Origin: Thermodesulfobacteriota bacterium | Lineage (GTDB): Bacteria > Desulfobacterota > Desulfobulbia > Desulfobulbales > JBFMBH01 | Reading direction: 5' to 3' | Length of the DNA stretch: 64,000 bases | NCBI GenBank assembly: GCA_040755095.1 | Contig: JBFMBH010000004.1 | Span: 12,968-76,967, forward strand | Shown here: in pieces, positions 1 through 64,000 of the stretch | Numbering within the stretch: the first letter of the stretch is position 1 | Layout of the letters: the number at the start of each line of letters is the position of its first letter | Program-made: the position numbers and the translations under genes | Notes under the pieces: model-generated | What the model saw: the letters and a program-made list of their open reading frames with translations, nothing else | The model's database searches: none | What the model was told of the DNA's origin: nothing

Positions 1-1
1 T

Positions 2-454
2 GAGGGGGCCTCGGTTCCCAGCCAAAGGCTGCTTTTCCCCACCCTGACCGAGCTGGGGCTGGAGGAGGCCGAGCTGGTCCGTCGCCACCAGGAGCAGCTG
101 GAACGGCTGGGGTTCGTCATCGAGCTTTTCGGCGGCGAAACCTTCCGGATCAGCGCCGTGCCCGGCCTGACCGCCCATCTGCCGCCGGAGGAGGTGCTGG
201 CAGGGGTGCTCTCCGGTCTGGCCCCGGCAGCCAGTGCCGATGGCCGGCGAGGCCTCTCCCCCCAGGGGGCGGTACTGGCCAGCCTGGCCTGCCGGGCCGC
301 CATCAAGGCCGGCCAGCCCCTCCGGGCGGAGGAGATGACGAGCCTGGTGTCGCAGCTGGCCGCAGCCCCGGCTCTGTCGCACTGTCCCCATGGCCGGCCG
401 GTGACCCGCTCCTTCGCGGCCAGCGAAATCCGCCGCTGGTTTCTGCGCGCCTAG
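2..454 (+). CDS. mutL: DNA mismatch repair protein MutL, C-terminal part (5' end lies outside the window)
   Basis: Frame 2 is open from the window edge to the stop at 452-454. The translation ...SQRLLFPTLTELG...FRISAVPG...LSHCPHGRPV...RRWF looks like the MutL C-terminal region. Confidence 0.8.
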   Translation, partial: EGASVPSQRLLFPTLTELGLEEAELVRRHQEQLERLGFVIELFGGETFRISAVPGLTAHLPPEEVLAGVLSGLAPAASADGRRGLSPQGAVLASLACRAAIKAGQPLRAEEMTSLVSQLAAAPALSHCPHGRPVTRSFAASEIRRWFLRA

Positions 455-546
455 CCACGTGATGCCAGGCCTCAGGCGGCACCAGACAAGGTCGCTCCCG
501 CCCAGGCCTCCAGTCAAACCCCTCCAGAAACAGGAATCCCACACCG

Positions 547-1431
547 ATGAACACCGCCCCGCTCCGTGAGACCTCTTTCCCGGATCTTGCCCTCGTCCAC
601 CGGGGCAAGGTACGAGATCTTTACGCGGTCGATGGCCAGCTCCTCATGGTGGCCACCGACCGCATCTCCGCCTTCGACGTGGTCATGGACGACCCGATCC
701 CGGACAAGGGCCGGGTGCTCACCCAGATCTCCCTGTTCTGGTTTGACTACCTCCGGGACATCATCGATAATCACCTAGTCAACGCCGAGCCGGCCGCCTA
801 TCCTGCCGCCTGCCACCCCTACCGGGAGCAGCTGGCCGGCCGCAGCATGCTGGTGAAGCGCTGCCAGCCCCTGCCGTTGGAGTGCATCGTCCGGGGGTAC
901 CTCGCCGGCTCGGGCTGGAAGGAGTACCAGCGCCAGGGCTCGGTGTGCGGCATCCCCCTGCCGGCTGGGCTGCGGGAGTCGGAGCAGCTGCCCCAGCCTA
1001 TCTTCACCCCGTCCACCAAGGCAGCCATCGGCCAGCACGACGAGAACATCACCCTGGCTGCCGCAGGCCAGCTGCTGGGGGAGGAGGTGGTGGCGCAGGT
1101 GGCCTCTGTCGCCATCCGGCTCTACCAGAAGGCGGCCGACTACGCCCGGGGACGGGGCATCATCATCGCGGACACCAAGTTCGAGATGGGATGGCACAAC
1201 GGCCGACTGATCCTCATCGACGAGGTGCTGACCCCGGACTCCTCCCGGTTCTGGCCCGCGGACGACTACGAGCCGGGCCGGGCCCAGAGGAGCTTTGACA
1301 AGCAGTTCCTGCGGGACTATCTGGCCGGCCTGGACTGGCCGCAGACGCCACCGCCTCCGAGGCTGCCGGCGGAGATCGTCGCCAGGACCAGGGAGCGGTA
1401 CCTGGAGGCCCTGAAGCGTCTTGCCGGCTGA
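547..1431 (+). CDS. purC: phosphoribosylaminoimidazole-succinocarboxamide (SAICAR) synthase
   Basis: 294-aa ORF. The N-terminus [11 protein letters not shown]...ATDRISAFD and the motif [11 protein letters not shown] are typical of PurC. Confidence 0.93.
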
Positions 1432-1476
1432 GCAAGCGGAATGGGCCATCCGATTCAGGCAAAGGAGAGCGCGGCG

Positions 1477-2622
1477 ATGTTCGAGTTCGTCTTCCACAAC
1501 CCCACCAAGATCGTCTTCGGCCGCGGCCGAGAGGGCCTCATCGGCAGTGAAATCCGGGAGGCGGGGTGCCGGCGGGTGCTCTTCGTCCACGGCCAGCAGT
1601 CCGTCAAGCGCTCCGGTCTTTATGAACGGACCCTGGCCAGCCTCCAGGAGGCGGGCGTGGAGGCAGTGCCCTTTGGCGGTGTCGTTCCCAATCCAGTGCT
1701 CAGCCACACCCGGCAGGGCGTGGCATTGGCCAAGATCCAGCAGGCGGATGGGGTGTTGGCGGTGGGCGGTGGCTCGGTGCTGGACGAGGCAAAGGCCATT
1801 GCCGCCGGTGCCTGCTCCGACCGGGATGTCTGGGACTTCTTCCTCGGGGAGCCGATCACCGCCGCGCTGCCGGTCTTCACCATCCTGACCCTGGCCGCCA
1901 CCGGCAGCGAGATGAACCGCAACAGCGTCGTCACCAACGAGGAGAGCCGCCAGAAATACGCCATCTCCTCGCCCCATCTCGCGCCCCGGGTCTCCATCCT
2001 CAACCCGGAGCTCACCTGCACCGTGCCGCTGGACCATTCCACCTATGGCGCGGTGGATGCCATCGCCCATGTCATTGAGGCCTACTTCACCGGCCGCATC
2101 CGGGCCCGGCTCCAGGACCGGCTGGTGGAGGCCATCGTCCGTACGGTCATGGACAGCCACAACCAGATCCTGGAGCACCCCACCAGCTACGAGGCCCGGG
2201 CCGAGCTCATGTGGGCCGCCACCCTGGCTTTGAATGGGCTCACCACCGCCGGTGTCGGGGGCTACGGCATGCCCAACCACATGATCGAGCACTCCTTGAG
2301 TGCCTTCTACAACATTCCCCACGGCGCGGGACTGGCCATCGTCATCCCAGCATGGATGAAGTGGCTCGCCCCACGGCAGCCGGCGCCGTTCGAGCGTTTC
2401 GCCCGGGAGATCTTCGGCAAGACCCGGGCCGCCGACGCCATCTCCGGGCTGGAGACCTGGTTCCGGGCCATCAAGGCCCCGACCCGGCTCGGAGAGGTCC
2501 ATATCCCCGCCGCCGATATCCCGGCCCTGGCGGAGAACGCCCATGGTCTGGCCCGGCAGTGGGGCCTGGCCGACGTCTACACCCCGGCGACCATCGGTCA
2601 GATCCTGGAGCTGGCGGCCTGA
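1477..2622 (+). CDS. iron-containing alcohol dehydrogenase (YqhD/butanol dehydrogenase-like)
   Basis: The ORF MFEFVFHNPTKIVFGRG...GGGSVLDEAKAIA...HMIEHSLSAFYNIPHGAGLA looks like the Fe-ADH family. The ATG at 1477 follows AAAGGAGAG with 7-nt spacing; an alternative in-frame ATG lies at 1441. Confidence 0.85.
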   Translation: MFEFVFHNPTKIVFGRGREGLIGSEIREAGCRRVLFVHGQQSVKRSGLYERTLASLQEAGVEAVPFGGVVPNPVLSHTRQGVALAKIQQADGVLAVGGGSVLDEAKAIAAGACSDRDVWDFFLGEPITAALPVFTILTLAATGSEMNRNSVVTNEESRQKYAISSPHLAPRVSILNPELTCTVPLDHSTYGAVDAIAHVIEAYFTGRIRARLQDRLVEAIVRTVMDSHNQILEHPTSYEARAELMWAATLALNGLTTAGVGGYGMPNHMIEHSLSAFYNIPHGAGLAIVIPAWMKWLAPRQPAPFERFAREIFGKTRAADAISGLETWFRAIKAPTRLGEVHIPAADIPALAENAHGLARQWGLADVYTPATIGQILELAA

Positions 2623-2680
2623 GAGGACCGGCCGCAGCGAGCCCACGTCGTAGAGCCGATGGAAGGCCGAAGGAGCCGCC

Positions 2681-3589
2681 ATGGACCGTCGACAGTTCCT
2701 GCAATCGAGCCTTGCCGGCGCCGGCCTGGCGCTCGCCGGCGACCTGGGCCTCAGCCTGGCCGCGCCGCCACCGGGAGCGAGCGCCACCTTCGATCTGGCG
2801 GTAGCCCGGGGACCGGTGGCAGCCCGCAACGTGGCTGCGGCAGTGGCAGCCTGGGGCGGGATGGAGCGCTTTGTCAGCCGGGGTGACGTGGTGGTGGTCA
2901 AGCCCAACATGGCCTGGGACCGCACCCCGGAGCAGGCCGCCAACACCGACCCCGCGGTGGTGGCCGAAGTGGTACGCCTGTGCCTGGCGGCTGGCGCCAA
3001 GACAGTCAAGGTCTTCGACCGGCCGGTGAACGACCCCCGGCGCTGCTACAGGCAAAGCGGCATCGAGAGGGCGGCAATCGGGGCCGGTGCCCAGGTCAAG
3101 CAGATGGACGATCGCCGTTTCCGGGAGATGGCGGTCAAAGGCGAGACCATGGCCAACTGGCCCCTGTATGTGGAGGTCTTCGAAGCGGACAAGGTGATCA
3201 ACGTCCCCATCGCCAAGCACCACAGCCTGGCTCGCATGACTGGCGCCATGAAGAACTGGATGGGGATCATGGGCGGCAACCGCAGCCGCATCCACCAGCG
3301 GTTGGACGAATCCCTCTGCGACTTGGCCAGCTTCGTCCGCCCCACCTTGACGGTGCTGGACGCTACCCGGGTCCTCTTGCGCAACGGCCCGCAGGGCGGC
3401 GACCTGGGCGACGTTCTGGCCGCTGACACCATCGTGGTGGGCCAGGACCAGGTGGCCGTGGATGCCTGGGCCAGTACCCTGTTCGGCCGGACCCCGGATG
3501 ATCTGCCGGTGCTGGCTGCGGCCCGGCGGCGCGATCTGGGCAAGACCGAGCTGGCCGCCATCACGATCCGGGAGCTGGCTGTATCCTGA
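2681..3589 (+). CDS. Tat-signal DUF362-like protein
   Basis: The N-terminus MDRRQFLQSSLAGAGLALAG is a twin-arginine signal. The body (VVVKPN..., INVPIAKHH, LTVLDATRVL) resembles the DUF362 family as I recall it. Confidence 0.7.
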   Translation: MDRRQFLQSSLAGAGLALAGDLGLSLAAPPPGASATFDLAVARGPVAARNVAAAVAAWGGMERFVSRGDVVVVKPNMAWDRTPEQAANTDPAVVAEVVRLCLAAGAKTVKVFDRPVNDPRRCYRQSGIERAAIGAGAQVKQMDDRRFREMAVKGETMANWPLYVEVFEADKVINVPIAKHHSLARMTGAMKNWMGIMGGNRSRIHQRLDESLCDLASFVRPTLTVLDATRVLLRNGPQGGDLGDVLAADTIVVGQDQVAVDAWASTLFGRTPDDLPVLAAARRRDLGKTELAAITIRELAVS

Positions 3590-3590
3590 G

Positions 3591-5132
3591 ATGCCCTGGC
3601 GCCGCCTGTGCCAGGGCCTGTTCCTGGCCCTGTTCCTCTGGCTCTTCATCGAAACCGACGGCCGGGGCGAGGACCAGCTCGGCCATCCGGTGAAGCTGTT
3701 CCTGGAGCTCGACCCGCTCCTGGGCCTGGCGACCGGCCTGGCCCGCCACTCCTGGCCCCTGACCTTCTGGCCCAGCTTCGCTACCGTCGTCCTTACCATC
3801 CTCCTGGGCCGGGTCTTCTGCGGCTGGATCTGCCCTTTGGGGACCTGCCACGACTTGGTGGGCGGTTCGCCGTCCGCCGCCGAGTCGGGCCGCCGCTGGC
3901 ACTGGCTCAAATACGCACTGCTGGCCAGCCTCCTGGCCGCGGCCTTCTTTTCTGTCCAGCTGGCGGGCATCTTCGACCCCTTGTCCCTCCTGGTCCGCTC
4001 CCTGGCCCTCGGGGTGTTTCCAGCCCTGCAGGCGGCTGCTTCAGCCTTCTTCGACGCCGTCTTCCGTCTGGATCCGCCCTGCCTGGTGGACCTTTCCGAA
4101 GGCCTTTACAATTTCCTGCGCGCCCGGGTATTCGCCCTCCGGCAGCCGCTCTTCCACCAGGGCCTGTTCCTGACCCTGCTCCTGGTCCTGATCCTGGCTG
4201 CCAACCGCTACCAGCGCCGGCTCTGGTGCCGCTGCCTGTGTCCTCTGGGGGCGCTCCTCGGGCTTTTGAGCCGCTGGTCCCTCCTGCGGCGGCAGGTATC
4301 CGCGGCCTGCAGCGACTGTGGGGCCTGCACCGGGGTCTGCCCGGGCAACGCCACCGGCAGCGCTGACCAGACCGCCGAATGCCTGCGCTGCCTCCAGTGC
4401 CGGACCGTCTGCCGGCCGGGAGCAGTGGCCTTCCGCTGGCGGGGCAGCGACGGTCGCCAGGGGGTGGAGCTGGGCCGGCGGCGTCTTCTGGTGGCCGCCG
4501 CCACCGGCATGGTGGCCGCGCCTCTCCTCCCCAACGAGCCTGCCGCCCGGAAGCAGTCAGCCGCGCTGCTGCGGCCACCGGGAGCCCTGCCGGAGGAGGC
4601 CTTTGTCGACGCCTGCATCCGCTGCGGCGAATGCATGAAGGTCTGCACCACCGGCGGCCTGCAGCCGGCGCTTCTGGAGGCGGGCCTCGTGGGCCTCTGG
4701 ACCCCGGTCCTGGTGCCTCGCCTGGGATACTGCGAGCTCCGCTGCACCCTCTGTGGCCAAGTCTGCCCCACCGGCGCCATCGCCCGCCTTGATCCGGAGA
4801 AGAAAGCCCGCACCCGCATCGGCCTGGCCTTCGTGGACCGCAGCCGCTGTCTGCCCTGGTCCCAGGGCCTGCCCTGCATCGTCTGCGAGGAGGTCTGTCC
4901 CACGCCGAAAAAGGCCATCCTCCTCGCACCCGAGACGGTGACCGACGCCCTGGGCCGGCGGCAACAGGTGCAGGTACCCCGGGTGGTGGTGGAGCGGTGT
5001 GTGGGCTGCGGCATCTGCGAGGCCCGCTGCCCTCTGGCCAGCCAGCCCGCCATTGTCATCAACAACACCAACGAATCCCGCCGGTCGGAGCCGGATATCC
5101 TGCTGCCGGCCCCCGGGGACAGCATGACCTGA
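3591..5132 (+). CDS. membrane-anchored polyferredoxin (NapH/MauN-like, multiple 4Fe-4S motifs)
   Basis: The ATG at 3591 lies 2 nt after the DUF362 stop. The N-terminal part is hydrophobic, with FCGWICPLG and WCRCLCPLG motifs. Six CxxCxxC(x3)CP-type clusters follow (CSDCGACTGVCP, CIRCGECMKVC, CTLCGQVCP, CIVCEEVCP, CVGCGICEARCP and others). Confidence 0.8.
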   Translation: MPWRRLCQGLFLALFLWLFIETDGRGEDQLGHPVKLFLELDPLLGLATGLARHSWPLTFWPSFATVVLTILLGRVFCGWICPLGTCHDLVGGSPSAAESGRRWHWLKYALLASLLAAAFFSVQLAGIFDPLSLLVRSLALGVFPALQAAASAFFDAVFRLDPPCLVDLSEGLYNFLRARVFALRQPLFHQGLFLTLLLVLILAANRYQRRLWCRCLCPLGALLGLLSRWSLLRRQVSAACSDCGACTGVCPGNATGSADQTAECLRCLQCRTVCRPGAVAFRWRGSDGRQGVELGRRRLLVAAATGMVAAPLLPNEPAARKQSAALLRPPGALPEEAFVDACIRCGECMKVCTTGGLQPALLEAGLVGLWTPVLVPRLGYCELRCTLCGQVCPTGAIARLDPEKKARTRIGLAFVDRSRCLPWSQGLPCIVCEEVCPTPKKAILLAPETVTDALGRRQQVQVPRVVVERCVGCGICEARCPLASQPAIVINNTNESRRSEPDILLPAPGDSMT

Positions 5133-5145
5133 AAGTGCCCCCGGT

Positions 5146-6867
5146 TTACGGTCCGGCGCGCCCAGGGCAAGGCCGCAGGGCCTCCAGCACGGCCCGCTGG
5201 GCCTGGCGCTCGGCCCGCCGGCGGGCAACGTGGATGGGCTGGCCGCGGTCACGGCCCCGGCCGCTGACGTACATGGCGGTGGCGATGGTGCCGGGGGTGG
5301 GGGTGAAGTCCTGGAACTGGCGGGGGGCAAGACCCAGGCCGCGGAGGCGGGTGGCCAACGCCTCCATGTGGGCCTGGGTGCAGCCGGGATGGCTGGCGAT
5401 CAGGTAAGGGGTGAGGGGGGGGAGGCGACCGCCGTTCAGCCGGCGGCAGGTGGCCAGGAAGGCCTCCAGAACCTCAGCCCCTGGCTTGTGCATGAGGCGC
5501 AGCACCTCGGGCTCGGTGTGCTCGGGGGCGATCTTGAGGGCACCGGGCAGGTGCTGCTCCAGGATCCGAGCCAGCAGGCGCGGGGTGCGGAGCAGAAGCT
5601 CCATGCGCAAGCCCGACGAAACAAAGAGGTGCTTGACCCCGGCGCGGCGGGAAACGGCGTCCAGGAGAGCCAGGACCCGCTCCTCGTCAATGGCCAGATG
5701 GGAGCAGATCCGGGGATAGAGACAGTCCCGGCGGCGGCAGGGACCCGGACGGCGGCAGGAGGTGCCGTAGAGGTTGGCGGTCGGGCCGCCCAGATCCGTG
5801 ATCGTGCCCGAAAAATCCGGTTGCCGGCAGATCGCCTCCACCTCGGCCAGCACCGAAGCCAGGGAGCGGCTGGTCACCACCGGTCCCTGGTGGCGGGCGA
5901 TGGCACAAAAGGAGCAGTTGCCGCAGCAGCCCCGGACGATGGTCACCGAATGGCGGATCATCCGAAAGGCCGGCACATCACCGGCGCCCGGGTGGGACAC
6001 GCGGCTATAGGGCAGGCCGTAGAGCGCGTCCAGTTCCTCAGGACCAAGGGGCGGCGACGCCGGGTGCTGGAGGATCCACACCGCCTGCTGCCGTTGCAGG
6101 AGGGGCTGGTCATCCCCAGCCCGGGCCTGGCGGTCCACCGCCTTTTCCGCGTCCAGAAAACGGCCGGGATCAGCGGCGATCTCCTCCCAGGAGGGCAAGA
6201 CCAACGGCGGGACAGGATAGGGCCGCTCCCGTTGCTCCCGGTCGGTGAGCCGCTCGCAGGTGCCGGGGATGCCGGTCAGATCAAGCCCGGCCGCCAGCCG
6301 CTGGGCCACCGCAAGGACCGCCCGCTCCCCCATGCCGTAGACGAGAAGATCGGCCTTGGCATCGGCCAGCACCGACGAGCGCAGCCGCTCCTGCTGGAAA
6401 TCGTAATGAACGAAACGGCGCAGGGAGGCCTCGAGGCCGCCGAGCACGATGGGCAGCCCCGGCCAGGCGGCCCGGGCCAACTGGCTGTAACGGATGGTGG
6501 CCCGGTCGGGCCGGCGGCGGTTGCCACGGCTGGCAGCACCCGGAAAATAGGGATCTCCCCCAGGGCTGTAGTCATCCCGGTCCCGGACCCGGGCATTGCC
6601 CGAATAGTTGGCGACGACCGAGTCCAGATTGCCGGCGCTGATGCCGGCGAAAAGCCGGGGCCGGCGGAAGCGAAGGAAGTCCTGAGGGCCGTCGTGGCGG
6701 GGTTGGGCCAGGACCGCCACCCGAAAACCGTGGGCCGAGAGCCACTGGCCGATGAGGGCGATGCCAAAGGCCGGGTGGTCCACGTAGCCATCGCCGGTGA
6801 CGAGAAGGACATCCACTGCCGGCCAGCCGCGGCTTCGCACCTCCTCTGACGACGCAGGCAGGAACAC
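5146..6867 (-). CDS. ygiQ: YgiQ-family radical SAM protein (UPF0313)
   Basis: 573 aa with a GTG start. FLPASSEEVRSRGWPAVDVLLVTGDGYVDHPAFG parallels the E. coli YgiQ N-terminus. The CGNCSFC radical-SAM cluster motif is present. Confidence 0.85.
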   Translation of the reverse strand: MFLPASSEEVRSRGWPAVDVLLVTGDGYVDHPAFGIALIGQWLSAHGFRVAVLAQPRHDGPQDFLRFRRPRLFAGISAGNLDSVVANYSGNARVRDRDDYSPGGDPYFPGAASRGNRRRPDRATIRYSQLARAAWPGLPIVLGGLEASLRRFVHYDFQQERLRSSVLADAKADLLVYGMGERAVLAVAQRLAAGLDLTGIPGTCERLTDREQRERPYPVPPLVLPSWEEIAADPGRFLDAEKAVDRQARAGDDQPLLQRQQAVWILQHPASPPLGPEELDALYGLPYSRVSHPGAGDVPAFRMIRHSVTIVRGCCGNCSFCAIARHQGPVVTSRSLASVLAEVEAICRQPDFSGTITDLGGPTANLYGTSCRRPGPCRRRDCLYPRICSHLAIDEERVLALLDAVSRRAGVKHLFVSSGLRMELLLRTPRLLARILEQHLPGALKIAPEHTEPEVLRLMHKPGAEVLEAFLATCRRLNGGRLPPLTPYLIASHPGCTQAHMEALATRLRGLGLAPRQFQDFTPTPGTIATAMYVSGRGRDRGQPIHVARRRAERQAQRAVLEALRPCPGRAGP

Positions 6868-6875
6868 CTGGCTCC

Positions 6876-9479
6876 CTACGCCTCTTCGAACAGGAGCCGG
6901 CTGCCGTCCGGGGCCGGCAGAACCCTGATCCGGTCCCCTTCCCGGAAGCGGCCGGCCAGGATCTCCATGGCCAGGGCGTCCTGGACATGGCGCTGGATGG
7001 CCCGCTTGAGGGGCCGGGCGCCGAAGGCGGGATCGAAGCCCTTGTCGACCAGAAAGGCCTTGGCCGCCGGCGCCAGCTCCAGGCTGAATTTCTGGTCGGC
7101 CAGGCGCCTGGCCAGGAGATCCACCTGGATGTCGACGATCCGCTCGATATGCTCCCGGCCCAGGGCGTGGAAGATGATGGTCTCGTCGATCCGGTTCAGG
7201 AACTCCGGCTTGAACTGGCGGTGCAGGATGGCATGCACCGCCTGCTCCATCTCCGTCCGCCGGGCCTCTCCCAGCTCCATGATCAGCGGACTGCCCAGAT
7301 TGGAGGTCATGATCAGGATGGTGTTTTTGAAGTCCACGGTCCGTCCCTGACCGTCGGTCATGCGGCCGTCGTCCAGAATCTGCAGCAGGACGTTGAAGAC
7401 GTCCGGGTGGGCCTTCTCGATCTCATCGAAGAGAATCACGGCATAGGGTCGCCGCCGCACCGCTTCGGTGAGGTACCCCCCCTCCTCATAGCCGACGTAG
7501 CCAGGGGGGGCGCCGATCAGGCGGGCCACCGAGTGCTTCTCCATGAACTCCGACATGTCGAGCCGGATCATCGCCTGCTCGGAATCGAACAGGAAGGCGG
7601 CCAGACTCCGGGCCAGCTCGGTCTTGCCCACCCCGGTGGGCCCCAGAAAGATGAAGGAGCCCAGGGGCCGGTTGGGGTCCTGCAAGCCAGCCCGGGCCCG
7701 ACGGACGGCGTTGGCCACCGCGGCGATGGCCTCGGTCTGGCCGACCACCCGGGAGGCCAGCCGCTCCTCGGCCTGGACCAGCTTGGACTTCTCTCCTTCC
7801 AGCATGCGGTCCACCGGGATGCCCGTCCACTTGGCCACCACCGAGGCCACATCCTCCTCGTCCACCTCCTCCTTGAGCATCCGCCGGTCCTTTTGCACCG
7901 CGGCCAGCCGGGCGTTGGCCGCGGCCAGCTCCCGCTCCAGGGCACCGATGCGGCCGTAACGGATCTCTGCGACCTTGGACAGATCGCCCGCCCGCTGTGC
8001 CTGCTGCTCCTCCACCCGGGCCTCGTCCATGGCCGTCTTCTTGGCCCGGATGCTGGCGATCACCTCCCGCTCCAGGCCCCAGTGAGCCCGCATGCCGGCC
8101 AGCTGCTCCTCGATGTCTGCCAGCTCGGCCTCCAGACGGGCCAGGCGCTCCCGGGACGCGACGTCGCTCTCCTTCTTCAACGCCTCCCGCTCGATGGACA
8201 GCTTCATCCGCCGCCGCTCCTGCTCGTCGATCTCGGTGGGCATGGAGTCGATCTCGATGCGCAGGAGGGAGGCAGCCTCGTCGATGAGATCAATGGCCTT
8301 GTCCGGGAGGAAGCGGTCCGTGATGTAGCGCTGGGACAATGTGGCGGCGGCCACCGTAGCCGCGTCCTTGATGCGCACGCCGTGGTGCACCTCATACTTC
8401 TCCTTGATGCCCCGCAGGATGGCGATGGTGTCCTCCACCGTGGGCTCCCGCACCAGCACCGGCTGGAAGCGACGCTCCAGGGCCGGGTCCTTCTCGATGT
8501 GCTTGCGGTACTCGCTGAGGGTGGTGGCGCCCACGCAGTGCAGCTCGCCCCGGGCCAAGGCGGGCTTGAGCATGTTGGAGGCATCCATGGCCCCCTCGGC
8601 GGCGCCAGCCCCCACCAGGGTGTGGATCTCGTCGATGAAGAGGACGATCTGCCCCTCCTTCTTCTGGACTTCCTTGAGCACTGCCTTCAGGCGATCCTCG
8701 AACTCGCCCCGGTACTTGGCGCCGGCCACCAGGGCCCCCATGTCCAAAGCCAGCACCTGCCGGTCCCGCAGGGTTTCCGGAATATCGCCAGCCACGATCC
8801 GCTGCGCCAATCCCTCGACGATGGCCGTCTTGCCCACCCCGGGCTCGCCGATCAGGACCGGGTTGTTCTTGGTACGTCGGGACAGGACCTGGACCACCCG
8901 CCGCACCTCGTCATCCCGGCCGATCACCGGATCGAGCTTTCCCTGCCGGGCCAAGTCGGTAAGGTTGCGGGCATACTTCTCCAGCGCCTGGTACTTCTCC
9001 TCCGGGTTGGGATCCGTGACCCGCTGGCTGCCCCGCACCCCGACCAGGGCCTGTAGAAAGGCCTCACGGCTTGCGCCCTGCCCAGCCAACAGGCGGGGTA
9101 TGGCCCCGTCCTTGTCTTCCAGAAGGGCCAGAAAGAGGTGCTCCTGGCTCACGTATTCATCCTTCATCTCCCCAGCCAGCCGGAAGGCGGCGTCCATCAC
9201 CTTGCGCAGCCGGGCGGACAGATAGAGCTGGCCGGCTCCGCCACCGCTCACCCGGGGCAGACGGCCCACAAGGGCGTCCACCTCCGCCAGGAGGCGACCG
9301 ACCTCTACCCCCATGGCCTTCAAGACCGGCACCACCACCCCATCCGGCTGCTCCAGGAGCGCCCGTAGCAAATGCTCCGGCTGCAGCTCCTGATGGCCTT
9401 TGGCCTCGGCCAGGCGCTGAGCCTGGTAGACCGCCTCCTGGGACTTCATGGTCAGCTTGTCGAATTGCATACCAGACAC
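6876..9479 (-). CDS. clpB: ATP-dependent chaperone ClpB
   Basis: 867 aa with two AAA+ modules (GEPGVGKT and GPTGVGKT Walker A motifs), a long coiled-coil middle domain and a Clp N-domain. Confidence 0.97.
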
Positions 9480-9702
9480 CTCACAAGGAGAGGGCGCTTC
9501 TCGCCTGAGCAGCCGGGTGATATCCTCGGCGGCAGGACAGACATCCTGATCAGCAGGACGGAATCCTTACCAGCAGGACGGGCTGACTGCGGGAATCGGT
9601 ACGCGAGACCGCAACAGTCGTGTGAACGAGTAAGGCGGGTAACGGGGGTTGTCAAGAAAGGACGGGCAGGTCCTTGGCCTGCAACAGATGGCGGCAGGAC
9701 CC

Positions 9703-9743
9703 AAAAGACATGGGGGAGACAGGGCCCGGACCCTGCCTCCCCC
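9703..9743 (-). terminator. intrinsic terminator-like hairpin after the truncated PEP-CTERM copy
   Basis: The minus strand reads GGGGGAGGCAGGG-tccggg-CCCTGTCTCCCCC followed by AUGUCUUUUGG. It is homologous to the terminators at 10203 and 11036, but its U-run is weaker. Confidence 0.5.
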
Positions 9744-9771
9744 GGGGGTAAGAGCTGAAAAGGAGATGGTG

Positions 9772-10156
9772 CTAGCTGCGGCGACGCACGGCAATGAGCC
9801 CAAAGAGGCCGGAGCCCAGGAGCAGCACGGAGGCCGGCACCGGAACCGGGCTGGCATCGTGGATCAGGACGCCGGTGCCGGAGCTCGGCTGCCCCACAAT
9901 ATCCCAAATCTCATAGGCTTCCACGCCCGGGATCGGCACCACATCATACTGGAGGTTGGTGACCACCGACCCGCCGCTCACCATGCCGAACTTGATGCCG
10001 AACTCTGCGGTCGGCCCCAGGGAGACGGTCGTCGAGTTCGGGGTGAAGCCCATGTACCAGGTGCCACCGAGGTTGCTGAAGTTCACTGTCCGGGTCCTGG
10101 CGGTGGGGGTGATCACCCACAGGGCGCTGCCCGGATTGCCCCAGTCGTAGAAGGCC
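9772..10156 (-). pseudogene. 5'-truncated PEP-CTERM paralogue (relic of tandem copy 1)
   Basis: It encodes only the C-terminal ~128 codons homologous to copies 2 and 3 (AFYDWGNPGSALWVITPTARTRT...VPVPASVLLLGSGLFGLIAVRRRS). An in-frame TAG sits directly upstream of AFYDW. Signal peptide, leader and promoter are all missing. Confidence 0.8.
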
Positions 10157-10202
10157 TAACTAAGGAAAGTGTGTCCCGCAGCCACGCGCCGGCAAAAGGC
10201 AC

Positions 10203-10247
10203 AAAAAAATCCGGAGGCGGCAGGGCCCGGACCCTGCTGCCTCCGGA
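10203..10247 (-). terminator. rho-independent terminator of PEP-CTERM copy 2
   Basis: The minus strand reads TCCGGAGGCAGCAGGG-tccggg-CCCTGCCGCCTCCGGA followed by UUUUUUU. Confidence 0.8.
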
Positions 10248-10272
10248 TGCGAAGTCTGAAACCGGATTGGCT

Positions 10273-10845
10273 CTAGTTGCGGCGGCCGCGCACAGCAATG
10301 AGCCCAAAAAGGCCGGAGCCCAGGAGCAGCACCGAGGCCGGCACCGGAACCGGGCTGGCATCGTGGATCAGGACGCCGGTGCCGGAGCTCGGCTGACCGA
10401 CAATATCCCAGATCTCATAGAGCTCGACGCCCGGAATCGGCACGACATCATACTGATAATTGGTGACCACCGAGCCGCCGCTCACCATGCCGAACTTGAT
10501 GCCGAACTCCGGGGTGGCCCCCAAAGATACGGTCGTCGAGTTCGGGGTGAAGCCCATGTACCAGGTGCCACCGAGGTTGCTGAAGTTCACGGTCCGGGTC
10601 CTGGCGGTGGGGGTGATCACCCACAAGGCACTGCCAGGATTGCCCCAGTCATAGAAGGCCATCCTGGGGTAGGTCGCGTTCTGGGCAACCAGGTGCAGGG
10701 CGAAGGTGAACACATCGTCCTGGGTGTTGTTGAGGTCGTTGGGCTGCCAGGCGCCACCATAGGTATAGGCACTCGCCGAGCTCGGCCGCGAGGCTGCAGC
10801 CAGCAGCACCAAGGCGATCACCGCCATCCATCGCATCTTCCGCAT
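10273..10845 (-). CDS. PEP-CTERM sorting-domain secreted protein (tandem copy 2)
   Basis: An RBS GAGGAGGAAG precedes the ATG at 10845. The signal peptide is MRKMRWMAVIALVLLAAASRPSSASA. The C-terminus VPVPASVLLLGSGLFGLIAVRGRRN has the PEP-CTERM layout: motif, transmembrane helix, Arg cluster. Confidence 0.85.
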   Translation of the reverse strand: MRKMRWMAVIALVLLAAASRPSSASAYTYGGAWQPNDLNNTQDDVFTFALHLVAQNATYPRMAFYDWGNPGSALWVITPTARTRTVNFSNLGGTWYMGFTPNSTTVSLGATPEFGIKFGMVSGGSVVTNYQYDVVPIPGVELYEIWDIVGQPSSGTGVLIHDASPVPVPASVLLLGSGLFGLIAVRGRRN

Positions 10846-10973
10846 CGTCTTCCTCCTCAGATTATGTTGGACCTTCGTTGCATCGGGTTGGGGTCTGCCC
10901 AGGCAGCCCCTCGACTCCACATTCCGCGCCGATCCCGGGAACCGGCGCTACCTTTCCATTGCCCCCTCCCCGC

Positions 10974-10990
10974 TAGCAGAAACCATGCCA
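10974..10990 (-). promoter_or_regulatory. sigma-54-type -24/-12 promoter (TGGCAT-N6-CTGCT) of copy 2
   Basis: The minus strand reads TGGCATGGTTTCTGCTA, with GG and GC 12 nt apart as in the TGGCAC-N5-TTGCW consensus. It is positionally homologous to the element upstream of copy 3. Confidence 0.6.
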
Positions 10991-11035
10991 TAACCGCAAG
11001 GGAAGCGCCCCCGCAGCCACAAGCCGGCCAAGAGC

Positions 11036-11082
11036 AAAAAAAAATCCGGAAGCAGCAGGGCCCGGACCCTCCTGCCTCCGGA
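11036..11082 (-). terminator. rho-independent terminator of PEP-CTERM copy 3
   Basis: The minus strand reads TCCGGAGGCAGGAGGG-tccggg-CCCTGCTGCTTCCGGA followed by a U9 run. Confidence 0.8.
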
Positions 11083-11107
11083 TGCGAAACCTGGATCGAA
11101 ATCGACT

Positions 11108-11680
11108 CTAGTTGCGGCGGCCGCGCACGGCAATGAGCCCGAAGAGGCCGGAGCCCAGGAGCAGCACCGAGGCCGGCACTGGAACCGGGCTGGCATCGTG
11201 GATCAGGACGCCGGTGCCGGAGCTCGGCTGACCAACAATGTCCCACACCTCATAGGCTTCCACGCCCGGGATCGGCACCACATCGTACTGAAGATTGGTC
11301 ACCACGCCGCCGCCGCTCACCATGCCGAACTTGATGCCAAACTCAGCGGTCGGCCCCAGGGAGACGGTCGTCGAGTTCGGGGTGAAGCCCATGTACCAGG
11401 TGCCACCGATGTTGCTGAAGTTGACTGTCCTGGTCCTGGCGGTAGGGGTGATCACCCACAAGGCACTGCCCGGATTGCCCCAATCGTAGAAGGCCATCCT
11501 GGGGTAGCTCACGTCCTGGGCAACTAGGTGCAGGGCGAAGGTGAACACATCGTCCTGGGTGTTGTTGAGGTCATTGGGCTGCCAGGCGCCGCCGTAGGTA
11601 TAGGCGCTCGCTGGGCACGGCCGCAGGGCTGCAGCAAGCAGCACCAAGGCGATCATCGCCATCCATCGCATCTTTCGCAT
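11108..11680 (-). CDS. PEP-CTERM sorting-domain secreted protein (tandem copy 3)
   Basis: An RBS GAGGAGGAAG precedes the ATG at 11680. The signal peptide is MRKMRWMAMIALVLLAAALRPCPASA, and the C-terminal PEP-CTERM motif is the same as in copy 2. Confidence 0.85.
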   Translation of the reverse strand: MRKMRWMAMIALVLLAAALRPCPASAYTYGGAWQPNDLNNTQDDVFTFALHLVAQDVSYPRMAFYDWGNPGSALWVITPTARTRTVNFSNIGGTWYMGFTPNSTTVSLGPTAEFGIKFGMVSGGGVVTNLQYDVVPIPGVEAYEVWDIVGQPSSGTGVLIHDASPVPVPASVLLLGSGLFGLIAVRGRRN

Positions 11681-11773
11681 CGTCTTCCTCCTCAGATTAT
11701 GCAAGACCTTCGTTTCATCGCGTCCTGCCCGATCCCGGGAACCGGCAGCACTTTCCATCTGCCCATCCCAAGC

Positions 11774-11790
11774 AAGCAGGAAGTGTGCCA
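11774..11790 (-). promoter_or_regulatory. sigma-54-type -24/-12 promoter (TGGCAC-N6-CTGCT) of copy 3
   Basis: The minus strand reads TGGCACACTTCCTGCTT with GG/GC spacing as in the consensus. It lies about 95 nt upstream of the start codon. Confidence 0.65.
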
Positions 11791-11894
11791 CTCATCTGAG
11801 GATCTGACCAGGCTGCCCAGCGCCACTCAGGAGACCAGTCGTGGCATTCCAACCAGCCAACCCTGCCCGATCAGCCCACCACCAATCCGATAAG

Positions 11895-11923
11895 CCGGAA
11901 AATCCGTTCGGAAAGCCGGAAAA
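11895..11923 (-). promoter_or_regulatory. candidate enhancer (UAS): CGGAA-repeat element
   Basis: The plus strand reads CCGGAAAATCCGTTCGGAAAGCCGGAAAA, centred about 120 bp upstream of the -24 element. A near-identical core, CCGGAAnAnCCGTTCGGAAA, occurs at 30797-30831 at the same relative position upstream of another PEP-CTERM gene. Confidence 0.5.
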
Positions 11924-12012
11924 CCTCCAGGAAACCGAACAACCCGAAAAAGGCGGGACCGACCAACACGTCTCACCCCCTGCACCGACCAGGAGGCGCC
12001 CACCCGCAGGCC

Positions 12013-12056
12013 CTCCCAGAAACACCAAGGCCGGCCAGAATGGCCGGCCTTGGTGT
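12013..12056 (-). terminator. terminator-like hairpin downstream of tRNA-Pro
   Basis: The minus strand reads ACACCAAGGCCGGCC-attc-(T)GGCCGGCCTTGGTGT followed by UUCUGGG. Confidence 0.55.
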
Positions 12057-12065
12057 GAAAAACCA

Positions 12066-12142
12066 TGGTCGGGACGAGAGGATTTGAACCTCCGACTCCC
12101 TGAACCCCATTCAGGTGCGCTACCAGACTGCGCTACGTCCCG
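12066..12142 (-). tRNA. tRNA-Pro (anticodon GGG)
   Basis: The minus strand reads CGGGACGTAGCGCAGTCTGGTAGCGCACCTGAATGGGGTTCAGGGAGTCGGAGGTTCAAATCCTCTCGTCCCGACCA. It folds as a cloverleaf with anticodon loop AUGGGGU and an encoded CCA. Confidence 0.93.
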
Positions 12143-12204
12143 ACCCCATGCCCCAAAAAGGCTCAATGGTTACCATGAATAGCCGCCTCGGTCAAGGAGA
12201 AGAC

Positions 12205-12534
12205 TCACCGCTCCTCCTCCAGCAGCCGGCAGATCGCCACCAGCTCCCCCTTGATGGCGGCCAGGATATCCGAGCGCTGACTGCGGCCCCCCTTGCGGGC
12301 CTGGGCCAGGGCCTTTCTGGCGCCAGGGATGGTATATCCCTCCTCGTAGAGGAGCTCTTTGATCCTGAGGAAATTCTCCACATCCGCCCGGCGGTACAGC
12401 CGCTGCTTGGAGGCCACGCGGTTTGGTCGGATGACCGCAAACTCCGATTCCCAATAGCGGAGGACATGCGCCGCGACACCGGTGAGAGAGGCCACCTCCC
12501 CCATTCGGAAGTACTGCTTGTCAGGGATGGCCAT
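12205..12534 (-). CDS. MerR-family transcriptional regulator
   Basis: [32 protein letters not shown]...RLYRRADV is a MerR helix-turn-helix. An alternative start lies at 12573. The gene sits downstream of ihfA, as in many deltaproteobacteria. Confidence 0.8.
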
Positions 12535-12607
12535 GGCCTGAGTCTCTGCCGGGGCCTTCCGTGCGTCGGTCACGGCCGCGTCCTCTCCCCCGCCCAGGGG
12601 CCTTGCC

Positions 12608-12910
12608 TCAACCTCCGCCCTGGCCGTTGATCCGCTGCCGTAGCTTCTTGCTGGGCCGGAAGCTGACCACCCGGCGGGGGGTGATGGCCATGGGCACCCC
12701 GGTCCGAGGATTACGGCCGAGCCTGGCCGCCTTGTCCCGGATCAGGAAGGTGCCGAACTGGACAAGCTTCACCGATTCGCCGGCCAAAAGGGTCTCCCGC
12801 AGGCACAAGAAGACGTCATCCACCAGCTCTCCTGCCACCCGCAGCGAAAAACCCAGTTGCTCGTGGATGGCCCGCGCCAGCTCCTTTCGGGTCAGACTCG
12901 GCTTCCTCAC
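12608..12910 (-). CDS. ihfA: integration host factor subunit alpha
   Basis: 100 aa. [10 protein letters not shown]...[47 protein letters not shown] is the HU/IHF fold signature. The GTG start overlaps the pheT stop (GTGA). Confidence 0.9.
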
Positions 12911-15336
12911 GCTGTCGTCTCCCGCAATCGCCCGCCAAACAGGGTTACCATGCGGTCCGCCAGTCGACGGTGCACCTTCTCCACCTCCAGATCGCCCAGG
13001 GTACGATCGGGCGCCCGGTACGTGACCGAGATGGCGACGCTCTTCTCCCCCGGCGCCAAGGGCTTTCCCCGATAGACATCAAAAAGCTCCGCCGCTTCCA
13101 CCAGAGGCTCTCCGGCGGCGATAAGCCCTGCCACCATCGCCCCGGCGGGCACCTCGTCGGCCACGACCAGGGCCAGATCCCAGTTGACCGCGGGAAAGCG
13201 GGGCAACGCTGCGAAGGCCTTGCGGTGCCGTTCCGCCGCCACCAGGGCATCCAGGTCCAGATCCAGGAAGAACACCGGCTGGCGAATCCCGAAACGATCC
13301 GCCACTGGCGGCGCCACCTGGCCCAGATGCCCCACAGTGCCGCCGGGCAAAACGACAGCCAGGAGACTCTCGGGCACCGCGAAGCCCAGGGGCTCCTGGC
13401 TGGCAACCAGGCCGGCGGTCGCCAGCCCCAGGCCCTGGATCAGGGCTTCAGCGACACCCTTGACATCGAAAACGTCAACCCCTTCATCACCGGCGCCATG
13501 CAGCCTCTGGCCCCGGGGCCACCGGGGGCCGGTGAGCACTGCTGCCAGACGCTGGCCCTCCTGGGGCTGCGGCTTGCCGTCCTGGGCGAAGAACACCTTG
13601 CCTACCTCAAACAGCCGCAACCGCAAGGTCTGCCGGTTCAGATTGTGGCGAACATTGCTGAAGAGTCCGGGCAACAGGCTGGTGCGCAGCACCCCCTGGT
13701 CCTCGGCGAGAGGGTTCAGCAGCGGCAGCTGACAACGTCGAGGATCCTGAGGCGGCAGCTCCAGCCACTCGCAATACCGCTTGTCGGTGAAGCTGTAATT
13801 GACCGCCTCGCAGAAACCCAAGGCGGTCAGAATCGAGGCTGCCTCCCGGCGCAACGGCCTGTCCGGAGTGGCCTCGGGCAAAACCAGCGGCACCCGCGGC
13901 AGGCTGGCGCCGATGGTCTCATAGCCCACCACCCGGGCTACTTCCTCAATAAGGTCAATCTCCCGCTCCAGATCCACCCGGAAGGATGGCGGCGTCACCG
14001 CCAGCCGGTCTTCCGCAACCTGGGTGGACGCCACCTCGATGCGGGCCAGCGTCGTCCGGATCTCGCCGGCGGTCAGGGTCGTGCCCAACAAGGTATTGGT
14101 CCTGGCCACCCGCAGGCCCAGGGTCACCGGCCGTCTGGGCCGGGGGCAGCAGTCCACCCCACCGGGCCGCGGCTGGCCGCCGGCCAGGTCCGCCATCAAC
14201 GCCGTCGCCCGCTGCAAGGCCGGGACCACGCCGCCGAAGTCCACGCCGCGCTCGAAGCGGTAGGAAGCCTCGGTGGACATCTTGAGAACACGGGCCGTGC
14301 GCCGAATGCTCGTGGGCTCAAAAAACGCGCTCTCCAGCAGCACCTCGGTGGTGCTCGCCGTGACCTCCGAGCTCTCCCCGCCCATGATCCCCGCCAGGGC
14401 TACCGGCCTTTCTGGGTCTGTGATGAGGAGCATGCCGGCGTCCAGTTGCCGGCGCGCCCCGTCCAGAGTGACCATGGCCTCCCCCACCCTGGCGGTTCGC
14501 ACCACAATCCGCCCGCCGGCGATGCGCTGGAAATCAAAGGCGTGCAGCGGCTGGCCGAGCTCCATAAGCACCAGGTTGGTGACATCGACGATGTTGTTGA
14601 TTGGCCGGACCCCCACCGCCCGCAGCCGCAACTGCAGCCACCAGGGAGAAGGACCGATTCGCACGCCGGTGATGAGGCGGGCGGCATAGCGAGGGCAGTG
14701 CTCCGGGGCCTGGATCTCCACAGCAAAGGGCAGATCTGCAGACGGCGCCGGCAGCTCGGCGGCAGCCTGTGGCCGGACCAGCCGCTGGCCGGTCAACGCT
14801 GCCACCTCCCGGGCAATCCCGATCACCGACGCGCAGTCCGGCCGGTTGGGGGTGAGATCCACCTCAATAAGCCAGTCGTCCAGACCCAGAGCCGTGGCCA
14901 GGGGCTGCCCTGGCCTGCAGGTCGGTGGCAGCTCCAGAAGGCCGGTCGCGTCATCCCCCAGGCCCAGCTCCTTGGCTGAGCACAGCATGCCCGCCGAGGC
15001 CCGACCTCGGATCTCCACGGCGGACACCCGACGGCCATCCGCCAGCACCGCCTCCGGCAAGGCGAGGGGCGCCAAGAGGCCGGGGCGGGCATTGGCCGCA
15101 CCGCAGACGACCGGCAAGGCCGTGCCCTCGATCGCCACCCGGCACAACGCCAGACGTTCCGCGCTGGGATGGCGGCTCACCTCCAGGATCTGGCCCACCA
15201 CCACGTTGTCCAGGGCCGGAGCCAGATGACTGATCGACTCCACCTCCAGGCCGCGCATGGTCAGGCCGTCAGCCACAGCCGCCGGCGACAACGGGGTGTC
15301 CACGTACTCCTTGAGCCAGTTGATGGTGAACTTCAT
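12907..15336 (-). CDS. pheT: phenylalanine--tRNA ligase beta subunit
   Basis: MKFTINWLKEYV... is the classic PheT N-terminus. The product is about 809 aa. An upstream alternative start at 15357 is less likely. Confidence 0.93.
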   Translation of the reverse strand: MKFTINWLKEYVDTPLSPAAVADGLTMRGLEVESISHLAPALDNVVVGQILEVSRHPSAERLALCRVAIEGTALPVVCGAANARPGLLAPLALPEAVLADGRRVSAVEIRGRASAGMLCSAKELGLGDDATGLLELPPTCRPGQPLATALGLDDWLIEVDLTPNRPDCASVIGIAREVAALTGQRLVRPQAAAELPAPSADLPFAVEIQAPEHCPRYAARLITGVRIGPSPWWLQLRLRAVGVRPINNIVDVTNLVLMELGQPLHAFDFQRIAGGRIVVRTARVGEAMVTLDGARRQLDAGMLLITDPERPVALAGIMGGESSEVTASTTEVLLESAFFEPTSIRRTARVLKMSTEASYRFERGVDFGGVVPALQRATALMADLAGGQPRPGGVDCCPRPRRPVTLGLRVARTNTLLGTTLTAGEIRTTLARIEVASTQVAEDRLAVTPPSFRVDLEREIDLIEEVARVVGYETIGASLPRVPLVLPEATPDRPLRREAASILTALGFCEAVNYSFTDKRYCEWLELPPQDPRRCQLPLLNPLAEDQGVLRTSLLPGLFSNVRHNLNRQTLRLRLFEVGKVFFAQDGKPQPQEGQRLAAVLTGPRWPRGQRLHGAGDEGVDVFDVKGVAEALIQGLGLATAGLVASQEPLGFAVPESLLAVVLPGGTVGHLGQVAPPVADRFGIRQPVFFLDLDLDALVAAERHRKAFAALPRFPAVNWDLALVVADEVPAGAMVAGLIAAGEPLVEAAELFDVYRGKPLAPGEKSVAISVTYRAPDRTLGDLEVEKVHRRLADRMVTLFGGRLRETTA

Positions 15337-15400
15337 GCCGTTGCCAGGGGGGGCCACGCCACCAAGGAGGTCCTGGACGCACCCCGGTGGCTGGCCTCGT

Positions 15401-16453
15401 TCAGAATTGGGTCAGGAAGCGCAGGTCGTTTTCGTAGAAAAGCCTGATGTCATCGATGCCGTACCGGAGCATGGCAATCCGCTCGATCCCCAGGCCGAAG
15501 GCCAAGCCACTCACTTCCTCCGGATCGTAGCCTACCATCCGGAAGACCTCCGGATCGATCAGGCCGGCGCCCAGGATTTCCAGCCAGCCCGTCGTCTTGC
15601 ACACCCGACAGCCTTTGCCGCCGCAGATGACGCAAGCGATGTCCACCTCAACGGACGGCTCCGTGAAGGGGAAGAAACTAGGCCGAAAGCGCAAGGCGAT
15701 GTCCGGGGCGAACATGCGCTGGCAGAAAAGCGAGAGGAGTCCCTTGAGGTCCCCGAAGGAGACTCGGCGGTCCACCAGGAATCCTTCCACCTGATGGAAC
15801 ATGGGGGTATGGGTGATGTCGGAGTCGCAGCGGTAGACCTTGCCCGGCGCGATCATCCTCAACGGGGGCCGACGCGCCTGCATGGCCCGGATCTGCATGG
15901 GGGAGGTGTGGGTGCGCAGGAGCACCCCCTCCCCCAGGTAGAAGGTGTCGTGCATGTCCCGGGCCGGGTGGTGGGGCGGAATATTGAGGGCCTCGAAGTT
16001 GTAGAAATCCAGCTCGACGTCCGGTCCCTCGGCCACCGAAAAACCCAGATCGGTGAAAATGGAGCACACCTCCTCCAGGACCTGGGACACCGGATGGCGC
16101 CGTCCCAACGGCATGCCCCGCCCGGGCAAGGAGCGATCCAGCAGCGGCCCTGTCGATACCGGCGCGGGGGCGGTGCTGGCCATGGTCAGCCGCTCGGCCA
16201 GCAGCCCTTCCAGCTCCGCCTTGATCGTATTGGCCAATTGCCCCAGGCGAGGCCGTTCGGCGGCGGGCGCCTTGCCCAGCTCCCGAAGAGCGGCGGTCAG
16301 AAGGCCCTTGCGGCCCAGGAAACGGATCCGCGCCTCCTCCACGGCCTCCGGCCCCGTGGCTGCAGCGATGGCCTCCCGGGCTTGGATCCGCAAAGCAGCC
16401 AGACCCGCCTCCAGGTCCGAAGGTCCGGCCGGGACAGTGATCTTGGGGCTCAC
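15401..16453 (-). CDS. pheS: phenylalanine--tRNA ligase alpha subunit
   Basis: The C-terminal catalytic core carries FNFEALNIPPHHPARDMHDTFY and FRPSFFPFTEPS. The GTG at 16453 was chosen because the longer ORF would overlap rplT; the exact start is uncertain. Confidence 0.85.
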   Translation of the reverse strand: MSPKITVPAGPSDLEAGLAALRIQAREAIAAATGPEAVEEARIRFLGRKGLLTAALRELGKAPAAERPRLGQLANTIKAELEGLLAERLTMASTAPAPVSTGPLLDRSLPGRGMPLGRRHPVSQVLEEVCSIFTDLGFSVAEGPDVELDFYNFEALNIPPHHPARDMHDTFYLGEGVLLRTHTSPMQIRAMQARRPPLRMIAPGKVYRCDSDITHTPMFHQVEGFLVDRRVSFGDLKGLLSLFCQRMFAPDIALRFRPSFFPFTEPSVEVDIACVICGGKGCRVCKTTGWLEILGAGLIDPEVFRMVGYDPEEVSGLAFGLGIERIAMLRYGIDDIRLFYENDLRFLTQF

Positions 16454-16464
16454 GACAGGTCGGT

Positions 16465-16824
16465 TCAGGAGGCGAAGCTTTGGGAGGCCAACTGGGCCAG
16501 TTGGCCGAAGGAGGCCGGATCCACCAGGGCCAAGTGGGCCAGAACCTTGCGGTCCAGCTCGACATTGGCCTTCTTGAGCCCGCCCATGAACCGGCTGTAG
16601 GAAAGACCATGCAGGGCTGCTCCGGCGCCGATCCGGACGATCCACAGCCGGCGGAAATCCCGCTTGCGCTGCCGTCGATCCCGGTACGCATACACCAGGG
16701 CCCGATCCACCGTCTCGGTGGCGGTCCGGTACAAACGGCTGCGGCCGCCCCGGTAGCCCTTGGCCAGCTTCAGCACCTTGTTGCGTCTTTGGCGGGCTTT
16801 GAAGCCCCGCTTGACTCGTGGCAT
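16465..16824 (-). CDS. rplT: 50S ribosomal protein L20
   Basis: [33 protein letters not shown]... is a canonical L20 sequence. Confidence 0.97.
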
Positions 16825-16840
16825 GAGTGCACCCCTTTTC

Positions 16841-17038
16841 TCAGACGTACGGCAGAAGCCGCTTGAGGCCTCGACGGTTGGCGTCGTCCACCACCTCGGC
16901 CTTGCGCAGCCCGCGCTTGCGCTTGGTGGTCTTCTTGGTGAGGATGTGGCTGTGGTTGGCCTTGCTGGCCATCATCTGGCCGCCACCGGTAGGCCGGAAC
17001 CTCTTGGCAGCGCCGCGGTTGGTCTTCATCTTCGGCAT
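16841..17038 (-). CDS. rpmI: 50S ribosomal protein L35
   Basis: [20 protein letters not shown]... is a canonical L35 sequence of 65 aa. Confidence 0.95.
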
Positions 17039-17093
17039 GGATCATCACTCCTGTCGGACCGTGTCCCCAGGGGACGGGGACGACCGGCGGTAT

Positions 17094-17639
17094 TTAGTGC
17101 TTGGGGCCCAGGAACATGGCCATCTGCCGGCCCTCCATCTTCGGTGGCTGCACCACCACCCCGACGTCGGCAATGGCCTCCCCGACTTTGGTGAGGAGCT
17201 GCATCCCGTACTGATCGGCGTAGGCGATCTCCCGGCCCCGGAAGCGCAAGGTCACCTTGACCTTGTTCTTCTGCTCCAGAAACTTGCGGATGTTACGGAT
17301 CTTGAAGGCCAGATCGTGCTCCTCGGTCTTGGGCCGGAACTTGATCTCCTTGACCTCCACCACCGTCTGCTTCTTCTTGGCCTCCTGAGCCTTCTTGCTC
17401 TGCTCGAACCGGTACTTGCCGTGATCCATGATCCGGCAGACCGGCGGTGTGGCAGCGGCAGCGATCTCCACCAGATCCAGCCCCTCCTCCTCGGCCAGAG
17501 CCAAGGCCTGCCGGCTGGAGACCACCCCGATCTGTTTGCCATCGGAGCCGATCAGACGGACCTCCGGAGCGTTGATCATATGGTTGACCCGGACCCTGAC
17601 CTCCTGCGTTGGCCTCTGCGGCAGCTTCTTACCTTTGAT
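17094..17639 (-). CDS. infC: translation initiation factor IF-3, probable AUC start
   Basis: The ATG-delimited ORF (to 17579) lacks the conserved N-terminus. Twenty in-frame codons upstream encode IKGKKLPQRPTQEVRVRVNH, which parallels E. coli MKGGKRVQTARPNRING. The ATC at 17639 is preceded by AGGAGG (6-nt spacing), and an in-frame TAG lies two codons upstream. Confidence 0.85.
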   Translation of the reverse strand: MKGKKLPQRPTQEVRVRVNHMINAPEVRLIGSDGKQIGVVSSRQALALAEEEGLDLVEIAAAATPPVCRIMDHGKYRFEQSKKAQEAKKKQTVVEVKEIKFRPKTEEHDLAFKIRNIRKFLEQKNKVKVTLRFRGREIAYADQYGMQLLTKVGEAIADVGVVVQPPKMEGRQMAMFLGPKH

Positions 17640-17733
17640 ACCCTACCTCCTGTAACGACCGAATGATCCCCAACCACCGGCGCCAATGCGCCAGCCGCTC
17701 CGATACCTAAAGCCCCCAGGCGCAACGACCGCC

Positions 17734-19665
17734 CTAGAAGCCCCGGGCGCGGCGGCTCTCCTCCCCCACCAGCTCCAGGAAGGCGGCAGGGGTCATGGCC
17801 GGCAGGTTCTGGCCGTCCCGCAGCCGCACGGTCAAGGTGCCGTCAGCCTTCTCCTTGTCGCCGATCACCACCATGTAGGGCACCTTGCCCAACTGGGCCT
17901 CCCGGATTTTGTAGCCGAGCTTCTCGTTGCGCAGATCCAGCTCCACCCGGCAGCCGGCCAGCTGCAGCTGGCGATGCACGGCCTGGGCATAGTCCGCCTG
18001 CTCGTCGGTCACGGTGAGGAGCCGCGCTTGCACCGGGGCCAGCCAGACCGGAAAGGCGCCAGCATAGTGCTCGATGAGCACGCCGAAAAAACGCTCCAGG
18101 GAGCCCATCAAGGCCCGGTGCACCATGATCGGCCGGTGCTCCTGGCCATCCTCACCCGTGTAGCCGATATCAAAGCGCTCGGGCAGGTTGAAGTCCACCT
18201 GAATGGTCGAGCACTGCCAAGCGCGCCCCAGAACGTCCTTGATCTTGATGTCGATCTTGGGGCCGTAGAACACCCCTTCACCGGGGTCGATGGCATACGC
18301 CATACCCTTTTTCTCCAGGGCCAAGCGCAGAGCGTCGGTGGCCTGCTGCCAGTGCTCGTCGCTGCCCACGTACTTCTCGGGCCGGGTGGACAGGTAGATG
18401 TCGTACTGGTCAAAACCGAAGGTGGACAGCACCTGGAGGTTGAGGTCCAGGATGTTGAAAATCTCGTCCTCCAACTGGTCCGGCCGGCAGAAGATGTGGG
18501 CGTCGTCCTGGGTGAAGCCCCGCACCCGCATGAGGCCGTGCAGCACCCCGGTGCGCTCGTAACGGTAGACCGTGCCCAGCTCGCACCAGCGGATCGGCAG
18601 CTCCCGGTAGCTGCGCCGCCGTACCTTGTAGATGGCGATATGGAAGGGGCAGTTCATGGGCTTGAGCTGGTAGGGCACCTCATCGATGGCCATCGGCGCG
18701 TACATGTTCTCGCTGTAGAAGTCGAGATGGCCGCTGCGCCGCCACAGGTCCAGGCGGGCGATATGGGGTGTGTAGAGCAGCTCGTAGCCGTGCCGGTTGT
18801 GCATCTCCTTCCAGTGGTCTTCGATCAGCCGGCGCACCAGGGCGCCTTTGGGCTGCCAGAGGATGAGCCCCGGGCCCACGCCATCCTGGATGGCGAACAG
18901 CTCCAGATCCTTGCCCAACCGGCGGTGATCCCGGCGCTTGGCCTCCTCCAGGGCTGCCAGATGGGCCTTCAGGGCCTTCTCCTCGAAGAAGGCAGTGCCA
19001 TAGAGGCGCTGCAGCATGGGCCGCGTCTCGTCGCCGCGCCAGTAAGCCCCAGCCACCTGCGTCAGCTTGAAGGCCCGGATCCAGCCGCTGTGGGGAATAT
19101 GCGGCCCCCGGCACAGGTCCAGGAAGCTGCCCTGACGGTAGACCGAGACGATCGGCTCGGTCAGCTCCTCCAGCAGCTCCACCTTGTACGGCTCATCAAG
19201 CTCCCGGAAGAGGGCGATGGCCGCGGCACGATCCATCTCCTCCCGGACAAAGGGCAGCGCCTGGGCAATGAGCTCCCGCATCCGAGCCTCAATGGCCTCG
19301 AAATCCTCGGGCGTAAACGGCTCGGCGCGGTCGAAATCGTAATAGAAGCCGTTGTCGATGGCTGGCCCGATCGCCACCTTTACCCCGGGCCCGAACAGCT
19401 CCCGCACCGCGGCCGCCATGATATGGGCGGTGCTGTGGCGGAGGATCGCCAGGGACTCCGGGGCGTCCTCGGCAAGAGACGTCAGGACCGTGTCCACCGC
19501 CAGCGGTCGGCTCAGGTCCAGAAGCTGGCCGTCGGCAGTGCGCGCTGCCAGGGCTCTTTTGGCCTGCTTCTTGGACAGCAGCTCGGCCAGGGCGCCCGCC
19601 ACGGTGGTGCCGGCATCGACCTCTTTGGCCTGACCGTCCGGCAGCGATACAGTGATCACGCTCAT
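17734..19665 (-). CDS. thrS: threonine--tRNA ligase
   Basis: 643 aa. It has a TGS domain N-terminus (MSVITVSLPDGQAKEV), a class II core and an anticodon-binding domain. Confidence 0.96.
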   Translation of the reverse strand: MSVITVSLPDGQAKEVDAGTTVAGALAELLSKKQAKRALAARTADGQLLDLSRPLAVDTVLTSLAEDAPESLAILRHSTAHIMAAAVRELFGPGVKVAIGPAIDNGFYYDFDRAEPFTPEDFEAIEARMRELIAQALPFVREEMDRAAAIALFRELDEPYKVELLEELTEPIVSVYRQGSFLDLCRGPHIPHSGWIRAFKLTQVAGAYWRGDETRPMLQRLYGTAFFEEKALKAHLAALEEAKRRDHRRLGKDLELFAIQDGVGPGLILWQPKGALVRRLIEDHWKEMHNRHGYELLYTPHIARLDLWRRSGHLDFYSENMYAPMAIDEVPYQLKPMNCPFHIAIYKVRRRSYRELPIRWCELGTVYRYERTGVLHGLMRVRGFTQDDAHIFCRPDQLEDEIFNILDLNLQVLSTFGFDQYDIYLSTRPEKYVGSDEHWQQATDALRLALEKKGMAYAIDPGEGVFYGPKIDIKIKDVLGRAWQCSTIQVDFNLPERFDIGYTGEDGQEHRPIMVHRALMGSLERFFGVLIEHYAGAFPVWLAPVQARLLTVTDEQADYAQAVHRQLQLAGCRVELDLRNEKLGYKIREAQLGKVPYMVVIGDKEKADGTLTVRLRDGQNLPAMTPAAFLELVGEESRRARGF

Positions 19666-19767
19666 GCCCGCCCCACAGGAAAAAGGAAGCTCCGCAACGA
19701 CGGCGGATCGTTGCGAAGCCGAGCAGCCAGCACAAACACCGATGTCAACAACCGACGGAAACAGGAA

Positions 19768-19842
19768 TGGTAGGCGCGGGCGGGATTGAACCGCCGACTT
19801 CTACCGCGTCAAGGTAGCGCTCTCCCACTGAGCTACGCGCCT
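19768..19842 (-). tRNA. tRNA-Val (anticodon GAC)
   Basis: The minus strand reads AGGCGCGTAGCTCAGTGGGAGAGCGCTACCTTGACGCGGTAGAAGTCGGCGGTTCAATCCCGCCCGCGCCTACCA, 75 nt, with anticodon loop UUGACGC. Confidence 0.93.
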
Positions 19843-19966
19843 GTTCTGTTTGGTCCAACGCTTCCTGGCAAGGTCACGGCGGGACCCCGTTCAAATACCA
19901 GCAAACGGTGGCGAAGTCAAGGGGAATATGGCCCGGGACGCCGCTCTGACGGCCGGCCGCCGGCCG

Positions 19967-20617
19967 TCAGCCCCCGTTTGCTCCCCCCTGCCCCTGGCCG
20001 TCCACCGGACCCGGCGCACACGGCCGGCGGCCCTCGATGGCCCGGGCCAGGGTCACCTCGTCAGCATACTTGATGTCCATGCCCATGGGAATACCGAAGG
20101 CCAACCGGGAGATCCGAGCCGCTCCTCCGCGCAGGCGCTGGATGAGGAGGGCTGCCGTCGCCTCCCCCGGCACCGTGGAACTGGTGGCAATCAGCACCTC
20201 CCGGATCTGCGGCTGCCGGGCCCGGGCCACGAGCAGATCCACCTTGAGCTCCTCGGACCCGATGCCGTCCACGGGGGACAGCACGCCGTGGAGGACATGG
20301 TACAGGCCCCGGTAGGTACCGGACTTCTCCACCGCGGCCAGATCGCTGGCCTCCTCCACCACGCAGACCAGGCCCCGGTCCCGGGACGGATCGGCGCAGA
20401 CGGGGCAGGGATCGGTCGCCGAAAAGGCGCAGCAAACCGAACAGAGGCGGATGGCACCATGCAGCTCCGCCAGGCTCCGGGCCAGGGCCTGCGCCTCCGC
20501 CGCCGGCCGGCGCAGCAGGAACAGAGCCAGCCGGGTGGCGGTCTTCCTGCCGATGCCCGGCAGGCGGTGCAGGTCTTCGATGAGCCGGACCAGGGCCGCC
20601 GGCATGGTCTCCCGCAT
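19967..20617 (-). CDS. recR: recombination protein RecR
   Basis: LIEDLHRLPGIGRKTATRLALFLL is a helix-hairpin-helix. A CxxC...CxxC zinc finger (CSVCCAFSATDPCPVC) and a Toprim region follow. The start was chosen downstream of the ybaB stop. Confidence 0.9.
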   Translation of the reverse strand: MRETMPAALVRLIEDLHRLPGIGRKTATRLALFLLRRPAAEAQALARSLAELHGAIRLCSVCCAFSATDPCPVCADPSRDRGLVCVVEEASDLAAVEKSGTYRGLYHVLHGVLSPVDGIGSEELKVDLLVARARQPQIREVLIATSSTVPGEATAALLIQRLRGGAARISRLAFGIPMGMDIKYADEVTLARAIEGRRPCAPGPVDGQGQGGANGG

Positions 20618-20627
20618 ATGGCAGCGC

Positions 20628-20936
20628 CTAGAAGAGGCCCGGAATGCGCATCCCGCCGGTGAGCTTGCCCATCTCTTCCTGGGCCATGGCCGCGGCCTTG
20701 GAATGGGCATCGTTCACCGCGGCGATCACCAGATCCTGGAGCAGGGTCGGATCGGCGGGGTCGATCACCGTCGGCTCGATGGTCAGGGCGACCAGCTCAT
20801 GGCGGCCGTTCACGGTGGCCTGCACCATGCCGCCGCCTACGGACGAAGTCACCCGCCGGGAGCCCAGGTCCTCTTGCATCTCGGCGATCCTTTTCTGAAA
20901 CTGCTGGGCCTGTTTGAACAGCTGATCCATGTTCAT
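20628..20936 (-). CDS. ybaB: YbaB/EbfC nucleoid-associated protein
   Basis: MNMDQLFKQAQQFQKRIAEMQEDL...GGGMVQATVNG...MRIPGLF is typical of YbaB. It sits between dnaX and recR. Confidence 0.92.
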   Translation of the reverse strand: MNMDQLFKQAQQFQKRIAEMQEDLGSRRVTSSVGGGMVQATVNGRHELVALTIEPTVIDPADPTLLQDLVIAAVNDAHSKAAAMAQEEMGKLTGGMRIPGLF

Positions 20937-20955
20937 GGTGTCTTTCCTCCGGCCC

Positions 20956-22695
20956 TCAGGGCTTTCTGGCGTCGCTGGTGCGGATCTCGGTGATGGCGCC
21001 GCCGAAGATCTCCACCGCGGCTTGCACCAGCGGCTCGGCGGCCAGGGCCCGGCGCTCTGCGCCGGGGTCGGGACCACTGGTGGCCGCGGCCGGCGCTGAC
21101 TCCGGGATACCGGCCGGGGTGTCGATGACGACCCGCAGCTCCCGCTGAAAAAAATCAGCCAGATAGCCGGCGATCAGGCGTACGTTCTCCTGGTCCTGGA
21201 GCACCGCACCGTCGCTGGCCTGCCCGAAGCGTACCACAAGACTGCCCCCTTCCTCCCGGACCCCGTCGGCCAGACGCAGGGAGTGGGCCAGCCATGGCTT
21301 GCGGCCCTTGACATAGCCGATGAACTCGTCCCAGCCCTGGCGCACCGAGCGGTTGCCCGCTGGCCCCGTCACCGGGAGCGGCTCGGCGGCAGCCGGCGGC
21401 CGGCGGGGCTCGGCGGGGGCCGGCGCGGGGGCATTGGCCGCCGGTTGGCCCGGTCCCCCGGTTGGCACCGGCCGGGGCAGGCCCGGGGCCCCGGCCGGCT
21501 GGGCCAACAGCGCCGCCGGCTCCACCGGCCAACCCAGGCCGGCCGGCAGAGTCCCTGCAGCCAGCAGGCGATCCAGCCTGTCCAGCACCTCGTCCAGGGG
21601 CACGAGCTGGCCGGCCTGCATGGCCCGGATGAGTGCGGTCTCCAGCACCAGCCGCGGCTGGGCCGCCCGCCCCATGGCCTCCACCCCCTGGACCAGGTGG
21701 TGAAAGTGCTGTCCCAACGCCTCCACGGCGTGACCGGCTGCCAAGTCCCTGGCCGCCGCCAGCTCCTCCTCCGGCAGATCAATGAGCTCGGCTGGCTTCT
21801 GGGCCAGCCGGCACACGAGGAGAGCCCGGAAGTATTCCACCAGATCCTGGGCGAAGCGGCGCACGTCGCCGCCGATCTGACTCACCCGCGCCAGCACCCC
21901 GAGGCAGCGTCCCAGGTCGGCGGCCAGAATGGCTCGGGCCATCTCCTCAATGAGCCGGCGGTCGACCAGGCCCAGCACCTCCAGGACGTCGGTATCCGCC
22001 ACCGACTCGCCGGCAAAGGAAAAGATCTGATCCAGCAGGGACAGGCCGTCCCGCACCGAGCCCCCGGCCTCCCGAGCCACCAGGCCCAGGGCCCGATCCG
22101 AGATCGCTACCCCCTCCCCGTCGGCCACCCGGCGGAAGAAGGCTGCCAGCTCGGCCATCGACACCCTCTTGAGCTCATGGCGCTGGCACCGGGAGAGGAT
22201 GGTCACAGGCACCCGATGCAGCTCGGTGGTGGCGAACAGGAAGTAGACGTGGGCCGGCGGCTCCTCCAGGGTCTTCAACAGGGCGTTGAAGGCCTCGGTG
22301 GTGAGCATGTGCACCTCGTCGATGATCACCACCCGGAAGCGGCACTGGGTCGGGAAGTAGCGGATGTTCTCCTTGAGGTCCCGGATCTCCTGGATACCCC
22401 GGTTGGAGGCGCCGTCGATCTCCTGCACGTCCAGGGCCGCGCCGGCGGTGATCTCCTGGCAGGGCGGACAGCGGTTGCAGGGGGTTGGGGTGGGACCTTC
22501 GACGCAGTTGAGGGCCTTGGCCATGATCCGGGCCAGGGTGGTCTTGCCCACCCCCCGCACCCCGGAGAAGATGAGGGCATGGGGCACCCGGTCCCGCCGC
22601 AGGGCATTCTCCAGGGTGGCGACCACCGACCGCTGGCCGATGACATCGGCAAAGGTCTGCGGCCGCATCTTGCGGGCCAGCACCAGGTAGCTCAT
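20956..22695 (-). CDS. dnaX: DNA polymerase III subunits gamma/tau
   Basis: MSYLVLARKMRPQTFADVIGQ...GVRGVGKTT...VIIIDEVHML. The upstream extension of the ORF to 22911 reads through the SRP RNA and a tRNA and is rejected. Confidence 0.93.
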   Translation of the reverse strand: MSYLVLARKMRPQTFADVIGQRSVVATLENALRRDRVPHALIFSGVRGVGKTTLARIMAKALNCVEGPTPTPCNRCPPCQEITAGAALDVQEIDGASNRGIQEIRDLKENIRYFPTQCRFRVVIIDEVHMLTTEAFNALLKTLEEPPAHVYFLFATTELHRVPVTILSRCQRHELKRVSMAELAAFFRRVADGEGVAISDRALGLVAREAGGSVRDGLSLLDQIFSFAGESVADTDVLEVLGLVDRRLIEEMARAILAADLGRCLGVLARVSQIGGDVRRFAQDLVEYFRALLVCRLAQKPAELIDLPEEELAAARDLAAGHAVEALGQHFHHLVQGVEAMGRAAQPRLVLETALIRAMQAGQLVPLDEVLDRLDRLLAAGTLPAGLGWPVEPAALLAQPAGAPGLPRPVPTGGPGQPAANAPAPAPAEPRRPPAAAEPLPVTGPAGNRSVRQGWDEFIGYVKGRKPWLAHSLRLADGVREEGGSLVVRFGQASDGAVLQDQENVRLIAGYLADFFQRELRVVIDTPAGIPESAPAAATSGPDPGAERRALAAEPLVQAAVEIFGGAITEIRTSDARKP

Positions 22696-22740
22696 GGCGC
22701 GCTCGCCGGACCAGACAGCATCAGCTGGCCCCGAAAAAAA

Positions 22741-22843
22741 TGATAGCCAGGCACCCTGCGGCACACAAAGGATCTTGCTACCGTTGCTTCCTCCCGGACC
22801 TGGCGGGGTTCGCAAGACTTTGTTGCGCAGGACCCGGCTATCA
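22741..22843 (-). ncRNA. ffs: signal recognition particle RNA (small/4.5S type)
   Basis: The minus strand forms a long hairpin: 5' GATAGCCGGGTCCTGCG pairs with 3' CGCAGGGTGCCTGGCTATC. It contains the conserved CCAGGUCCGGGAGGAAGCAAC domain IV motif and is followed by a U7 run. This is the classic position upstream of dnaX. Ends are approximate, within about 5 nt. Confidence 0.85.
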
Positions 22844-22861
22844 AACCGAAGTCCTTTCTTC

Positions 22862-22954
<93 letters not shown>

Positions 22955-23044
22955 TGATGGCAAACGGTTGTCGAGGGATATCTCCTCCCGGCGGGCCGCC
23001 ATACCCCAACGGGCATTTCAGGCTTCCGGCTGACGACATGGCTT

Positions 23045-23113
<69 letters not shown>

Positions 23114-23137
<24 letters not shown>

Positions 23138-23677
23138 GCAACCGCTGGCGGCATCCCGCCCCCTGACCTCGATCCCAGCATAACCGCCCGCAAGGGGCCG
23201 GCGGACGCGAAAGAAATCCTTCAAGATCCCGCCACAGGCCTCCGCCGCCACCCCGGCGCAGACCGTCAGGCGGTGGTTCAGAAGGCCATCCTGCCCGATC
23301 CGGTAGCGGGAAGCGACCCCCCCCGCCTTGGGGTCGTCGGCGCCGTAGACCAGACGCGCAACCCGTGCATGCACCAGGGCCGCGGCGCACATGGCACAGG
23401 GCTCCACGGTCACATACACCGTGGTGCCGGTCAACCGGTAATTGGCCAGCCTCTGCCCGGCGGCCCGCAGCACCAGAATCTCGGCATGGGCAGTAGGGTC
23501 GTGGCGCTCCCGGCTGCGGTTGCCATCCCGGGCCAGCACCTGGCCGCTCCCGTCCACCAGCACCGCGCCCACCGGCACCTCGCCCCGGATCGCCGCGGCC
23601 TGCGCCTCTTCCAGGGCCAGGGCCATGCAGGCCGCATCCTGCTCGGCCAACGGGAGGGCACTATATACCATGGCCAA
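23114..23677 (-). CDS. tadA: tRNA-specific adenosine deaminase
   Basis: HAEILVLR...TVEPCAMCAAAL is the CDA zinc motif, and FFRVRR is near the C-terminus. The last ~8 codons overlap the 5' end of tRNA-Ser(CGA). Confidence 0.88.
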
Positions 23678-23701
23678 GGGCTGGCTGCAACCGGCTCGCG
23701 G

Positions 23702-24622
23702 TCAGCCGCCGGCAGCCCGGCGGCGGCTGCGGGCGTAGTTGGCCGCCTCCCAGCCGGCCACACAGCCCTCGCCCACCGCCTTGGCCATCTGGTACGGATG
23801 GCCGGTGATGTCGCCGGCGGCGTAGACCCCAGCCAGGTTGGTGCGGCCCTTGCGGTCCACCAGGATGTGGGTGAAATCCTCGGGGTCCAGGTCCACACCC
23901 AGGCTGGTGGCCAGCTCCAGGGCGCCCTTGGCCCCCAGCTCCACGAACACCCCTTCCAGCTCCAGGCGGCGGCCATCGTCCAGGAGAAGGCCCGCCACCT
24001 CCTGCTCCCCCAGGACCTCCTGCACCCAGACCCCCTGGCGAACCTCCACCGGGCTTGCCGCCAACCGTTGCGCCAGGGCGTCGGAGACTGCCAGCTCCCG
24101 GGCGATGAGGGTGACCTGCCGGGCATACCGGGTCAAGGTCAAGGCGCCATCGGCCGCAGCGCTCTCGTTGCCCACCACCGCCACCCGCTGGTTGCGGAAG
24201 AAGTTGGCGTCGCAGTCCACACAGTAGCTCACCCCACGGCCGGCCAGCTCCTTCTCCCCTTTCACCTTGAGCTTCTTGCGGGCGGTGCCGGTGGCCAGGA
24301 TCACCGCCAGGCCCTGGTGCTGCCCGCCGCCTTCGCTCTCCACCACAAAGCCGTCCCCCTCCTGCCGCACCGCCAGGACGTCCTCGCCAAGGAGGCGGGC
24401 GCCAAAGGCCAGCGCCTGCCGCCGGCCGATGGCCACCAGCTCCTCGCCGGCCGAGACCCCCTCCACCCCCAGATAATTCTCCACATGGGCGCCGGCCAGG
24501 CTGCTGCGCTCCGGCCGGCCCAGGACCAGCACCGAGGCCTTCTTGCGCACAGCATGGATGGCGGCCTGCAGTCCCGCCGGCCCGCTGCCAATGATGATGA
24601 CATCGACAATCGGCTCATTCAT
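23702..24622 (-). CDS. thioredoxin-reductase-like FAD/NAD(P)-dependent oxidoreductase
   Basis: VDVIIIGSGPAGLQAA is an FAD-binding motif. A redox CxxC (SYCVDCD) and a second dinucleotide-binding motif (VAVVGNESAA) are present. 306 aa. Confidence 0.8.
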   Translation of the reverse strand: MNEPIVDVIIIGSGPAGLQAAIHAVRKKASVLVLGRPERSSLAGAHVENYLGVEGVSAGEELVAIGRRQALAFGARLLGEDVLAVRQEGDGFVVESEGGGQHQGLAVILATGTARKKLKVKGEKELAGRGVSYCVDCDANFFRNQRVAVVGNESAAADGALTLTRYARQVTLIARELAVSDALAQRLAASPVEVRQGVWVQEVLGEQEVAGLLLDDGRRLELEGVFVELGAKGALELATSLGVDLDPEDFTHILVDRKGRTNLAGVYAAGDITGHPYQMAKAVGEGCVAGWEAANYARSRRRAAGG

Positions 24623-24712
24623 GGTGACTCCTCCCAGACCATAGACTTTCGTGCCTACCGGCAGACGGCGGCCGGCTGTCTTTCATCTCTTCCCCCGGGC
24701 CATCCGGGTGGC

Positions 24713-25726
24713 TCACGACTGAAGACCGGGCTCCAGGACCTGTCCGCCCGCCTTCCAGCAGCGGGCCCAGTGGCCAGGGCCAATGGCGTAGGCGGCGATT
24801 GCCCCGGCCCGGCAGCGGGCCTCCACCAGGGGACAGCGGCCCTGGAAGCGGCAGCCCCGGGGGAGATCCACCGGGCTCGGCGGCTCGCCGGGCAGGACCG
24901 CGAGACCACGGCCTTCGTCCGGACGTACAGAAGGCACTGCCGCCAGAAGCGCCCGGGTGTACGGATGGCTGGGCCGGGCAAAGACCGCCCCGCAGGGACC
25001 ATACTCCATGATATGCCCCAGATACATGACCGCCAGCGTGTGGCTGAGATAGCCCACCACATGGAGGTCGTGAGAGATGAACAGGTAGCCAAGCCCCAGC
25101 TCGGCCTGGAGATCGGTCAAAAGGTTCACGATCTGGGACTGGATGGACACGTCCAGGGCTGACACCGGCTCGTCGCACACGATGAGCCGCGGCCGGACAG
25201 ACAGCGCCCGGGCAATGCCGACCCGCTGGCGCTGGCCGCCGGAAAACTCGTGGGGGTAACGGCCGGCCGCCGCCCGGGGCAGGCCCACCATCTCCAGAAG
25301 CTCGGCCACCCGGGCCCGGCGCTCCGGGCCGCGACCGCCCTCCTGCCGCACCCCTTCCTCGATAGCCTCGCCTACGGTCATACGGGGGTTCAAGGATCCG
25401 TACGGGTCCTGGAAGATGATCTGCATCTGCCGCCGCAGACGCCGCAGCTCCCCTGCCGGCATGCGGCCCAGGTCCTGATCCTGGAAGAGAACCCGGCCGC
25501 CGTCGGCGGGCAGGAGCCGGAGCACCAGCCGGCCCACGGTGGACTTGCCGCAGCCGCTCTCCCCGACCAGCCCCAGGGTTTGGCCCGGGGCCATCGCCAG
25601 GTCAATGCCGTCCACCGCCTTGATCCAGCCCGCCGGCCGTTGCAGAACGCCGCGCCGCAGCGGAAAATATTTTTTGAGCCCCTGAACCGTCAACAGCTGC
25701 TCCCCAGTGCTGGATGGCCCGCTCAC
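24713..25726 (-). CDS. ABC transporter ATP-binding protein, OppF/DppF type
   Basis: Walker A (GESGCGKST), signature (FSGGQRQRVGIARAL) and Walker B (LIVCDEPVSALD) are present. The C-terminal oligopeptide-type extension is SHPYTRALL...GCRFQGRCP. The GTG start overlaps the upstream TPR gene stop (GTGA). No permease or binding-protein gene is nearby. Confidence 0.88.
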   Translation of the reverse strand: MSGPSSTGEQLLTVQGLKKYFPLRRGVLQRPAGWIKAVDGIDLAMAPGQTLGLVGESGCGKSTVGRLVLRLLPADGGRVLFQDQDLGRMPAGELRRLRRQMQIIFQDPYGSLNPRMTVGEAIEEGVRQEGGRGPERRARVAELLEMVGLPRAAAGRYPHEFSGGQRQRVGIARALSVRPRLIVCDEPVSALDVSIQSQIVNLLTDLQAELGLGYLFISHDLHVVGYLSHTLAVMYLGHIMEYGPCGAVFARPSHPYTRALLAAVPSVRPDEGRGLAVLPGEPPSPVDLPRGCRFQGRCPLVEARCRAGAIAAYAIGPGHWARCWKAGGQVLEPGLQS

Positions 25727-27993
25727 GGCTGCCCCCCTGTCCCTTCCTGGGCCGAGCCCGCCCGCTGCCTGTCCAGGCGCTGGCCCATATCCCGGGCCCG
25801 CTTGTACAGCCCCTCCGCCTCCATGTAGCGCCCCTGGGCCTGGCAGTTGGCAGCCAGAGCAGACAGTCCCAGGACGATGTTGCCGTGCTCCGGCCCGAAG
25901 GCCTGCTCCCAGATCGCCAGGCTGCGCCGCAGGAGCGGCTCGGCCTCCTGGTAGCGTCCCTGGTCCTGATGAAGACCAGCCAGGTTTCTGAGCACCGCCG
26001 CCACATAGGGATGCTCCGGCCCCAGGTGCTCCTCCCAGACGCTCAGGGCACGACGGTAGAGGGTGTCGGCCTGCCGGAAGCGACCCTGACCGTGGAGCAG
26101 CCGCGCCAGGTCATTGAGGATCTCGCCTTGCAGGGAATCGCTGGGCGCCACGGCCTGCTCGGCACCGGCCAGGGCCTCCCGGAACAAGACCTCAGCGGGC
26201 TCGGTCCGCCGCTCAGCCAGCAGCAGACGGGCCAGGCGGGCCTGCCAGCGGGCCAGCTCGCCCCGGTCGGCACCGGGCTGGGCCGCCAAGAGATCCACCG
26301 CCCGGCGCAACGAGGCCTCGGCCTCGGCGAGGCGCCCCCCCTGCTCGTGAACGCTGGCCAGGCCCCCCAGGGCCGGCACCAGCTCCAGGGCTGCCGTGCC
26401 CTGGCTGGCCTCGATGATCCCCAGCAGCCGGCGGTAGGTCTCCTCCGCCGCAACCGGCTGAGCGACCCGTTCCTGGAGATCCGCCAGGATCAAGAGCGGC
26501 TCGACAAGCTCAGGTGCCTGGGTGCCAAAGGTGGCTTCCCAGATCGCCACCGCCCGGGCCTGGAGCGGCAGGGCAGCGCCCGGTCCCTGGGTTGCCAGAC
26601 GCAGGCTGGCCACAAGCTGCAGCTGACCGGCTACGAAGGGATGCTCCACCCCGAAAAGCCTTTCCCATACCGCGACCGCCTGGCCGGCTAACGGCTCCGC
26701 CTCCCCCAACCGCCCGGCCAGGCGCAGGCAGTCCACCAGATCCGAGAGGCTGGCCGCGGTCCAGGCGTGGTCAGGGCCAAACTCCTGCCGGCGGATGGCG
26801 TACGACTCCCGCAGGAGCGGCTCCGCAGCCTGGGGCTGCCCCTGGGCCAGGAACAGACGCCCCCGGTCGGTCAAGGTCTCGGCCAGCTCCGGATCATCCG
26901 CCTCCAGGATGCGGCGCTGGATGGCCAGGGCCTGCTCCAGGGTGCCAGCAGCTGCGGCGGTCTCCCCCAAAGCCTTTTGCACCTCGGCCAGAGCCCGGAG
27001 CGTTGGCAACAGGTCGGAATGGGAAGGCCCCAGGGCGGCCCGCCACTCCGCGAGCGCCGCCTCCAGCGCAGCCTTGGCCACCGGCAGGTCGCCCCGGTCC
27101 CGATTGACCCGGCCAAGCCCCAGAAGACAGGCAGCCAACCGGCCCCGCTGCCGTGGCTCCACGGCGGCCAAGGCCGCCAGGGCCTGCAAATAGCCGGCCT
27201 CGGCCTGGCCGAGATCGCCCACTCTTTCCTGCGTCTGGGCCAGGGCCAAAGCAGCGGAGGCCGCGGCTGGGTGGCGGCCTCCGTGCGAGGACAGGGTCAG
27301 GGCCAGCACCCGGGTTCGGAGCTGACTGGCCGCCGGCATCTCCCCCAGCTCCTCGGCAGCCGCGGCCTGGCGGGCCAGGAGGTCGGCCAACAGCCCGTCG
27401 GCTCCTGCTCCGGCCGGCACCAGTTCTGTCGCTTGGCCATAGATACTGGCCGCCTCGGCGGTGGCCAGCAGCATGAAGGCCCGGTCGCCGTCGAAGCCGA
27501 GCAGGGTGGCGGCGGCCAGAGCCCCCTGGCCGCCGGTGGCCTTCTCCCGGGCCTGGCCGGCCAGGCGGGCCAGCTCCTCGTGCAGCCGGCCCAGCTCACC
27601 GGCATTGAGCCAGATCAGAAGCTGAGCCGCCCCGGGATCGCCGGACAGACTGTCCTCCTCCCATGCCGCGAGCCGGTTGCGGACCAGGCGGTAGCGCTCG
27701 CTCATGAGCCGCAGGCGCTCCCGGCGCTCCCTGGTCGTCAGCCGGTCAGGAAGCGCCTGCCGCAACGCCTGATAGACCCCGGCTGGCAAGCCGAGACGTT
27801 GCGGGCCGGGATCCGCATCCCCGCTGGCCGGGGCAGCGCTCTGGCCGGCCGGCTCCACCACGGGAGGCGGAGCCGGCTCCCCGCCGGGCTGTCCCCGCTG
27901 CCGCATTCCGCGGACGAGGCCCAGCCCCAGAGCCGGAACCAGCAGGCCCACGAGCAGCAGCCACAAGGCGGGTCGGTTGCGGAGGTCGGTCAT
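25723..27993 (-). CDS. membrane-anchored tetratricopeptide-repeat protein
   Basis: 756 aa. An N-terminal transmembrane helix (PALWLLLVGLLVPALGLGLV) and a Pro-rich linker are followed by many 42-residue TPR_12-like repeats (...LAxLxxxQGRYxEAEPLxxRALAIxExxxGPEHP...). Confidence 0.85.
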   Translation of the reverse strand: MTDLRNRPALWLLLVGLLVPALGLGLVRGMRQRGQPGGEPAPPPVVEPAGQSAAPASGDADPGPQRLGLPAGVYQALRQALPDRLTTRERRERLRLMSERYRLVRNRLAAWEEDSLSGDPGAAQLLIWLNAGELGRLHEELARLAGQAREKATGGQGALAAATLLGFDGDRAFMLLATAEAASIYGQATELVPAGAGADGLLADLLARQAAAAEELGEMPAASQLRTRVLALTLSSHGGRHPAAASAALALAQTQERVGDLGQAEAGYLQALAALAAVEPRQRGRLAACLLGLGRVNRDRGDLPVAKAALEAALAEWRAALGPSHSDLLPTLRALAEVQKALGETAAAAGTLEQALAIQRRILEADDPELAETLTDRGRLFLAQGQPQAAEPLLRESYAIRRQEFGPDHAWTAASLSDLVDCLRLAGRLGEAEPLAGQAVAVWERLFGVEHPFVAGQLQLVASLRLATQGPGAALPLQARAVAIWEATFGTQAPELVEPLLILADLQERVAQPVAAEETYRRLLGIIEASQGTAALELVPALGGLASVHEQGGRLAEAEASLRRAVDLLAAQPGADRGELARWQARLARLLLAERRTEPAEVLFREALAGAEQAVAPSDSLQGEILNDLARLLHGQGRFRQADTLYRRALSVWEEHLGPEHPYVAAVLRNLAGLHQDQGRYQEAEPLLRRSLAIWEQAFGPEHGNIVLGLSALAANCQAQGRYMEAEGLYKRARDMGQRLDRQRAGSAQEGTGGQP

Positions 27994-28272
27994 GAGTGCT
28001 CACGGCAGCCCAGTCGAGATCGGCCACGGGTCGGAGCTTGGCCCAAAAAAGGGCATCTTACTGCGATTCCGGCAGCGCAGCAATCACCGCCCCCCGCCCT
28101 CGGCGCCACCGGGCGGGCTTTGAATTCGGCCGCGAAACCGGGTATAACAGCGGATACGATCGAGCCGCCATGCCGGCGGCCGCCCTTGTCCGCCCGCCAC
28201 CGAGGCCGCTGGCGCTTTTAAGAGAGCCAGGTGGCCCTGCCCGTCAATCAGGCTGTCAGCGAGATCCTGCCC

Positions 28273-29052
28273 ATGCCGTTCACCACGCTTCTTGTCGCCC
28301 TCCTGGCGGTCTTCGGGCCGGTCACCCATGCCATCGCCTTCCAGGAGAGTGGCTGCGGGGTTGGCCAATGCCGGGACTGCCACGAGCTGTCGAAGCCCGA
28401 TGCCGAAAAGCTCCTGAAGGACATGGTCAGCGAGGTGCTGACGGTTCAAGACAGCGAAGTGCCAGGGCTGTGGATGGTGGAAGTCCGCCAGAACGACCGG
28501 AAGTTCCCGGTCTACATCGACTATTCCAAGCGGTTCGTGGTCAGCGGCAATGTCATCCGCATCGCCACCCAGGAGAACCTGACCCGGGAGAAGGTCATCG
28601 AGATGAACCGGGTGGACGTCAGCCAGATCCCCCTGGAGGACGCCCTGGTCCTGGGAAGCCGGCAGGCGGCCAACCGGATCATCGTCTTCGATGACCCGGA
28701 ATGCAGCTACTGCCAGAAGCTGCAGCCGGAGATGCAGGCGGTGGTGGCCCAGCGGCCGGATATCGCGTTCTACATCAAGATGTTCCCTTTGCAGTCCCAC
28801 CCCACCGCCTACGACAAGGCGAAGGCCATCGTCTGTGCCGCCTCGCTTGGCTTGCTGGAGGACAGCCTGGCGGGAAAACCGATTCCGGCTGCCACCTGCG
28901 CCGGCGAGGCTGTGGACCAGAACATCGCCCTGGGCGCCCGCTTGCGGATCAACAGCACCCCTACCCTGATCCTGGGCGACGGCCGGGTTATCCCCGGCTT
29001 CAAGCCCGCCGACCGGATGATCGAGCTGGTGGGCGAGCCGCCGAAGGAGTGA
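28273..29052 (+). CDS. DsbC-family thiol:disulfide interchange protein with N-terminal CxxCH motif
   Basis: The signal peptide is MPFTTLLVALLAVFGPVTHAIA. GCGVGQCRDCHEL follows, then a DsbC-like N-domain and a thioredoxin fold with ECSYCQKL. An alternative start lies at 28231. Confidence 0.8.
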   Translation: MPFTTLLVALLAVFGPVTHAIAFQESGCGVGQCRDCHELSKPDAEKLLKDMVSEVLTVQDSEVPGLWMVEVRQNDRKFPVYIDYSKRFVVSGNVIRIATQENLTREKVIEMNRVDVSQIPLEDALVLGSRQAANRIIVFDDPECSYCQKLQPEMQAVVAQRPDIAFYIKMFPLQSHPTAYDKAKAIVCAASLGLLEDSLAGKPIPAATCAGEAVDQNIALGARLRINSTPTLILGDGRVIPGFKPADRMIELVGEPPKE

Positions 29053-29078
29053 GATCGACCGACCGACAGGAGATCCCC

Positions 29079-29804
29079 ATGCAGGACACCGGCGTCGCCA
29101 CCGTCCGCTACGAATTCCACTTCCCGGACAGTCCGGTGAAGGTCTTCCCCCTGGACATCGACATGGAGCGGCTGGTCCTCCTTGCCAAGGCCGGGGGGGA
29201 GCCGCCGCCCTGGACCGCCCTCACCGACCACCAGTGCCCCTGCTGTCCCCTGCCACCGGACCCGGAGGCGATCTGCCCCCTGGCCGCCAGCATTGCCCGC
29301 ATCGTCGACGCCTTCGCGGACACCCCCTCCTTCGATCAGGTTCATGTCCGCTGCATCACCGCCGACCGCACCTATGCCAAGGACACCTCCGTCCAGGACG
29401 GCCTGTACTCCATCCTCGGCCTGGTGATGGCCACCAGCGGCTGCCCGGTCATGCAGCCCTTCAAGCCCATGGCCCGCTTCCACCTGCCGTTCTCCACGGT
29501 GGAGGAGACCATGGTCCGGGCCATCTCCTTCTACCTCTTAGGCCAGTACTTCCGGTTCAAGGAAGGTCATCCCCCGGACCTCGGCCTCAAGGAGCTGGAC
29601 GCTCATTACAGCCGGGTGCAGCAGATCAACGAGTCCATCCTGCAACGGATCCGGGCCATCTCCTCCCGGGACGCCGACCGCAACGCCATGACCATCCTTC
29701 ACTCCCTGGCGCAGATGCTCTCCATGGAGATCGACGCCAACCTGAGCAGCCTGGAGCCCTTCTTCACCCCCGCCGACCCGGCCGGACCACCAGGCCCGGC
29801 CTGA
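29079..29804 (+). CDS. hypothetical cytoplasmic protein (CPCCP motif)
   Basis: 241-aa ORF with ATG at 29079 and coding-like composition. It contains HQCPCCPL and ICPLAASI. I recognise no family. Confidence 0.6.
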   Translation: MQDTGVATVRYEFHFPDSPVKVFPLDIDMERLVLLAKAGGEPPPWTALTDHQCPCCPLPPDPEAICPLAASIARIVDAFADTPSFDQVHVRCITADRTYAKDTSVQDGLYSILGLVMATSGCPVMQPFKPMARFHLPFSTVEETMVRAISFYLLGQYFRFKEGHPPDLGLKELDAHYSRVQQINESILQRIRAISSRDADRNAMTILHSLAQMLSMEIDANLSSLEPFFTPADPAGPPGPA

Positions 29805-29897
29805 AGGAGACAACGACCGCCGCCCCGAGCCGCTGCACCCGTTGCCGGCGAGACCGAAGCGGAGCGCTACCCGCCGGAGGTGTCGTGGCACGCACCC

Positions 29898-29939
29898 AAA
29901 AAAAGGCAGGGCCGCCCGGAGATGAGCGGCCCTGCCTTT
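29898..29939 (-). terminator. rho-independent terminator (possibly bidirectional)
   Basis: The stem GGCAGGGCCGC/GCGGCCCTGCC has a 10-nt loop, with A7 on one side and T3 on the other. On the minus strand it is followed by U7, downstream of the PEP-CTERM gene at 29967. Confidence 0.8.
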
Positions 29940-29966
29940 GGGGGCAGAGGGGAAACGAGCCCCGTG

Positions 29967-30560
29967 CTATCTCTGTCGCCGCCGGCAGGCCAGGCCGGCA
30001 AGGCCAGAGCCCAGAAGGAGGATGGAGGCAGGCGCGGGCACCGGGGTCCCGGCATCCGAGGAGACTACCAGCTCCGTCACGCGCCAGGATTCATCGTTGA
30101 TGCCCTGAAATCCAGAGCCATAGCCATAGAAGGAGAGGCTCAACGTGGTCGCCGTGTGGGCAAAGGTGAAGCCGTTGTTGTAGTTCTGGAAGTAGCGATC
30201 GATTGGCCCCCAGCTGTTGATGCCGTTGTAGTTGCCGATTCCATCGGCGGTATCGGTGTTGGACTCGGCCCCGCCGAAGTTGTCAAATGTCCAGCCCTGA
30301 GCCGCCCCGTCCACACTGAAACCGAAGGCGTCTGGTGACCAGCCACCATCCGAGCCATCCCAGCTGTCCATGATGAAGAGGTCAAAATTGACGGTGACCG
30401 TTGAATGTGGCGCCAGGCCACTCAGATTGATGGTCACGGCATCTGTGGTATGGTCGCCCAGGTTGGGATTGGAGTAAATAACCGTCGATGCTTGTGCCAG
30501 GTTGGTCATGCCGAGCATCAAGAATCCGGTTGCCAATGCGGCCCGCAGCAGTCTCTTCAT
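29967..30560 (-). CDS. PEP-CTERM sorting-domain secreted protein (unrelated mature domain)
   Basis: The signal peptide is MKRLLRAALATGFLMLGMTNLAQA. The C-terminus is TPVPAPASILLLGSGLAGLACRRRQR. The ATG at 30560 follows GGAGCGAGACCACG. Confidence 0.85.
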   Translation of the reverse strand: MKRLLRAALATGFLMLGMTNLAQASTVIYSNPNLGDHTTDAVTINLSGLAPHSTVTVNFDLFIMDSWDGSDGGWSPDAFGFSVDGAAQGWTFDNFGGAESNTDTADGIGNYNGINSWGPIDRYFQNYNNGFTFAHTATTLSLSFYGYGSGFQGINDESWRVTELVVSSDAGTPVPAPASILLLGSGLAGLACRRRQR

Positions 30561-30684
30561 CGTGGTCTCGCTCCTTCGGTTGCCTTGTTCTGCCAAGTGT
30601 GAGAGTCCCCGCCCTGGGGGGGAGGCGGCCGATTAGCATCTTTGGCCGCCACGACGGCTCAGGGTGCCGCCTGCGCAGAAGGCT

Positions 30685-30701
30685 ATGCATAAAGGGCGCC
30701 A
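30685..30701 (-). promoter_or_regulatory. sigma-54-type -24/-12 promoter (TGGCGC-N6-ATGCA)
   Basis: The minus strand reads TGGCGCCCTTTATGCAT with GG/GC spacing as in the consensus. It lies about 125 nt upstream of the start codon at 30560. Confidence 0.55.
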
Positions 30702-30796
30702 CCCTGCCGAGCGGGAGGTCTTCTTTCAACATCCAGCAATTTCAACCAGTTGGTCGGATGGTTGCCGGCTGCCCGACAAGGAGTCCATTCGGCAAT

Positions 30797-30831
30797 CCGG
30801 AATAGCCGTTCGGAAACGCGGAAGCCGGAAT
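30797..30831 (-). promoter_or_regulatory. candidate enhancer (UAS): CGGAA-repeat element
   Basis: The plus strand reads CCGGAATAGCCGTTCGGAAACGCGGAAGCCGGAAT. Its first 20 nt match 11895-11914 at 18/20 positions. It is centred about 112 bp upstream of the -24 element. Confidence 0.5.
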
Positions 30832-31175
30832 CCCCTTCCCCACCCGTCCTGCCCCCCCGGCATCGCATGGGCATATCTCTCCTTGGCGTGTTCCATGGGG
30901 GCTGCGGCCGAGGCACCGTTGTCCTGGCCGGGATGTCCATCGTATGCCTCCCGGAAGCCGCGCCGGTCAAGCCAGCTGCTGGCTGCGGATCATTGCCAAG
31001 AGCGGTCCGCTGGGGCAGATGAAGGGGCGGTTGCCGCATGCCGGAAAGCCACCCCTCCGGAGCTTGCGGCCGGCAGCGGATCCGCCAACCCTGCACAGGG
31101 GCACTGCACGAGCCATGACCGGGTCGTCTGCGCCTCTCCTCGTGCCTTGGCCGGCGAGCGGAGGCCTCGGCGCAT

Positions 31176-31209
31176 AAAAAAAGACCCCAGGGGGCAACCC
31201 CCCGGGGCC
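31176..31209 (-). terminator. rho-independent terminator of ppaC
   Basis: The minus strand reads GGCCCCGGGGGG-ttg-CCCCCTGGGGTC followed by U7, 36 nt after the ppaC stop. Confidence 0.8.
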
Positions 31210-31244
31210 TTGGACCGTGTGGCCGAACAGCGGCGGAAAGGATC

Positions 31245-32165
31245 TCAGCAGCCGAAGGCCTTCTGCAGCGGCGGCACGGTCTGCTTCTTGCGGCTCATCA
31301 TGCCGGGCAGCCACATGGACTCGCCCTGGAGCTTGCCACCAAAGGCCTTCTCGATGAGGGCCGGATCCTCGGAGACCACCAGAAGATCGGTGCCTTCCTT
31401 GACCACGTCGGTGAGCATGAACAGGACCGAGTGGCGGCCGTCGGCCTTGAGACCCTGGAGGGCCTTGACCAAGTCGGAGCGGACCCCAGCGGCCTGGTCG
31501 ATGGTCGCCAGCTCCAACTGGCCGATGCCCACCTTCTTGCCGTTCATGTCGAAGTCCTTGAAGTCGCGGTTCAAGAGGTCGTTGATCGGCACGCCGTCGA
31601 TGGAGGACTTGGCCTTGAGCATCTCCATGAACACCGCGTCCCGGTCGGTGATGCCGGCGATCTTGGCGAGCTCGGCCACCGCCGCCTTGTCCTCGTCGGT
31701 GCAGGTGGGGGACTTGAAGTTGACGGTATCGCTCAGGATGGCGCACAGCATGATGCCGGCCATCTGCTTGGAGATGGCGACGTTGGCGCTCTTGTACATC
31801 TCGGTGATGACGGTGCAGGTGCAGCCCACCGGCTTGGCGTAGAAGAAAATGGGGTTGTTGGTGGTGACGTCGCCGATCTTGTGATGATCCACGATCTCGA
31901 CGACGTCATTGGCGCTCATGTTGGCCGGGCCCTGGGCCAGGTCGCTGAAATCCACCAGAATGATCTTCTTGCCGGCGGCGTCGGTCATGATCTCCGGGGT
32001 CGCGGCCCCGAACTTGCTGAGCACCACCTGGGCCTCGGGATTGAGCGGTCCCTGCATGACCGGCACGGCATCCATGCCCTGGGCCTTGCGCAGGTTGGCC
32101 AGGGCGATCGCCGCCGCCACAGAATCGGTATCCGGACTCTTGTGCCCCACCACATAGACAGACAT
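31245..32165 (-). CDS. ppaC: manganese-dependent inorganic pyrophosphatase (family II, DHH)
   Basis: MSVYVVGHKSPDTDSVAAAIA...VDHHKIGD...DGRHSVLFMLTD shows the DHH/DHHA2 motifs. An RBS AAGGAGGAG precedes the ATG at 32165. Confidence 0.92.
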   Translation of the reverse strand: MSVYVVGHKSPDTDSVAAAIALANLRKAQGMDAVPVMQGPLNPEAQVVLSKFGAATPEIMTDAAGKKIILVDFSDLAQGPANMSANDVVEIVDHHKIGDVTTNNPIFFYAKPVGCTCTVITEMYKSANVAISKQMAGIMLCAILSDTVNFKSPTCTDEDKAAVAELAKIAGITDRDAVFMEMLKAKSSIDGVPINDLLNRDFKDFDMNGKKVGIGQLELATIDQAAGVRSDLVKALQGLKADGRHSVLFMLTDVVKEGTDLLVVSEDPALIEKAFGGKLQGESMWLPGMMSRKKQTVPPLQKAFGC

Positions 32166-32366
32166 CGTACGCTCCTCCTTTGCTTCGTGTGATTTGGCTC
32201 CCTCAGCCGCGATCCACCACATCCGTCGGGGTCCGGGGGACGGATCCCGCATAGCCCTGGTCCCTGCCCGCCGGAGTGACGCGGCACCTCTGCCGGCGAT
32301 GAGGACCCATTCAGTTGTCAACAGAGGTCGTCGGCATCTTAGTGTCCGGAATGGCCGGCGTCAAGT

Positions 32367-32410
32367 CAAAAAAGGGGCCGGCATCCGGCACCGGAAGCGG
32401 CCCTTTTCGG
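32367..32410. terminator. orphan bidirectional terminator-like hairpin in the ppaC-mazG intergenic region
   Basis: The sequence is A6-GGGGCCG...(17-nt loop)...CGGCCC-TTTT. The minus-strand reading ends in U6. No gene ends next to it on either strand. Confidence 0.45.
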
Positions 32411-32541
32411 CCTTGCAAAACAGTACCCCGGGTATAGATTGGGGGGCCGTCGCGCGGTCAATCCGCAGCCAGCGGACCTGCACGGACGTTCAGAACTGAG
32501 GCGGCGCGCCAGGCCAGGAGCCGGAAAAGAGGAGGGGGGAG

Positions 32542-33246
32542 ATGAGCCAAGCCAACGAGGGGGCGGGAGCCAAGCTGGAAGAGCTCATCCGGATCGTCGC
32601 CCGGCTGCGGGGGCCGGAGGGCTGTCCCTGGGACCAGCGCCAGGATGACGAGAGCATGAAAGGCCACCTCATCGAGGAGACCTACGAGCTGGCCGAGGCC
32701 CTGGATCGCCAGGATCCCGGCCACGTCTGCGAGGAGCTGGGCGATGTGCTGTTCCACATCGTCTTTCTAAGCCAGCTCTACGCCGAGCGGGGGGCCTTCG
32801 CCATGCCGGCGGTGGCCGCCGGCATCATCGCCAAGATGATCCGGCGCCACCCCCACGTCTTCGGCAGCGAGCGCCTGGCAGACGAGGCCGCGCAGCGGGC
32901 CGCCTGGCAGCGGCTGAAGGCGGCGGAAGGCCGGGCCGACCGTCTGGCCTCCATCCCCCGCACCCTGCCCGCCCTGCGCCGGGCGCAGAAGATCCTCTCC
33001 CGGGCCACGGCGGACGGCCTGCCGCTGCCGGATCTCACCGGCACCCTGGCGTCTCTGGCTGCGCCGCCACCGGAGGCAACCCCGGCCGATGATGCCCGCC
33101 AGCTGGCCGACGCCCTCCTGGCCCTGGTGGAGCGGGCCAGGAGGGCCGGTCTCAATGCCGAGGAGATCCTGGCCCGCCGCCTGGAGGCCCTGATCGTCGA
33201 GCTGGGGACCGGCGGCGACGGGGCCGTGGTCCCGGCCACCGATTGA
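32542..33246 (+). CDS. mazG: nucleoside triphosphate pyrophosphohydrolase MazG
   Basis: LRGPEGCPWDQRQDDESMKGHLIEETYELAEALD...ELGDVLFHIVF is the MazG signature. Confidence 0.9.
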   Translation: MSQANEGAGAKLEELIRIVARLRGPEGCPWDQRQDDESMKGHLIEETYELAEALDRQDPGHVCEELGDVLFHIVFLSQLYAERGAFAMPAVAAGIIAKMIRRHPHVFGSERLADEAAQRAAWQRLKAAEGRADRLASIPRTLPALRRAQKILSRATADGLPLPDLTGTLASLAAPPPEATPADDARQLADALLALVERARRAGLNAEEILARRLEALIVELGTGGDGAVVPATD

Positions 33247-33302
33247 CCGGTCGGCGCTGGCCGGCCACAAGCCAGCAGGCTGCCGGAGCGGCTGAGCCTG
33301 CC

Positions 33303-36014
33303 TCAGGGCGCGGTGGCGATGGAGTCGATCTCGATGGCGCAGCCGCTGGTGACCGTGGGATCCAGGCGCAGGCTGCGGATCTCCCGGCCGGCCCACTCGC
33401 CATGGGCCGCCGTGTCGATCAGGTAGTCGTGGAACTGGCCGTCGGCGGTGACCGCGAAGTTAATCTTCCTCAGCTCCGACTCGGACAGAGCAGTGCTGTG
33501 GGTCCAGAAGAGCTGGCCGGTGGTGGTGGCCGCCGCGCTGCAGCTGGTTTTCATGCGCACCGCCAGCAGGGGCACCTCGTTGCCGGCAAAGGACATGCCG
33601 CTGCGTCGCAGGTAAGGATCGGTGCCGGTGCTGGAGGTGGCCAGCGCGCCACCCGACACCACCAGGGAGGTCAGGTGGGTGTTCTTCACCCAGCCCTCGG
33701 TGTCACCGGCCGCCTCGAACTGGAAGCTCACCGGGCTCGCCGCGGTGGTGACCGCCACCACGTTGCTGCTGGCGGATTCCCCCTGACCGTTGACCGCCTT
33801 GACCCGGAGCCAGTAGCTGGTGGCCCGGGCAAGCCCGGAGACGGTGCTGGTCACGAAGTTGCTGCCATTGTCCGCTGCCACGACCCAGGTGCTGCCATCG
33901 GTGGACCGCTCGACGACGAAGCCGTCCTCGTCGTCGGCATGGTCTGTCCACCGGAGGTCGACCCGGTTGTGGAAGACAGCGGACGCCACCAGGCCGCTGG
34001 GGGCGGCGGGCGGCGCCGCGGCCGGGGCAGGCGGCGGTACCGTCTGGATGAAATCGATGGCCATGGCGGCGCCGGCCACGTCCGTGGGATCCAGGCGCAG
34101 GCTGCGGATGTCCTTGCCGGCCCACTGGGGATGGCCGGACAGATCCAGGGCGTACAGATGGAACTGGCCGTCGACGATGGGGGTGAAGGCCAGGGCCTTG
34201 GACATCGATTCTGCGGTGTCGCTGGTGGTGGTCCAAAGAACATGGCCGACGCTGCCAGCGGAGACCTTCATCTACGGGGTATTGGGCTCCAGGCCCTGGT
34301 CGACAAAGCTGCTGGAGGTGCCGCCCATAGCGTGGTTGATGGCCGGCGCAGTGCCGATCTGCACCCAGCCGCCGGTGCCGGTGAGGGATCTTTCCACCGT
34401 GAAGCCCTCTTCGTAGTCCAGCCGGCCATGGGGCAGGTGACGCCAGGAGAAGGCGAGCCCATTGACCGAGGTGCTGGACATGGTCAGGGCCGTGGGCGCC
34501 GGCGGCGGCAGCTCGGCCGGCGGCAGCTCGTTGCGCCAATCGATGGGATTGCTGAACCGCCAGGAGATGTGGCAGGCGTTGCTGGAGCAGGTGCCACCGC
34601 CGACCTTGGGCTGATAAACAAAGCTCAATGGCTGCCAGGCCTGGTGGGCGAAGAACTGGGGGGCGGCCACCACGTCCATCCGGCCATTGACATGGATCGA
34701 CCGGTCCCGGATCGAGATGGCGCCGGCAGCTGGATCCTTCTGCACACTGGTGGCATGGCACAGCTCGCAGGTGCAGCCCCGGGAGATGTGAGTCCAGTGG
34801 GCGTCGCCGGCCGGCGGCCGGCCGTGGCAGTTGTTGCAGGTGTCGCTGTCCCCCTGGGGATCGGAAGCGGAGCCATCCCAGGCCAGTGAGCGGCCGGTGA
34901 CCCGGCGGCCGTCCACACTGCTCTTGCCGTCGCTGTGGCAGTAGACGTTGTCACAGGTCAGGGCATCGTCCTTGACCACCGCGGTGCCGTTGGTGGCCTG
35001 TAGTCGTAGCCGGTGACCGCCGGGGACACCGCGGTCTGGCCGTGGAAGATGGTATTTTCTCCAGCGCGGCCGAAGGTGGCAAAGCCGATCTGGATCCTGG
35101 AGTCATCGTAGACCGGGCTGGCCGGCATCCCGCCGCTATGGCAGTTGTCGCAGGCAAAACCGTAGCCGGTGGCCTGGTCGACATGGATCCGGTGGGCGCC
35201 GGCGGACGCCGAGCCGGTGGGCGACGGGATGTCCACCAGGCCGTCCGGGCTGCCCGGGGCGTCGGTTACCGGCGGGTAGCCGTGGCAGGCCAGGCAGCTG
35301 GGCGCAAAGCCGGTGGCGTGGTCATGGCAGTCGGTGCAGGTGCGGCCGCTGAAATGGTCGGCCAGCATGGCGTTGGCCCGCCAGTGGTCGGTGGCGGTGT
35401 GGCAGACCTGGCAGACCCCGTCCGGGCTGGGGTCGGCCGCCGGATCGCCACCATCGTCGGCAAAGCCGTTCGTGCCCTCACGGTCGAAGAGCTTCACCGG
35501 CTTCAGGCTGTGGTCCGCCGGGTTCTCCATCTCCTCCTTGACATACTGGCCGTAGAGGATGGCGAAGGCGTCGCCGCTGGCCACCTGGCCGGCATAGGCC
35601 GGGATGGCGGCGATATTGCCGCTCACTGTGATGGAGGCGGCGTCGGCGGCAAGGATCTCGAAGCTCACCTCCGGGGCCGCCAGGCTGGGCAGAAGGATGA
35701 GACCGCGGCCCGGTCCGGTCTTGTGGCTCCAACGGCCAGGATCCGCCCAGGCGGCCCGTGCGGTAGACATTGGCGTCGTGGCACTCCTGGCAGGAGGCAG
35801 CCGGCAGCACCGTCCGGTCGTGGCGGGCCTCATGGCTTGCGCCGTGACAGGCGGCGCAGTTGGCGGCCTGCACATGGCTGGCCTGGTGACAATCCGTGCA
35901 CTCCACCGCCAGGGCGTAAGCCAGGCCGGGCGCCCCGGCGAGCCATCCCAGAAGACCGCCCTGCACCAGGACCGCCACCACGGACAAGATGCCGCTCCGC
36001 CTTCCCTGTCGCAT
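33303..36014 (-). pseudogene. large secreted multihaem cytochrome c / FN3-domain protein, disrupted by 2 frameshifts and 1 in-frame TAG
   Basis: An RBS GGGGGAAGG precedes the ATG at 36014, and the signal peptide is MRQGRRSGILSVVAVLVQGGLLGWLAGAPGLAYA. Coding sense moves from the frame of ORF 35478..36128 to the frame of 34958..36073 near 35740-35765, then to the frame of 34272..34979 near 34990-35005. A TAG lies at 34272-34274. The gene carries 9 CxxCH and 2 CxxxxCH motifs, two FN3-like domains and a duplicated C-terminal domain. Confidence 0.7.
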
Positions 36015-36274
36015 CCGCCTTCCCCCTTTCCCGGATGGATGAGCTGCCGCTCGCGGCCACCGGCCCCGAACACGCCGCCGGGGCGTACCGCATCGTTCTC
36101 TTGTCCAAAAAGCGGCCGGCGGGCTCAATTGGCGGAACGCTCATTTCGGATTAAGCGGAGGACGGGTGACCGGTGGGAAGGTTGCGCGGGGGAGCGACCG
36201 GAGCTCGCGCCCAGCCGGCATGGCGGGGTACCTCCTGGCCGGGGCCGGCGGCCGCCGTGCCCTGTTGCCTGGGG

Positions 36275-36844
36275 CTAGAGGATCTCCATGGAATCGATGA
36301 TGGCGGTCACCTCGGGCAGATAGCGCTCGTAATGGTAGAGGTCGCTGCCGGCGTACAGCACCAGATGCAGCCGGCGGCCTTGGACGGCGCCGGCCACCAG
36401 ACCGCGGTAGCGCAGGCCGGACCGGGTGGCAAAGGCCATCTGGAAGCGGAAGCCTTCCAGGGTGCCGAAACGGGCCGGCTTGAGATCGCTCTTTTCGATG
36501 CCGTGGCAGTCACTCCGGGCCAGGGTCGCCTCCACCAGGTCCATGATCTCCAGAGGCGTCATGGTGTCCGCAAAGGCCGGCAGATCCCTGGTTGGCCCGA
36601 AGCCCAGATCCAGACCCTCGCCGCTGTCTACTGCCGGGACAAAGGTCAGCCGGTGCAAGGCCGGGCCGTCGATGGTCCAGAAGACCACCCCGTGGTCCTC
36701 GTGCATGCTCCAGGCCAAGCGGGGCTGCACCCGGAAGACCTCGCCCACGGTCTGCGAGGTGCCGGACTCCACCAGGGTGAAGTAGCTGCAGCCGCTCATC
36801 ATGAGCAGCAGGACCGGGATGAGGCGGACGATGGCACGCTTCAT
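36275..36844 (-). CDS. lipoprotein, unknown function
   Basis: MKRAIVRLIPVLLLMMSGC is a lipobox signal. The product is 189 aa. The ATG overlaps the upstream M48 gene stop (ATGA). Confidence 0.75.
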   Translation of the reverse strand: MKRAIVRLIPVLLLMMSGCSYFTLVESGTSQTVGEVFRVQPRLAWSMHEDHGVVFWTIDGPALHRLTFVPAVDSGEGLDLGFGPTRDLPAFADTMTPLEIMDLVEATLARSDCHGIEKSDLKPARFGTLEGFRFQMAFATRSGLRYRGLVAGAVQGRRLHLVLYAGSDLYHYERYLPEVTAIIDSMEIL

Positions 36845-38169
36845 GGGGTCTCCTGGGTCAGCATGTGGAGGATCATCTCCCGGTCCGGCGCGGCCGGTCG
36901 CTCGGCCAGGTAGCTGTGGAAGGCCTCCCGGGCCTGGGCCGCTTCCCCCCGCTCCCGGAGAAGCAGGGCCTGGGCCCGATGGGCCTCCGCCGGATGGGTC
37001 GGGGCGGCGATGGCCTCGGTGTAGGCAGCCAAGGCCAGCGCCCGGTCCCCGGCCTGGTTGCGGAGCCGGTGCAGCTCGCCGGCCCCGAACCGGAGCCGGC
37101 CGGGGTCGGTGCCGGCCTGGGCCAGGCTGGACAGGAGGACCTCGGTGCGGCCGAATTGGCGCAGGTGCAGCTCGTCTTGCAAGAGGTCCAGCCAATGAGG
37201 AGCAAGGATGGCCTGGTAGCGCTCCTGCTCCAGACTGCCCTCCCGGCCGCCGGCCACCAGCCGGCCGGCCAGCTCATCCAGGGCCGCCAGGCGCTCCTCG
37301 GAAGGGGGGTGGGAATCGAACAGCATGAGGGAGAAAGTCTTGTCCTCGCCGGCATCCTTTTCGGCGATGACCTGCCGCCACAGGGCCGCAGCCTGGCGGG
37401 GATCGTATCCCGCCCGGGCCATGAGGGCCAGGCCGTAACCGTCCGCCTCCCGTTCCTGATCCCGGCTGTAGGCGGAAAGCCCGCCGGCGGCGGCGAGGGT
37501 CGCCAGATCACCGGCGACCCCCACCCCGGCCGCTGCGGCGGCCAGCCGCACAAAGGCCAGGACGTTGGTGGTGTTGACCACATCCCGCATCCGCTCCAGG
37601 GCATGCCGCCGGAGGTAGTGGCCGATCTCGTGCCCCAGTACCGAGGCCAGCTGGGCCTCGTTGTGCACCCGCAACAGCAGGCCGGACCAGACCACCAGGG
37701 CGCCGTTGGGGGCCATGGTCGCGTTGAAATACGGGACACGCAGGGCATAGACCCGGATGTCGGCGCAGTATTCCGGGGTCAGCCGGCAGACCACCTCCTG
37801 GAGATAGGCCGCCAGCTCCGGGTCGGTGATCCGGTTGCCCGCCTCCTTGTACTCCTCCTCGGTCCGGTCCATGACCATCCAGATCCCGGCCTCGTCCGTA
37901 GCCAGGGCCGGCCGCTGGCCAGGCTGCAGGCTGGCCAGCTCCCCGGGCGCCACCGCCGGCAGCGGCCACGGCCCCTGGCCGCCGGGTTGGGCCATGCCCT
38001 CCACCGGCGCGGCGTAGCGGGCCTGGCTGCTCACACAGCCCCCAGCCGCCAGGGCCACGAGCGCCAGGGCGAGCCAGCCGGTCCAGCTCCAGCCCCGCTG
38101 CTGCCGTGCCGGTCCCCCTCCGGGTGCTGCCATCGTCTTCACGTCGCCGCCTCCCGTGGCCCTGGTCAC
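36841..38169 (-). CDS. M48-family zinc metalloprotease with C-terminal TPR region (BepA-like)
   Basis: HEIGHYLRRH is the HExxH motif. The signal and lipobox read WLALALVALAAGGC. The C-terminal part is TPR-like helical. The true start may be the ATG at 38133. Confidence 0.85.
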   Translation of the reverse strand: MTRATGGGDVKTMAAPGGGPARQQRGWSWTGWLALALVALAAGGCVSSQARYAAPVEGMAQPGGQGPWPLPAVAPGELASLQPGQRPALATDEAGIWMVMDRTEEEYKEAGNRITDPELAAYLQEVVCRLTPEYCADIRVYALRVPYFNATMAPNGALVVWSGLLLRVHNEAQLASVLGHEIGHYLRRHALERMRDVVNTTNVLAFVRLAAAAAGVGVAGDLATLAAAGGLSAYSRDQEREADGYGLALMARAGYDPRQAAALWRQVIAEKDAGEDKTFSLMLFDSHPPSEERLAALDELAGRLVAGGREGSLEQERYQAILAPHWLDLLQDELHLRQFGRTEVLLSSLAQAGTDPGRLRFGAGELHRLRNQAGDRALALAAYTEAIAAPTHPAEAHRAQALLLRERGEAAQAREAFHSYLAERPAAPDREMILHMLTQETP

Positions 38170-38897
38170 GAGGCGGGAAAGTCGACCAGAAGCGCGGCCA
38201 CCGACTCGACAGCCGCTTCCTGGGTGCGCAGATCGCCGGCGCCCCGGAGCAGGCGGTTGAACCAGACGATCTCGCCGGTCTCCAGATCCACCAGGGAGGC
38301 AAAGCCCAGCTGCCGGCCGCCACCCACCGCCACGCCGGTCAAGGCCGCCACGGCCACCTGCATCACCACCCGGCCGGCACTGGCGTAGCTGTCCCGGACA
38401 TAGACGAACAAGGCATAGTCAGCGCCGTATCTGTCCTTGAGAAACGACGCCCCGGGGCCCAGGGACCAGTCGAAGCGGCCGGCCTTGTTGGGCAGGCGCA
38501 GGCCTTCCAGGTAGTGATGCCTCAGGATCGTGGTGCCGACCGCGCTGTGGAGCTGGATGATCTGGCTGCGGCGCTCCCGCTCGGCTGCGGTGAGCGCCAC
38601 CGCCTGGCCGCCCGGATCGGCCAGCAAGGTGATGCCGCAACCGGCGAAACGCTCATTGAAGGCCCGTTCCATGAAGCCCTTGGCATCCTGGGTCCAGGCC
38701 GCATTGGGCTCCTCCACCCCGCCAGCGTTCAAGAGGCTCAGCTCCACATCGAGGGGCATGAGCAGCACCTTCTTGCCTGCCTGCCGCAAGGACAGGTCCG
38801 GGAAGGGCTTGCAGACGGTGCTCGGCACACAGCCTGCCAGAAGCACCAGGAGCAGAGGGATGATGGCGAGCGAACAAACGCCTCGTTTTCGGTCCAT
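38166..38897 (-). CDS. lipoprotein, unknown function
   Basis: MDRKRGVCSLAIIPLLLVLLAGC is a lipobox signal. The product is 243 aa. Its stop overlaps the M48 ORF start by 4 nt. Confidence 0.75.
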   Translation of the reverse strand: MDRKRGVCSLAIIPLLLVLLAGCVPSTVCKPFPDLSLRQAGKKVLLMPLDVELSLLNAGGVEEPNAAWTQDAKGFMERAFNERFAGCGITLLADPGGQAVALTAAERERRSQIIQLHSAVGTTILRHHYLEGLRLPNKAGRFDWSLGPGASFLKDRYGADYALFVYVRDSYASAGRVVMQVAVAALTGVAVGGGRQLGFASLVDLETGEIVWFNRLLRGAGDLRTQEAAVESVAALLVDFPAS

Positions 38898-38982
38898 GGC
38901 ACGATGGGGGCAGTCTTAGGAATGGAGCCGCGGTGCGGCCGGAGAGCACCAGGCCGCGAAGCCCTGGCATCAACAGCTGATC

Positions 38983-39011
38983 CTTATAGCGAATACCTGG
39001 CGCCGATGCAA
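38983..39011 (-). promoter_or_regulatory. sigma-70-like promoter (TTGCAT-N17-TATAAG) for the lipoprotein-M48-lipoprotein operon
   Basis: The minus strand reads TTGCATcggcgccaggtattcgcTATAAG, about 85 nt upstream of the start at 38897. Confidence 0.5.
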
Positions 39012-39047
39012 CGGAAAAGCCGTCGGTCCGGCCCCATCTGGCAGGAT

Positions 39048-39905
39048 TCACCAGGGGGGCGGCCCGGCAGTCCGGCGGGCCGCCAGTCGGGCCTTGAGAC
39101 GGGCCACGGTGGATGGATCCGGCAGGATCGGCCGCAGCGGCTGGCCGGGGGCCGGCATAGGCGGGCAGGTGACGAGCGGCGTCGCCGCGCGGTGGCGGTT
39201 GTAGGCCTCCACCAGCAAGGCCTCCAGATTGACGGTATCCTCGATGTTGTAGGCCAGGAGGGTGTCCAGGGCGGCTCGGCAGCCGCTGCGCTGGAATTCC
39301 TGCCAGAGGAGCACCGCAGCATAGCCGTCCAGGCCGTCGAGAGGCCCGCGGTCGAGTCCCAGCGACCGCTCGCAGGCCTTGAGCCCGCCTTTGAGCCCCA
39401 GAGCCCGGAGCACCGAGACCAGATCGATCTGGGCCTGGGGCAGCGCCAGGCCCAGCTGGGCCCGCAGCACCGGCACATCGAAACGCCGGCCGTTGAAGGT
39501 GACGAGCACGTCGTAGCCGGCCAGCTCCGCGGCCAGCTGGTCCAGGTTGCGGCCACGCACATACCAGGACACGGCCGCCCCGTCGAAGACCGCCACCGTG
39601 GTGACCTGGTTGGCGGCGTCACCGGTGGTCTCGATATCGAGATAGCCGGTCCGGGGCCGGAAATGGGGAAAGAGCCGCCAGTGCTGGCCCGGCGGCAGGA
39701 GCCGCTCGAAGAAGACGGCATCCCCTGCCGCCAGAGCCTGGCGGCAGGCGTCGATCTCAGTGACCAAGCGGACCATGGTCCCCGGGGCAAAAAAGCGCTC
39801 ACCCCGAGCCAGAAGGTCATCCCAGCAATGGACGCCCGCTGACCACAGCCGGCGCTCGGTCTTGACACCGATGCCGGTCAGGAGCAGGAAGGACTGTTCC
39901 AGCAT
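39048..39905 (-). CDS. RNase H-like (YprB/exonuclease-fold) domain protein
   Basis: MLEQSFLLLTGIGVKTERRLW...GYLDIETTG...VTFNGRRFDVPVL...AYNIEDT resembles a DEDD-like exonuclease pattern. An RBS GGGAGGGAGG precedes the ATG at 39905. The longer ORF to 40460 is antisense to the TM2 gene and is rejected. Confidence 0.75.
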   Translation of the reverse strand: MLEQSFLLLTGIGVKTERRLWSAGVHCWDDLLARGERFFAPGTMVRLVTEIDACRQALAAGDAVFFERLLPPGQHWRLFPHFRPRTGYLDIETTGDAANQVTTVAVFDGAAVSWYVRGRNLDQLAAELAGYDVLVTFNGRRFDVPVLRAQLGLALPQAQIDLVSVLRALGLKGGLKACERSLGLDRGPLDGLDGYAAVLLWQEFQRSGCRAALDTLLAYNIEDTVNLEALLVEAYNRHRAATPLVTCPPMPAPGQPLRPILPDPSTVARLKARLAARRTAGPPPW

Positions 39906-40067
39906 GCCGTGACCTCCCTCCCCCTGCACATACCGGCCCCGGTGCGGCTGCTGTCTCGCGGCAGCCAGGTCTTGCAGGCGCAGACCGATTTCCCGTATGG
40001 TGGTGGCTGTCCGCAGGCAAGCGCCAGACCGAGGGGCACCACCCGGCGACAGGAGGACACCGGTCCC

Positions 40068-40475
40068 ATGCATCCTTTTCCCAGCACCCACAGCGTCACC
40101 ATCGGCTACATCCTCTGGATCTTCGGCTTCACCGGCTCGCACCGCTTCTACTACGGCAGGCCCATCTCCGGTACGGTCTGGTTTTTTACCTTGGGCCTTC
40201 TGGGCATCGGCTGGCTGGTGGACCTGTTCCTTATTCCCGCCATGGACCGGCAGGCGGACCTGCGCTTTGTGCCCGGGCCCATCGACTACACGGTGGCCTG
40301 GATTCTCCTCACCTTTCTGGGCCTGTTCGGGGCGCACCGGATCTACATCGGCAAATGGCCAAGCGGTATCCTGTATCTTCTCACCTGTGGCCTGTTCGGG
40401 ATCGGGGTCATCTATGACTTCTGGACCCTCAACAGCCAGATCAGCCTCAAGAACAGCCAAGGGAGCCTGCGATGA
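40068..40475 (+). CDS. TM2 domain-containing membrane protein
   Basis: 135 aa with two repeats of the GxHRFYxGxxxxG TM2 pattern (GSHRFYYGRPISG and GAHRIYIGKWPSG) in hydrophobic segments. Confidence 0.8.
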   Translation: MHPFPSTHSVTIGYILWIFGFTGSHRFYYGRPISGTVWFFTLGLLGIGWLVDLFLIPAMDRQADLRFVPGPIDYTVAWILLTFLGLFGAHRIYIGKWPSGILYLLTCGLFGIGVIYDFWTLNSQISLKNSQGSLR

Positions 40476-42503
40476 TGTCAGAGAGCCTGCCGCCGTCCCC
40501 TGAGAAAGCTGTCCATGCCGCCGGCCGCGACCTCATGGACAGCCTGCGCGCCGAGGACATCCTGGCCGCCATGGGCGATCCGGTAAGCATCCAGGATACC
40601 AGCCTGGTCATCCGGTACCAGAACCCCGCCCACCAGGCCCTGGTCGGCGATCACCGGGGAGAGCCCTGCTTTGTCGCGTACGAGGGACAGGATCACCCCT
40701 GCGACCGCTGCCCGCTTCTGGCCGCCTTCCGGGATGGACAAACCCATCTCTGCGAGCGCACAGGCCGCGGGTCCCAGGGCGAGGCCGTCATCGAGATCAC
40801 CGCCTCGCCCCTCCGGGACAGCCAGGGACGCATCGTGGCGGGCATCGAGGTCTGCCGGGACATCACAGTCCGGCGCCGCGAAGAACAGGCCTTGCGCCAG
40901 GCCCACAGCCAGGCGGTCGAGGACCGGCGCCGTCTGGGCGCTGTCCTGGAGCACAGCCCAGACACCGTGGCCATCCTGGATGCCAGCGGCCGGATCGTCT
41001 ACCTCAATGACAGCGGCCGCCGGCTCCTCGGTCTGGACACCGTGGAATCAGGACTGGGACGCCCCTTTGCCGACCTGATCCCGGCCAGTGACCACTCCCT
41101 GTTCACCAACTCCATCCTGCCGATCCTGCACCGCCGTGGTGAGTACCGGGGAGAGCTCCGGATCCAGCATCTGGCCAGCAGCCGGCCAGTGCCGGTGGAG
41201 ATGACCGCTTTCCGGTTGGACGAAGCAGGCTCGGCCGCTCTCAGCATCCGGGAGATCACCGAACGGCTCCGCCAGCAGGTGGCCCTGCAGGAGGCCAGAA
41301 GCAAGGCGGACGCGGCCCTCGCGGCCAAGAGCCAGTTCCTGGCCAACATCAGCCACGAGATCCGAACGCCCTTGAACGGCATCGTTGGCATGCTGGCCAT
41401 CGCCCTGGGCAGCGACCTGCCGGCAGACATCCGCCGCCACCTGGACATGGCCCGGGACTCGGCGGACCGCCTGGTGGGCATCGTGGGCGACGTCCTGGAC
41501 TTCTCCCGGATCGAGGCCCGGCAGCTGCGGCTGGCAGACCAGCCCTTCCAGCTGCGGGCCCTTCTGGAAAGGACGATGCCGATCTTCGCCGTGCAGGCCC
41601 GGGCCAAGGGGCTGGACCTGTCCTGGCAGATCGACAGCGACGTGCCCGACCTGCTGCAGGGGGATGGCGAGCGCCTGCGTCAGATCCTGGTCAACCTCCT
41701 GGCCAACGCCGTCAAGTTCACCAAGACCGGTTCCGTCGCCGTCCGGATCAGCACCGAGATGCTGGACCTCGAGAAGGTGCTCCTGCATGTGACGGTGCAG
41801 GATACCGGTGTCGGCATCCCCCGCAAGGAGCTGGATGGGATCTTCGAGCCTTTCAGCCAGGCGGACGGCTCCCACACCCGGCGCTACGGCGGCGCCGGTC
41901 TGGGCCTCGCCATCGCCTCCCGGCTGGTGGCCCTCATGGAGGGACACATCTGGGTGGAGAGCGTCCCGGCCAAGGGCTCCACCTTCCACTTCACCGCGCT
42001 CTTTCCATATCAGCCCAGCGTACAAGCCGCCCCCCCCCCCCAGCGCCACGCCTGTTGCTCCCCGGGAAGCCGGCGCCAGCCCGCCAGCCGCCACAGCCAC
42101 CGTACCGGCACCGCCCCCCCGGCAGGCCCGCATCCTCTTGGCCGAGGACGACGAGGTCAATCAGGCCCTGGCGGTCACCGTTCTGGAGCAGGCCGGCTGG
42201 CTGGTCACCGCGGTGGCCAACGGCCAGGAGGCGCTGGCCGCCCTGGAGGCCCAGGGCTTCGATCTGGTGCTCATGGATCTGCAGATGCCGGTCATGGACG
42301 GGCTGGCGGCGGTACACCGCCTGCGGCAGCGGGAGAAGGTCGCCGGCGGGCATCTGCCGGTGGTGGCCATGACCGCCCACGCCATGAAGGGGGACCGGGA
42401 GCGCTGCCTGGCCGCCGGCATGGACGACTACCTCGCCAAGCCCATCGGCATCGCCGACCTGGTGGCCATGGTCCGCCGCTACCTGCCGCCGCAGGCCCAG
42501 TAG
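40472..42503 (+). CDS. hybrid sensor histidine kinase/response regulator (2 PAS + HisKA + HATPase + REC), frame broken at a C12 tract
   Basis: The H-box is FLANISHEIRTPLNGIVGM and the G-boxes are GGAGLGLAI. After 42030-42041 the receiver domain (ILLAEDDEVNQ...DLVLMDLQMPVMDG...LAKPI) continues in another frame, that of ORF 41808..42503. Eleven Cs would give a single ~676-aa ORF. The ATG overlaps the TM2 gene stop (ATGA). Confidence 0.8.
42030..42041 (+). repeat. homopolymeric C12 tract
   Basis: Twelve consecutive C residues were counted directly in ...caagccg-CCCCCCCCCCCC-agcgcc. The tract lies in the Pro-rich linker between the kinase core and the receiver domain. Confidence 0.95.
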
Positions 42504-42504
42504 C

Positions 42505-43338
42505 TCAGCGGCCCTCGCCAGTGTCGCCCCGGATGGGCAGCTCGGCCAGGGCCGCCTCGACGCCGGCGCGGACGTCGTCGGCCCGGCGGGAGTCGCTGTT
42601 GAACCAGCGGCCGTCGTCGTACCAGAGGAGCCGGCCGCTGGCGGCCTCCAGCCAGTAGATCTGGACCGCCAGGCCCCGGGGCACCGTGGTGCCGGCGGCA
42701 AAGCCCGGACCGCCCAGCCCGCCGCCGTCCGATGGCCGGTACGGAGGAAACTGGATCTGCCCGCAGGGGGGAAACTCGAAACGGCCGTCGCAGCCCACCA
42801 CCACCGCCGCCACCAGGCTGCCGGCGCCGCCGGCCAGGGAGCGGACCAGATCCGGCGCCACCCCGCGATCGGTCGTGCGCCGGCCCTCGTTCTTCTCGTG
42901 CAGCCGCACCCCGCGGCCGATGGCATCCAGGGCCTGAAGAAGCTGGCCCGCCCCGGCGGCGCGGTGCTCCTCCGCCGCCAGCTCGGCGCCCGCCGCAAGC
43001 CCCGGGTACTCCCGCGGCTCGGCCAGACGCACCGTCCAGCCCCGCTGGCCAAAGCCTGCGGCCAGCACCTCCGCCACCCAGGCCGCCAGGCCTTGGCTGG
43101 CCTCGGCATCCACCAGGGCCTCGCGGCTGAACAGCTCGTTTTCATAGACCGAGGCCAGGGGCCAGAGCACCAGCACCGGCTCGGCGCTGCCGAGGGCTGC
43201 CGCCAGGTCGGGGTGCCGGACGCTATCCGGGCCGCTGGCGCAGCTGGCCAGGGCCAGGGCAGCGGCCACAAGGCTAGTCCTGGCGGCCGTAGGTGTCTTC
43301 CAGGCGGACGATATCGTCTTCGCCCAGGTACGACCCAT
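42505..43338 (-). CDS. lipoprotein, unknown function
   Basis: The lipobox is LVAAALALASC. The body looks like coding sequence (...VLVLWPLASVYENELFS...). The start is uncertain: the ATG at 43338 overlaps the manC 3' end by 65 nt, and an alternative GTG lies near 43264. Confidence 0.6.
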   Translation of the reverse strand: MGRTWAKTISSAWKTPTAARTSLVAAALALASCASGPDSVRHPDLAAALGSAEPVLVLWPLASVYENELFSREALVDAEASQGLAAWVAEVLAAGFGQRGWTVRLAEPREYPGLAAGAELAAEEHRAAGAGQLLQALDAIGRGVRLHEKNEGRRTTDRGVAPDLVRSLAGGAGSLVAAVVVGCDGRFEFPPCGQIQFPPYRPSDGGGLGGPGFAAGTTVPRGLAVQIYWLEAASGRLLWYDDGRWFNSDSRRADDVRAGVEAALAELPIRGDTGEGR

Positions 43339-44680
43339 TTTGCACCTCGATAAGCTCCAGGGGGATCTTGCCCGGGTTCTCCAGCCGGTGGCGCTCGTTG
43401 GCCGGGATGTACGTGGACTGGTTCTCCACCAGAAGGAAGGTGTCGTCTCCCCGGACGATGCGGGCCGTGCCCCGCACCACCACCCAGTGCTCGGAGCGGT
43501 GATGGTGCATCTGCAACGACAGCTTGGCCCCCGGATTGACGGTGATGCGCTTGATCTTGAAGCGGGGCTGCTCCTCCAATAGGGTGTAGCTGCCCCAGGG
43601 CCGGTAGACCGTGCGGTGCAGGCGGTATTCCTCCCGGTTCTTGGCCTTGAGGCGGGGCACGATCTTCTTCACATCCTGGGAGCGGTCCAGGGGCGCCACC
43701 AGCACCGCGTCGCCGGTCTCCACCACCAGGGTGTCCGCAAGGCCCACCGCAGCCACCAGGGCGTGCTCGGCCCGGATCAGGCAATTGTGTGCCCCTTCCA
43801 GCATGACGTCGCCCACCACCACATTGCCGTCTCCATCCTTGGGGGAGACCTCCCAGAGGGCCTGCCAGGAGCCGATATCGCTCCAGCCGAGATCGGCCGG
43901 CACCACCGCCACCTGGTCGGATTTCTCCATGAGGCAGTAGTCGATGGAGTCCGAGGGACAGTCGGTCATGGCCTGGCGGTCCAGATGGAAGAAGGTGCCG
44001 TCGGCCCGGCCGGCCGCCACCGCCATCTCCATCTGGGAGAGGACCTGCGGCGCGTGCCGGGCCAGCTCCTGGCGCAGGGTGGGCAGGGAGAAGGCAAACA
44101 TGCCGCTGTTCCAGAAGTAGGTGCCAGCGGCCAGGTAGGCCTCGGCCGTCGGCCGGTCCGGCTTCTCCACAAAGGAGCGCACCCGGTGTCCCTCGCCGGC
44201 CTCGATATAGCCGTAGCCGGTCTCCGGTGCGGTGGGCCGGATGCCGAAGGTGACCAGGAGCCCCTGCTCGGCCAAGGCGGTTGCCTGGCGCACCGCGTCC
44301 CGGAAGGCCGCCTCATCCCGCAGCAGGTGATCGGCGGGCAGCACCAGGAGGGTGGAGGTCGGGTCCCGGTGAGCCGCTACCCAGTGGGCCGCGGCACAGA
44401 CCGCGGGCCCGGTGTTGCGGCCTACCGGCTCCAGGAGGATGGTCACCCCTTTGTCCAGCGCCAGCTCCTCGATCTGGCGCTGGACCAGAAAGCGGTGCTC
44501 CTGGCCGACGATGACGATGGGCGGTGCCGCCGCCAGGCCGTCCAGGCGCAGGATGGTGGCTTGCAGGAGGGAGCGCTCCTGGGACAGGCTCAAGAGCTGC
44601 TTGGGATAAAGCTCCCGGGACAGGGGCCACAGCCGGGAGCCGGTGCCGCCGGCCAGAATCACGGGCTGAATGACGCTCAT
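43274..44680 (-). CDS. manC: mannose-1-phosphate guanylyltransferase / mannose-6-phosphate isomerase
   Basis: MSVIQPVILAGGTGSRLWPLSR... is the N-terminal nucleotidyltransferase. The C-terminal cupin reads QMHHHRSEHWVVVRGTA. 468 aa. Confidence 0.92.
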   Translation of the reverse strand: MSVIQPVILAGGTGSRLWPLSRELYPKQLLSLSQERSLLQATILRLDGLAAAPPIVIVGQEHRFLVQRQIEELALDKGVTILLEPVGRNTGPAVCAAAHWVAAHRDPTSTLLVLPADHLLRDEAAFRDAVRQATALAEQGLLVTFGIRPTAPETGYGYIEAGEGHRVRSFVEKPDRPTAEAYLAAGTYFWNSGMFAFSLPTLRQELARHAPQVLSQMEMAVAAGRADGTFFHLDRQAMTDCPSDSIDYCLMEKSDQVAVVPADLGWSDIGSWQALWEVSPKDGDGNVVVGDVMLEGAHNCLIRAEHALVAAVGLADTLVVETGDAVLVAPLDRSQDVKKIVPRLKAKNREEYRLHRTVYRPWGSYTLLEEQPRFKIKRITVNPGAKLSLQMHHHRSEHWVVVRGTARIVRGDDTFLLVENQSTYIPANERHRLENPGKIPLELIEVQNGSYLGEDDIVRLEDTYGRQD

Positions 44681-44698
44681 GGGGGGGGCCTCAAATGG

Positions 44699-44727
44699 GG
44701 AGGGGCGACCCGGCGGGTCGCCCCTCC
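44699..44727 (-). terminator. GC-rich hairpin between the mltD-like gene and manC (weak terminator or attenuator)
   Basis: A perfect 13-bp stem GGAGGGGCGACCC-ggc-GGGTCGCCCCTCC. The downstream U-run on the minus strand is poor (CCAUUUGAGG). Confidence 0.4.
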
Positions 44728-44754
44728 GCTGTCTGAATGACCTTTGACAATGGA

Positions 44755-46122
44755 TCAGGTACCGCCGGCGGCGGTCTTGCCCTTGCGGCTGCTGCCGGCC
44801 TTGGCCTTGGCCGCCCCTTCGGCGGCGGGGATGCGCAGCTCCTGGCCCGGGAAGATCCGGTCGGCGGATTGGAGGTTGTTGGCCAGCAGGATGGCGCCGG
44901 CGGGCAGGTTGTGACGCCGGGCCACCGCGGACAGGGTGTCCCCGCGGCGCACCCGGTAGACCAGGGCCGGCCGGCCCTTGGCCGGCTCGGGCGCGGCGGC
45001 GGCCAGCACCGGTCCGGCAGCCTTGGCGCCGGCGGGCAGCCGCAGGCGGTATCCTGCCGGGATGCGGCGCCCGCCGTCCCGGACCGGTTTCAGAAGGGCC
45101 GGGTTGAGATCCGCCAGGGTGTCGGCGCTGACCCCGTAGCGCCGGCAGGCGTCGGCAAAGCGCAGTCCAGCCGGCACCGTCAGCTCCCGGCAGCCCTTTT
45201 CCGGGCTTTCGAGGCGCAGCTCACCGAAATAGCGGCGAAAATCCTTGGCGACCTCCCGGGCCGCCAGAAACTCGCTGTAGAAGTTGCGGGATGCGAACTT
45301 GAAGAGCGGCCCGTTGTATTCCCGGAAGATGGTGGGATAATCGCCCTTCTCGGCCTTGGCCCGCCGCATGCCACCGGCGCCGTGGTTGTACGCGGTCAGG
45401 GCCAGCGGCCAGTCCCCCAGGGCCTCGTGGTTCTCCTTGAGCAGACGGGCCGCGGCATGGCTGGCCCGGATGGGGTCGTAGCGCTCGTCCACCGCGCTGC
45501 CGATGCGCAAGAACCGGCTGCCGGTGCTGCGGGTGAACTGCCAGACCCCGGCAGCGCCCGCCTTGCTGCCGGCTCGGATCTGGAAGGAGGATTCCACATG
45601 GGGCAGATAGGCGAGATCCTCCGGCAGTCCCTGGCTGCGGAAGATGCCCTTCATCTCCGCCAGATAGGCGCCGGAACGGATGAGCCCTTCCCGGAAGCGG
45701 TCCGCCTGGCCCCGCTGCCAACGGATGTTGCCGGCAGCCGCCTGCAGGCGGGCCGCGGGGAGATCGGCAGCAAACAGACCCCGCACCCGCCGCTCCTCGG
45801 CAGTGGCTGGCGGCCGGCCGGCGGCCAGGCCCTGGACAATTGCTTTGTATTTCTCCAGGGCTTCCTTTATGCTGTCCCTGTTGGCCTGACCGATATCGTC
45901 CCCCACTGGCCCCAGGTCCATCACCTCGTAGACGATGGACAAGTCGGTGGCGTCGTGCAGGATGGCCTGGCCGGTGGTATAGCGGCTGTAGACGTCCTTC
46001 CAGAAGGCAACGTTGGGGGCGATGCAGTCGAAAAGGGGAAACTCCTCCGCCGGACAAGGGACCGCGGCAGTCAACAGGACAGCAATCGCCAGCAGCAGGC
46101 GGCGGATCCCTGGAATGGCCAT
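44755..46122 (-). CDS. lytic transglycosylase with C-terminal LysM domains (MltD-like)
   Basis: A signal peptide is followed by an SLT catalytic region (LPHVESSFQIRAGSKAGAAGVWQFTRSTG). There are two LysM-like repeats, including YRVRRGDTLSAVARRHN. Confidence 0.85.
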   Translation of the reverse strand: MAIPGIRRLLLAIAVLLTAAVPCPAEEFPLFDCIAPNVAFWKDVYSRYTTGQAILHDATDLSIVYEVMDLGPVGDDIGQANRDSIKEALEKYKAIVQGLAAGRPPATAEERRVRGLFAADLPAARLQAAAGNIRWQRGQADRFREGLIRSGAYLAEMKGIFRSQGLPEDLAYLPHVESSFQIRAGSKAGAAGVWQFTRSTGSRFLRIGSAVDERYDPIRASHAAARLLKENHEALGDWPLALTAYNHGAGGMRRAKAEKGDYPTIFREYNGPLFKFASRNFYSEFLAAREVAKDFRRYFGELRLESPEKGCRELTVPAGLRFADACRRYGVSADTLADLNPALLKPVRDGGRRIPAGYRLRLPAGAKAAGPVLAAAAPEPAKGRPALVYRVRRGDTLSAVARRHNLPAGAILLANNLQSADRIFPGQELRIPAAEGAAKAKAGSSRKGKTAAGGT

Positions 46123-46285
46123 GACAGGGGTCTCTCAGGCTCAGGTGGGCATGGGGCGCCGCGGCGTGCGCCGGCAGCTTCCAAGGTGCCGACAGGGTAA
46201 CACAGCCGCCGGCCGGAATCAATCGCCGCCGGCCGGCTTGGCTGCCGGCCGGCGGCCCTGAGACGATTGAGGAATCAACGTATTC

Positions 46286-47149
46286 ATGTGGAGCTCCAAG
46301 GACGTCTACTACATCTCGGACAGCACCGGCATCCTGGCCAGCAACCTGGGCCATGCCCTGCTCTGTCAGTTCCCGGCCACCAACTTCTACGAGGAGCGCT
46401 TCCCCTTTGTCCGGACTCGGGAACAGGCCAAGAAGACCCTCGGGTACATCCTCAAGCAATCAGCGGGCCGCCGGCCCCTCATCTTCTCCACCATCGTCAA
46501 GCCCGAGCTGCGCAAGATCTTCGACACCCCGGAGGTGGAGGTGTTCGACGTCTTTGCCGCCTTTCTGGACCGGCTGGAGGGATGTCTCGAGGCCAAGGCC
46601 ATCGGCGAGCCTGGCTTTTCCCACCAGGCCATGGACGAGCGGGCGATCAACCGGCGGGTGGAGGCAATCCAGTACTGCCTGAGCCATGATGACGGCTTCA
46701 AGGCCCACGAGTTCGACGAGGCGGACGTGGTGCTGGTGGGGGTGTCCCGGGCCGGCAAGACGCCCGTGTCCGTCTACCTGGCAACCCAGATGGGGCTCAA
46801 GGCCGGCAACTTCCCGCTCACCGCCGAGCAGCTCAACGAGGGGCGCCTGCCGGACACCCTGGTGCGGAACCTCAAGCACGTGGTGGGCCTGGCCACCTCG
46901 GCGGAGATTTTGCGGGCCATGCGGGAGAAGCGCTACCCGGGCAGCAACTACGCCAAGCTGGTCACCTGCAGCCAGGAGCTGCACCAGGCAGAGGCCATCT
47001 TCCGCCAGTACCGGATACCGGTGGTCTCCTCGGCCGGCAAATCCATCGAGGAGATCGCCACCCAGGTCTCCCAGGAGCTGGGGCTGTCCAAGAAGCCGGA
47101 GACCCTGGCGCCGGCGTCGCTGCCGGTGACGCCCCGCCGGGACGAATAG
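46286..47149 (+). CDS. ppsR: pyruvate, water dikinase regulatory protein (PEP synthase kinase/phosphorylase, DUF299)
   Basis: VYYISDSTGILASNLGHALLCQF...VVLVGVSRAGKTPVSVYLA is the PpsR signature. Confidence 0.88.
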   Translation: MWSSKDVYYISDSTGILASNLGHALLCQFPATNFYEERFPFVRTREQAKKTLGYILKQSAGRRPLIFSTIVKPELRKIFDTPEVEVFDVFAAFLDRLEGCLEAKAIGEPGFSHQAMDERAINRRVEAIQYCLSHDDGFKAHEFDEADVVLVGVSRAGKTPVSVYLATQMGLKAGNFPLTAEQLNEGRLPDTLVRNLKHVVGLATSAEILRAMREKRYPGSNYAKLVTCSQELHQAEAIFRQYRIPVVSSAGKSIEEIATQVSQELGLSKKPETLAPASLPVTPRRDE

Positions 47150-47234
47150 GCGGCGGGGCGCCCTTTTTCCTTGTGCTGGCTGGCCCCCTGTGGCATCATG
47201 CTGGCCGCTGCCGCATGGACCACGCCAACATTGT

Positions 47235-48281
47235 ATGGCCAAGAGCATTCGGGAAGAGACCGAAGACCGGGAGGCGGCATTCCTGTCGCCGTTTGCCTGC
47301 CTGAGCCAGGCCAGCCGGGGCCGGCTGCGGCCGGAGCCGGAATGCCCCATCCGCACGGCCTTCCAGCGGGATCGGGATCGGATCATCCACTCCAAGACCT
47401 TCCGCCGGCTCAAGCACAAGACCCAGGTCTTCCTGTCCCCCACCGGCGACCACTACCGGACCCGGCTGACCCACGCCCTGGAAGTCGCCCAGATCGCGCG
47501 CACCATCGGCTGTGCCCTGCGGCTCAACGAGAGCCTCATCGAGGCCATCGCCCTGGGCCATGATCTGGGCCACACCCCCTTTGGCCACGCTGGCGAGGCA
47601 ACCCTGAATGCGGTGCATCCCGGCGGCTTCCGCCATTTCGAGCAGAGCCTGCGGGTGGTGGACGTGCTGGAGAAGGGGGGTCTGGGCCTGAACCTGACCC
47701 ACGAGGTGCGGGACGGCATCCTGCACCACTCCAAGGGCCGCAAGGAGATCCTGCCCGAGGACCTGGCCGACCTGCCTGCCACCCTGGAGGGCCAAGTGGT
47801 GCGCCTGGCGGACATCATGGCCTATGTCAACCATGATCTGGACGACGCCTTGCGGGCCGGCGTCATCCGGGAGGAGGATGTGCCTGTCCCCGTCCGCCGC
47901 ACCTTGGGCGATCGCCATTCCCAGCGCCTGGGCAGCATGGTCCGCGATCTGGTCGCCCGGACCCTGGCGAGGAACGACGGCCGCCTGGCCATGGACCGGG
48001 CGATGCTGGCCGCCATCGCCGAGCTGCGCTCCTTCCTCTACGACAATGTCTACGATGTGGATCGGGTACACGGGGATTTCGTCAAGGCCTCGAAGATTCT
48101 GCGGGAGCTCTATGACCACTTCCTGGCCCAGGATTCGGTCTGGGACAAGGAGAGCAGCATCTACCCGGATGGCACCCCGAAGCACCGCAAGGTTTGCGAC
48201 TTCATTGCCGGCATGACCGACCGCTATGCCCTGGACCTCTACGCCCAGATCTTCTTTCCGAAGCCCTGGAGCGTCCTGTAG
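47235..48281 (+). CDS. dGTP triphosphohydrolase-like HD-domain protein
   Basis: FQRDRDRIIHSKTFRRLKHKTQVF...HYRTRLTHALEVAQIAR...GHDLGHTPFGH. An alternative upstream start lies at 47190. Confidence 0.88.
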   Translation: MAKSIREETEDREAAFLSPFACLSQASRGRLRPEPECPIRTAFQRDRDRIIHSKTFRRLKHKTQVFLSPTGDHYRTRLTHALEVAQIARTIGCALRLNESLIEAIALGHDLGHTPFGHAGEATLNAVHPGGFRHFEQSLRVVDVLEKGGLGLNLTHEVRDGILHHSKGRKEILPEDLADLPATLEGQVVRLADIMAYVNHDLDDALRAGVIREEDVPVPVRRTLGDRHSQRLGSMVRDLVARTLARNDGRLAMDRAMLAAIAELRSFLYDNVYDVDRVHGDFVKASKILRELYDHFLAQDSVWDKESSIYPDGTPKHRKVCDFIAGMTDRYALDLYAQIFFPKPWSVL

Positions 48282-48329
48282 CCTTTGCCGGCCGGCCCGC
48301 CTGACCCGGCCCGGCGTTGACCACAAGGA

Positions 48330-51011
48330 GTGGCCATGATCAAGGATGATTCTCCCCCCTCGCCCAGGGCCGAGCTGGCCAAGGCTTACGAATTCGCCCA
48401 GGTGGAGGAAAACTGGCGCCGGAGATGGGCGGCCGAGCACCCCTTCCGGGCCGGCCTGGAGCCTGACCGGCCCGCCTTCTGCATCGTCATCCCGCCGCCC
48501 AACGTCACCGGTGTGCTCCACGTCGGCCACGCCCTCAACAACACCCTGCAGGACGTTCTGGTCCGCTACCACCGGATGCGGGGGGACAACACCCTCTGGG
48601 TGCCCGGCACCGACCATGCCGGCATCGCCACCCAGAACGTGGTGGAGCGGCAGCTGGCCGCCGAGGGCAGCTCCCGCCACGCCATCGGCCGGGAGCGCTT
48701 CGTGGACCGGGTCTGGCAGTGGCGCCAGGAATCCGGTGGCCAGATCATCCACCAGCTCAAGCGCCTGGGCTGCTCCTGCGACTGGGAGCGGGAGCGGTTC
48801 ACCATGGACGAGGGCCTGTCCCGGGCCGTGCGGGAGGTGTTCGTCCGCCTCTACCAGGACGGCCTCATCTACCAGGGGGACTACATCATCAACTGGTGTC
48901 CCCGCTGCCTGACCGCCCTGGCAGATCTGGAGGTGGAGCACGAGCCGACTGCCGGCCAGCTCTATGTCATCCGCTATCCCCTGGCCGCCGGCTCCGGCCA
49001 CCTCCTGGTCGCCACCACCCGGCCGGAGACCATGCTGGGGGATACGGCGGTGGCGGTCCATCCCGGGGACGAGCGCTACCGGCACCTGACCGGCTCCTCG
49101 GTGCTCCTGCCCCTGGTGGGCCGTCCCATCCCGGTGGTCATGGACACCCACGTGGACATGGCCTTCGGCACCGGCGCCCTCAAGGTCACCCCGGCCCATG
49201 ATCTCGCCGACTTCGAGCTGGCGCGGCGCCACGACCTGCCGGCCATGAAGATCATGGACAACGAGGGCCGCATGACCGGGGAGGCGGGTCCCTATGCCGG
49301 CCTCGACCGTTTCGCCTGCCGCCAGCAGGTGGTGGCGGATCTGGCGGCCGCCGGCCTCCTGGAGCGGGTGGAGGACTACCAGCACGGTGTCGGTCACTGC
49401 TACCGCTGCCGGACGGTGGTGGAGCCCACCCTCTCCCGCCAGTGGTTCGTGGCCGTGAAGCCCCTGGCCGCCAAGGCCATGGCCGCGGTGCGCAGCGGCG
49501 AGACCCGCATCCATCCGGCGGCCTGGGAAAAGAGCTTCTTCGACTGGATGGAGAACATCCGGGACTGGTGCATCTCCCGCCAGATCTGGTGGGGCCACCA
49601 GGTGCCGGCCTGGACCTGCGGCGCCTGCGGCCGGCTGGTGGTGGCGGTGGAGGCGCCCCGGGCCTGTCCCGACTGCGGCGCCGGCCAGCTCAGCCAGTCT
49701 CCGGACGTGCTGGACACCTGGTTCTCCTCGGCCCTGTGGCCATTTTCCACCCTGGGCTGGCCCGAGGCGACCAGGGAGCTGGCGCTCTTCTACCCCACCT
49801 CGGTCCTGGTGACGAGCTTCGACATCCTGTTCTTCTGGGTTGCCCGGATGATGATGATGGGCATCCATTTCCTGGGCCAGAGCCCCTTTGCCGACGTCTA
49901 TCTGCATGCCCTGGTCCGGGATGCCCAGGGCCAGAAGATGAGCAAGTCCAAGGGCAATGTCCTTGACCCGCTGCTGCTCATGGACCGCTACGGCACCGAT
50001 GCCCTGCGCCTGACCCTCACCGCTTTTGCCGCCCAGGGCCGGGAGATCCGGCTGGCCGAGGAGCGGATCGAAGGCTACCGCCACTTTCTCAACAAGCTGT
50101 GGAACGCCAGCCGCTTCGCCCTGCCCCACCTGCCTGCCGCGGCCGAGCCCCTGCCGCCTGCTGCCGAGCTGGGCCTGGCCCACCGCTGGATCCTCTCCCG
50201 CCTGGCCCGGACGATGAAGGCCACCATCGAGGCCCTGCATAGCTACCACTTCGACGATGTGGCCAATACGATCTACCAGTTCTTCTGGTACGAATTCTGC
50301 GACTGGTACCTGGAATGGATCAAGCCGGCCCTCTACGGGGAGGATTCCCCGGAGCGCCGCGCCAGCCGGCTGGTCCTGGGCCGGGTCCTGGAAGACGCTA
50401 TTGCCCTGCTCCACCCGGTGGTGCCCTTCATCACCGAGGAGCTGTGGCAGGTGCTGCCCGGCAAGGGGGAGCTGCTGTGCCGCTCCCCCTTCCCGACCCC
50501 GGAGGAGGACCGCATCGATCCCCAGGCCGAGGCGGCCATGGCGGTGGTGCAGGGGGTGACGGCGGGCCTGCGCACCATCCGCGCCGATCTGTCCATCCCG
50601 CCCGGCGCCTGGATCTCCGCCCGGATCGTCGCCCCGGATCCGGAGCGGGCCGAGCTTTTGGCGGCCAACCGGGAGGCCATCGGTCTTTTGGCCCGGGCCA
50701 AGGAGGTCGAGGTGGTGACCAGCGGCGAGCGGCCGGCCGGGGCCGCGGGCCATCTCTGGCAGGACGTGGAGATCTTCGTGCCCGTGGCCGGGCTGGTGGA
50801 CATCGAGCAGGAGATGGCCAAGCTGGCGCGGGAGCGGCAGAAGGTGGAGCAGCAGCTGGCCGGGGTGACCAAGAAGCTGGCCAACGAGCAGTTCCGGGCC
50901 CAGGCCCCGGCCGCGGTGGTGGCCGCCGAGGCGGAGAAGGAGGAGAAGCTCCTGGCCCGCCTCGCGACCATCGACGCCAACCGGCAGCGACTCCAGGAGC
51001 TGCAGGCGTGA
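48330..51011 (+). CDS. valS: valine--tRNA ligase
   Basis: 893 aa. It has HIGH (PPNVTGVLHVGH), KMSKS and a C-terminal coiled coil. The start is either GTG 48330 or ATG 48336. Confidence 0.96.
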   Translation: MAMIKDDSPPSPRAELAKAYEFAQVEENWRRRWAAEHPFRAGLEPDRPAFCIVIPPPNVTGVLHVGHALNNTLQDVLVRYHRMRGDNTLWVPGTDHAGIATQNVVERQLAAEGSSRHAIGRERFVDRVWQWRQESGGQIIHQLKRLGCSCDWERERFTMDEGLSRAVREVFVRLYQDGLIYQGDYIINWCPRCLTALADLEVEHEPTAGQLYVIRYPLAAGSGHLLVATTRPETMLGDTAVAVHPGDERYRHLTGSSVLLPLVGRPIPVVMDTHVDMAFGTGALKVTPAHDLADFELARRHDLPAMKIMDNEGRMTGEAGPYAGLDRFACRQQVVADLAAAGLLERVEDYQHGVGHCYRCRTVVEPTLSRQWFVAVKPLAAKAMAAVRSGETRIHPAAWEKSFFDWMENIRDWCISRQIWWGHQVPAWTCGACGRLVVAVEAPRACPDCGAGQLSQSPDVLDTWFSSALWPFSTLGWPEATRELALFYPTSVLVTSFDILFFWVARMMMMGIHFLGQSPFADVYLHALVRDAQGQKMSKSKGNVLDPLLLMDRYGTDALRLTLTAFAAQGREIRLAEERIEGYRHFLNKLWNASRFALPHLPAAAEPLPPAAELGLAHRWILSRLARTMKATIEALHSYHFDDVANTIYQFFWYEFCDWYLEWIKPALYGEDSPERRASRLVLGRVLEDAIALLHPVVPFITEELWQVLPGKGELLCRSPFPTPEEDRIDPQAEAAMAVVQGVTAGLRTIRADLSIPPGAWISARIVAPDPERAELLAANREAIGLLARAKEVEVVTSGERPAGAAGHLWQDVEIFVPVAGLVDIEQEMAKLARERQKVEQQLAGVTKKLANEQFRAQAPAAVVAAEAEKEEKLLARLATIDANRQRLQELQA

Positions 51012-51901
51012 GCATCGACCCCTTCCTTCTGCGGGACAGCCTGACCCGCTTCCTGGCCGAGGATCTGGGCCGGGGGGACGTCACCACCGAGGCGATCTTC
51101 GCGCCGGAGGCCATGACTGCCGGCCGCTTCCTGGCCAAAGGCCATTTCGTGGCCTGCGGTGTTGCCACAGTGGCGCCCCTGGTCTTCACCCTCCTGGACC
51201 CGGAGGTGCAGGTCCGGCCCGGGGTTGCGGACGGCCAGTTGGTGGCGCCCGGCCAGACGCTGTGCACCCTGGCCGGCCGCGCCCGTTCGCTCCTCCGGGG
51301 TGAGCGGGTGGCCCTCAACCTGGCGATGCGCCTTTCCGGCATCGCCACCCTGACCGCGGCCTTTGTCGAAAGACTTGCCGGCCTGCCGGTGCGGGTGCTG
51401 GATACCAGAAAGACGGTCCCCGGGCTGCGGCTGCTGGACAAGTACGCGGTGCGCACCGGCGGCGGTCACAACCACCGCTTCGGCCTCGACGACGGCATCC
51501 TGGTGAAGGACAACCATGTCGCTGCCTGCGGCTCCATCGCCGAGGCGGTCGCCCGGGTGCGGGCCCGGGCCCCCCACACCCTGCGCCTGCAGGTGGAGGC
51601 CAGCACCCTCGACGAGGTGGCCGAGTGTCTGGCCGCCGGCGTGGATGCCATCCTCCTGGACAACATGGATGGTCCCACCCTGCGCCAGGCGGTGGCCCTG
51701 GTGGCCGGCCGTGCCTTTCTCGAGGCCTCCGGCGGCATCACCCTGGAGACGGTGCGGGCGGTGGCCGAGACCGGGGTCCAGGCGGTCTCGGTGGGCGCCC
51801 TCACCCACTCGGCGCCGGCCGCCGACATCAGCATGCGCCTGGGGCCTGGCAGCGGGAAGGAACAACGAATATCGAACCGCAGAAGAGACCGGCAAGGCTG
51901 A
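51008..51901 (+). CDS. nadC: nicotinate-nucleotide diphosphorylase (carboxylating)
   Basis: The GTG at 51008 overlaps the valS stop (GTGA). ...LDTRKTVPGLRLLDKYAVRTGGGHNHRFGLDD...LLDNM... is the QPRTase signature. The C-terminal ~20 residues (GPGSGKEQRISNRRRDRQG) extend into the low-GC islet. Confidence 0.9.
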   Translation: MSIDPFLLRDSLTRFLAEDLGRGDVTTEAIFAPEAMTAGRFLAKGHFVACGVATVAPLVFTLLDPEVQVRPGVADGQLVAPGQTLCTLAGRARSLLRGERVALNLAMRLSGIATLTAAFVERLAGLPVRVLDTRKTVPGLRLLDKYAVRTGGGHNHRFGLDDGILVKDNHVAACGSIAEAVARVRARAPHTLRLQVEASTLDEVAECLAAGVDAILLDNMDGPTLRQAVALVAGRAFLEASGGITLETVRAVAETGVQAVSVGALTHSAPAADISMRLGPGSGKEQRISNRRRDRQG

Positions 51902-52002
51902 TTCGAAGCGTCAGCTACCGGTCCCTTCAACCTGCGAAATTGTTGGGCCTACCCTTACGCAGCACGCCTGGGCCTCGATTGGCGAGTCACGCGAATGTTG
52001 AG

Positions 52003-52296
52003 ATGATACCGACGATCAGCTCAACACACGGAGGCCAGATCACCGAAATGCCACTTCACCTTTACCTGAACGTCCACGCATCCGGTTCAGTGCCGCAGGA
52101 TTGGGAGCCAAGCAAGGGCGACACTGTAAAATATGCGGTGCATAATCCTGTGGTACGCTGTTACCTCCGACAACTTCTGACCGGCAGCTGGCAAAAGGTG
52201 ATAAAAAAAGGTACCACTGGCGAGGTTCACTATTTTGAGCATTCGTCTGGCCAGGTTGCTGGAGTAAAATTCTTCCCGCGCAAGGACATGTCATGA
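52003..52296 (+). CDS. small hypothetical protein in the low-GC islet
   Basis: 97-aa ORF, or 82 aa from the ATG at 52048 (GGAGG lies 13 nt upstream of that ATG). Local G+C is about 47%. The stop overlaps the next ORF start (ATGA). I recognise no family. Confidence 0.5.
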   Translation: MIPTISSTHGGQITEMPLHLYLNVHASGSVPQDWEPSKGDTVKYAVHNPVVRCYLRQLLTGSWQKVIKKGTTGEVHYFEHSSGQVAGVKFFPRKDMS

Positions 52297-52640
52297 AACA
52301 ACGCGTCCATCTCCATACACTGCTGGCACAAGAGGTTGACAAGGATCAGCAATTTGCATCCTTTGCATTGCTTTCCTTGGGGGTAATCGAGTCGCTATTT
52401 GCTGGGGCCATTTCTGTATCCAATGCAGTTGATCTCTTTTTTCACGCTGACAATTGTCTGTTCGTCCGAAAGCAGTTACGGCAAAAAGCCGCTGATGAGA
52501 TAATGGGTCGTGGCGTGCAACTGCCCGATATATTTGATGCATTGACCGCGGCAGAAGCACAGCAAGAATTTCAGCGAGAACTGACGGCAATGCGCTTGCT
52601 GTGCCTGAAACTTCTTGGAAACATTCAACTGGCGGCATAA
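52293..52640 (+). CDS. small hypothetical helical protein in the low-GC islet
   Basis: 115-aa ORF translationally coupled to the previous one, with acidic, helical-looking composition. A weak hairpin plus T5 follows at about 52643-52670. Confidence 0.55.
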   Translation: MKQRVHLHTLLAQEVDKDQQFASFALLSLGVIESLFAGAISVSNAVDLFFHADNCLFVRKQLRQKAADEIMGRGVQLPDIFDALTAAEAQQEFQRELTAMRLLCLKLLGNIQLAA

Positions 52641-52793
52641 GGTCGGAAACAGCTTCTCTCTGCCGTTTTTCGACTGAACAAGGAAGGCCATCGGCTCGGG
52701 AGCGCACAAGAGTCAGCATGTTGGTATCGGCTCTGCGGTTCGTCTTTGGCAGTAAGGCCTGGCCGCGGCGGGAATGATTCGGAGGACAACGGC

Positions 52794-53369
52794 ATGGGGG
52801 CAACACGGCTGCTCTTGGTAGACGACGAGGAGATCGTGCTCCGGGCCTTGAGCCGGGATCTGAATGCCGAAGGCTACGAGGTCGCGGCCGTCGGGAGCGG
52901 CCAGGACGCGCTCCTGCGGCTGGGCAAGGACGTCCGGTTCGACGTGGTCATCACGGATCTGGTCATGGAGGGCCTGGACGGCATCCAGGTCCTGCGGGAG
53001 GCCCGGAGGCTGGACCCGGAGGTGGGGGTGATCATCCTCACCGGCCATGGCGCCCTGTCCTCGGCCATCGATGCCCTGCGCCTGGGCGCCGACGACTACC
53101 TGCTCAAGCCCTGCGCCACCGAGGAGCTGCTCTTGCGCATCCGGCGCTGCCAGGAGCGCCAGGAGCTGCGCCGCAAGCTCAAGCTCTACGAGAACATCCT
53201 GCCCATCTGCGCGGTCTGCAAGATGATCCGGGACGATTCCGGCAAGGGTCCTGGCCAGGGGGAGTGGCTGCCGGTGGACGTCTACATCACCCGCAAGACC
53301 GGGGTGCTCATGAGCCACACCTACTGCCCGGAGTGCGGCCGCAAGGCGCTCCAGGAGCTCATCCGCTGA
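52794..53369 (+). CDS. response regulator: REC domain plus C-terminal Cys-pair (CxxC...CPxC) tail
   Basis: LLLVDDEEIVLRAL...FDVVITDLVMEGLDG...LLKP is the receiver domain. The tail is ILPICAVCKMIRDDSG...WLPVDVYI...SHTYCPECGRKAL. Confidence 0.85.
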   Translation: MGATRLLLVDDEEIVLRALSRDLNAEGYEVAAVGSGQDALLRLGKDVRFDVVITDLVMEGLDGIQVLREARRLDPEVGVIILTGHGALSSAIDALRLGADDYLLKPCATEELLLRIRRCQERQELRRKLKLYENILPICAVCKMIRDDSGKGPGQGEWLPVDVYITRKTGVLMSHTYCPECGRKALQELIR

Positions 53370-53377
53370 CCAGCCGC

Positions 53378-54910
53378 ATGCCCGATTTCCTTTTGCACCA
53401 CCGCTTCATCCGCGTCGCCCGGCGCCAGGCCGGCAAGCCGGCCATCATCGACCGCACCGCCGACCGCCGTCTGAGCTACGGCAAGTGCCTGATCGCCGCC
53501 CTGCTCCTGGCCGACCGCTTCCGGAGCTGTCCGGACGGCTTTCTCGGCATCATGCTGCCCACCGGGGCCGGTTGCACCCTGGCCGTACTCGGGGCGCTCT
53601 TTGCCGGCAAGACGCCGGTCCTCATCAACTATTCCACCGGCGCGGCGGACAACGCCCGCTACGCCCAGCGCAAGTGCCTCTTCCGGACGATCGTCACCGC
53701 CCGGGCGCTCCTGGACAAGGTCGGCTGCCCGCCGGTGGAAGGCATGATCATGGTCGAGGACCTCCTGGCCAGCTTTTCAGCCGGCGAGAGGCTCAAGAAG
53801 GCCCTGTTGACCCGGCTGCCACTTCCCATGCTCCTCAAGCAGGTGGCGGGCGGCGAGCCGGACGACCTTCTGGTGGTGCTTTTTACCAGCGGCTCGGAAA
53901 AGGACCCCAAGGCGGTGCCGCTCACCCACCGCAACATCGCCAGCAACGTGGCGGCCTTCAGCCAGGTCTTCGGTTTGTCCCACCGGGACGTCATGATGGC
54001 GAGCCTGCCCTTCTTCCACATCTTCGGCCTGACGGTCAACCTGTGGACCCCCCTTTTCCACGGCATGACCATGGTCTCGGTGGCCAACCCCCTGGAGTAC
54101 CGGACGATCTGCCAGGTGATCCGCGAGGAGCGGCCCACCATGCTGGCCGGCACCCCCAGCTTCCTGGCCGGCTACCTGGCGAAATCGGCACCCGGCGACT
54201 TCGAGAGCCTGCGGATCGTGGTGAGCGGTGCCGACAAGTGCCCGGACTCCCTGCGGGAGGGCTTTGCCGCCCAGCACGGCATCACCGTCTACGAGGGCTA
54301 CGGCGCCACAGAGACCTCGCCGGTGATCTCCGCCAACAGCCCGGGCGCCAACCGGCCCGGGAGCGTCGGCCGAGTGCTGCCCGGGGTGGAGGTGCGCATC
54401 GAGGACTACGAAACCGGCGCCGACTGCCCGCCCGGGAAGACCGGCCGCATCCTGGTGCGCGGCGAGCTGGTCATGCCCGGCTATCTCCACGATCTCGAGG
54501 AGACCTCCATGCGCATCCGCCAGGGCTGGTACGACACCGGCGACATGGGTCACCTGGATGCCGACGGCTTCCTGTGGCATGCCGGCCGGCTGCGGCGCTT
54601 CGTCAAGATCGGCGGCGAGATGATCTCCCTGGTGCGGGTGGAGGATGTCCTGGCCCGGCAGATTGCCGCCGACAACCCGTGCTGCGTGGTGGAGGTCCCG
54701 GATCCCCGGAAAGGCTCCCGGATTGTGGCCGCGGTGGCGGCACCGGTGGATGAGCCGGCGGTCCTGGCCGCCATGGCCAAGGAGCTGCCCAACATCGCCC
54801 TGCCCCGCCGCTTCCTGGCCCTGGGCGATCTGCCCAAGATGGGCTCGGGCAAGGTCGACTTCCGCCAGGTGACCAGCCTGGTCCAGGAGCGTCTGGCCGC
54901 CGGCTCCTGA
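53378..54910 (+). CDS. AMP-dependent synthetase/ligase (acyl-CoA/acyl-ACP synthetase-like)
   Basis: The motifs are VVLFTSGSEKDPKAV (AMP-binding P-loop), YEGYGATETSP, TGDMGHLDADGF and GKVDF. Confidence 0.85.
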   Translation: MPDFLLHHRFIRVARRQAGKPAIIDRTADRRLSYGKCLIAALLLADRFRSCPDGFLGIMLPTGAGCTLAVLGALFAGKTPVLINYSTGAADNARYAQRKCLFRTIVTARALLDKVGCPPVEGMIMVEDLLASFSAGERLKKALLTRLPLPMLLKQVAGGEPDDLLVVLFTSGSEKDPKAVPLTHRNIASNVAAFSQVFGLSHRDVMMASLPFFHIFGLTVNLWTPLFHGMTMVSVANPLEYRTICQVIREERPTMLAGTPSFLAGYLAKSAPGDFESLRIVVSGADKCPDSLREGFAAQHGITVYEGYGATETSPVISANSPGANRPGSVGRVLPGVEVRIEDYETGADCPPGKTGRILVRGELVMPGYLHDLEETSMRIRQGWYDTGDMGHLDADGFLWHAGRLRRFVKIGGEMISLVRVEDVLARQIAADNPCCVVEVPDPRKGSRIVAAVAAPVDEPAVLAAMAKELPNIALPRRFLALGDLPKMGSGKVDFRQVTSLVQERLAAGS

Positions 54911-54928
54911 CCACGGGTCCCCCGGGCC

Positions 54929-57040
54929 ATGGCCTCCATCGACGACATCCCCATCCTGCCCGCCGAGCCGGCCGCCGGGCTGCCGCCGGAGCCGGCCCCC
55001 GACCCGGGGCCGCGGCCGCTGCCGGTCTGGACCCACCTCCAGCTCATGGCCCTGGCCTCCGGCATCGGCCTTCTGGTCACGGTGCTGATCGGCATCGGCC
55101 TCTACCTGTTCGTGGCCCTCGATCTGCCCAGCCTGGCCTCGGTGGCCGACTACCAGCCGGACACCACGGCGGTCATCCTGGGCCGCGACGGCGGCATCCT
55201 GGGCCGCATCCACCGGGAGAACCGCACCCTGGTCACCCTGGACAGCCTGCCGCCCCTCCTGCCCCAGGCCTTTGTGGCGGCCGAGGACAGCCGCTTCTTC
55301 TCCCATCCCGGGGTGGATCTGTGGAGCGTGCTCCGGGCCGCCATCCACAACCTCAGAGCCGGCGCGCCGGTCCAGGGCGGCAGCACCATCACCCAGCAGG
55401 TGGCCCGCTCCCTTCTCCTCTCCCGGGAGAAAACCTATGCCCGCAAGCTCCGGGAGGTGCTCCTGGCCTGGCGCATCGATGCGGCGCTCAGCAAGGACGA
55501 GATCCTCTACCTCTATCTGAACCAGATCTACTTCGGCGAAGGGGCCTACGGGGTGGAGGCGGCGGCCCAGACCTATTTCGGCACCGCCGCCTCCCGCCTG
55601 AGTCTGCCGCAGCTGGCGATCCTGGCGGGCCTACCCCAGGCACCCAGCCGCTATTCGCCCTTCCGGCGCCTGGACCTGGCCAAGAAGCGCCAGGCCTATG
55701 TCCTGAACCGCATGGCCGAGGAGGGGATGATCGCGCCGCAGGAGGCCCGGGACGCCTATGCCGAGCCTCTGACCTGGGCGACCCCGCCCGCAGGCCACCA
55801 CGAGGCCGGCTACTTCTTGCAACAGGTGCGCCAGGAGGTGGAAGAAAGGCTGGGCCGGGAGGCCTGGTGGCGGCTGGGACTGACGGTGGAGACCACCCTG
55901 GACGGCCGGCTGCAGCAGGCGGCCACCGAAGCGGTACAGGCGGGGGTCGCCGCCTGGCAGAAGCGGCAGCGGCGGGCCGCGGGCAGCCCGGCGGCCCAGG
56001 CGGCCCTGGTCGCCCTGGATCCGGCCAGCGGCGAGATTCTGGCCCTGGTAGGAGGGAGCGACTATGCCGCCAGCCAGTTCAATCGGGCGGTGCAGGCCCG
56101 CCGGCAGCCAGGCTCGGCCTTCAAGCCCTTCATCTATGCCGCGGCCCTGGAACAGGGCGTCACCCCGAGCCAGATCTTTGCCGACGCCCCCCTGAGCTTA
56201 CCGGGCAGCCGGCCTGGTGAGACCTGGAGCCCCCAGAACTACGACCACCGCTTCCATGGCCCGGTGACCCTCAGGACCGCGCTGACCCAGTCCCTCAACC
56301 TGGCCACCCTCCGGGTCCTGGAGACGGTAGGGGTGGAGCGCCCGGTGCGGCTGGCCCACAGCCTGGGCATCGCCTCGCCCCTGGCTGCCGACCTCTCCCT
56401 GGCCCTGGGGGTGTCCGAGGTGTCGCTCCTGGAGCTCAGCGCCGCCTACGCCGCCTTTGCCAACGGCGGCCTGGCGGTGGCCCCCCGCAGCTGCACCCGG
56501 ATCCTGGATCGCCACGGCATCGTCCTGGCCGAAAACACCCCCCGCCGCCGCCGGATCCTCTCCGCCGAGACCGCCTTCCAGATGGCCCATCTCCTGAAAG
56601 GGGTGGTCACCGAGGGCACCGGCCGGGCCGCAGCCAAATTGGCCCGGCCGGCAGCGGGCAAGACCGGCACCACCGACGACAACCGGGATGCCTGGTTCAT
56701 CGGCTTCACGCCGAACCTCCTGGCCGGGGTGTGGATGGGCCACGACCGGCGCTCCTCCCTGGGCCGGGAGGAGACCGGCGGCCGGGCCGCGGTGCCGATC
56801 TGGCTGGATTTCATGGCCCGGGTCCTGCCCCGGGAGGATGCCGGCGCCGATTTTGTGCCGCCACCCGGCATCGAGCTCGTCAGGGTGGATCCGGCAACCG
56901 GAACGGTGCTGGCCGCCGGCGAAGAGGGGGGGGTGCTGGAGGCCTTCAACCGGCGCTGGCCGTTGCCGGCACCGGAGCCGGGGACGGATGAGCAGGGATC
57001 GGCGGTCAGGCCCGATCGTTCTTCCGGGGCAGGTCCTTGA
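54929..57040 (+). CDS. mrcA: class A penicillin-binding protein 1A (glycosyltransferase + transpeptidase)
   Basis: The GT51 motifs are AAEDSRFFSHPGVD and GGSTITQQ. The transpeptidase motifs are SAFKP and KTGTT. An N-terminal transmembrane anchor is present. Confidence 0.9.
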   Translation: MASIDDIPILPAEPAAGLPPEPAPDPGPRPLPVWTHLQLMALASGIGLLVTVLIGIGLYLFVALDLPSLASVADYQPDTTAVILGRDGGILGRIHRENRTLVTLDSLPPLLPQAFVAAEDSRFFSHPGVDLWSVLRAAIHNLRAGAPVQGGSTITQQVARSLLLSREKTYARKLREVLLAWRIDAALSKDEILYLYLNQIYFGEGAYGVEAAAQTYFGTAASRLSLPQLAILAGLPQAPSRYSPFRRLDLAKKRQAYVLNRMAEEGMIAPQEARDAYAEPLTWATPPAGHHEAGYFLQQVRQEVEERLGREAWWRLGLTVETTLDGRLQQAATEAVQAGVAAWQKRQRRAAGSPAAQAALVALDPASGEILALVGGSDYAASQFNRAVQARRQPGSAFKPFIYAAALEQGVTPSQIFADAPLSLPGSRPGETWSPQNYDHRFHGPVTLRTALTQSLNLATLRVLETVGVERPVRLAHSLGIASPLAADLSLALGVSEVSLLELSAAYAAFANGGLAVAPRSCTRILDRHGIVLAENTPRRRRILSAETAFQMAHLLKGVVTEGTGRAAAKLARPAAGKTGTTDDNRDAWFIGFTPNLLAGVWMGHDRRSSLGREETGGRAAVPIWLDFMARVLPREDAGADFVPPPGIELVRVDPATGTVLAAGEEGGVLEAFNRRWPLPAPEPGTDEQGSAVRPDRSSGAGP

Positions 57041-57695
57041 GCTCGTCGCGGACCTGGTAGAGGAGCTTGAACTCGGCGGCCAGGGTGGTGGACAGGTCCG
57101 GCAGGATGGCCTCGTCGTCCACCGTCACCCGGACCGCCACCTGCTTTCTCCCCTCCGGCACGTCCTCGTAGGAGGTGAGGATGCTGACCATGCGGGCGCC
57201 CTTGGCGCGCACCGCGTCGATGACCGCGCCCACCGCGCCCGGGGCATCGGCCAGCTCGAAGACATACTGGATGGCGCCGTCCTTGATGCCGGTGCTGTGG
57301 ATGAAGCTGCGCAGGATGTCGGTCTCGGAGAGGATGCCAATGAGGTGCCCGAGCTCGTCCACCACCATGAGGCCGGAGATGCGGTTCTCCAGCAGGATCA
57401 CCGCCGCCTTCTCCACGGTGTCGTCGCCGCTCACCGTGATCGGGCTGGGGGTCATGACATCCTTGACCTTCATCTCGGACAGGAGGTAATAGAGCTCGTG
57501 GATGTCCAGGGAGGTGGTCTTGGACGGGGAGGCGTCCTTGAGATCCCGGTCGGTAACCACCCCGATCAGACGGCCGTGGGAGACCACCGGCAGGCGGCGG
57601 ATGCGGTTCTCTTTCATCATGCGGGTCGCCCGCATCACCGACGTGTTCTCGTCCACGGACAGGACGTCCTTGGCCATCCACTCTTTGATGAGCAT
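57006..57695 (-). CDS. CBS-pair plus ACT domain protein (AcuB-like)
   Basis: MLIKEWMAKDVLSVDENTSVMRATRMMKENRIRRLPVV is followed by a second CBS domain and then an ACT-like C-terminus. It overlaps the PBP1A 3' end convergently by 35 nt. Confidence 0.8.
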   Translation of the reverse strand: MLIKEWMAKDVLSVDENTSVMRATRMMKENRIRRLPVVSHGRLIGVVTDRDLKDASPSKTTSLDIHELYYLLSEMKVKDVMTPSPITVSGDDTVEKAAVILLENRISGLMVVDELGHLIGILSETDILRSFIHSTGIKDGAIQYVFELADAPGAVGAVIDAVRAKGARMVSILTSYEDVPEGRKQVAVRVTVDDEAILPDLSTTLAAEFKLLYQVRDELKDLPRKNDRA

Positions 57696-57963
57696 GGGAT
57701 TTCTCCTTGGTGCCGAGGGCTGAGATTGGGGCGGCAGCGCGCCGGGCCACCAGCGCAGCAGGTCGCTTTATAATCCATTCCCCGCGCCCGGTGCAAGACC
57801 CCGATGCCAGGGTCCGTGACCCTTGGCATCCGGCCGGGAAGGCGGTACCTTGGGCACGACGTCAGCCCCTGGCGCGGGGTCCCTGGCTCCGCCTGCCCGG
57901 ACTTGTCCGCCAACCGGCTTGGCCCGCCATAAGCCAGCCCTTCGCCAGCCTTCCTTCACGCCC

Positions 57964-59904
57964 ATGGTCGATGCCCCCTGCCCTGCCGGACCCCTGTCCG
58001 CCCCTGGCCGGCCGATGAGCGCCGGCGATCTGGCCCGGGTGCTGGAGCTGGTGGACCGGGAGCCCTTTGCCATCTTCCTGGACACCGCCCGACCCGGGCC
58101 GGGCGAGCGCTTCTCCTACCTCTACCGCCATCCGGTCCGGCAGCTGCGCCTGGCAGCCGCCGCGGAGCTGCCCGCCTTCCTGGCCGCCTGCCAGGAGGCC
58201 ATGGACCAGGGCCTGATCCTGGCCGGCTATCTGGCCTACGAACTGGGCTATCTCCTGGAGCCGGCCCTGGCCGGACTGCTGCCGGCCTCCGACCTGCCGT
58301 TGGCCGAGCTGGGGGCCTTTGCGCGGCCGGAGGTGTTCGACCATGCCACCGGCCGCTGGCAGCCGGATTCCCCCTGCCCGGCCGGGCCGACCCCGGCGGC
58401 CGGTGAGTATCGGATCACCGGGCTGGCGCCGGATCTCGGCCAGGAGCAGTATACCCGGGCCGTGGCCCGGATCCTGGACCTCATTGCCGCCGGCGACACC
58501 TACCAGGTCAACTACACCCTCAAGTACCGGTTCTCGTGGACCGGCTCCGCCGCCGCCCTCTACCTGGCCCTGCGCCGCAGCCAGCGGGTGGCCTATGCCG
58601 GCTATCTCCGGCTGGGGGCGCGCCGGATCCTTTCTTTGTCGCCAGAGCTCTTCTTCCACGCCGCGGGCGGCCGCTGCACGGTGCGGCCCATGAAGGGCAC
58701 CAGCCGCCGGGGCCGGGATCGGGTCGAGGATGAGGGCCGGCGCGAGGCCCTGGCCGCTGATCCCAAGAACCGGGCCGAGAACGTCATGATCGTCGACCTC
58801 CTGCGCAACGACCTGGGCCGGCTGTGCGTGCCAGGGGGGGTGGCGGTGGCGTCGCTTTTCGATGTCGAGACCTACGAAACCCTCCTGCAGATGACTTCCA
58901 CCATCGAAGGCCAGCTGCGGCCGGAGGTGGGACTGGCCGGGCTTCTTGCCGGCCTCTTCCCCTGCGGCTCGGTGACCGGCGCCCCCAAGATCCGCACCAT
59001 GGCCATCATCCGGGAGCTGGAGGCGGGCCCCCGGGGCGTGTACACCGGGGCCATCGGCCATCTGTCGGCTGCGGGCGGCACCATGAGCGTGCCGATCCGC
59101 ACCGTGGTCCTGGAGGAGGGGAAAGGCGAGATGGGGGTCGGCTCCGGCATCGTGGCGGACTCGGATCCGGAGCGGGAATGGGCGGAATGCCAGCTCAAGG
59201 CCGAGTTCCTGGCCCGGCCCCATCCCGAGTTCGGGCTGGTGGAGACCATGCTCTGGCGGCCAGCCACCGGCTTCTGGCTCCTGGCCGGGCATCTGGAGCG
59301 CCTGGCCGAGTCGGCGGCCTTCTTTGGCTTTCCCTGCGACCGGCCCGCTCTGGAGGCAGCCCTCCAGCAGCAGGTCGAGACGCTCGCCGGCAGCCAGAGC
59401 CAGCGGCTGCGGCTGGTGCTGGCGCCGGACGGCAGCTGGCGGCTCACCGCCATCCCCCTGCCAGCGGGCGCCCGGCCGGCCGGCGAGCCGCCGCTGGTGG
59501 CCCTGGCGGGCCAGCGGGTCGACTCGACCTCCGTCTTCCTCTACCACAAGACCACCTGCCGAAAGCTCCAGGACCAGGAGCTGGCGCGGGGCCGGGAGCG
59601 GGGTCTGTTCGAGGTCATCTTCACCAACGAGCGGGGGGAGGTGACCGAGGGGAGCTTCACCAACCTGTTCATCCGCCGGGACGATCTGTTCCTCACCCCG
59701 CCCGTATCCTCCGGCCTCCTGCCCGGCGTCTTCCGCCGCCACTTCCTGGCCCGACAGGGGGGCAGGGCCCGGACCCAGGTGCTCACCCCAGAGGATCTGA
59801 CAAAGGCCGAGGCAGTGTACGTGGGCAACTCGGTGCGGGGCCTCGTCCCGGTGCGCTACTGCGCGGCCGGCTTGCCCTTGGCACCGGCCCGGGCCTTGGG
59901 GTAA
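57964..59904 (+). CDS. pabB: aminodeoxychorismate synthase component I fused to aminodeoxychorismate lyase (PabB-PabC)
   Basis: The chorismate-binding core carries GDTYQVNYT, PMKGTSRRG, DLLRNDLGR, GSVTGAPKIRTM and YTGAIG. The C-terminal fold-type IV part carries FGLVETMLW... and GLLPGVFR. The start is uncertain (57964, 58015 or an upstream non-ATG). Confidence 0.85.
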   Translation: MVDAPCPAGPLSAPGRPMSAGDLARVLELVDREPFAIFLDTARPGPGERFSYLYRHPVRQLRLAAAAELPAFLAACQEAMDQGLILAGYLAYELGYLLEPALAGLLPASDLPLAELGAFARPEVFDHATGRWQPDSPCPAGPTPAAGEYRITGLAPDLGQEQYTRAVARILDLIAAGDTYQVNYTLKYRFSWTGSAAALYLALRRSQRVAYAGYLRLGARRILSLSPELFFHAAGGRCTVRPMKGTSRRGRDRVEDEGRREALAADPKNRAENVMIVDLLRNDLGRLCVPGGVAVASLFDVETYETLLQMTSTIEGQLRPEVGLAGLLAGLFPCGSVTGAPKIRTMAIIRELEAGPRGVYTGAIGHLSAAGGTMSVPIRTVVLEEGKGEMGVGSGIVADSDPEREWAECQLKAEFLARPHPEFGLVETMLWRPATGFWLLAGHLERLAESAAFFGFPCDRPALEAALQQQVETLAGSQSQRLRLVLAPDGSWRLTAIPLPAGARPAGEPPLVALAGQRVDSTSVFLYHKTTCRKLQDQELARGRERGLFEVIFTNERGEVTEGSFTNLFIRRDDLFLTPPVSSGLLPGVFRRHFLARQGGRARTQVLTPEDLTKAEAVYVGNSVRGLVPVRYCAAGLPLAPARALG

Positions 59905-61292
59905 GGTCCCTGGCTGGGATAGCCCAGGGCCTGCCAGTCCATCCGGCCGTCCTTCTTGTGGCAGTCCGCACACTTCAAGGCCTGCTTGGCCGGTGGCACC
60001 ATGTGGTTGATCCGGTAGAGCATGCTGGTCTCCACGAATTCCACCTCGCCGCCAAAGGCCAGCCCAGCGCCCTTCATCCCCTCCTTCAAGGCCCGTTGCC
60101 AGTCGCCGGTGGCCGCCAGCGAGCCCTCACCCGCCAGCTTGGGGATGGCCAGGTAGCCGTTCTTGACATCCAACGGCTGCCGGGCGGTCAGACGCTTGAA
60201 GGGGAAGATGCGGGCCTCGGGCTCGTCGATGGCGCCCAGGGGCGCGGTGAGCTGCGCCGGCCGGGCAGCGTCGATCTTGTCGCCCACCCGGGTCACGTGG
60301 GCCTTGCGGTTGAACCAGGCATAGACCGGCGCCACGTTCTCTTCCCAGACCAGGGTGCCCTTCTCTTTGTCGTAGAGGGGCCGGCCAGCCGCATCGGTCT
60401 CGGCCTCCTTGGCCTGGCCGGCGGTGGACCAGTCCACCCGGGTGATCGTGGCGGTCCTCCGGGCGAACAAGGGGATGTGACAGGTCTGGCAGGCCACGGC
60501 GCTGGTGTGGCGGTTGAGACGGCCGGAACGGTGGGGGGCCATTTCATGGCAGTCCGGGCAGTCCAGCCGGTTGCCGCCGCCCGGGGAGACGGCCATGGCG
60601 TTGCCTTTGATGTCATGGAGGGAGGCCTTGTGGCAGGTCTGGCAGGTGAAGCCCAGCTCCGAGGACATGTGCACGTCCAGGTCCCGGCTGGGCTCCAGAA
60701 GATCGGCTCCCAGGTCACCATGCTTGGCGTTGTCGAAGCCGCCGGCACCGAAGTGGCAGATGCCGCAGTTGCGGCGGGTGGGCTTGACCACCGAGCGGGC
60801 GACGGCCAAAAGATCCACCGCCGCCTCCCCAGGCTTGCTGCCAGGACCGAAGCCCTCCGGCAGGCCGCCAATGCCCTTGCGGTAGGTGCCGGTGTCGTCG
60901 TGGCAGATCAGGCAGTCGACGGCGGAGGGCTGATCAAAGGCGAAGCGGCCGTCGGTCCAGCCGTAGCTGGGATGGCAGGCGGCGCAGGCGCCCCAGTTGG
61001 AGGGGATGGCCAGACACAGGCTGCTCACCGCCACCTTCTTGCCAAAATCCACCGCCCCCTGCCCCGGCAGGCTTTGCAGCCCGAGCCAGCGCCAGTGGCT
61101 GGTGCGCATCAGCTCGGTGGCCACCGTCTTGTGGCACTCCAGACACTTCTCGGTGACCGCCTTGGGGCTGGTGAAGGGGGTGCTCATGGCCCGGCTGTGC
61201 ACCTCGGCCGCCGCCCAGGCCCTGCCAGGGGCTGCCACCAGAAGGGCCAGACCCAACCCCGTCACCGCCTGCCGCCATCGCTTCGCGTCCAT
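59856..61292 (-). CDS. octahaem c-type cytochrome (tetrathionate-reductase/OTR-family-like)
   Basis: The signal peptide is MDAKRWRQAVTGLGLALLVAAPGRAWA. There are eight CxxCH motifs: CLECH, CAACH, CLICH, CGICH, CQTCH, CPDCH, CQTCH and CADCH. 478 aa. Confidence 0.85.
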   Translation of the reverse strand: MDAKRWRQAVTGLGLALLVAAPGRAWAAAEVHSRAMSTPFTSPKAVTEKCLECHKTVATELMRTSHWRWLGLQSLPGQGAVDFGKKVAVSSLCLAIPSNWGACAACHPSYGWTDGRFAFDQPSAVDCLICHDDTGTYRKGIGGLPEGFGPGSKPGEAAVDLLAVARSVVKPTRRNCGICHFGAGGFDNAKHGDLGADLLEPSRDLDVHMSSELGFTCQTCHKASLHDIKGNAMAVSPGGGNRLDCPDCHEMAPHRSGRLNRHTSAVACQTCHIPLFARRTATITRVDWSTAGQAKEAETDAAGRPLYDKEKGTLVWEENVAPVYAWFNRKAHVTRVGDKIDAARPAQLTAPLGAIDEPEARIFPFKRLTARQPLDVKNGYLAIPKLAGEGSLAATGDWQRALKEGMKGAGLAFGGEVEFVETSMLYRINHMVPPAKQALKCADCHKKDGRMDWQALGYPSQGPYPKARAGAKGKPAAQ

Positions 61293-61382
61293 TCCCGCAT
61301 CCTCCTTGTCGCCACGTCGTCCCGGCGCCGGCCGCCGGCCTCTTCCCTTCTAGCATGGATGGCCCGGTGGGGTCAAAGGGGT

Positions 61383-61427
61383 GACTGACAGGACCCGCAG
61401 CGACCCGCTGCCGTCAGTCCGATTTTT
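61383..61427 (+). terminator. orphan terminator-like hairpin
   Basis: The outer stem is GACTGAC...GTCAGTC and the inner stem is GCAGCG-acc-CGCTGC, followed by CGATTTTT. No plus-strand gene ends upstream of it. Confidence 0.45.
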
Positions 61428-61430
61428 CGT

Positions 61431-61459
61431 TTGACCCCGGCCCTGCCTTGTGGCATAAG
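61431..61459 (+). promoter_or_regulatory. sigma-70-like promoter (TTGACC-N17-CATAAG) upstream of the PilZ gene
   Basis: The hexamers were read directly from the sequence. They lie about 115 nt upstream of the ATG at 61576. Confidence 0.4.
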
Positions 61460-61575
61460 ATGACCAGCCGGTTCTGGCGCTGCCGGATGCCAGGTGTATC
61501 CCAGTCCAACGGTAGGTCTTCGCTGAAGAGCGGCAGCGAGGCCGACATGAAATGACCCAGCTACGGAGACCAGCC

Positions 61576-61968
61576 ATGAGCCACGACGAAGGTGGAGCCG
61601 AGAAGCGGCGCTTCCAGCGCTTTCCGGTGCGCGATCTGGCCTTTGCCGTTCTGGAGCCCTATTTCGGACGCCTTGGCCAGCTCAAGGACGTCAGCCGGGG
61701 TGGGGTGGGGTTCGAATATGTGGAGTTCGAGGAGGCAGGGCCGGAACGGCCGACCGGGCCGTTGCGGCTGGAGGTGATGCGGCTTGCCGAGGGGTTCTGC
61801 CTGCAGGACTTCCCCTGCCGGATCGTCTATGACGAGAAGAGCCCCAACGCCAGCGCCCTGGTCCACAGCGTGATCACCCGTCGCTGCGGGGTTGCCTTCG
61901 GCTCCCTGTCCGCCGAGCAGGAGACCGACCTGGACCAGTTCATCACCAGCCACGCGTTGTCCGGCTGA
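61576..61968 (+). CDS. PilZ domain protein (c-di-GMP receptor-like)
   Basis: The RxxxR motif (EKRRFQRFPV) and the D/NxSxxG motif (KDVSRGGVGF) are present. An alternative start lies at 61552. Confidence 0.8.
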   Translation: MSHDEGGAEKRRFQRFPVRDLAFAVLEPYFGRLGQLKDVSRGGVGFEYVEFEEAGPERPTGPLRLEVMRLAEGFCLQDFPCRIVYDEKSPNASALVHSVITRRCGVAFGSLSAEQETDLDQFITSHALSG

Positions 61969-62022
61969 CCGGCGTCGCCGGCGCCCCCTCCTCACCCCAG
62001 GCCGGGGCTCTGCCGGGGCAGC

Positions 62023-63570
62023 TCAGCCGCCGCTGTCCTCCCCCAGCTGGTGGCGCACGATGCAGGCCACCAGCGCCTCGATGGTGGCCTGCGGCGGCTC
62101 GATGTGCACCGGCAGGCCGGCCTGGCGGGCGGTGGCACTGGTGACCGGCCCGATGGAAGCCACCTGCACCCCGGCCATGAGCTGGGCCAGCTCGTCCGGG
62201 CCGGCCGGCTGCAGCATGGCGAGAAAGTTGCGCACCGTGGAGGAGGAGGTGAAGGTCACCAGATCGATCTGCTTGCCGGCCAGCCGCCGCCGCAGCTCCT
62301 CCTCCTGGCCCTGGGGCCGCACGTTCCGGTAGACCGGCACCAGCCGCACCTGGGCGCCGGCCGCCACCAGGGCCTCCGGCAGCACCTCCCGCGCCTCCTG
62401 GGCCCGGGGGATGAGGAAGCGCTGGCCGGCAATCCCCTGCCCCACAAAGCTCGCCACCAACCCCTCCCCCTGGAAGACCTCGGGAATGAGATCCGGCCGC
62501 AGGCCCCGTTGCGCCAGGGCCTGGCCGGTCTTCTCCCCCACCGCCGCAATCCGGGGACCGGCCAGGGACCGCACGTCCTGCCCCCGCTCCAGGAGCCGGC
62601 TCATGAAGAGCTCGACCCCGTTGGCGCTGGTGAAGACCAGCCAGTCGTACGAGGACACCTGATCCAGCTCGGTGTCCAGCTCCTGCCAGCTGGCCGGCGG
62701 CCGCATCTCGATGGTGGGGCAGGCAAAACAGCTGGCCCCCAGCTCCTCCAGCTGCCGCACGAGCTCGCTGGCCTGGGCCCGGCTGCGGGTGACGGCGATC
62801 CGCTTGCCGAACAGCGGCCGCCGCTCGAACCAGTTGATCCGATCCCTGAGGCTCACCACCTCGCCGACCACGATGATGGCCGGCGGCCGCAGGCCTGCTT
62901 CCCGCACCCGGTCGCTGATATCCCGGATCGTGCCCACCACGGTCTGCTGCTCCGGGGTGGAGGCCCAGCGCACCACCGCCACCGGCGTCGCCGGATCCCG
63001 GCCGTTGGCCTCCAGGCGGGCCATGATCGAGGACAGGTTCTTGATGCCCATGAAGAACACCAGGGTGCCGATGCCGGTGGCCAGCTTGTCCCAGGCGATC
63101 TGGCTGTCCGGCTTGGTGGGATCCTCATGGCCGGTGACAAAGGCCACGGTGGAGGTGCAGCCCCGGTGGGTGATGGGGATGCCGGCATAGGTGGCCGCGG
63201 CCACTGCCGCTGTCACCCCAGGCACCACCTCGAAGGGGATGCCGGCGGCCACCAGGGCCTCGATCTCCTCGCCGCCGCGGCCGAAGATGAAGGGATCGCC
63301 GCCTTTGAGCCGTACCACCTGCCGGCCGGCCGCCGCCTTGTCCACCAGGATGGCGTTGATCTCCTCCTGGGAGCAGGCGTGGTGGACCCCGCCCCGCTTG
63401 CCCACGTAGATCCGCTCCGCGCCCTGGGGGGCGTGGGCCAGAAGCTCCTCGTTGGCCAGGTAGTCGTAGACCACCACCTCGGCCTGCGCCAGAAACCGAA
63501 GACCCTTGACGGTGATCAGCTCCGGATCCCCGGGACCGGCGCCCACCAGATAAACCTTGCCCGTGCTCAT
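62023..63570 (-). CDS. cobA: uroporphyrinogen-III C-methyltransferase fused to uroporphyrinogen-III synthase
   Basis: The N-terminus VYLVGAGPGDPELITVKGLRFLAQAEVVVYD is SUMT. The C-terminal ~250 aa are HemD-like. Its start overlaps the hemC stop. Confidence 0.9.
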   Translation of the reverse strand: MSTGKVYLVGAGPGDPELITVKGLRFLAQAEVVVYDYLANEELLAHAPQGAERIYVGKRGGVHHACSQEEINAILVDKAAAGRQVVRLKGGDPFIFGRGGEEIEALVAAGIPFEVVPGVTAAVAAATYAGIPITHRGCTSTVAFVTGHEDPTKPDSQIAWDKLATGIGTLVFFMGIKNLSSIMARLEANGRDPATPVAVVRWASTPEQQTVVGTIRDISDRVREAGLRPPAIIVVGEVVSLRDRINWFERRPLFGKRIAVTRSRAQASELVRQLEELGASCFACPTIEMRPPASWQELDTELDQVSSYDWLVFTSANGVELFMSRLLERGQDVRSLAGPRIAAVGEKTGQALAQRGLRPDLIPEVFQGEGLVASFVGQGIAGQRFLIPRAQEAREVLPEALVAAGAQVRLVPVYRNVRPQGQEEELRRRLAGKQIDLVTFTSSSTVRNFLAMLQPAGPDELAQLMAGVQVASIGPVTSATARQAGLPVHIEPPQATIEALVACIVRHQLGEDSGG

Positions 63571-64000
63571 GCCCCCTCCATGCTGCGGCCGTAGACCGCC
63601 TCCAGGATCTCCCGGCCGCCGGCGTCCAGGATCTCGCCGGCGAGATCCCAGCCCAGGGCTTCGGCCTCGGCGGCCGGCGCGGTGCGGGCGCGCTTCACCA
63701 GCCGGCTGCCGTCCACCGCCGCCACCAGGCCGGTGAGGGTGACCTGGCCGGCCGCCACCTCGCCGTGGGCGCCGATGGGCACCTGGCAGCCACCCTCCAG
63801 CCGGGCCAGGAAGGCCCGCTCCGCCCGGACCGCCACCGCCGTCTCCTCGTGGTTGAGGAAGCCGAGCCGGGACAAGAGCCAGTCATCCGCCCGCCGCAGC
63901 TCCAGGCCCAGGGCGCCCTGGCCGATGGCGGGCAGCATCTCGACCGGCGAGAAGAAGGCGGTGGCCCGGTCGATCATCCCCAGGCGCCGCAGCCCGGCCG
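63567..64000 (-). CDS. hemC: hydroxymethylbilane synthase (porphobilinogen deaminase), 3' part; 5' end outside the window
   Basis: ...LPAIGQGALGLELR...ERAFLARLEGGCQVPIGA... is the HemC domain 2/3 signature. The frame is open to the window edge. Confidence 0.88.
   Translation of the reverse strand, partial: AGLRRLGMIDRATAFFSPVEMLPAIGQGALGLELRRADDWLLSRLGFLNHEETAVAVRAERAFLARLEGGCQVPIGAHGEVAAGQVTLTGLVAAVDGSRLVKRARTAPAAEAEALGWDLAGEILDAGGREILEAVYGRSMEGA

Follow-up and report, generated by a model that had tools for sequence, protein, structure and literature searches.

The locus at positions 40472 to 42503 was found to be one hybrid histidine kinase gene with the architecture PAS-PAS-HisKA-HATPase-REC, whose frame is broken between kinase and receiver by one base too many in a poly-C tract of the linker, a conclusion fully supported by the translations, domain matches and codon-position composition of the region. 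The DNA originated from an 81-kb contig in the metagenome-assembled genome (MAG) of an uncultured Thermodesulfobacteriota bacterium, and a window of 64 kb with 68% GC was analysed. The locus is properly annotated as one hybrid kinase gene with a homopolymer frameshift, and neither as a 728-aa kinase nor as separate kinase and receiver genes. As to the origin of the extra base, we favour, at about even confidence, a real frameshift allele produced by strand slippage at a hypermutable tract, by which the gene would currently be off but in principle reversible. From the sequence alone, the extra base may be either an assembly artefact or a real slippage mutation.

Gene anatomy and reading frames

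The features of the locus and its neighbours were as follows.

40068..40475, + strand: TM2-domain membrane protein gene (Pfam TM2, E = 3.6e-30; exact protein, MEW6218233.1)
40472..42029, + strand: coding part of the kinase frame 5' of the tract (Pfam matches, third-position GC, motifs)
40577-40867 and 40946-41266, + strand: PAS domains (Pfam PAS_9 and PAS_4)
41324-41518, + strand: HisKA with H-box His295 (Pfam E = 4e-20, residues 285-349)
41660-41995, + strand: HATPase_c (Pfam E = 2e-29, residues 397-508)
42030..42041, + strand: C12 homopolymer, with G on its 5' side and A on its 3' side; the frame changes here
42042..42131, + strand: Ala/Pro-rich interdomain linker, translated in the +1 frame as SATPVAPREAGASPPAATATVPAPPPRQAR; the alignment with homologue P0049 passes through it
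42132-42476, segment to 42503, + strand: REC domain in the +1 frame (Pfam Response_reg, motifs, third-position GC)
42042..42658, + strand: kinase-frame continuation of 205 Arg/Gly/Pro-rich codons (no Pfam domain, weak third-position GC)
42505..43269, - strand: convergent hypothetical gene with a lipoprotein-like N-terminus, LVAAALALASC (exact 254-aa protein, MEW6218235.1, locus tag AB1634_01720)

The kinase ATG was preceded by a Shine-Dalgarno (SD)-like AAGGGAG at a distance of 7-8 nt. The ORF that it opens (40472-42658) encodes 728 aa, in which Pfam recognised PAS_9, PAS_4, HisKA and HATPase_c as far as residue 508, followed by ...VQAAPPP across the tract. The H-box carried the motif HEIRTP, which includes His295, and the N, G1 and G2 boxes of HATPase_c were found as NLLANAVKF, DTGVGI and GGAGLGL. 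The start of the linker, between HATPase_c and C12, was the last of the coding part in this frame. The first-pass annotation had placed twelve consecutive Cs at 42030-42041 and had the PAS-PAS-HisKA-HATPase frame from 40472 run into them; direct reading of the sequence gave the same position, and translation and Pfam agreed on the frame. In that frame the tract is read gCC CCC CCC CCC Cag (A-P-P-P-Q), 77% of the way into the ORF.

The receiver, likewise as claimed at first pass, was in a different frame and stopped at 42503. In the +1 frame the Response_reg profile was matched over its full length (positions 1-111 of 111, residues 554-668, E = 1.3e-28, 99.8 bits), and the domain was followed by a short C-terminus and a TAG at 42501-42503. 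All key residues were found, namely Asp559/Asp560, the phospho-acceptor Asp602, Thr634 and Lys656, and by our own comparison their spacing was CheY-like. The linker in front of the domain held a second C run (C7, 42114-42120).

The roughly 205 codons of nonsense that the earlier annotation had seen running to 42658 also held up. The tail was 728 - 523 = 205 codons long, no Pfam domain was found past residue 508 of the 728-aa ORF, and the last 154 nt were antisense to the convergent gene at 42505-43269. Third-position GC was 0.84-0.96 in the kinase frame 5' of the tract and 0.86-1.0 in the receiver frame 3' of it, compared with 0.36-0.6 in the kinase-frame tail, and located the switch of coding frame at 42000-42060. 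The 205-codon tail is non-coding.

Deletion of one C (C11) yielded a 676-aa protein and addition of two (C14) one of 677 aa, as predicted for a restored hybrid kinase of about 676 aa, whereas the C10 and C13 frames are expected, from a third-frame translation read by eye, to stop at about 42372. A change of repeat length thus toggles the ORF, with C11 and C14 in frame and C12 out of frame. As assembled (C12), transmitter and receiver were not in one continuous frame; once one C was removed, they were.

The TGA of the TM2 gene (40473-40475) overlapped the kinase ATG (40472-40474) as ATGA, so that the two probably belong to one operon. On the other side, the stop codon of the convergent gene was 1 nt from that of the receiver, and its third-position GC signal appeared past 42480. 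The flanking accessions MEW6218233.1 and MEW6218235.1 leave a single slot, MEW6218234.1. Neither a kinase-frame nor a receiver-frame protein of the locus was found in the protein collections searched, and a literature search on the locus-tag prefix AB1634 returned unrelated papers only.

Homologues of the kinase

When the C11 protein was compared with homologue P0049, one BLASTP alignment covered residues 76-667 and crossed the junction. Relatives above 49% identity were not obtained. A protein word-index search for an orthologue gave a best match of 38-49% identity, and phmmer, run exhaustively against 1.84 billion representatives, gave a best match of 49%, with the self match absent. The 80 loci found in a scan of genome contigs were all paralogue-level (at most 49% identity). 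Among metagenome contigs, a DNA pattern with variable tract length had 0 matches, and the N-terminal sensor region used as a protein query recovered only relatives of 25-32%. An exact look-up in a gene-position index with the 728-aa ORF, ManC, YbaB, the TM2 protein and the public ValRS found no second assembly of the locus.

In place of a comparison of tract length in orthologues, 97 HATPase-to-REC junctions of distant homologues served as a base rate. Every one of the 97 junctions (82 loci) was in one frame, and no linker homopolymer longer than 8 was present among them. The single-frame hybrid is therefore ancestral, and the break is tied to the unusual C12.

These junctions also bear on the idea that kinase and receiver are two genuine genes, each translated on its own, which we regard as scarcely credible. 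In favour of this arrangement, both parts have long open frames, but all 97 homologous junctions are fused in frame and the kinase-frame tail has no coding signal. In addition, the receiver frame contained no ATG, GTG or TTG from the tract to the domain, except for a TTG that lacks an SD and falls within strand beta-1 (RILLAEDD). The starts farther upstream, at 41808 and 41835, are within the sequence that codes for HATPase, and a protein begun there would carry about 100 extra residues of nonsense. A separate receiver gene was rejected for want of a usable start codon.

The C12 tract compared with the rest of the window

The tract was the sole homopolymer longer than 8 within the 64 kb, so the earlier remark that no comparable run occurs elsewhere in the window was correct. 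Pooled G/C runs numbered 507 at length 4, 155 at length 5, 31 at length 6, 9 at length 7 and 4 at length 8 (at 5415, 23317, 44681 and 56926), with none at lengths 9-11 and one at length 12.

Whether such a run exceeds chance depended on the null model. When the window was shuffled with its dinucleotides preserved, a C12 or G12 appeared in 34 of 100 shuffles, and by this test C12 is not significant. The local sequence gave a different result. Extrapolation of the run-length decay of the window predicted only about 0.03-0.05 runs of at least 12. Overlapping C9/G9 matches in the real window numbered 4, every one of them inside C12, against 12.85 expected, indicating depletion of long runs. In the 37 genes of the window, 9 of 78 Pro-Pro codon pairs were CCC-CCN against an expected 36% (p = 1.3e-6), indicating avoidance; CCC-CCC pairs were observed 2 times against 10.4 expected, and none of the 11 other PPP motifs used CCC-CCC. 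Given this decay, depletion and avoidance, C12 is an outlier relative to the local sequence habits, but not relative to base composition alone. Poly-C/G runs are generally under-represented (PMC2831843).

The frameshift at C12 was also the sole one detected among the approximately 37 genes checked, which had full-length domain matches and included ValRS, ClpB, PheT, ThrRS, DnaX and PBP1. Coding-gene G/C runs of 7-8 at 5415, 7476, 7504, 23317, 26335 and 56926 left their frames unbroken, and no companion frame break was found in these genes or at any of the 44 other G/C runs of 6-8 nt in the window. Homopolymers are therefore not a general source of errors in this assembly. Overlapping same-strand ORF pairs were considered as further frameshifts and rejected as ordinary adjacent genes (dnaX/ybaB/recR, DUF362/Fer4 and manC/SLT).

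Origin of the extra base

It is possible, with a probability clearly short of even, that the true tract is C11 (less likely C14), that the 676-aa kinase is intact, and that the extra C arose from a homopolymer miscount in the reads, the polishing or the consensus. A 12-mer exceeds the reliable range of some long-read chemistries. The lone frameshift of the window coincides with its lone run longer than 8, the source is a metagenome-assembled contig, and a one-base correction gives a complete protein matching its homologues, with a receiver that carries no second lesion and has fully kept its codon bias. Many purported pseudogenes have been traced to assembler, platform or coverage (PMC11017572), singleton frameshifts with good homologues are treated as likely errors (PMC3711429), and homopolymer length calls are a known concern, the tract study of P. 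acnes having needed Sanger validation (PMC4746626). Against a miscount, the frame was consistent at each of the 44 G/C runs of 6-8 nt and in every other gene checked, unlike an error-rich assembly of the long-read type. Short-read assemblies at ordinary coverage usually count a 12-mer correctly, which would also speak against an artefact in an assembly of that kind. Spurious assembly or platform pseudogenes share with our case the single frameshift, the well-conserved gene, the homopolymer and the draft or MAG assembly (PMC11017572; GeneTack singletons, PMC3711429), but they usually have companion errors in the same assembly, and here there were none in about 37 genes or 44 shorter G/C runs.

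For a genuine slippage allele, the frame switch falls exactly at C12 by both translation and codon-position GC, and both halves are undecayed, HisKA and HATPase_c being matched in full and codon bias being equal before and after the tract. Slippage rates increase with run length (PMC1891110), a 7G tract already gives measurable frameshifting in mycobacteria (PMC10334774), and the high-GC Cutibacterium (Propionibacterium) acnes carries gene-disrupting G/C tracts without active switching (PMC4746626). The undecayed receiver itself counts against a real allele in that an artefact predicts it; it would equally be expected of a mutation that is very recent or flickering.

We infer that the extra base is present in the DNA itself and was not introduced by the assembly, that the out-of-frame form amounts to a null allele, and that switching arises incidentally from the instability of the tract and not as an evolved regulatory device. 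The gene encodes an orphan, cytoplasmic hybrid histidine kinase of the order PAS-PAS-HisKA-HATPase_c-linker-REC, in which three consecutive CCC proline codons with a C on either flank create the poly-C within the Ala/Pro-rich linker. A stretch of 11-12 identical bases is an intrinsic hotspot of DNA polymerase slippage. C12, one base above the in-frame C11 or two below C14, would reflect an insertion or deletion by strand slippage that the predominant genotype among the sampled cells has acquired. In the C12 state the product would be the kinase core with 205 junk residues and no receiver, its phosphorelay output would be gone and the gene would be off; spontaneous +1 slippage of tRNA-Pro on CCC-C might rescue at most about 1%. 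Since the tract would still be unstable, further slippage should be able to reverse the lesion, and a mixture of alleles is probable in the population.

Two proposals of the first-pass annotation need revision in this respect. It had offered either an error or a contingency switch, and so passed over the simplest possibility, that slippage produced a real allele of no adaptive value, or a young pseudogene, as in P. acnes (PMC4746626). It had also supposed that the tract toggles the protein between a phosphorelay-competent hybrid and a receiver-less kinase. A length change does shift the frame, but a receiver-less kinase was too strong a description of the C12 product, which is the kinase core with a 205-residue tail. 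A hybrid kinase lacking its receiver is normally unable to feed the phosphorelay. Out of frame, the gene is best regarded as switched off and not as working in a second signalling mode.

Selection and recoding as possible alternatives, and comparison with known systems

Nothing observed speaks positively for adaptive phase variation. It appears unlikely that the tract is an evolved contingency locus, in which selection would preserve the poly-C because it turns the hybrid kinase on and off at random, as in bvgS, and which would yield signalling-competent and signalling-blind subpopulations. C12 is above the threshold of at least 9 G/C applied in Bordetella, a genus of similar GC, to pick out candidate tracts for phase variation (PMC1891110), it runs counter to the avoidance of CCC-CCN pairs and long runs in the window, its length changes toggle the ORF, and bvgS C6/C7 offers a sensor kinase precedent. 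However, no tract-bearing orthologue was found in the protein, genome-contig and metagenome-contig searches, and there is no other tract longer than 8 in the 64 kb. The position of C12, 77% into the ORF, also fits poorly with inactivation tracts, which are reported to cluster at 5' ends, though for poly(A)/poly(T) (PMC2831843). Nor is the gene of the surface, restriction-modification or host-interaction kind: it encodes an orphan cytoplasmic kinase, and the organism, an anaerobe, is free-living. Moreover, drift can make such a run in a proline-rich linker at 68% GC, a rough estimate being a few all-CCC PPP motifs per genome, and the dinucleotide null yields a C12 in 34% of shuffles.

Recoding of a true C12 was considered separately. 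Programmed +1 frameshifting of tRNA-Pro on CCC-C within a PPP stall motif, or slippage of RNA polymerase, would set a ratio of kinase-only to hybrid product; this is very improbable. CC[C/U]-[C/U] is a known slippery +1 motif with frameshifting of up to about 1% in E. coli; the rate increases 8-fold when m1G37 is missing, and with the GGG isoacceptor its suppression requires EF-P (PMC4519876). The tract contains three successive CCC-C sites encoding Pro-Pro-Pro, a tRNA-Pro(GGG) gene is present in the window (12066-12142), and the +1 product would equal the C11 protein. Stimulators were nevertheless absent: the next 0-frame codon is a plain CAG, there is no SD-like element 5' of the tract, the downstream RNA was less structured than shuffles (z = +1.4), and no Rfam match was obtained at the locus. 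Programmed transcriptional slippage typically uses an A or T run of at least 8-9 nt, and the run here is C; transcriptome-wide, slippage insertions were seen in A/T runs only and none in G/C runs, and a -1 deletion or +2 insertion would be required here (PMC5574713). Programmed frameshifting and transcriptional slippage were rejected as the main reading since stimulators are lacking and G/C runs are not slippage-prone (PMC5574713). Known tRNA-Pro +1 events resemble our locus in that the tract strings together copies of the slippery motif, from which a +1 shift would bring the ribosome into the receiver frame (PMC4519876), but they occur at low level as errors that m1G37 and EF-P keep down and are not expression devices, and stimulatory context is absent here.

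By analogy, the event at C12 appears to be of a known kind. The bvgS frameshift that the earlier annotation had cited as precedent is well documented in Bordetella pertussis, where C6 gives full-length BvgS (on) and C7 a truncated, non-functional protein (off) (Stibitz et al. 1989, as summarised in PMC1891110). In both cases the gene for a two-component sensor kinase contains a cytosine run within its coding sequence, the genome is about 67% GC, and a one-base change of length shifts the frame so that the C-terminal part of the protein is lost. The cases differ in that switching, mixed cultures and phenotype were demonstrated for bvgS, whereas one consensus sequence is available here; in tract length, 6 compared with 12; and in the organism and gene, an uncultured free-living Thermodesulfobacteriota bacterium and an orphan kinase. 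Cutibacterium acnes likewise has high GC and tracts that put ORFs out of frame, and the authors of that study share the worry about sequencing error (PMC4746626). There, in contrast to our one consensus, 90 genomes were compared; tract lengths followed clades, indicating slow accumulation rather than active switching (PMC4746626). The glpK 7C tract and other homopolymer variants of Mycobacterium tuberculosis are reversible frameshifts at poly-C/G in a coding gene of a GC-rich, non-classical phase-varier (PMC10334774; bioRxiv 10.1101/717272), but they were established with thousands of isolates, homoplasy statistics and a measured slippage rate, and the gene is metabolic, not a signalling kinase.

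Implications

The practical consequence is modest whether C12 is real or an artefact. If it is an artefact, it illustrates how the longest homopolymers of MAGs give rise to spurious pseudogenes and to domain architectures that are broken up in databases. If C12 is real, as we favour, the locus would be a small, clean case in which a signalling gene of an environmental lineage has been inactivated by a hypermutable tract, and a candidate for testing contingency-type switching outside pathogens. A selected poly-C switch of an orphan hybrid histidine kinase in a free-living, uncultured bacterium of the sulfate-reducer type, with an off state that an EF-P- and m1G37-sensitive +1 bypass at CCC-C could make leaky, is improbable; if true, it would extend phase-variable signal transduction beyond host-associated pathogens.

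Structure of the split kinase gene

A run of twelve C residues lies in the kinase-receiver linker of a hybrid histidine kinase gene. The elements of this locus were as follows.

42030-42041, + strand: C homopolymer of 12 nt (the tract), with G before and A after
40472 (ATG) to 42656-42658 (TAG), + strand: kinase-frame ORF of 728 aa, with two PAS, HisKA and HATPase_c domains to residue 508
Ending at TAG 42501-42503, + strand: complete receiver (REC) domain in a frame shifted by +1
40068-40475, + strand: TM2-domain membrane protein gene, identical to MEW6218233.1, its stop overlapping the kinase ATG at 40472 as ATGA
42505-43269, - strand: convergent hypothetical gene, product identical to MEW6218235.1

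The kinase frame reads VQAAPPP across the tract and then stays open for 205 Arg/Gly/Pro-rich codons, in which no Pfam domain match was found. When one C was removed, a single protein of 676 aa was obtained (the C11 or repaired protein), with Response_reg at residues 554-668 (Pfam, E = 1.3e-28) covering profile positions 1-111 of 111, while the addition of two C gave 677 aa. All transmitter motifs (His295 in HEIRTP; N, G1 and G2 boxes) and receiver motifs (Asp559/560, Asp602, Thr634, Lys656) were present. Translation and Pfam thus bore out the first-pass annotation, which had described a C12 run at 42030-42041, a PAS-PAS-HisKA-HATPase frame from 40472 running into it, a receiver in another frame with its stop at 42503, about 205 nonsense codons to 42658, and one hybrid of about 676 aa at C11 or C14.

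The first PAS domain (kinase residues 66-94, window positions 40667-40753) contains four Cys arranged as C-x10-C-x2-C-x13-C (CFVAYEGQDHPCDRCPLLAAFRDGQTHLC), a pattern suggestive of metal or redox sensing.

Coding frame and homologous junctions

Third-position GC of the kinase frame was 0.84-0.96 up to about 41990 and then fell to 0.36-0.6, and between about 42060 and 42480 that of the receiver frame rose to 0.86-1.0. Past 42480 the codon periodicity was that of the convergent gene, whose minus-strand codon phase keeps the kinase frame open there. Therefore, GC-richness accounts for the 728-aa ORF, which is an artefact, and the biological unit is a single hybrid kinase gene with a tract length off by +1/-2.

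The repaired protein and its homologue P0049 gave one BLASTP alignment (residues 76-667, 42% identity) that crossed the junction. Among distant homologues, whose junctions serve as a stand-in base rate for the tract itself, all 97 HATPase-to-REC junctions (82 loci) were in one frame and the longest linker homopolymer was <=8. Since every one was fused, the fused hybrid is the ancestral state and the break here is tied specifically to the unusual tract. Two separate genes, a stand-alone kinase and an independently translated receiver, are the least credible explanation of the locus, because the receiver frame lacks a usable start between tract and domain. A separately translated receiver was considered and found implausible, with no SD and no ATG, GTG or TTG in that interval save a TTG inside strand beta-1.

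Genomic neighbourhood

The ATGA overlap suggests that the TM2 gene and the kinase form one operon, and the soluble PAS kinase may work together with the small TM2 membrane protein. No HPt protein or cognate regulator was found beside the kinase. The nearest stand-alone receiver was:

52641-53369, + strand: stand-alone receiver-domain protein, about 10 kb downstream

This gene sits where GC is lowest in the window (52-54 kb, GC 0.61). The surroundings are ordinarily chromosomal, with ClpB, PheT, ThrRS, IF3, ffs-dnaX-ybaB-recR, tRNAs, ManC, ValRS, PBP1 and multihaem cytochromes. The c-type cytochrome genes (34272-35102 and 59856-61349, both - strand) include a protein with a Geobacter-type CxxxxCH...CxxCH motif and one resembling Cytochrome_cB/MtrC, which fits a metal- or sulfur-respiring member of the Thermodesulfobacteriota.

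ValRS (MEW6218240.1), ManC (MEW6218236.1), YbaB (MEW6218215.1), the TM2 protein and the convergent hypothetical protein were each identical to, or matched at 100% throughout the alignment, NCBI proteins labelled MAG, Thermodesulfobacteriota bacterium, on an 81,139-bp contig. The next-best ValRS match reached just 67% identity; the lineage therefore lacks a near relative among sequenced organisms. The accessions flanking the kinase locus leave one slot, MEW6218234.1; exact look-up of five candidate products, homology searches and an exhaustive search yielded no kinase- or receiver-frame protein of the locus in the searched collections, and this gap was given no weight in judging the frameshift. 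For the repaired protein, the closest matches had 38-49% identity (word index, 5.8 billion proteins; exhaustive phmmer, 1.84 billion representatives), genome and metagenome scans returned paralogue-level loci only, and exact-product look-ups gave no second assembly.

Tract length against chance

As the first-pass annotation had noticed, no other run in the 64-kb window is this long; the tract is the only one above 8. Pooled G/C runs of length 4, 5, 6, 7 and 8 numbered 507, 155, 31, 9 and 4, respectively, with none at 9-11 and one at 12. C12 or G12 arose in 34 of 100 dinucleotide-preserving shuffles of the window, and by that null the tract is unremarkable. Overlapping C9/G9 matches numbered 4, all within the tract, against 12.85 expected; the shuffle result mainly reflects a real sequence purged of long runs. 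In 37 window genes, CCC came first in 9 of 78 Pro-Pro pairs (CCC-CCN; 36% expected, p = 1.3e-6), CCC-CCC pairs were found twice (10.4 expected) and in none of 11 other PPP motifs, while CCC followed by any C-initial codon showed no avoidance. The tract therefore runs contrary to local usage, given the long-run depletion and CCC-CCN avoidance. Genome-wide, drift would still be expected to produce a few PPP motifs made up of CCC codons only, particularly in an Ala/Pro linker, which tolerates them.

Shorter runs were also seen. A C8 on the coding strand (G8 on the + strand, 44681-44688) upstream of manC (mannose-1-phosphate guanylyltransferase; 43274-44680, - strand) forms the entire spacer from an SD-like GAGG to the ATG; a change in its length would shift the SD-start spacing. 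Just upstream of it is a perfect 12-bp hairpin (GGAGGGGCGACC...GGTCGCCCCTCC, ~44699-44727). Two alike A-runs, A7 (10203-10209) and A9 (11036-11044), in the context ...CAAAAAAA(AA)TCCGGA(G/A)GC..., lie downstream of minus-strand ORFs 10273-10947 (225 aa) and 11108-11791 (228 aa), and may be T-tracts of terminators. The one ORF of this pair that was tested had no Pfam match.

Origin of the frameshift

Full-length domain matches were obtained for ~37 window genes, and G/C runs of 7-8 nt in coding genes (5415, 7476, 7504, 23317, 26335, 56926) preserved the frame. Same-strand overlapping ORF pairs suspected as frameshifts were rejected as ordinary neighbouring genes. The lone frameshift argues against a generally error-rich assembly. 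It coincides with the one very long homopolymer, which is compatible with in vivo replication slippage and in vitro miscounting alike. In short-read MAG assemblies, a 12-mer covered at normal depth is seldom counted wrongly; with some long-read chemistries such errors are frequent. An assembly miscount is a real but lesser possibility: the receiver is undecayed, many purported pseudogenes are products of assembly (PMC11017572), and singleton frameshifts with good homologues were mostly judged errors (PMC3711429), although the clean 6-8-mers speak against raw long-read data.

The first-pass annotation had proposed either an error or a switch. Its hybrid gene split by poly-C stands, and its precedent is sound, since the sensor kinase gene bvgS does vary between C6 and C7 in a poly-C tract (PMC1891110); nothing in this analysis pointed positively to an evolved switch. 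A tract selected as a phase-variation device is improbable, as it lies 77% into the ORF, has no second long tract within 64 kb, and occurs in an atypical gene class and a free-living organism; poly-C/G runs are in general under-represented, not recruited (PMC2831843).

Recoding, by +1 ribosomal frameshifting on CCC-C or by transcriptional slippage, is very unlikely. CCC-C is known as a +1 slippery motif, where frameshifting reaches up to ~1% in E. coli and is suppressed by m1G37 and EF-P (PMC4519876), the +1 product would be the C11 protein, and the window carries a tRNA-Pro(GGG) gene. However, the tract has no stop or rare codon and no SD-like element, downstream structure is absent (z = +1.4), no Rfam match was found at the locus, and transcriptional slippage insertions were observed in A/T runs only (PMC5574713). 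At most, CCC-C slippage would make an off state leaky.

A genuine slippage allele, that is, a C12 frameshift in the hybrid kinase gene, is the reading we favour, at about even chances. Slippage rate climbs with run length (PMC1891110), and a 7G tract in mycobacteria already shows a frameshift rate of 3e-8 per generation (PMC10334774). A run of 11-12 nt should be much less stable, and any population with such a run would therefore be a mix of in-frame and out-of-frame cells, whatever the consensus length. In P. acnes, gene-disrupting G/C tracts can simply build up along clades without active switching (PMC4746626). For a non-essential orphan kinase with an 11-mer, it is quite likely that a population consensus catches an out-of-frame state. 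This, together with platform considerations and the clean 6-8-mers, determined the weight given to each of the five readings.

The C12 product would lack the receiver and carry a 205-residue junk tail. As phosphorelays are understood, loss of the receiver leaves a hybrid kinase unable to hand phosphate on, for which reason the C12 state is probably best called off rather than receiver-less but functional. Of the toggle between hybrid and receiver-less kinase proposed earlier, the loss of the receiver holds, and a working receiver-less kinase is improbable. Homopolymer frameshift in a sensor kinase is an event of a known kind; the locus is new.

Follow-up and report, generated by a model that had tools for sequence, protein, structure and literature searches.

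What is the short stretch of low-G+C DNA that follows nadC in this Thermodesulfobacteriota contig, and do the two small ORFs that it carries form a toxin–immunity pair, as their layout had suggested in an initial annotation? We examined it within a window of 64,000 nucleotides (the whole stretch of DNA that was analysed), where it lies between a gene of NAD metabolism and a response-regulator gene:

51008–51901, + strand: nadC (quinolinate phosphoribosyltransferase), native to about 51856
51857–51901, + strand: 3' tail of nadC, apparently non-native by its length, codons and G+C (KEQRISNRRRDRQG plus stop); left islet junction
~51858–52760, no strand: low-GC islet of foreign DNA, ~0.9 kb, delimited by composition profiles
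52048–52296, + strand: ORF A, 82-aa basic protein, putative stand-alone toxin domain (homologues, AF2 model, profile search, dN/dS)
52293–52640, + strand: ORF B, 115-aa all-helical protein, immunity/antitoxin-like candidate, divergent DUF3969 (homologues, PF13108, AF2 model, synteny)
52794–53369, + strand: native response-regulator gene at the right edge of the islet (Pfam Response_reg, E 9e-28; GC3 0.93), with GGAGGA 7 nt before its ATG

The drop in G+C after nadC is real. The lowest 300-nt G+C of the 64-kb window falls in the islet (0.467, against a window mean of 0.683 with a standard deviation of 0.043), and values of 0.47–0.50 between 52100 and 52600 compare with 0.70–0.74 in the flanks. 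Third codon positions are also distinct: GC3 is 0.54 in ORF A and 0.46 in ORF B, whereas the core of nadC has 0.90, the response regulator 0.93 and valS 0.92. Relatives of the cassette share 67–83% protein identity with it in Acidobacteriota, Gammaproteobacteria and other lineages (56% in a Pirellulales copy), and DNA identity of about 80% to cassettes on unrelated contigs is confined to positions 51999–52640. In five other hosts, too, the G+C of the A–B pair is below that of its flanks. ORF B follows ORF A at all the stand-alone loci examined, each time among different neighbours (a 530-aa protein of unknown function, AAA_14, EF-G, RecO, an ECF sigma factor or an RHH_8 gene); transposase or resolvase genes occur at some of these loci. 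Horizontal acquisition, proposed from base composition, is supported by the GC3 contrast, the cross-phylum protein identity and the unrelated flanking genes elsewhere, and the two ORFs are not core genes at native G+C. Given the contrasts in G+C and GC3, the rare-codon tail of nadC described below, the restriction of DNA identity to the cassette and the low-G+C pairs in other hosts, we conclude that the islet is foreign DNA, a horizontally acquired two-gene cassette.

The left junction lies inside nadC. The NadC protein carries the Pfam domains QRPTase_N and QRPTase_C and matches TIGR00078 (E 4e-93) over residues 12–277 of 297, the profile ending at residue 277; the order valS–nadC is retained in Desulfobulbia and Nitrospirota. 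Twenty-one residues follow the DISM motif in this NadC, versus 4–6 in most homologues and 11 or 20 in a few. The codons at 51860–51898 include CAA, CGA, ATA, AGA, AGA and CAA, each used at most 1.3 times per 1000 in 3943 neighbouring codons, and G+C falls from 0.72–0.80 to 0.53–0.60 at the tail, while DNA similarity to other nadC genes ends at 51835–51837. The earlier suggestion that a foreign tail replaced the original stop is therefore supported by the end of the profile, the homologue lengths and the rare codons, and the tail can be put at about 15 codons, making the 3' end of nadC a chimera on this evidence. The insertion would have overwritten the last nadC codons together with the stop, and NadC would thereby have gained a foreign tail of about 15 residues past the end of its profile match. 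The islet would then illustrate how insertion of a module can rewrite the C-terminus of a housekeeping enzyme.

The borders of the insertion were set by composition alone, as no closely related genome with an empty site was found. A scan for nadC in GTDB genomes and JGI metagenomes yielded no such site, the nearest nadC genes being 61–62% identical; in the synteny comparison proposed with the initial annotation, these nearest relatives do not share the gene downstream of nadC. The same annotation had seen neither a mobility gene nor a flanking direct repeat. The first part stands, and the islet carries no recombinase gene since it has room for two ORFs only; the second needs amending, as short direct and inverted repeats were found, although of marginal significance:

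51843–51855, no strand: left copy of a 13-nt direct repeat, GGCCTGGCAGCGG (repeat search; partner at 52756–52768)
52756–52768, no strand: right copy of the 13-nt direct repeat, GGCCTGGCCGCGG (partner at 51843–51855)
51873–51883, no strand: left arm of an 11-nt perfect inverted repeat, CGAACCGCAGA (partner at 52732–52742)
52732–52742, no strand: right arm of the 11-nt perfect inverted repeat, TCTGCGGTTCG (partner at 51873–51883)

The copies of the direct repeat differ by one mismatch, and shuffled sequences matched it in 7 of 1000 cases with narrow zones chosen post hoc and in 22 of 500 with wider zones. For the inverted repeat the corresponding counts were 1 of 1000 and 10 of 500, and inspection of the sequence showed no target-site duplication adjoining it. 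Nine other cassettes have no flank repeat in common, and the border repeats of the islet were not found in other cassettes. Excision between the direct repeats as the route back to the ancestral state was rejected, as it would leave an implausible in-frame fusion of nadC to the response regulator. A REP-like repeat of 31 nt accompanies the cassette of locus L005 and is probably host-specific.

What do the two ORFs encode? For ORF A, both a 97-aa and an 82-aa reading had been considered. Its 529 homologues are 78–82 aa long (67–78% identity), all start with MPLHLY, and this N-terminus is invariant over hundreds of stand-alone copies; the 82-aa form starting at ATG 52048 is retained, and the 97-aa start, as annotated in the metagenome-assembled genome, is ruled out by these lengths and the shared start. 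In the closest cassette an in-frame TGA lies upstream of its start, as read by eye. Within the family K50 and H61 are invariant, and K74 is nearly so. ORF A evolves under purifying selection (dN/dS 0.16 against its nearest relatives) and has a pI of 9.4, the family median being 9.9. Its AF2 model (pLDDT 92) has the topology beta-alpha-beta-beta-beta.

This protein matched no family in the databases searched. It had no match in Pfam or NCBIfam (both at E up to 1), in PADLOC or in PHROGs; a wide alignment of the family again returned nothing from Pfam or NCBIfam, and one fused C-terminal domain (see below) returned nothing from PHROGs. Against the anti-phage defence models of PADLOC-DB neither ORF A nor ORF B had a match at E up to 1, and a search of phage genomes with both proteins gave nothing. 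Sequence-profile searches of the PDB with both families produced chance matches only, for example to a designed beta-trefoil repeat, and Foldseek searches with the ORF A model found no significant match in PDB or BFVD (best E about 0.6–0.9; PDB 0.94).

ORF A might still be a very divergent RNase of the RelE/ParE or HicA kind that sequence and fold searches missed. The gene order fits, the toxin coming first as in higBA, hicAB and mqsRA; the protein is small and basic with a topology loosely like that of RelE; archaeal RelE (1wmi) appears among the non-significant Foldseek matches in the PDB at rank 17 (TM 0.38, E 3.4); and the stretch GEVHYFEH resembles, by eye, the GSHH.F.H of HicA. However, no Pfam match to RelE/ParE, HigB, HicA or MqsR was obtained at E up to 1, hhalign comparisons with E. 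coli HicA and RelE found nothing, no HicA structure is among the top 50 Foldseek matches, and ORF B is unrelated to partners of the HicB, HigA and RelB types. We give this reading roughly one chance in eight.

A different relationship was found at the C-termini of much larger proteins. Among the best 150 representatives of the profile search, 60 proteins are longer than 120 aa and contain a near-complete copy of the domain; in 59 of them no more than 15 aa separate its end from the C-terminus. The N-terminal parts of the fused relatives are SpvB with FG-GAP, TcdB_midN and RHS, RHS alone, PT-HINT, or DUF637, and ORF A shares 27–41% identity with the fused domains across the whole domain. In Moraxella bovis the domain occurs on 13 plasmids, on 11 of which it falls under a gene annotated as filamentous haemagglutinin; in the one such gene examined it sits at the 3' end. 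At four of four fused loci (L097, L098, L099 and L100) a DUF3969 gene directly follows the toxin gene. By its position and by the gene downstream, the domain of ORF A thus belongs with the C-terminal domains of polymorphic toxins, and we conclude that ORF A shares homology with the toxin domain at the C-terminus of Rhs, SpvB/TcdB–Rhs, PT-HINT and CdiA-like proteins. ORF A comprises the toxin domain only, the N-terminal trafficking or delivery region being absent, which makes it a stand-alone toxin cassette rather than a polymorphic toxin.

ORF B points the same way. Its 109 homologues have a fixed length (53–83% identity), its dN/dS is 0.10, again indicating purifying selection, and the AF2 model (pLDDT 92.6) is helical. 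The initial description of the protein as acidic and helical holds for the helices; with a pI of 5.85 and 13 D+E versus 11 K+R, it is only mildly acidic. PF13108 (DUF3969) matches ORF B over profile positions 4–92 of 106 with 19.5 bits (E 0.001), below the gathering cut-off of 25. The same profile matches 16 of 32 members of the ORF B family at E < 0.01 (best 7.7e-6), many relatives carry a precomputed PF13108 assignment, and the motifs LG...G...F...G.(E/Q)L.D align between the two families. Identity to canonical DUF3969 members beside fused toxins is 16–20%, and an hhalign comparison of the ORF B family with one canonical DUF3969 sequence was weak (E 0.025). Foldseek returned nothing below E 0.6 for the ORF B model in the PDB. 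Taken at the level of the family, these comparisons identify ORF B as a divergent member of DUF3969.

Because the domain of ORF A stands at polymorphic-toxin C-termini and a DUF3969 gene comes next, we assign ORF A as the toxin and ORF B as the immunity protein. The toxin–immunity layout that had been proposed from gene arrangement is now backed by homology, with ORF B as the protector, and the islet very probably encodes a toxin–immunity pair. Across the account that follows this remains the part to which we give most weight, and the account as a whole is probably the best explanation of the locus. MPLHLY-type cassettes occur in Thermodesulfobacteriota, Acidobacteriota, Planctomycetota and Gammaproteobacteria.

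We then considered how the pair would be expressed. The frames and the ATGA overlap of the two ORFs (52293–52296) are as initially described. ORF B is preceded at 8 nt by the Shine-Dalgarno sequence AAGGA, whereas that of ORF A is poorly spaced (13 nt). A scan predicted no promoter upstream of ORF A, and an Rfam search of the islet gave chance matches only. Two local elements were recorded:

51996–52026, + strand: imperfect palindrome TGTTGAGATGAT-N7-ATCAGCTCAACA in the 5' leader of the toxin gene (inverted repeat with 12-nt arms, 92% complementary)
52642–52674, + strand: weak hairpin with a T5 run (fold −11.4 kcal/mol, z-score −1.3)

The palindrome folds with a z-score of −2.97, equalled by 2 of 200 shuffles, and overlaps TGAGATGAT, a conserved sequence similar to an extended −10 box; all six of the closest cassettes have TGAGATGATA unchanged. 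The element is kept in the closest cassettes only and was not found in distant ones. It is a possible operator or promoter element. The hairpin after ORF B had been noted as weak and followed by a T5 run; the scan found no terminator there, and together with the fold z-score this led us to drop it as a terminator.

The DNA could also be a decaying passenger, with both ORFs as functionless remnants in this host: there is no terminator or predicted promoter, the Shine-Dalgarno sequence of ORF A stands 13 nt away, and no mobility genes are present. Both ORFs, however, are complete, with all family-invariant residues in place, and their dN/dS values of 0.10–0.16 reveal strong coding constraint, contrary to the lack of coding signal that would have spoken against the initial reading. 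The GC3 of the islet is still unameliorated, which points to a recent arrival rather than long decay. We consider loss of function very improbable.

Where would an intact toxin–immunity pair act? The ~20 kb around the islet consists of housekeeping genes, and no Rhs, CdiA or secretion genes are among the ten neighbours within about 10 kb on either side (in the window). ORF A has no signal peptide, known targeting motif or trafficking domain. Given these surroundings and the lack of a trafficking domain and signal peptide, a role inside the producing cell is the most likely one, and toxin–antitoxin-like action there has, in our estimate, about an even chance. Stand-alone toxin cassettes are known, and toxin domains can be common to polymorphic toxins and toxin–antitoxin systems (Zhang et al. 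2012, PMC3482391).

One other possibility is that ORF A is a small exported effector, loaded non-covalently on a T6SS, an eCIS or another machine, with ORF B protecting the producer and its kin. The fused relatives are all toxins delivered between bacteria, and the ORF B family looks immunity-like at the fused loci and has no antitoxin-type DNA-binding domain. Yet the cassette has no adaptor, VgrG, PAAR, Hcp or secretion gene beside it, either here or at the stand-alone loci examined, ORF A has none of the export signals named above, and the phyla that carry the cassette have different envelopes, which is better suited to a cell-autonomous module. Export is unlikely, if marginally less so than a known RNase superfamily.

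Somewhat less probable than either is an orphan reserve module, a silent spare that could change the warhead of an Rhs or CdiA gene elsewhere in the genome by recombining with its 3' end, while ORF B gives immunity against kin that use this toxin. Stand-alone toxin cassettes with immunity genes typically accompany polymorphic-toxin loci (PMC3482391), and such orphan cassettes are found downstream of the main toxin at L097 and L100. At a further locus (L090) the toxin gene is 5'-truncated beside an IS200/605 transposase gene and the ORF B homologue is intact, a state that fits a benefit from immunity alone. The islet, in contrast, lies between nadC and a response regulator with no Rhs or CdiA gene in the ~10 kb scanned on either side; ORF A has its own ATG, an invariant MPLHLY N-terminus and a history of purifying selection; and sequence inspection revealed no pre-toxin homology (PxxxxDPxGL, VENN) upstream that could guide recombination.

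We therefore return to action within the producing cell, for which the following sequence of events can be proposed. ORFs A and B would be transcribed together, and translation of ORF B would be coupled to that of ORF A through the ATGA overlap and helped by the better ribosome-binding site. ORF B may bind ORF A one-to-one and block the toxin; if the supply of ORF B failed, free ORF A would stop growth, and the pair would behave as a toxin-first, type II-like toxin–antitoxin module. Such a growth stop on loss of ORF B would explain the spread and persistence of the cassette as a selfish or defence element. The target of ORF A may be RNA; the homology searches gave no support to this RNase guess, to which we give slightly less than an even chance.

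The pair can be compared with known systems. As in Rhs-CT/RhsI and CdiA-CT/CdiI, kinds of toxin among which C-terminal domains homologous to ORF A occur, the immunity gene follows immediately, often overlapping, and the DUF3969 proteins encoded in that position are relatives of ORF B. Unlike those systems, ORF A lacks Rhs or filamentous-haemagglutinin repeats, a pre-toxin domain, PAAR and a signal sequence, secretion genes are missing near the islet cassette, and the toxin domain is not in the Pfam and NCBIfam copies searched. Orphan modules downstream of rhs or cdi likewise consist of a stand-alone toxin-domain gene and an immunity gene and have no delivery domain, but the MPLHLY cassette lies away from a parent locus, starts at a conserved codon of its own and is scattered over many phyla as single copies. 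With type II toxin–antitoxin pairs such as higBA, hicAB and mqsRA it shares two small co-directional genes, toxin first, with a 4-nt overlap, a basic toxin with a mildly acidic partner, and a horizontally acquired single copy amid housekeeping genes; elsewhere, copies adjoin HicA, MqsA and RHH_8 toxin–antitoxin genes. It differs from them in lacking sequence or significant fold similarity, and in its partner protein. A bicistronic operon with conserved pairing is present as in type II systems; a DNA-binding antitoxin is not, since ORF B had no HTH, RHH, AbrB, Phd or other DNA-binding domain in Pfam or NCBIfam, which leaves autoregulation unsupported. Compared with PF13108 itself, ORF B agrees in length, in its all-helical prediction and in its position after a toxin, but scores below the family cut-off and is distant from canonical members, as given above.

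Neither protein family has been described before as a toxin or immunity protein, although the kind of system is known. In the literature searched we found no mention of DUF3969/PF13108 or of the toxin's peptide motifs; DUF3969 is a family without recorded function and is not mentioned in Zhang et al. 2012 (PMC3482391). Systems of this kind are well known, and only a new toxin activity or fold would make the advance more than incremental. The analysis delimits a compact toxin domain, about 75 residues long, that is lacking from Pfam, NCBIfam, PADLOC, PHROGs and the PDB, and that appears to be used in Rhs, Tc-like, PT-HINT and CdiA delivery as well as in solitary cassettes in several phyla. DUF3969 gains a testable role as an immunity or antitoxin protein. 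The islet would be a clean example of an inter-bacterial warhead and its immunity protein living as a toxin–antitoxin-like selfish module. More tentatively, and with the odds somewhat against it, the MPLHLY toxin and its DUF3969-like partner may form an undescribed, widespread toxin–antitoxin family domesticated from a polymorphic-toxin warhead, which might be cell-autonomous (abortive infection or addiction); if so, DUF3969 would acquire its first function and a new toxin activity would be added. The same domain points to the plasmid-borne "adhesins" of Moraxella bovis being toxins of contact-dependent inhibition.

The islet described in the initial annotation was recovered by the G+C profile, which also agreed with its junctions. 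G+C falls from 0.70–0.74 in the flanks to 0.47–0.50 at 52100–52600, and the islet minimum (0.467) is the lowest 300-nt value in the whole 64-kb window, about 5 sd under the mean (0.683, sd 0.043). Third-position G+C is 0.54 in ORF A and 0.46 in ORF B, against 0.90 in the nadC core, 0.93 in the response-regulator gene and 0.92 in valS. The A-then-B gene pair, hereafter the cassette, is foreign to the host genome. The features of the region are:

51008–51901, nadC
about 51858–52760, low-G+C islet
52048–52296, + strand, ORF A (82 aa), proposed toxin
52293–52640, + strand, ORF B (115 aa), proposed immunity protein
52794–53369, response-regulator gene

The tail of nadC, suspected from the start of being non-native, does look so, and the cassette rewrote the end of this gene. 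We place the left junction near 51857–51862 because the TIGR00078 nadC profile match stops at residue 277 of 297, because most homologues in other genomes end 4–6 residues past the DISM motif (a few at 11 or 20) whereas NadC here continues for 21, because the 13 tail codons (51860–51898) include CAA, CGA, ATA, AGA, AGA and CAA, each found at most 1.3 times per 1000 among the 3943 codons of eight neighbouring genes, and because DNA similarity to other nadC genes stops at 51835–51837. On the right side, G+C is back up near 52760. DNA similarity to the closest cassettes is restricted to 51999–52640, that is, a leader of about 50 nt and both ORFs, stopping exactly at the ORF B stop codon; the islet parts 51858–51998 and 52641–52760 lie outside it. 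The hairpin and T5 after ORF B were not credible as a terminator in a terminator scan and folding. At the other end of nadC, its GTG start overlaps the valS stop (GTGA, 51008–51011) and the two genes appear translationally coupled; their order is kept in Desulfobulbia and Nitrospirota relatives.

Both ORFs are real genes. Their frames and the ATGA overlap (52293–52296) were confirmed. ORF A has 529 database relatives (hits listed 67–78% identical, nearly all of 78–82 aa and starting MPLHLY) and ORF B has 109 (53–83% identity, 115–116 aa in almost all). Compared with the nearest cassettes, at about 80% DNA identity, dN/dS is 0.16 for ORF A and 0.10 for ORF B; the two form an obligate pair under selection. 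The family N-terminus, the homologue lengths and an in-frame TGA upstream of the A start in the closest cassettes, where the window differs by 1 nt as read from the alignment, favour ATG 52048 as the true start. The 82-aa alternative of the initial annotation thus stands and the 97-aa one falls. The public MAG annotation AB1634_01755 also takes the 97-aa start, 15 codons too early (52003–52047) judged by the family N-terminus. In AlphaFold2 models built on the family alignments, ORF A (pLDDT 92) has a strand at 21–30, a helix at 34–43 and strands at 48–55, 58–65 and 70–77, and ORF B (pLDDT 92.6) has helices only. ORF B had been called acidic and helical; the model upholds the second, and its pI of 5.85 makes it only mildly the first. 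Some ORF B relatives carry JGI names ('cytochrome P450', 'RNA-binding protein YlmH') that look spurious.

For ORF A, searches of Pfam, NCBIfam, PADLOC and PHROGs gave no match. When its family profile was searched against 1.84 billion representative proteins, we obtained 234 matches. Among the best 150 of these, 98 had a near-complete domain, 38 in proteins of at most 120 aa and 60 in longer ones, and in 59 of the 60 longer proteins the end of the domain was no more than 15 residues from the C-terminus. Polymorphic toxins are defined by such an architecture, in which a variable domain forms the extreme C-terminal part of the protein (Zhang et al. 2012, PMC3482391). The long proteins include P0310 (1941 aa; N-terminal SpvB, FG-GAP, TcdB_midN and RHS), P0364 (1588 aa), P0377 and P0367 (N-terminal RHS repeats), P0328, P0294 and P0341 (pre-toxin HINT domain), and P0350 (DUF637 of CdiA-type haemagglutinins). 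The domain also occurs in 13 Moraxella bovis plasmids. In 11 of the 13 the match coincides with a gene annotated as a filamentous haemagglutinin, and in the plasmid examined an 8.1-kb gene of this type carries the domain at its 3' end. The M. bovis genome paper describes filamentous-haemagglutinin-like plasmid proteins as possible adhesins (PMC9585708). By homology, ORF A is a predicted toxin.

The partner gene points the same way. ORF B matches DUF3969 (PF13108) over nearly its full length at 19.5 bits, under the cut-off of 25, and 16 of 32 close relatives match at E<0.01. In all four fused-toxin loci examined, the first gene after the toxin encodes a DUF3969 protein (128 aa in L097, 111 aa in L098, 117 aa in L099, annotated "DUF3969 family protein" in L100), with typical orphan toxin and immunity modules further downstream where visible. 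Aligned with these proteins, ORF B has LG...G, F.F and G.(E/Q)L.D motifs in common at 16–20% identity; hhalign against a single DUF3969 sequence was weak. ORF B is probably a DUF3969-type immunity protein; at the family level it is a divergent DUF3969 member, although its own score is under the Pfam cut-off. A literature search found no mention of DUF3969 or PF13108, and Zhang et al. 2012 (PMC3482391) do not list DUF3969. The toxin–immunity layout first proposed from gene arrangement is now backed by the C-terminal homology of A and by the DUF3969 neighbours of fused toxins. The A family shows both features that define a family of polymorphic-toxin C-terminal domains, a C-terminal position in multidomain toxins and a neighbouring immunity gene; ORF A itself has no trafficking region, so we class the locus as a stand-alone toxin cassette and not as a polymorphic toxin.

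Two of the fused-toxin loci extend further. In L100 (M. bovis plasmid NZ_CP087852.1, 26048–32275) the filamentous-haemagglutinin gene ending in the A domain is followed by the DUF3969 gene; next come an orphan 'polymorphic toxin type 24' gene and a small ORF. Contact-dependent inhibition loci are laid out in this way. In L097, positions 8351–9060, past the Rhs toxin and DUF3969 genes, hold a 63-aa orphan toxin-like fragment, a WapI-like immunity gene and a DDE transposase gene, a typical orphan array.

The cassette is recently acquired and solitary here, and the reading of a horizontally acquired pair is supported. The ten neighbour genes scanned (about 10 kb) are housekeeping: mannose-1-P guanylyltransferase, lytic transglycosylase, PEP synthetase regulator, HD phosphohydrolase, AMP-dependent ligase, PBP1, CBS protein, PabB-like enzymes, multihaem cytochrome and CobA/HemD. 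None of the ten is a recombinase, Rhs or secretion gene, and the islet has no room for a recombinase gene, in line with the absence of integrase and transposase noted by eye. At other loci A is again followed by B, the two genes overlapping by 4 nt or separated by a short gap, and the neighbours of the pair differ from locus to locus: a 530-aa unknown protein; AAA_14/DUF4143; an EF-G paralogue; RecO; an ECF sigma factor; an rve transposase with a weak resolvase match; and HicA, MqsA and RHH_8 toxin-antitoxin genes. G+C of the pair was below that of its flanks in 5/5 other hosts checked. In the locus L090 (2114–3348) the toxin gene is 5'-cut next to an IS200/605-type Y1 transposase gene and B is intact; this 3.9-kb contig also has HicA/HicB-like and MqsA-like toxin-antitoxin genes. 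The window's four tRNA genes (Pro-GGG, Val-GAC, Ser-GGA, Ser-CGA), together with the gene for the small SRP RNA, fall at 12066–12142, 19768–19842 and 22742–23137, all far from the islet, which was therefore not inserted at a tRNA.

Contrary to the initial annotation, short repeats are present at the islet borders: a 13-nt direct repeat with 1 mismatch (51843–51855/52756–52768) and an 11-nt perfect inverted repeat (51873–51883/52732–52742), neither extending beyond that length. Shuffles reached them in 7/1000 and 1/1000 cases, respectively, for narrow zones defined post hoc, and in 22/500 and 10/500 for wider zones. With the DNA between the two direct-repeat copies removed, nadC and the response-regulator gene would form an in-frame fusion. 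No shared flank repeats of this kind were found across nine other cassettes. GTDB genomes and JGI metagenomes yielded neither a close relative of the organism (nearest nadC 61–62% identical) nor an empty nadC site. The leader contains a 31-nt palindrome (51996–52026; fold z-score −2.97) whose TGAGATGAT is kept in the closest cassettes and absent from distant ones; it could serve as promoter or operator, which we offer as a lead only. Separately, locus L005, from a host of 71% G+C, has a 31-nt palindromic REP-like repeat (GGTGGATGCGCTTCGC.TA.CCAC; 27/31 identical) on both cassette sides (4867–4897 and 5643–5673), a score reached in 0/200 shuffles and a repeat absent at other loci.

Gene order is toxin first, protector second. 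The start of ORF B overlaps the ORF A stop and is preceded, at a distance of 8 nt, by an AAGGA ribosome-binding site; the GGAGG of ORF A is 13 nt away and not conserved. B would bind and block A, as polymorphic-toxin immunity proteins do. As A lacks a delivery region and there are no export genes close by, the pair most likely works inside the cell that makes it, in the manner of a toxin-first type II toxin-antitoxin module, and its selfish persistence would account for its spread across phyla. The cassette resembles Rhs-CT/RhsI or CdiA-CT/CdiI minus the delivery part. It shares the toxin-first order of type II modules, but ORF B lacks, by domain search, the DNA-binding domain of classical antitoxins, and sequence, fold and hhalign comparisons detected no membership of ORF A in the RelE/ParE, HicA, HigB or MqsR families. 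PADLOC defence systems gave no match for the cassette.

Residues P16, L40, G46, W48, K50, H61, F63 and V70 are invariant, and N33, S67 and K74 nearly so, in stand-alone and fused A forms. Assuming the usual register for the predicted hairpins, K50, H61 and K74 would lie on one sheet face. Based on these residues, their placement and a small basic domain (ORF A pI 9.4; family median 9.9), our best guess, about evenly balanced, is a putative metal-independent RNase. None of the searches backed this guess: Foldseek of the ORF A model found no significant match in PDB or BFVD (archaeal RelE only at rank 17, TM 0.38), and profile searches of PDB sequences with the A family were empty.

The cassette thus joins a toxin domain uncatalogued in the databases searched to a DUF3969 partner, in a kind of system that is already known and would not surprise a specialist. 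The DUF3969 family gains a testable function, and a toxin domain is defined that has no structural or family assignment. A tentative and more novel reading, against which we lean, is that the pair represents a toxin-antitoxin or defence family that is new and widely spread and whose fold or activity is also new.

Two further features were observed. The response regulator has a receiver domain and a tail of about 60 aa with two CxxC pairs (ICAVCK...YCPECG); domain search gave only a weak Zn_ribbon_8 match and no standard output domain. The second-deepest G+C dip of the window (0.56–0.60) coincides with a 209-aa ORF (29967–30596, − strand) that has a signal peptide and, at its C-terminus, a tail resembling a PEP-CTERM sorting signal (VPAPASILLLGSGLAGLACRRRQR).
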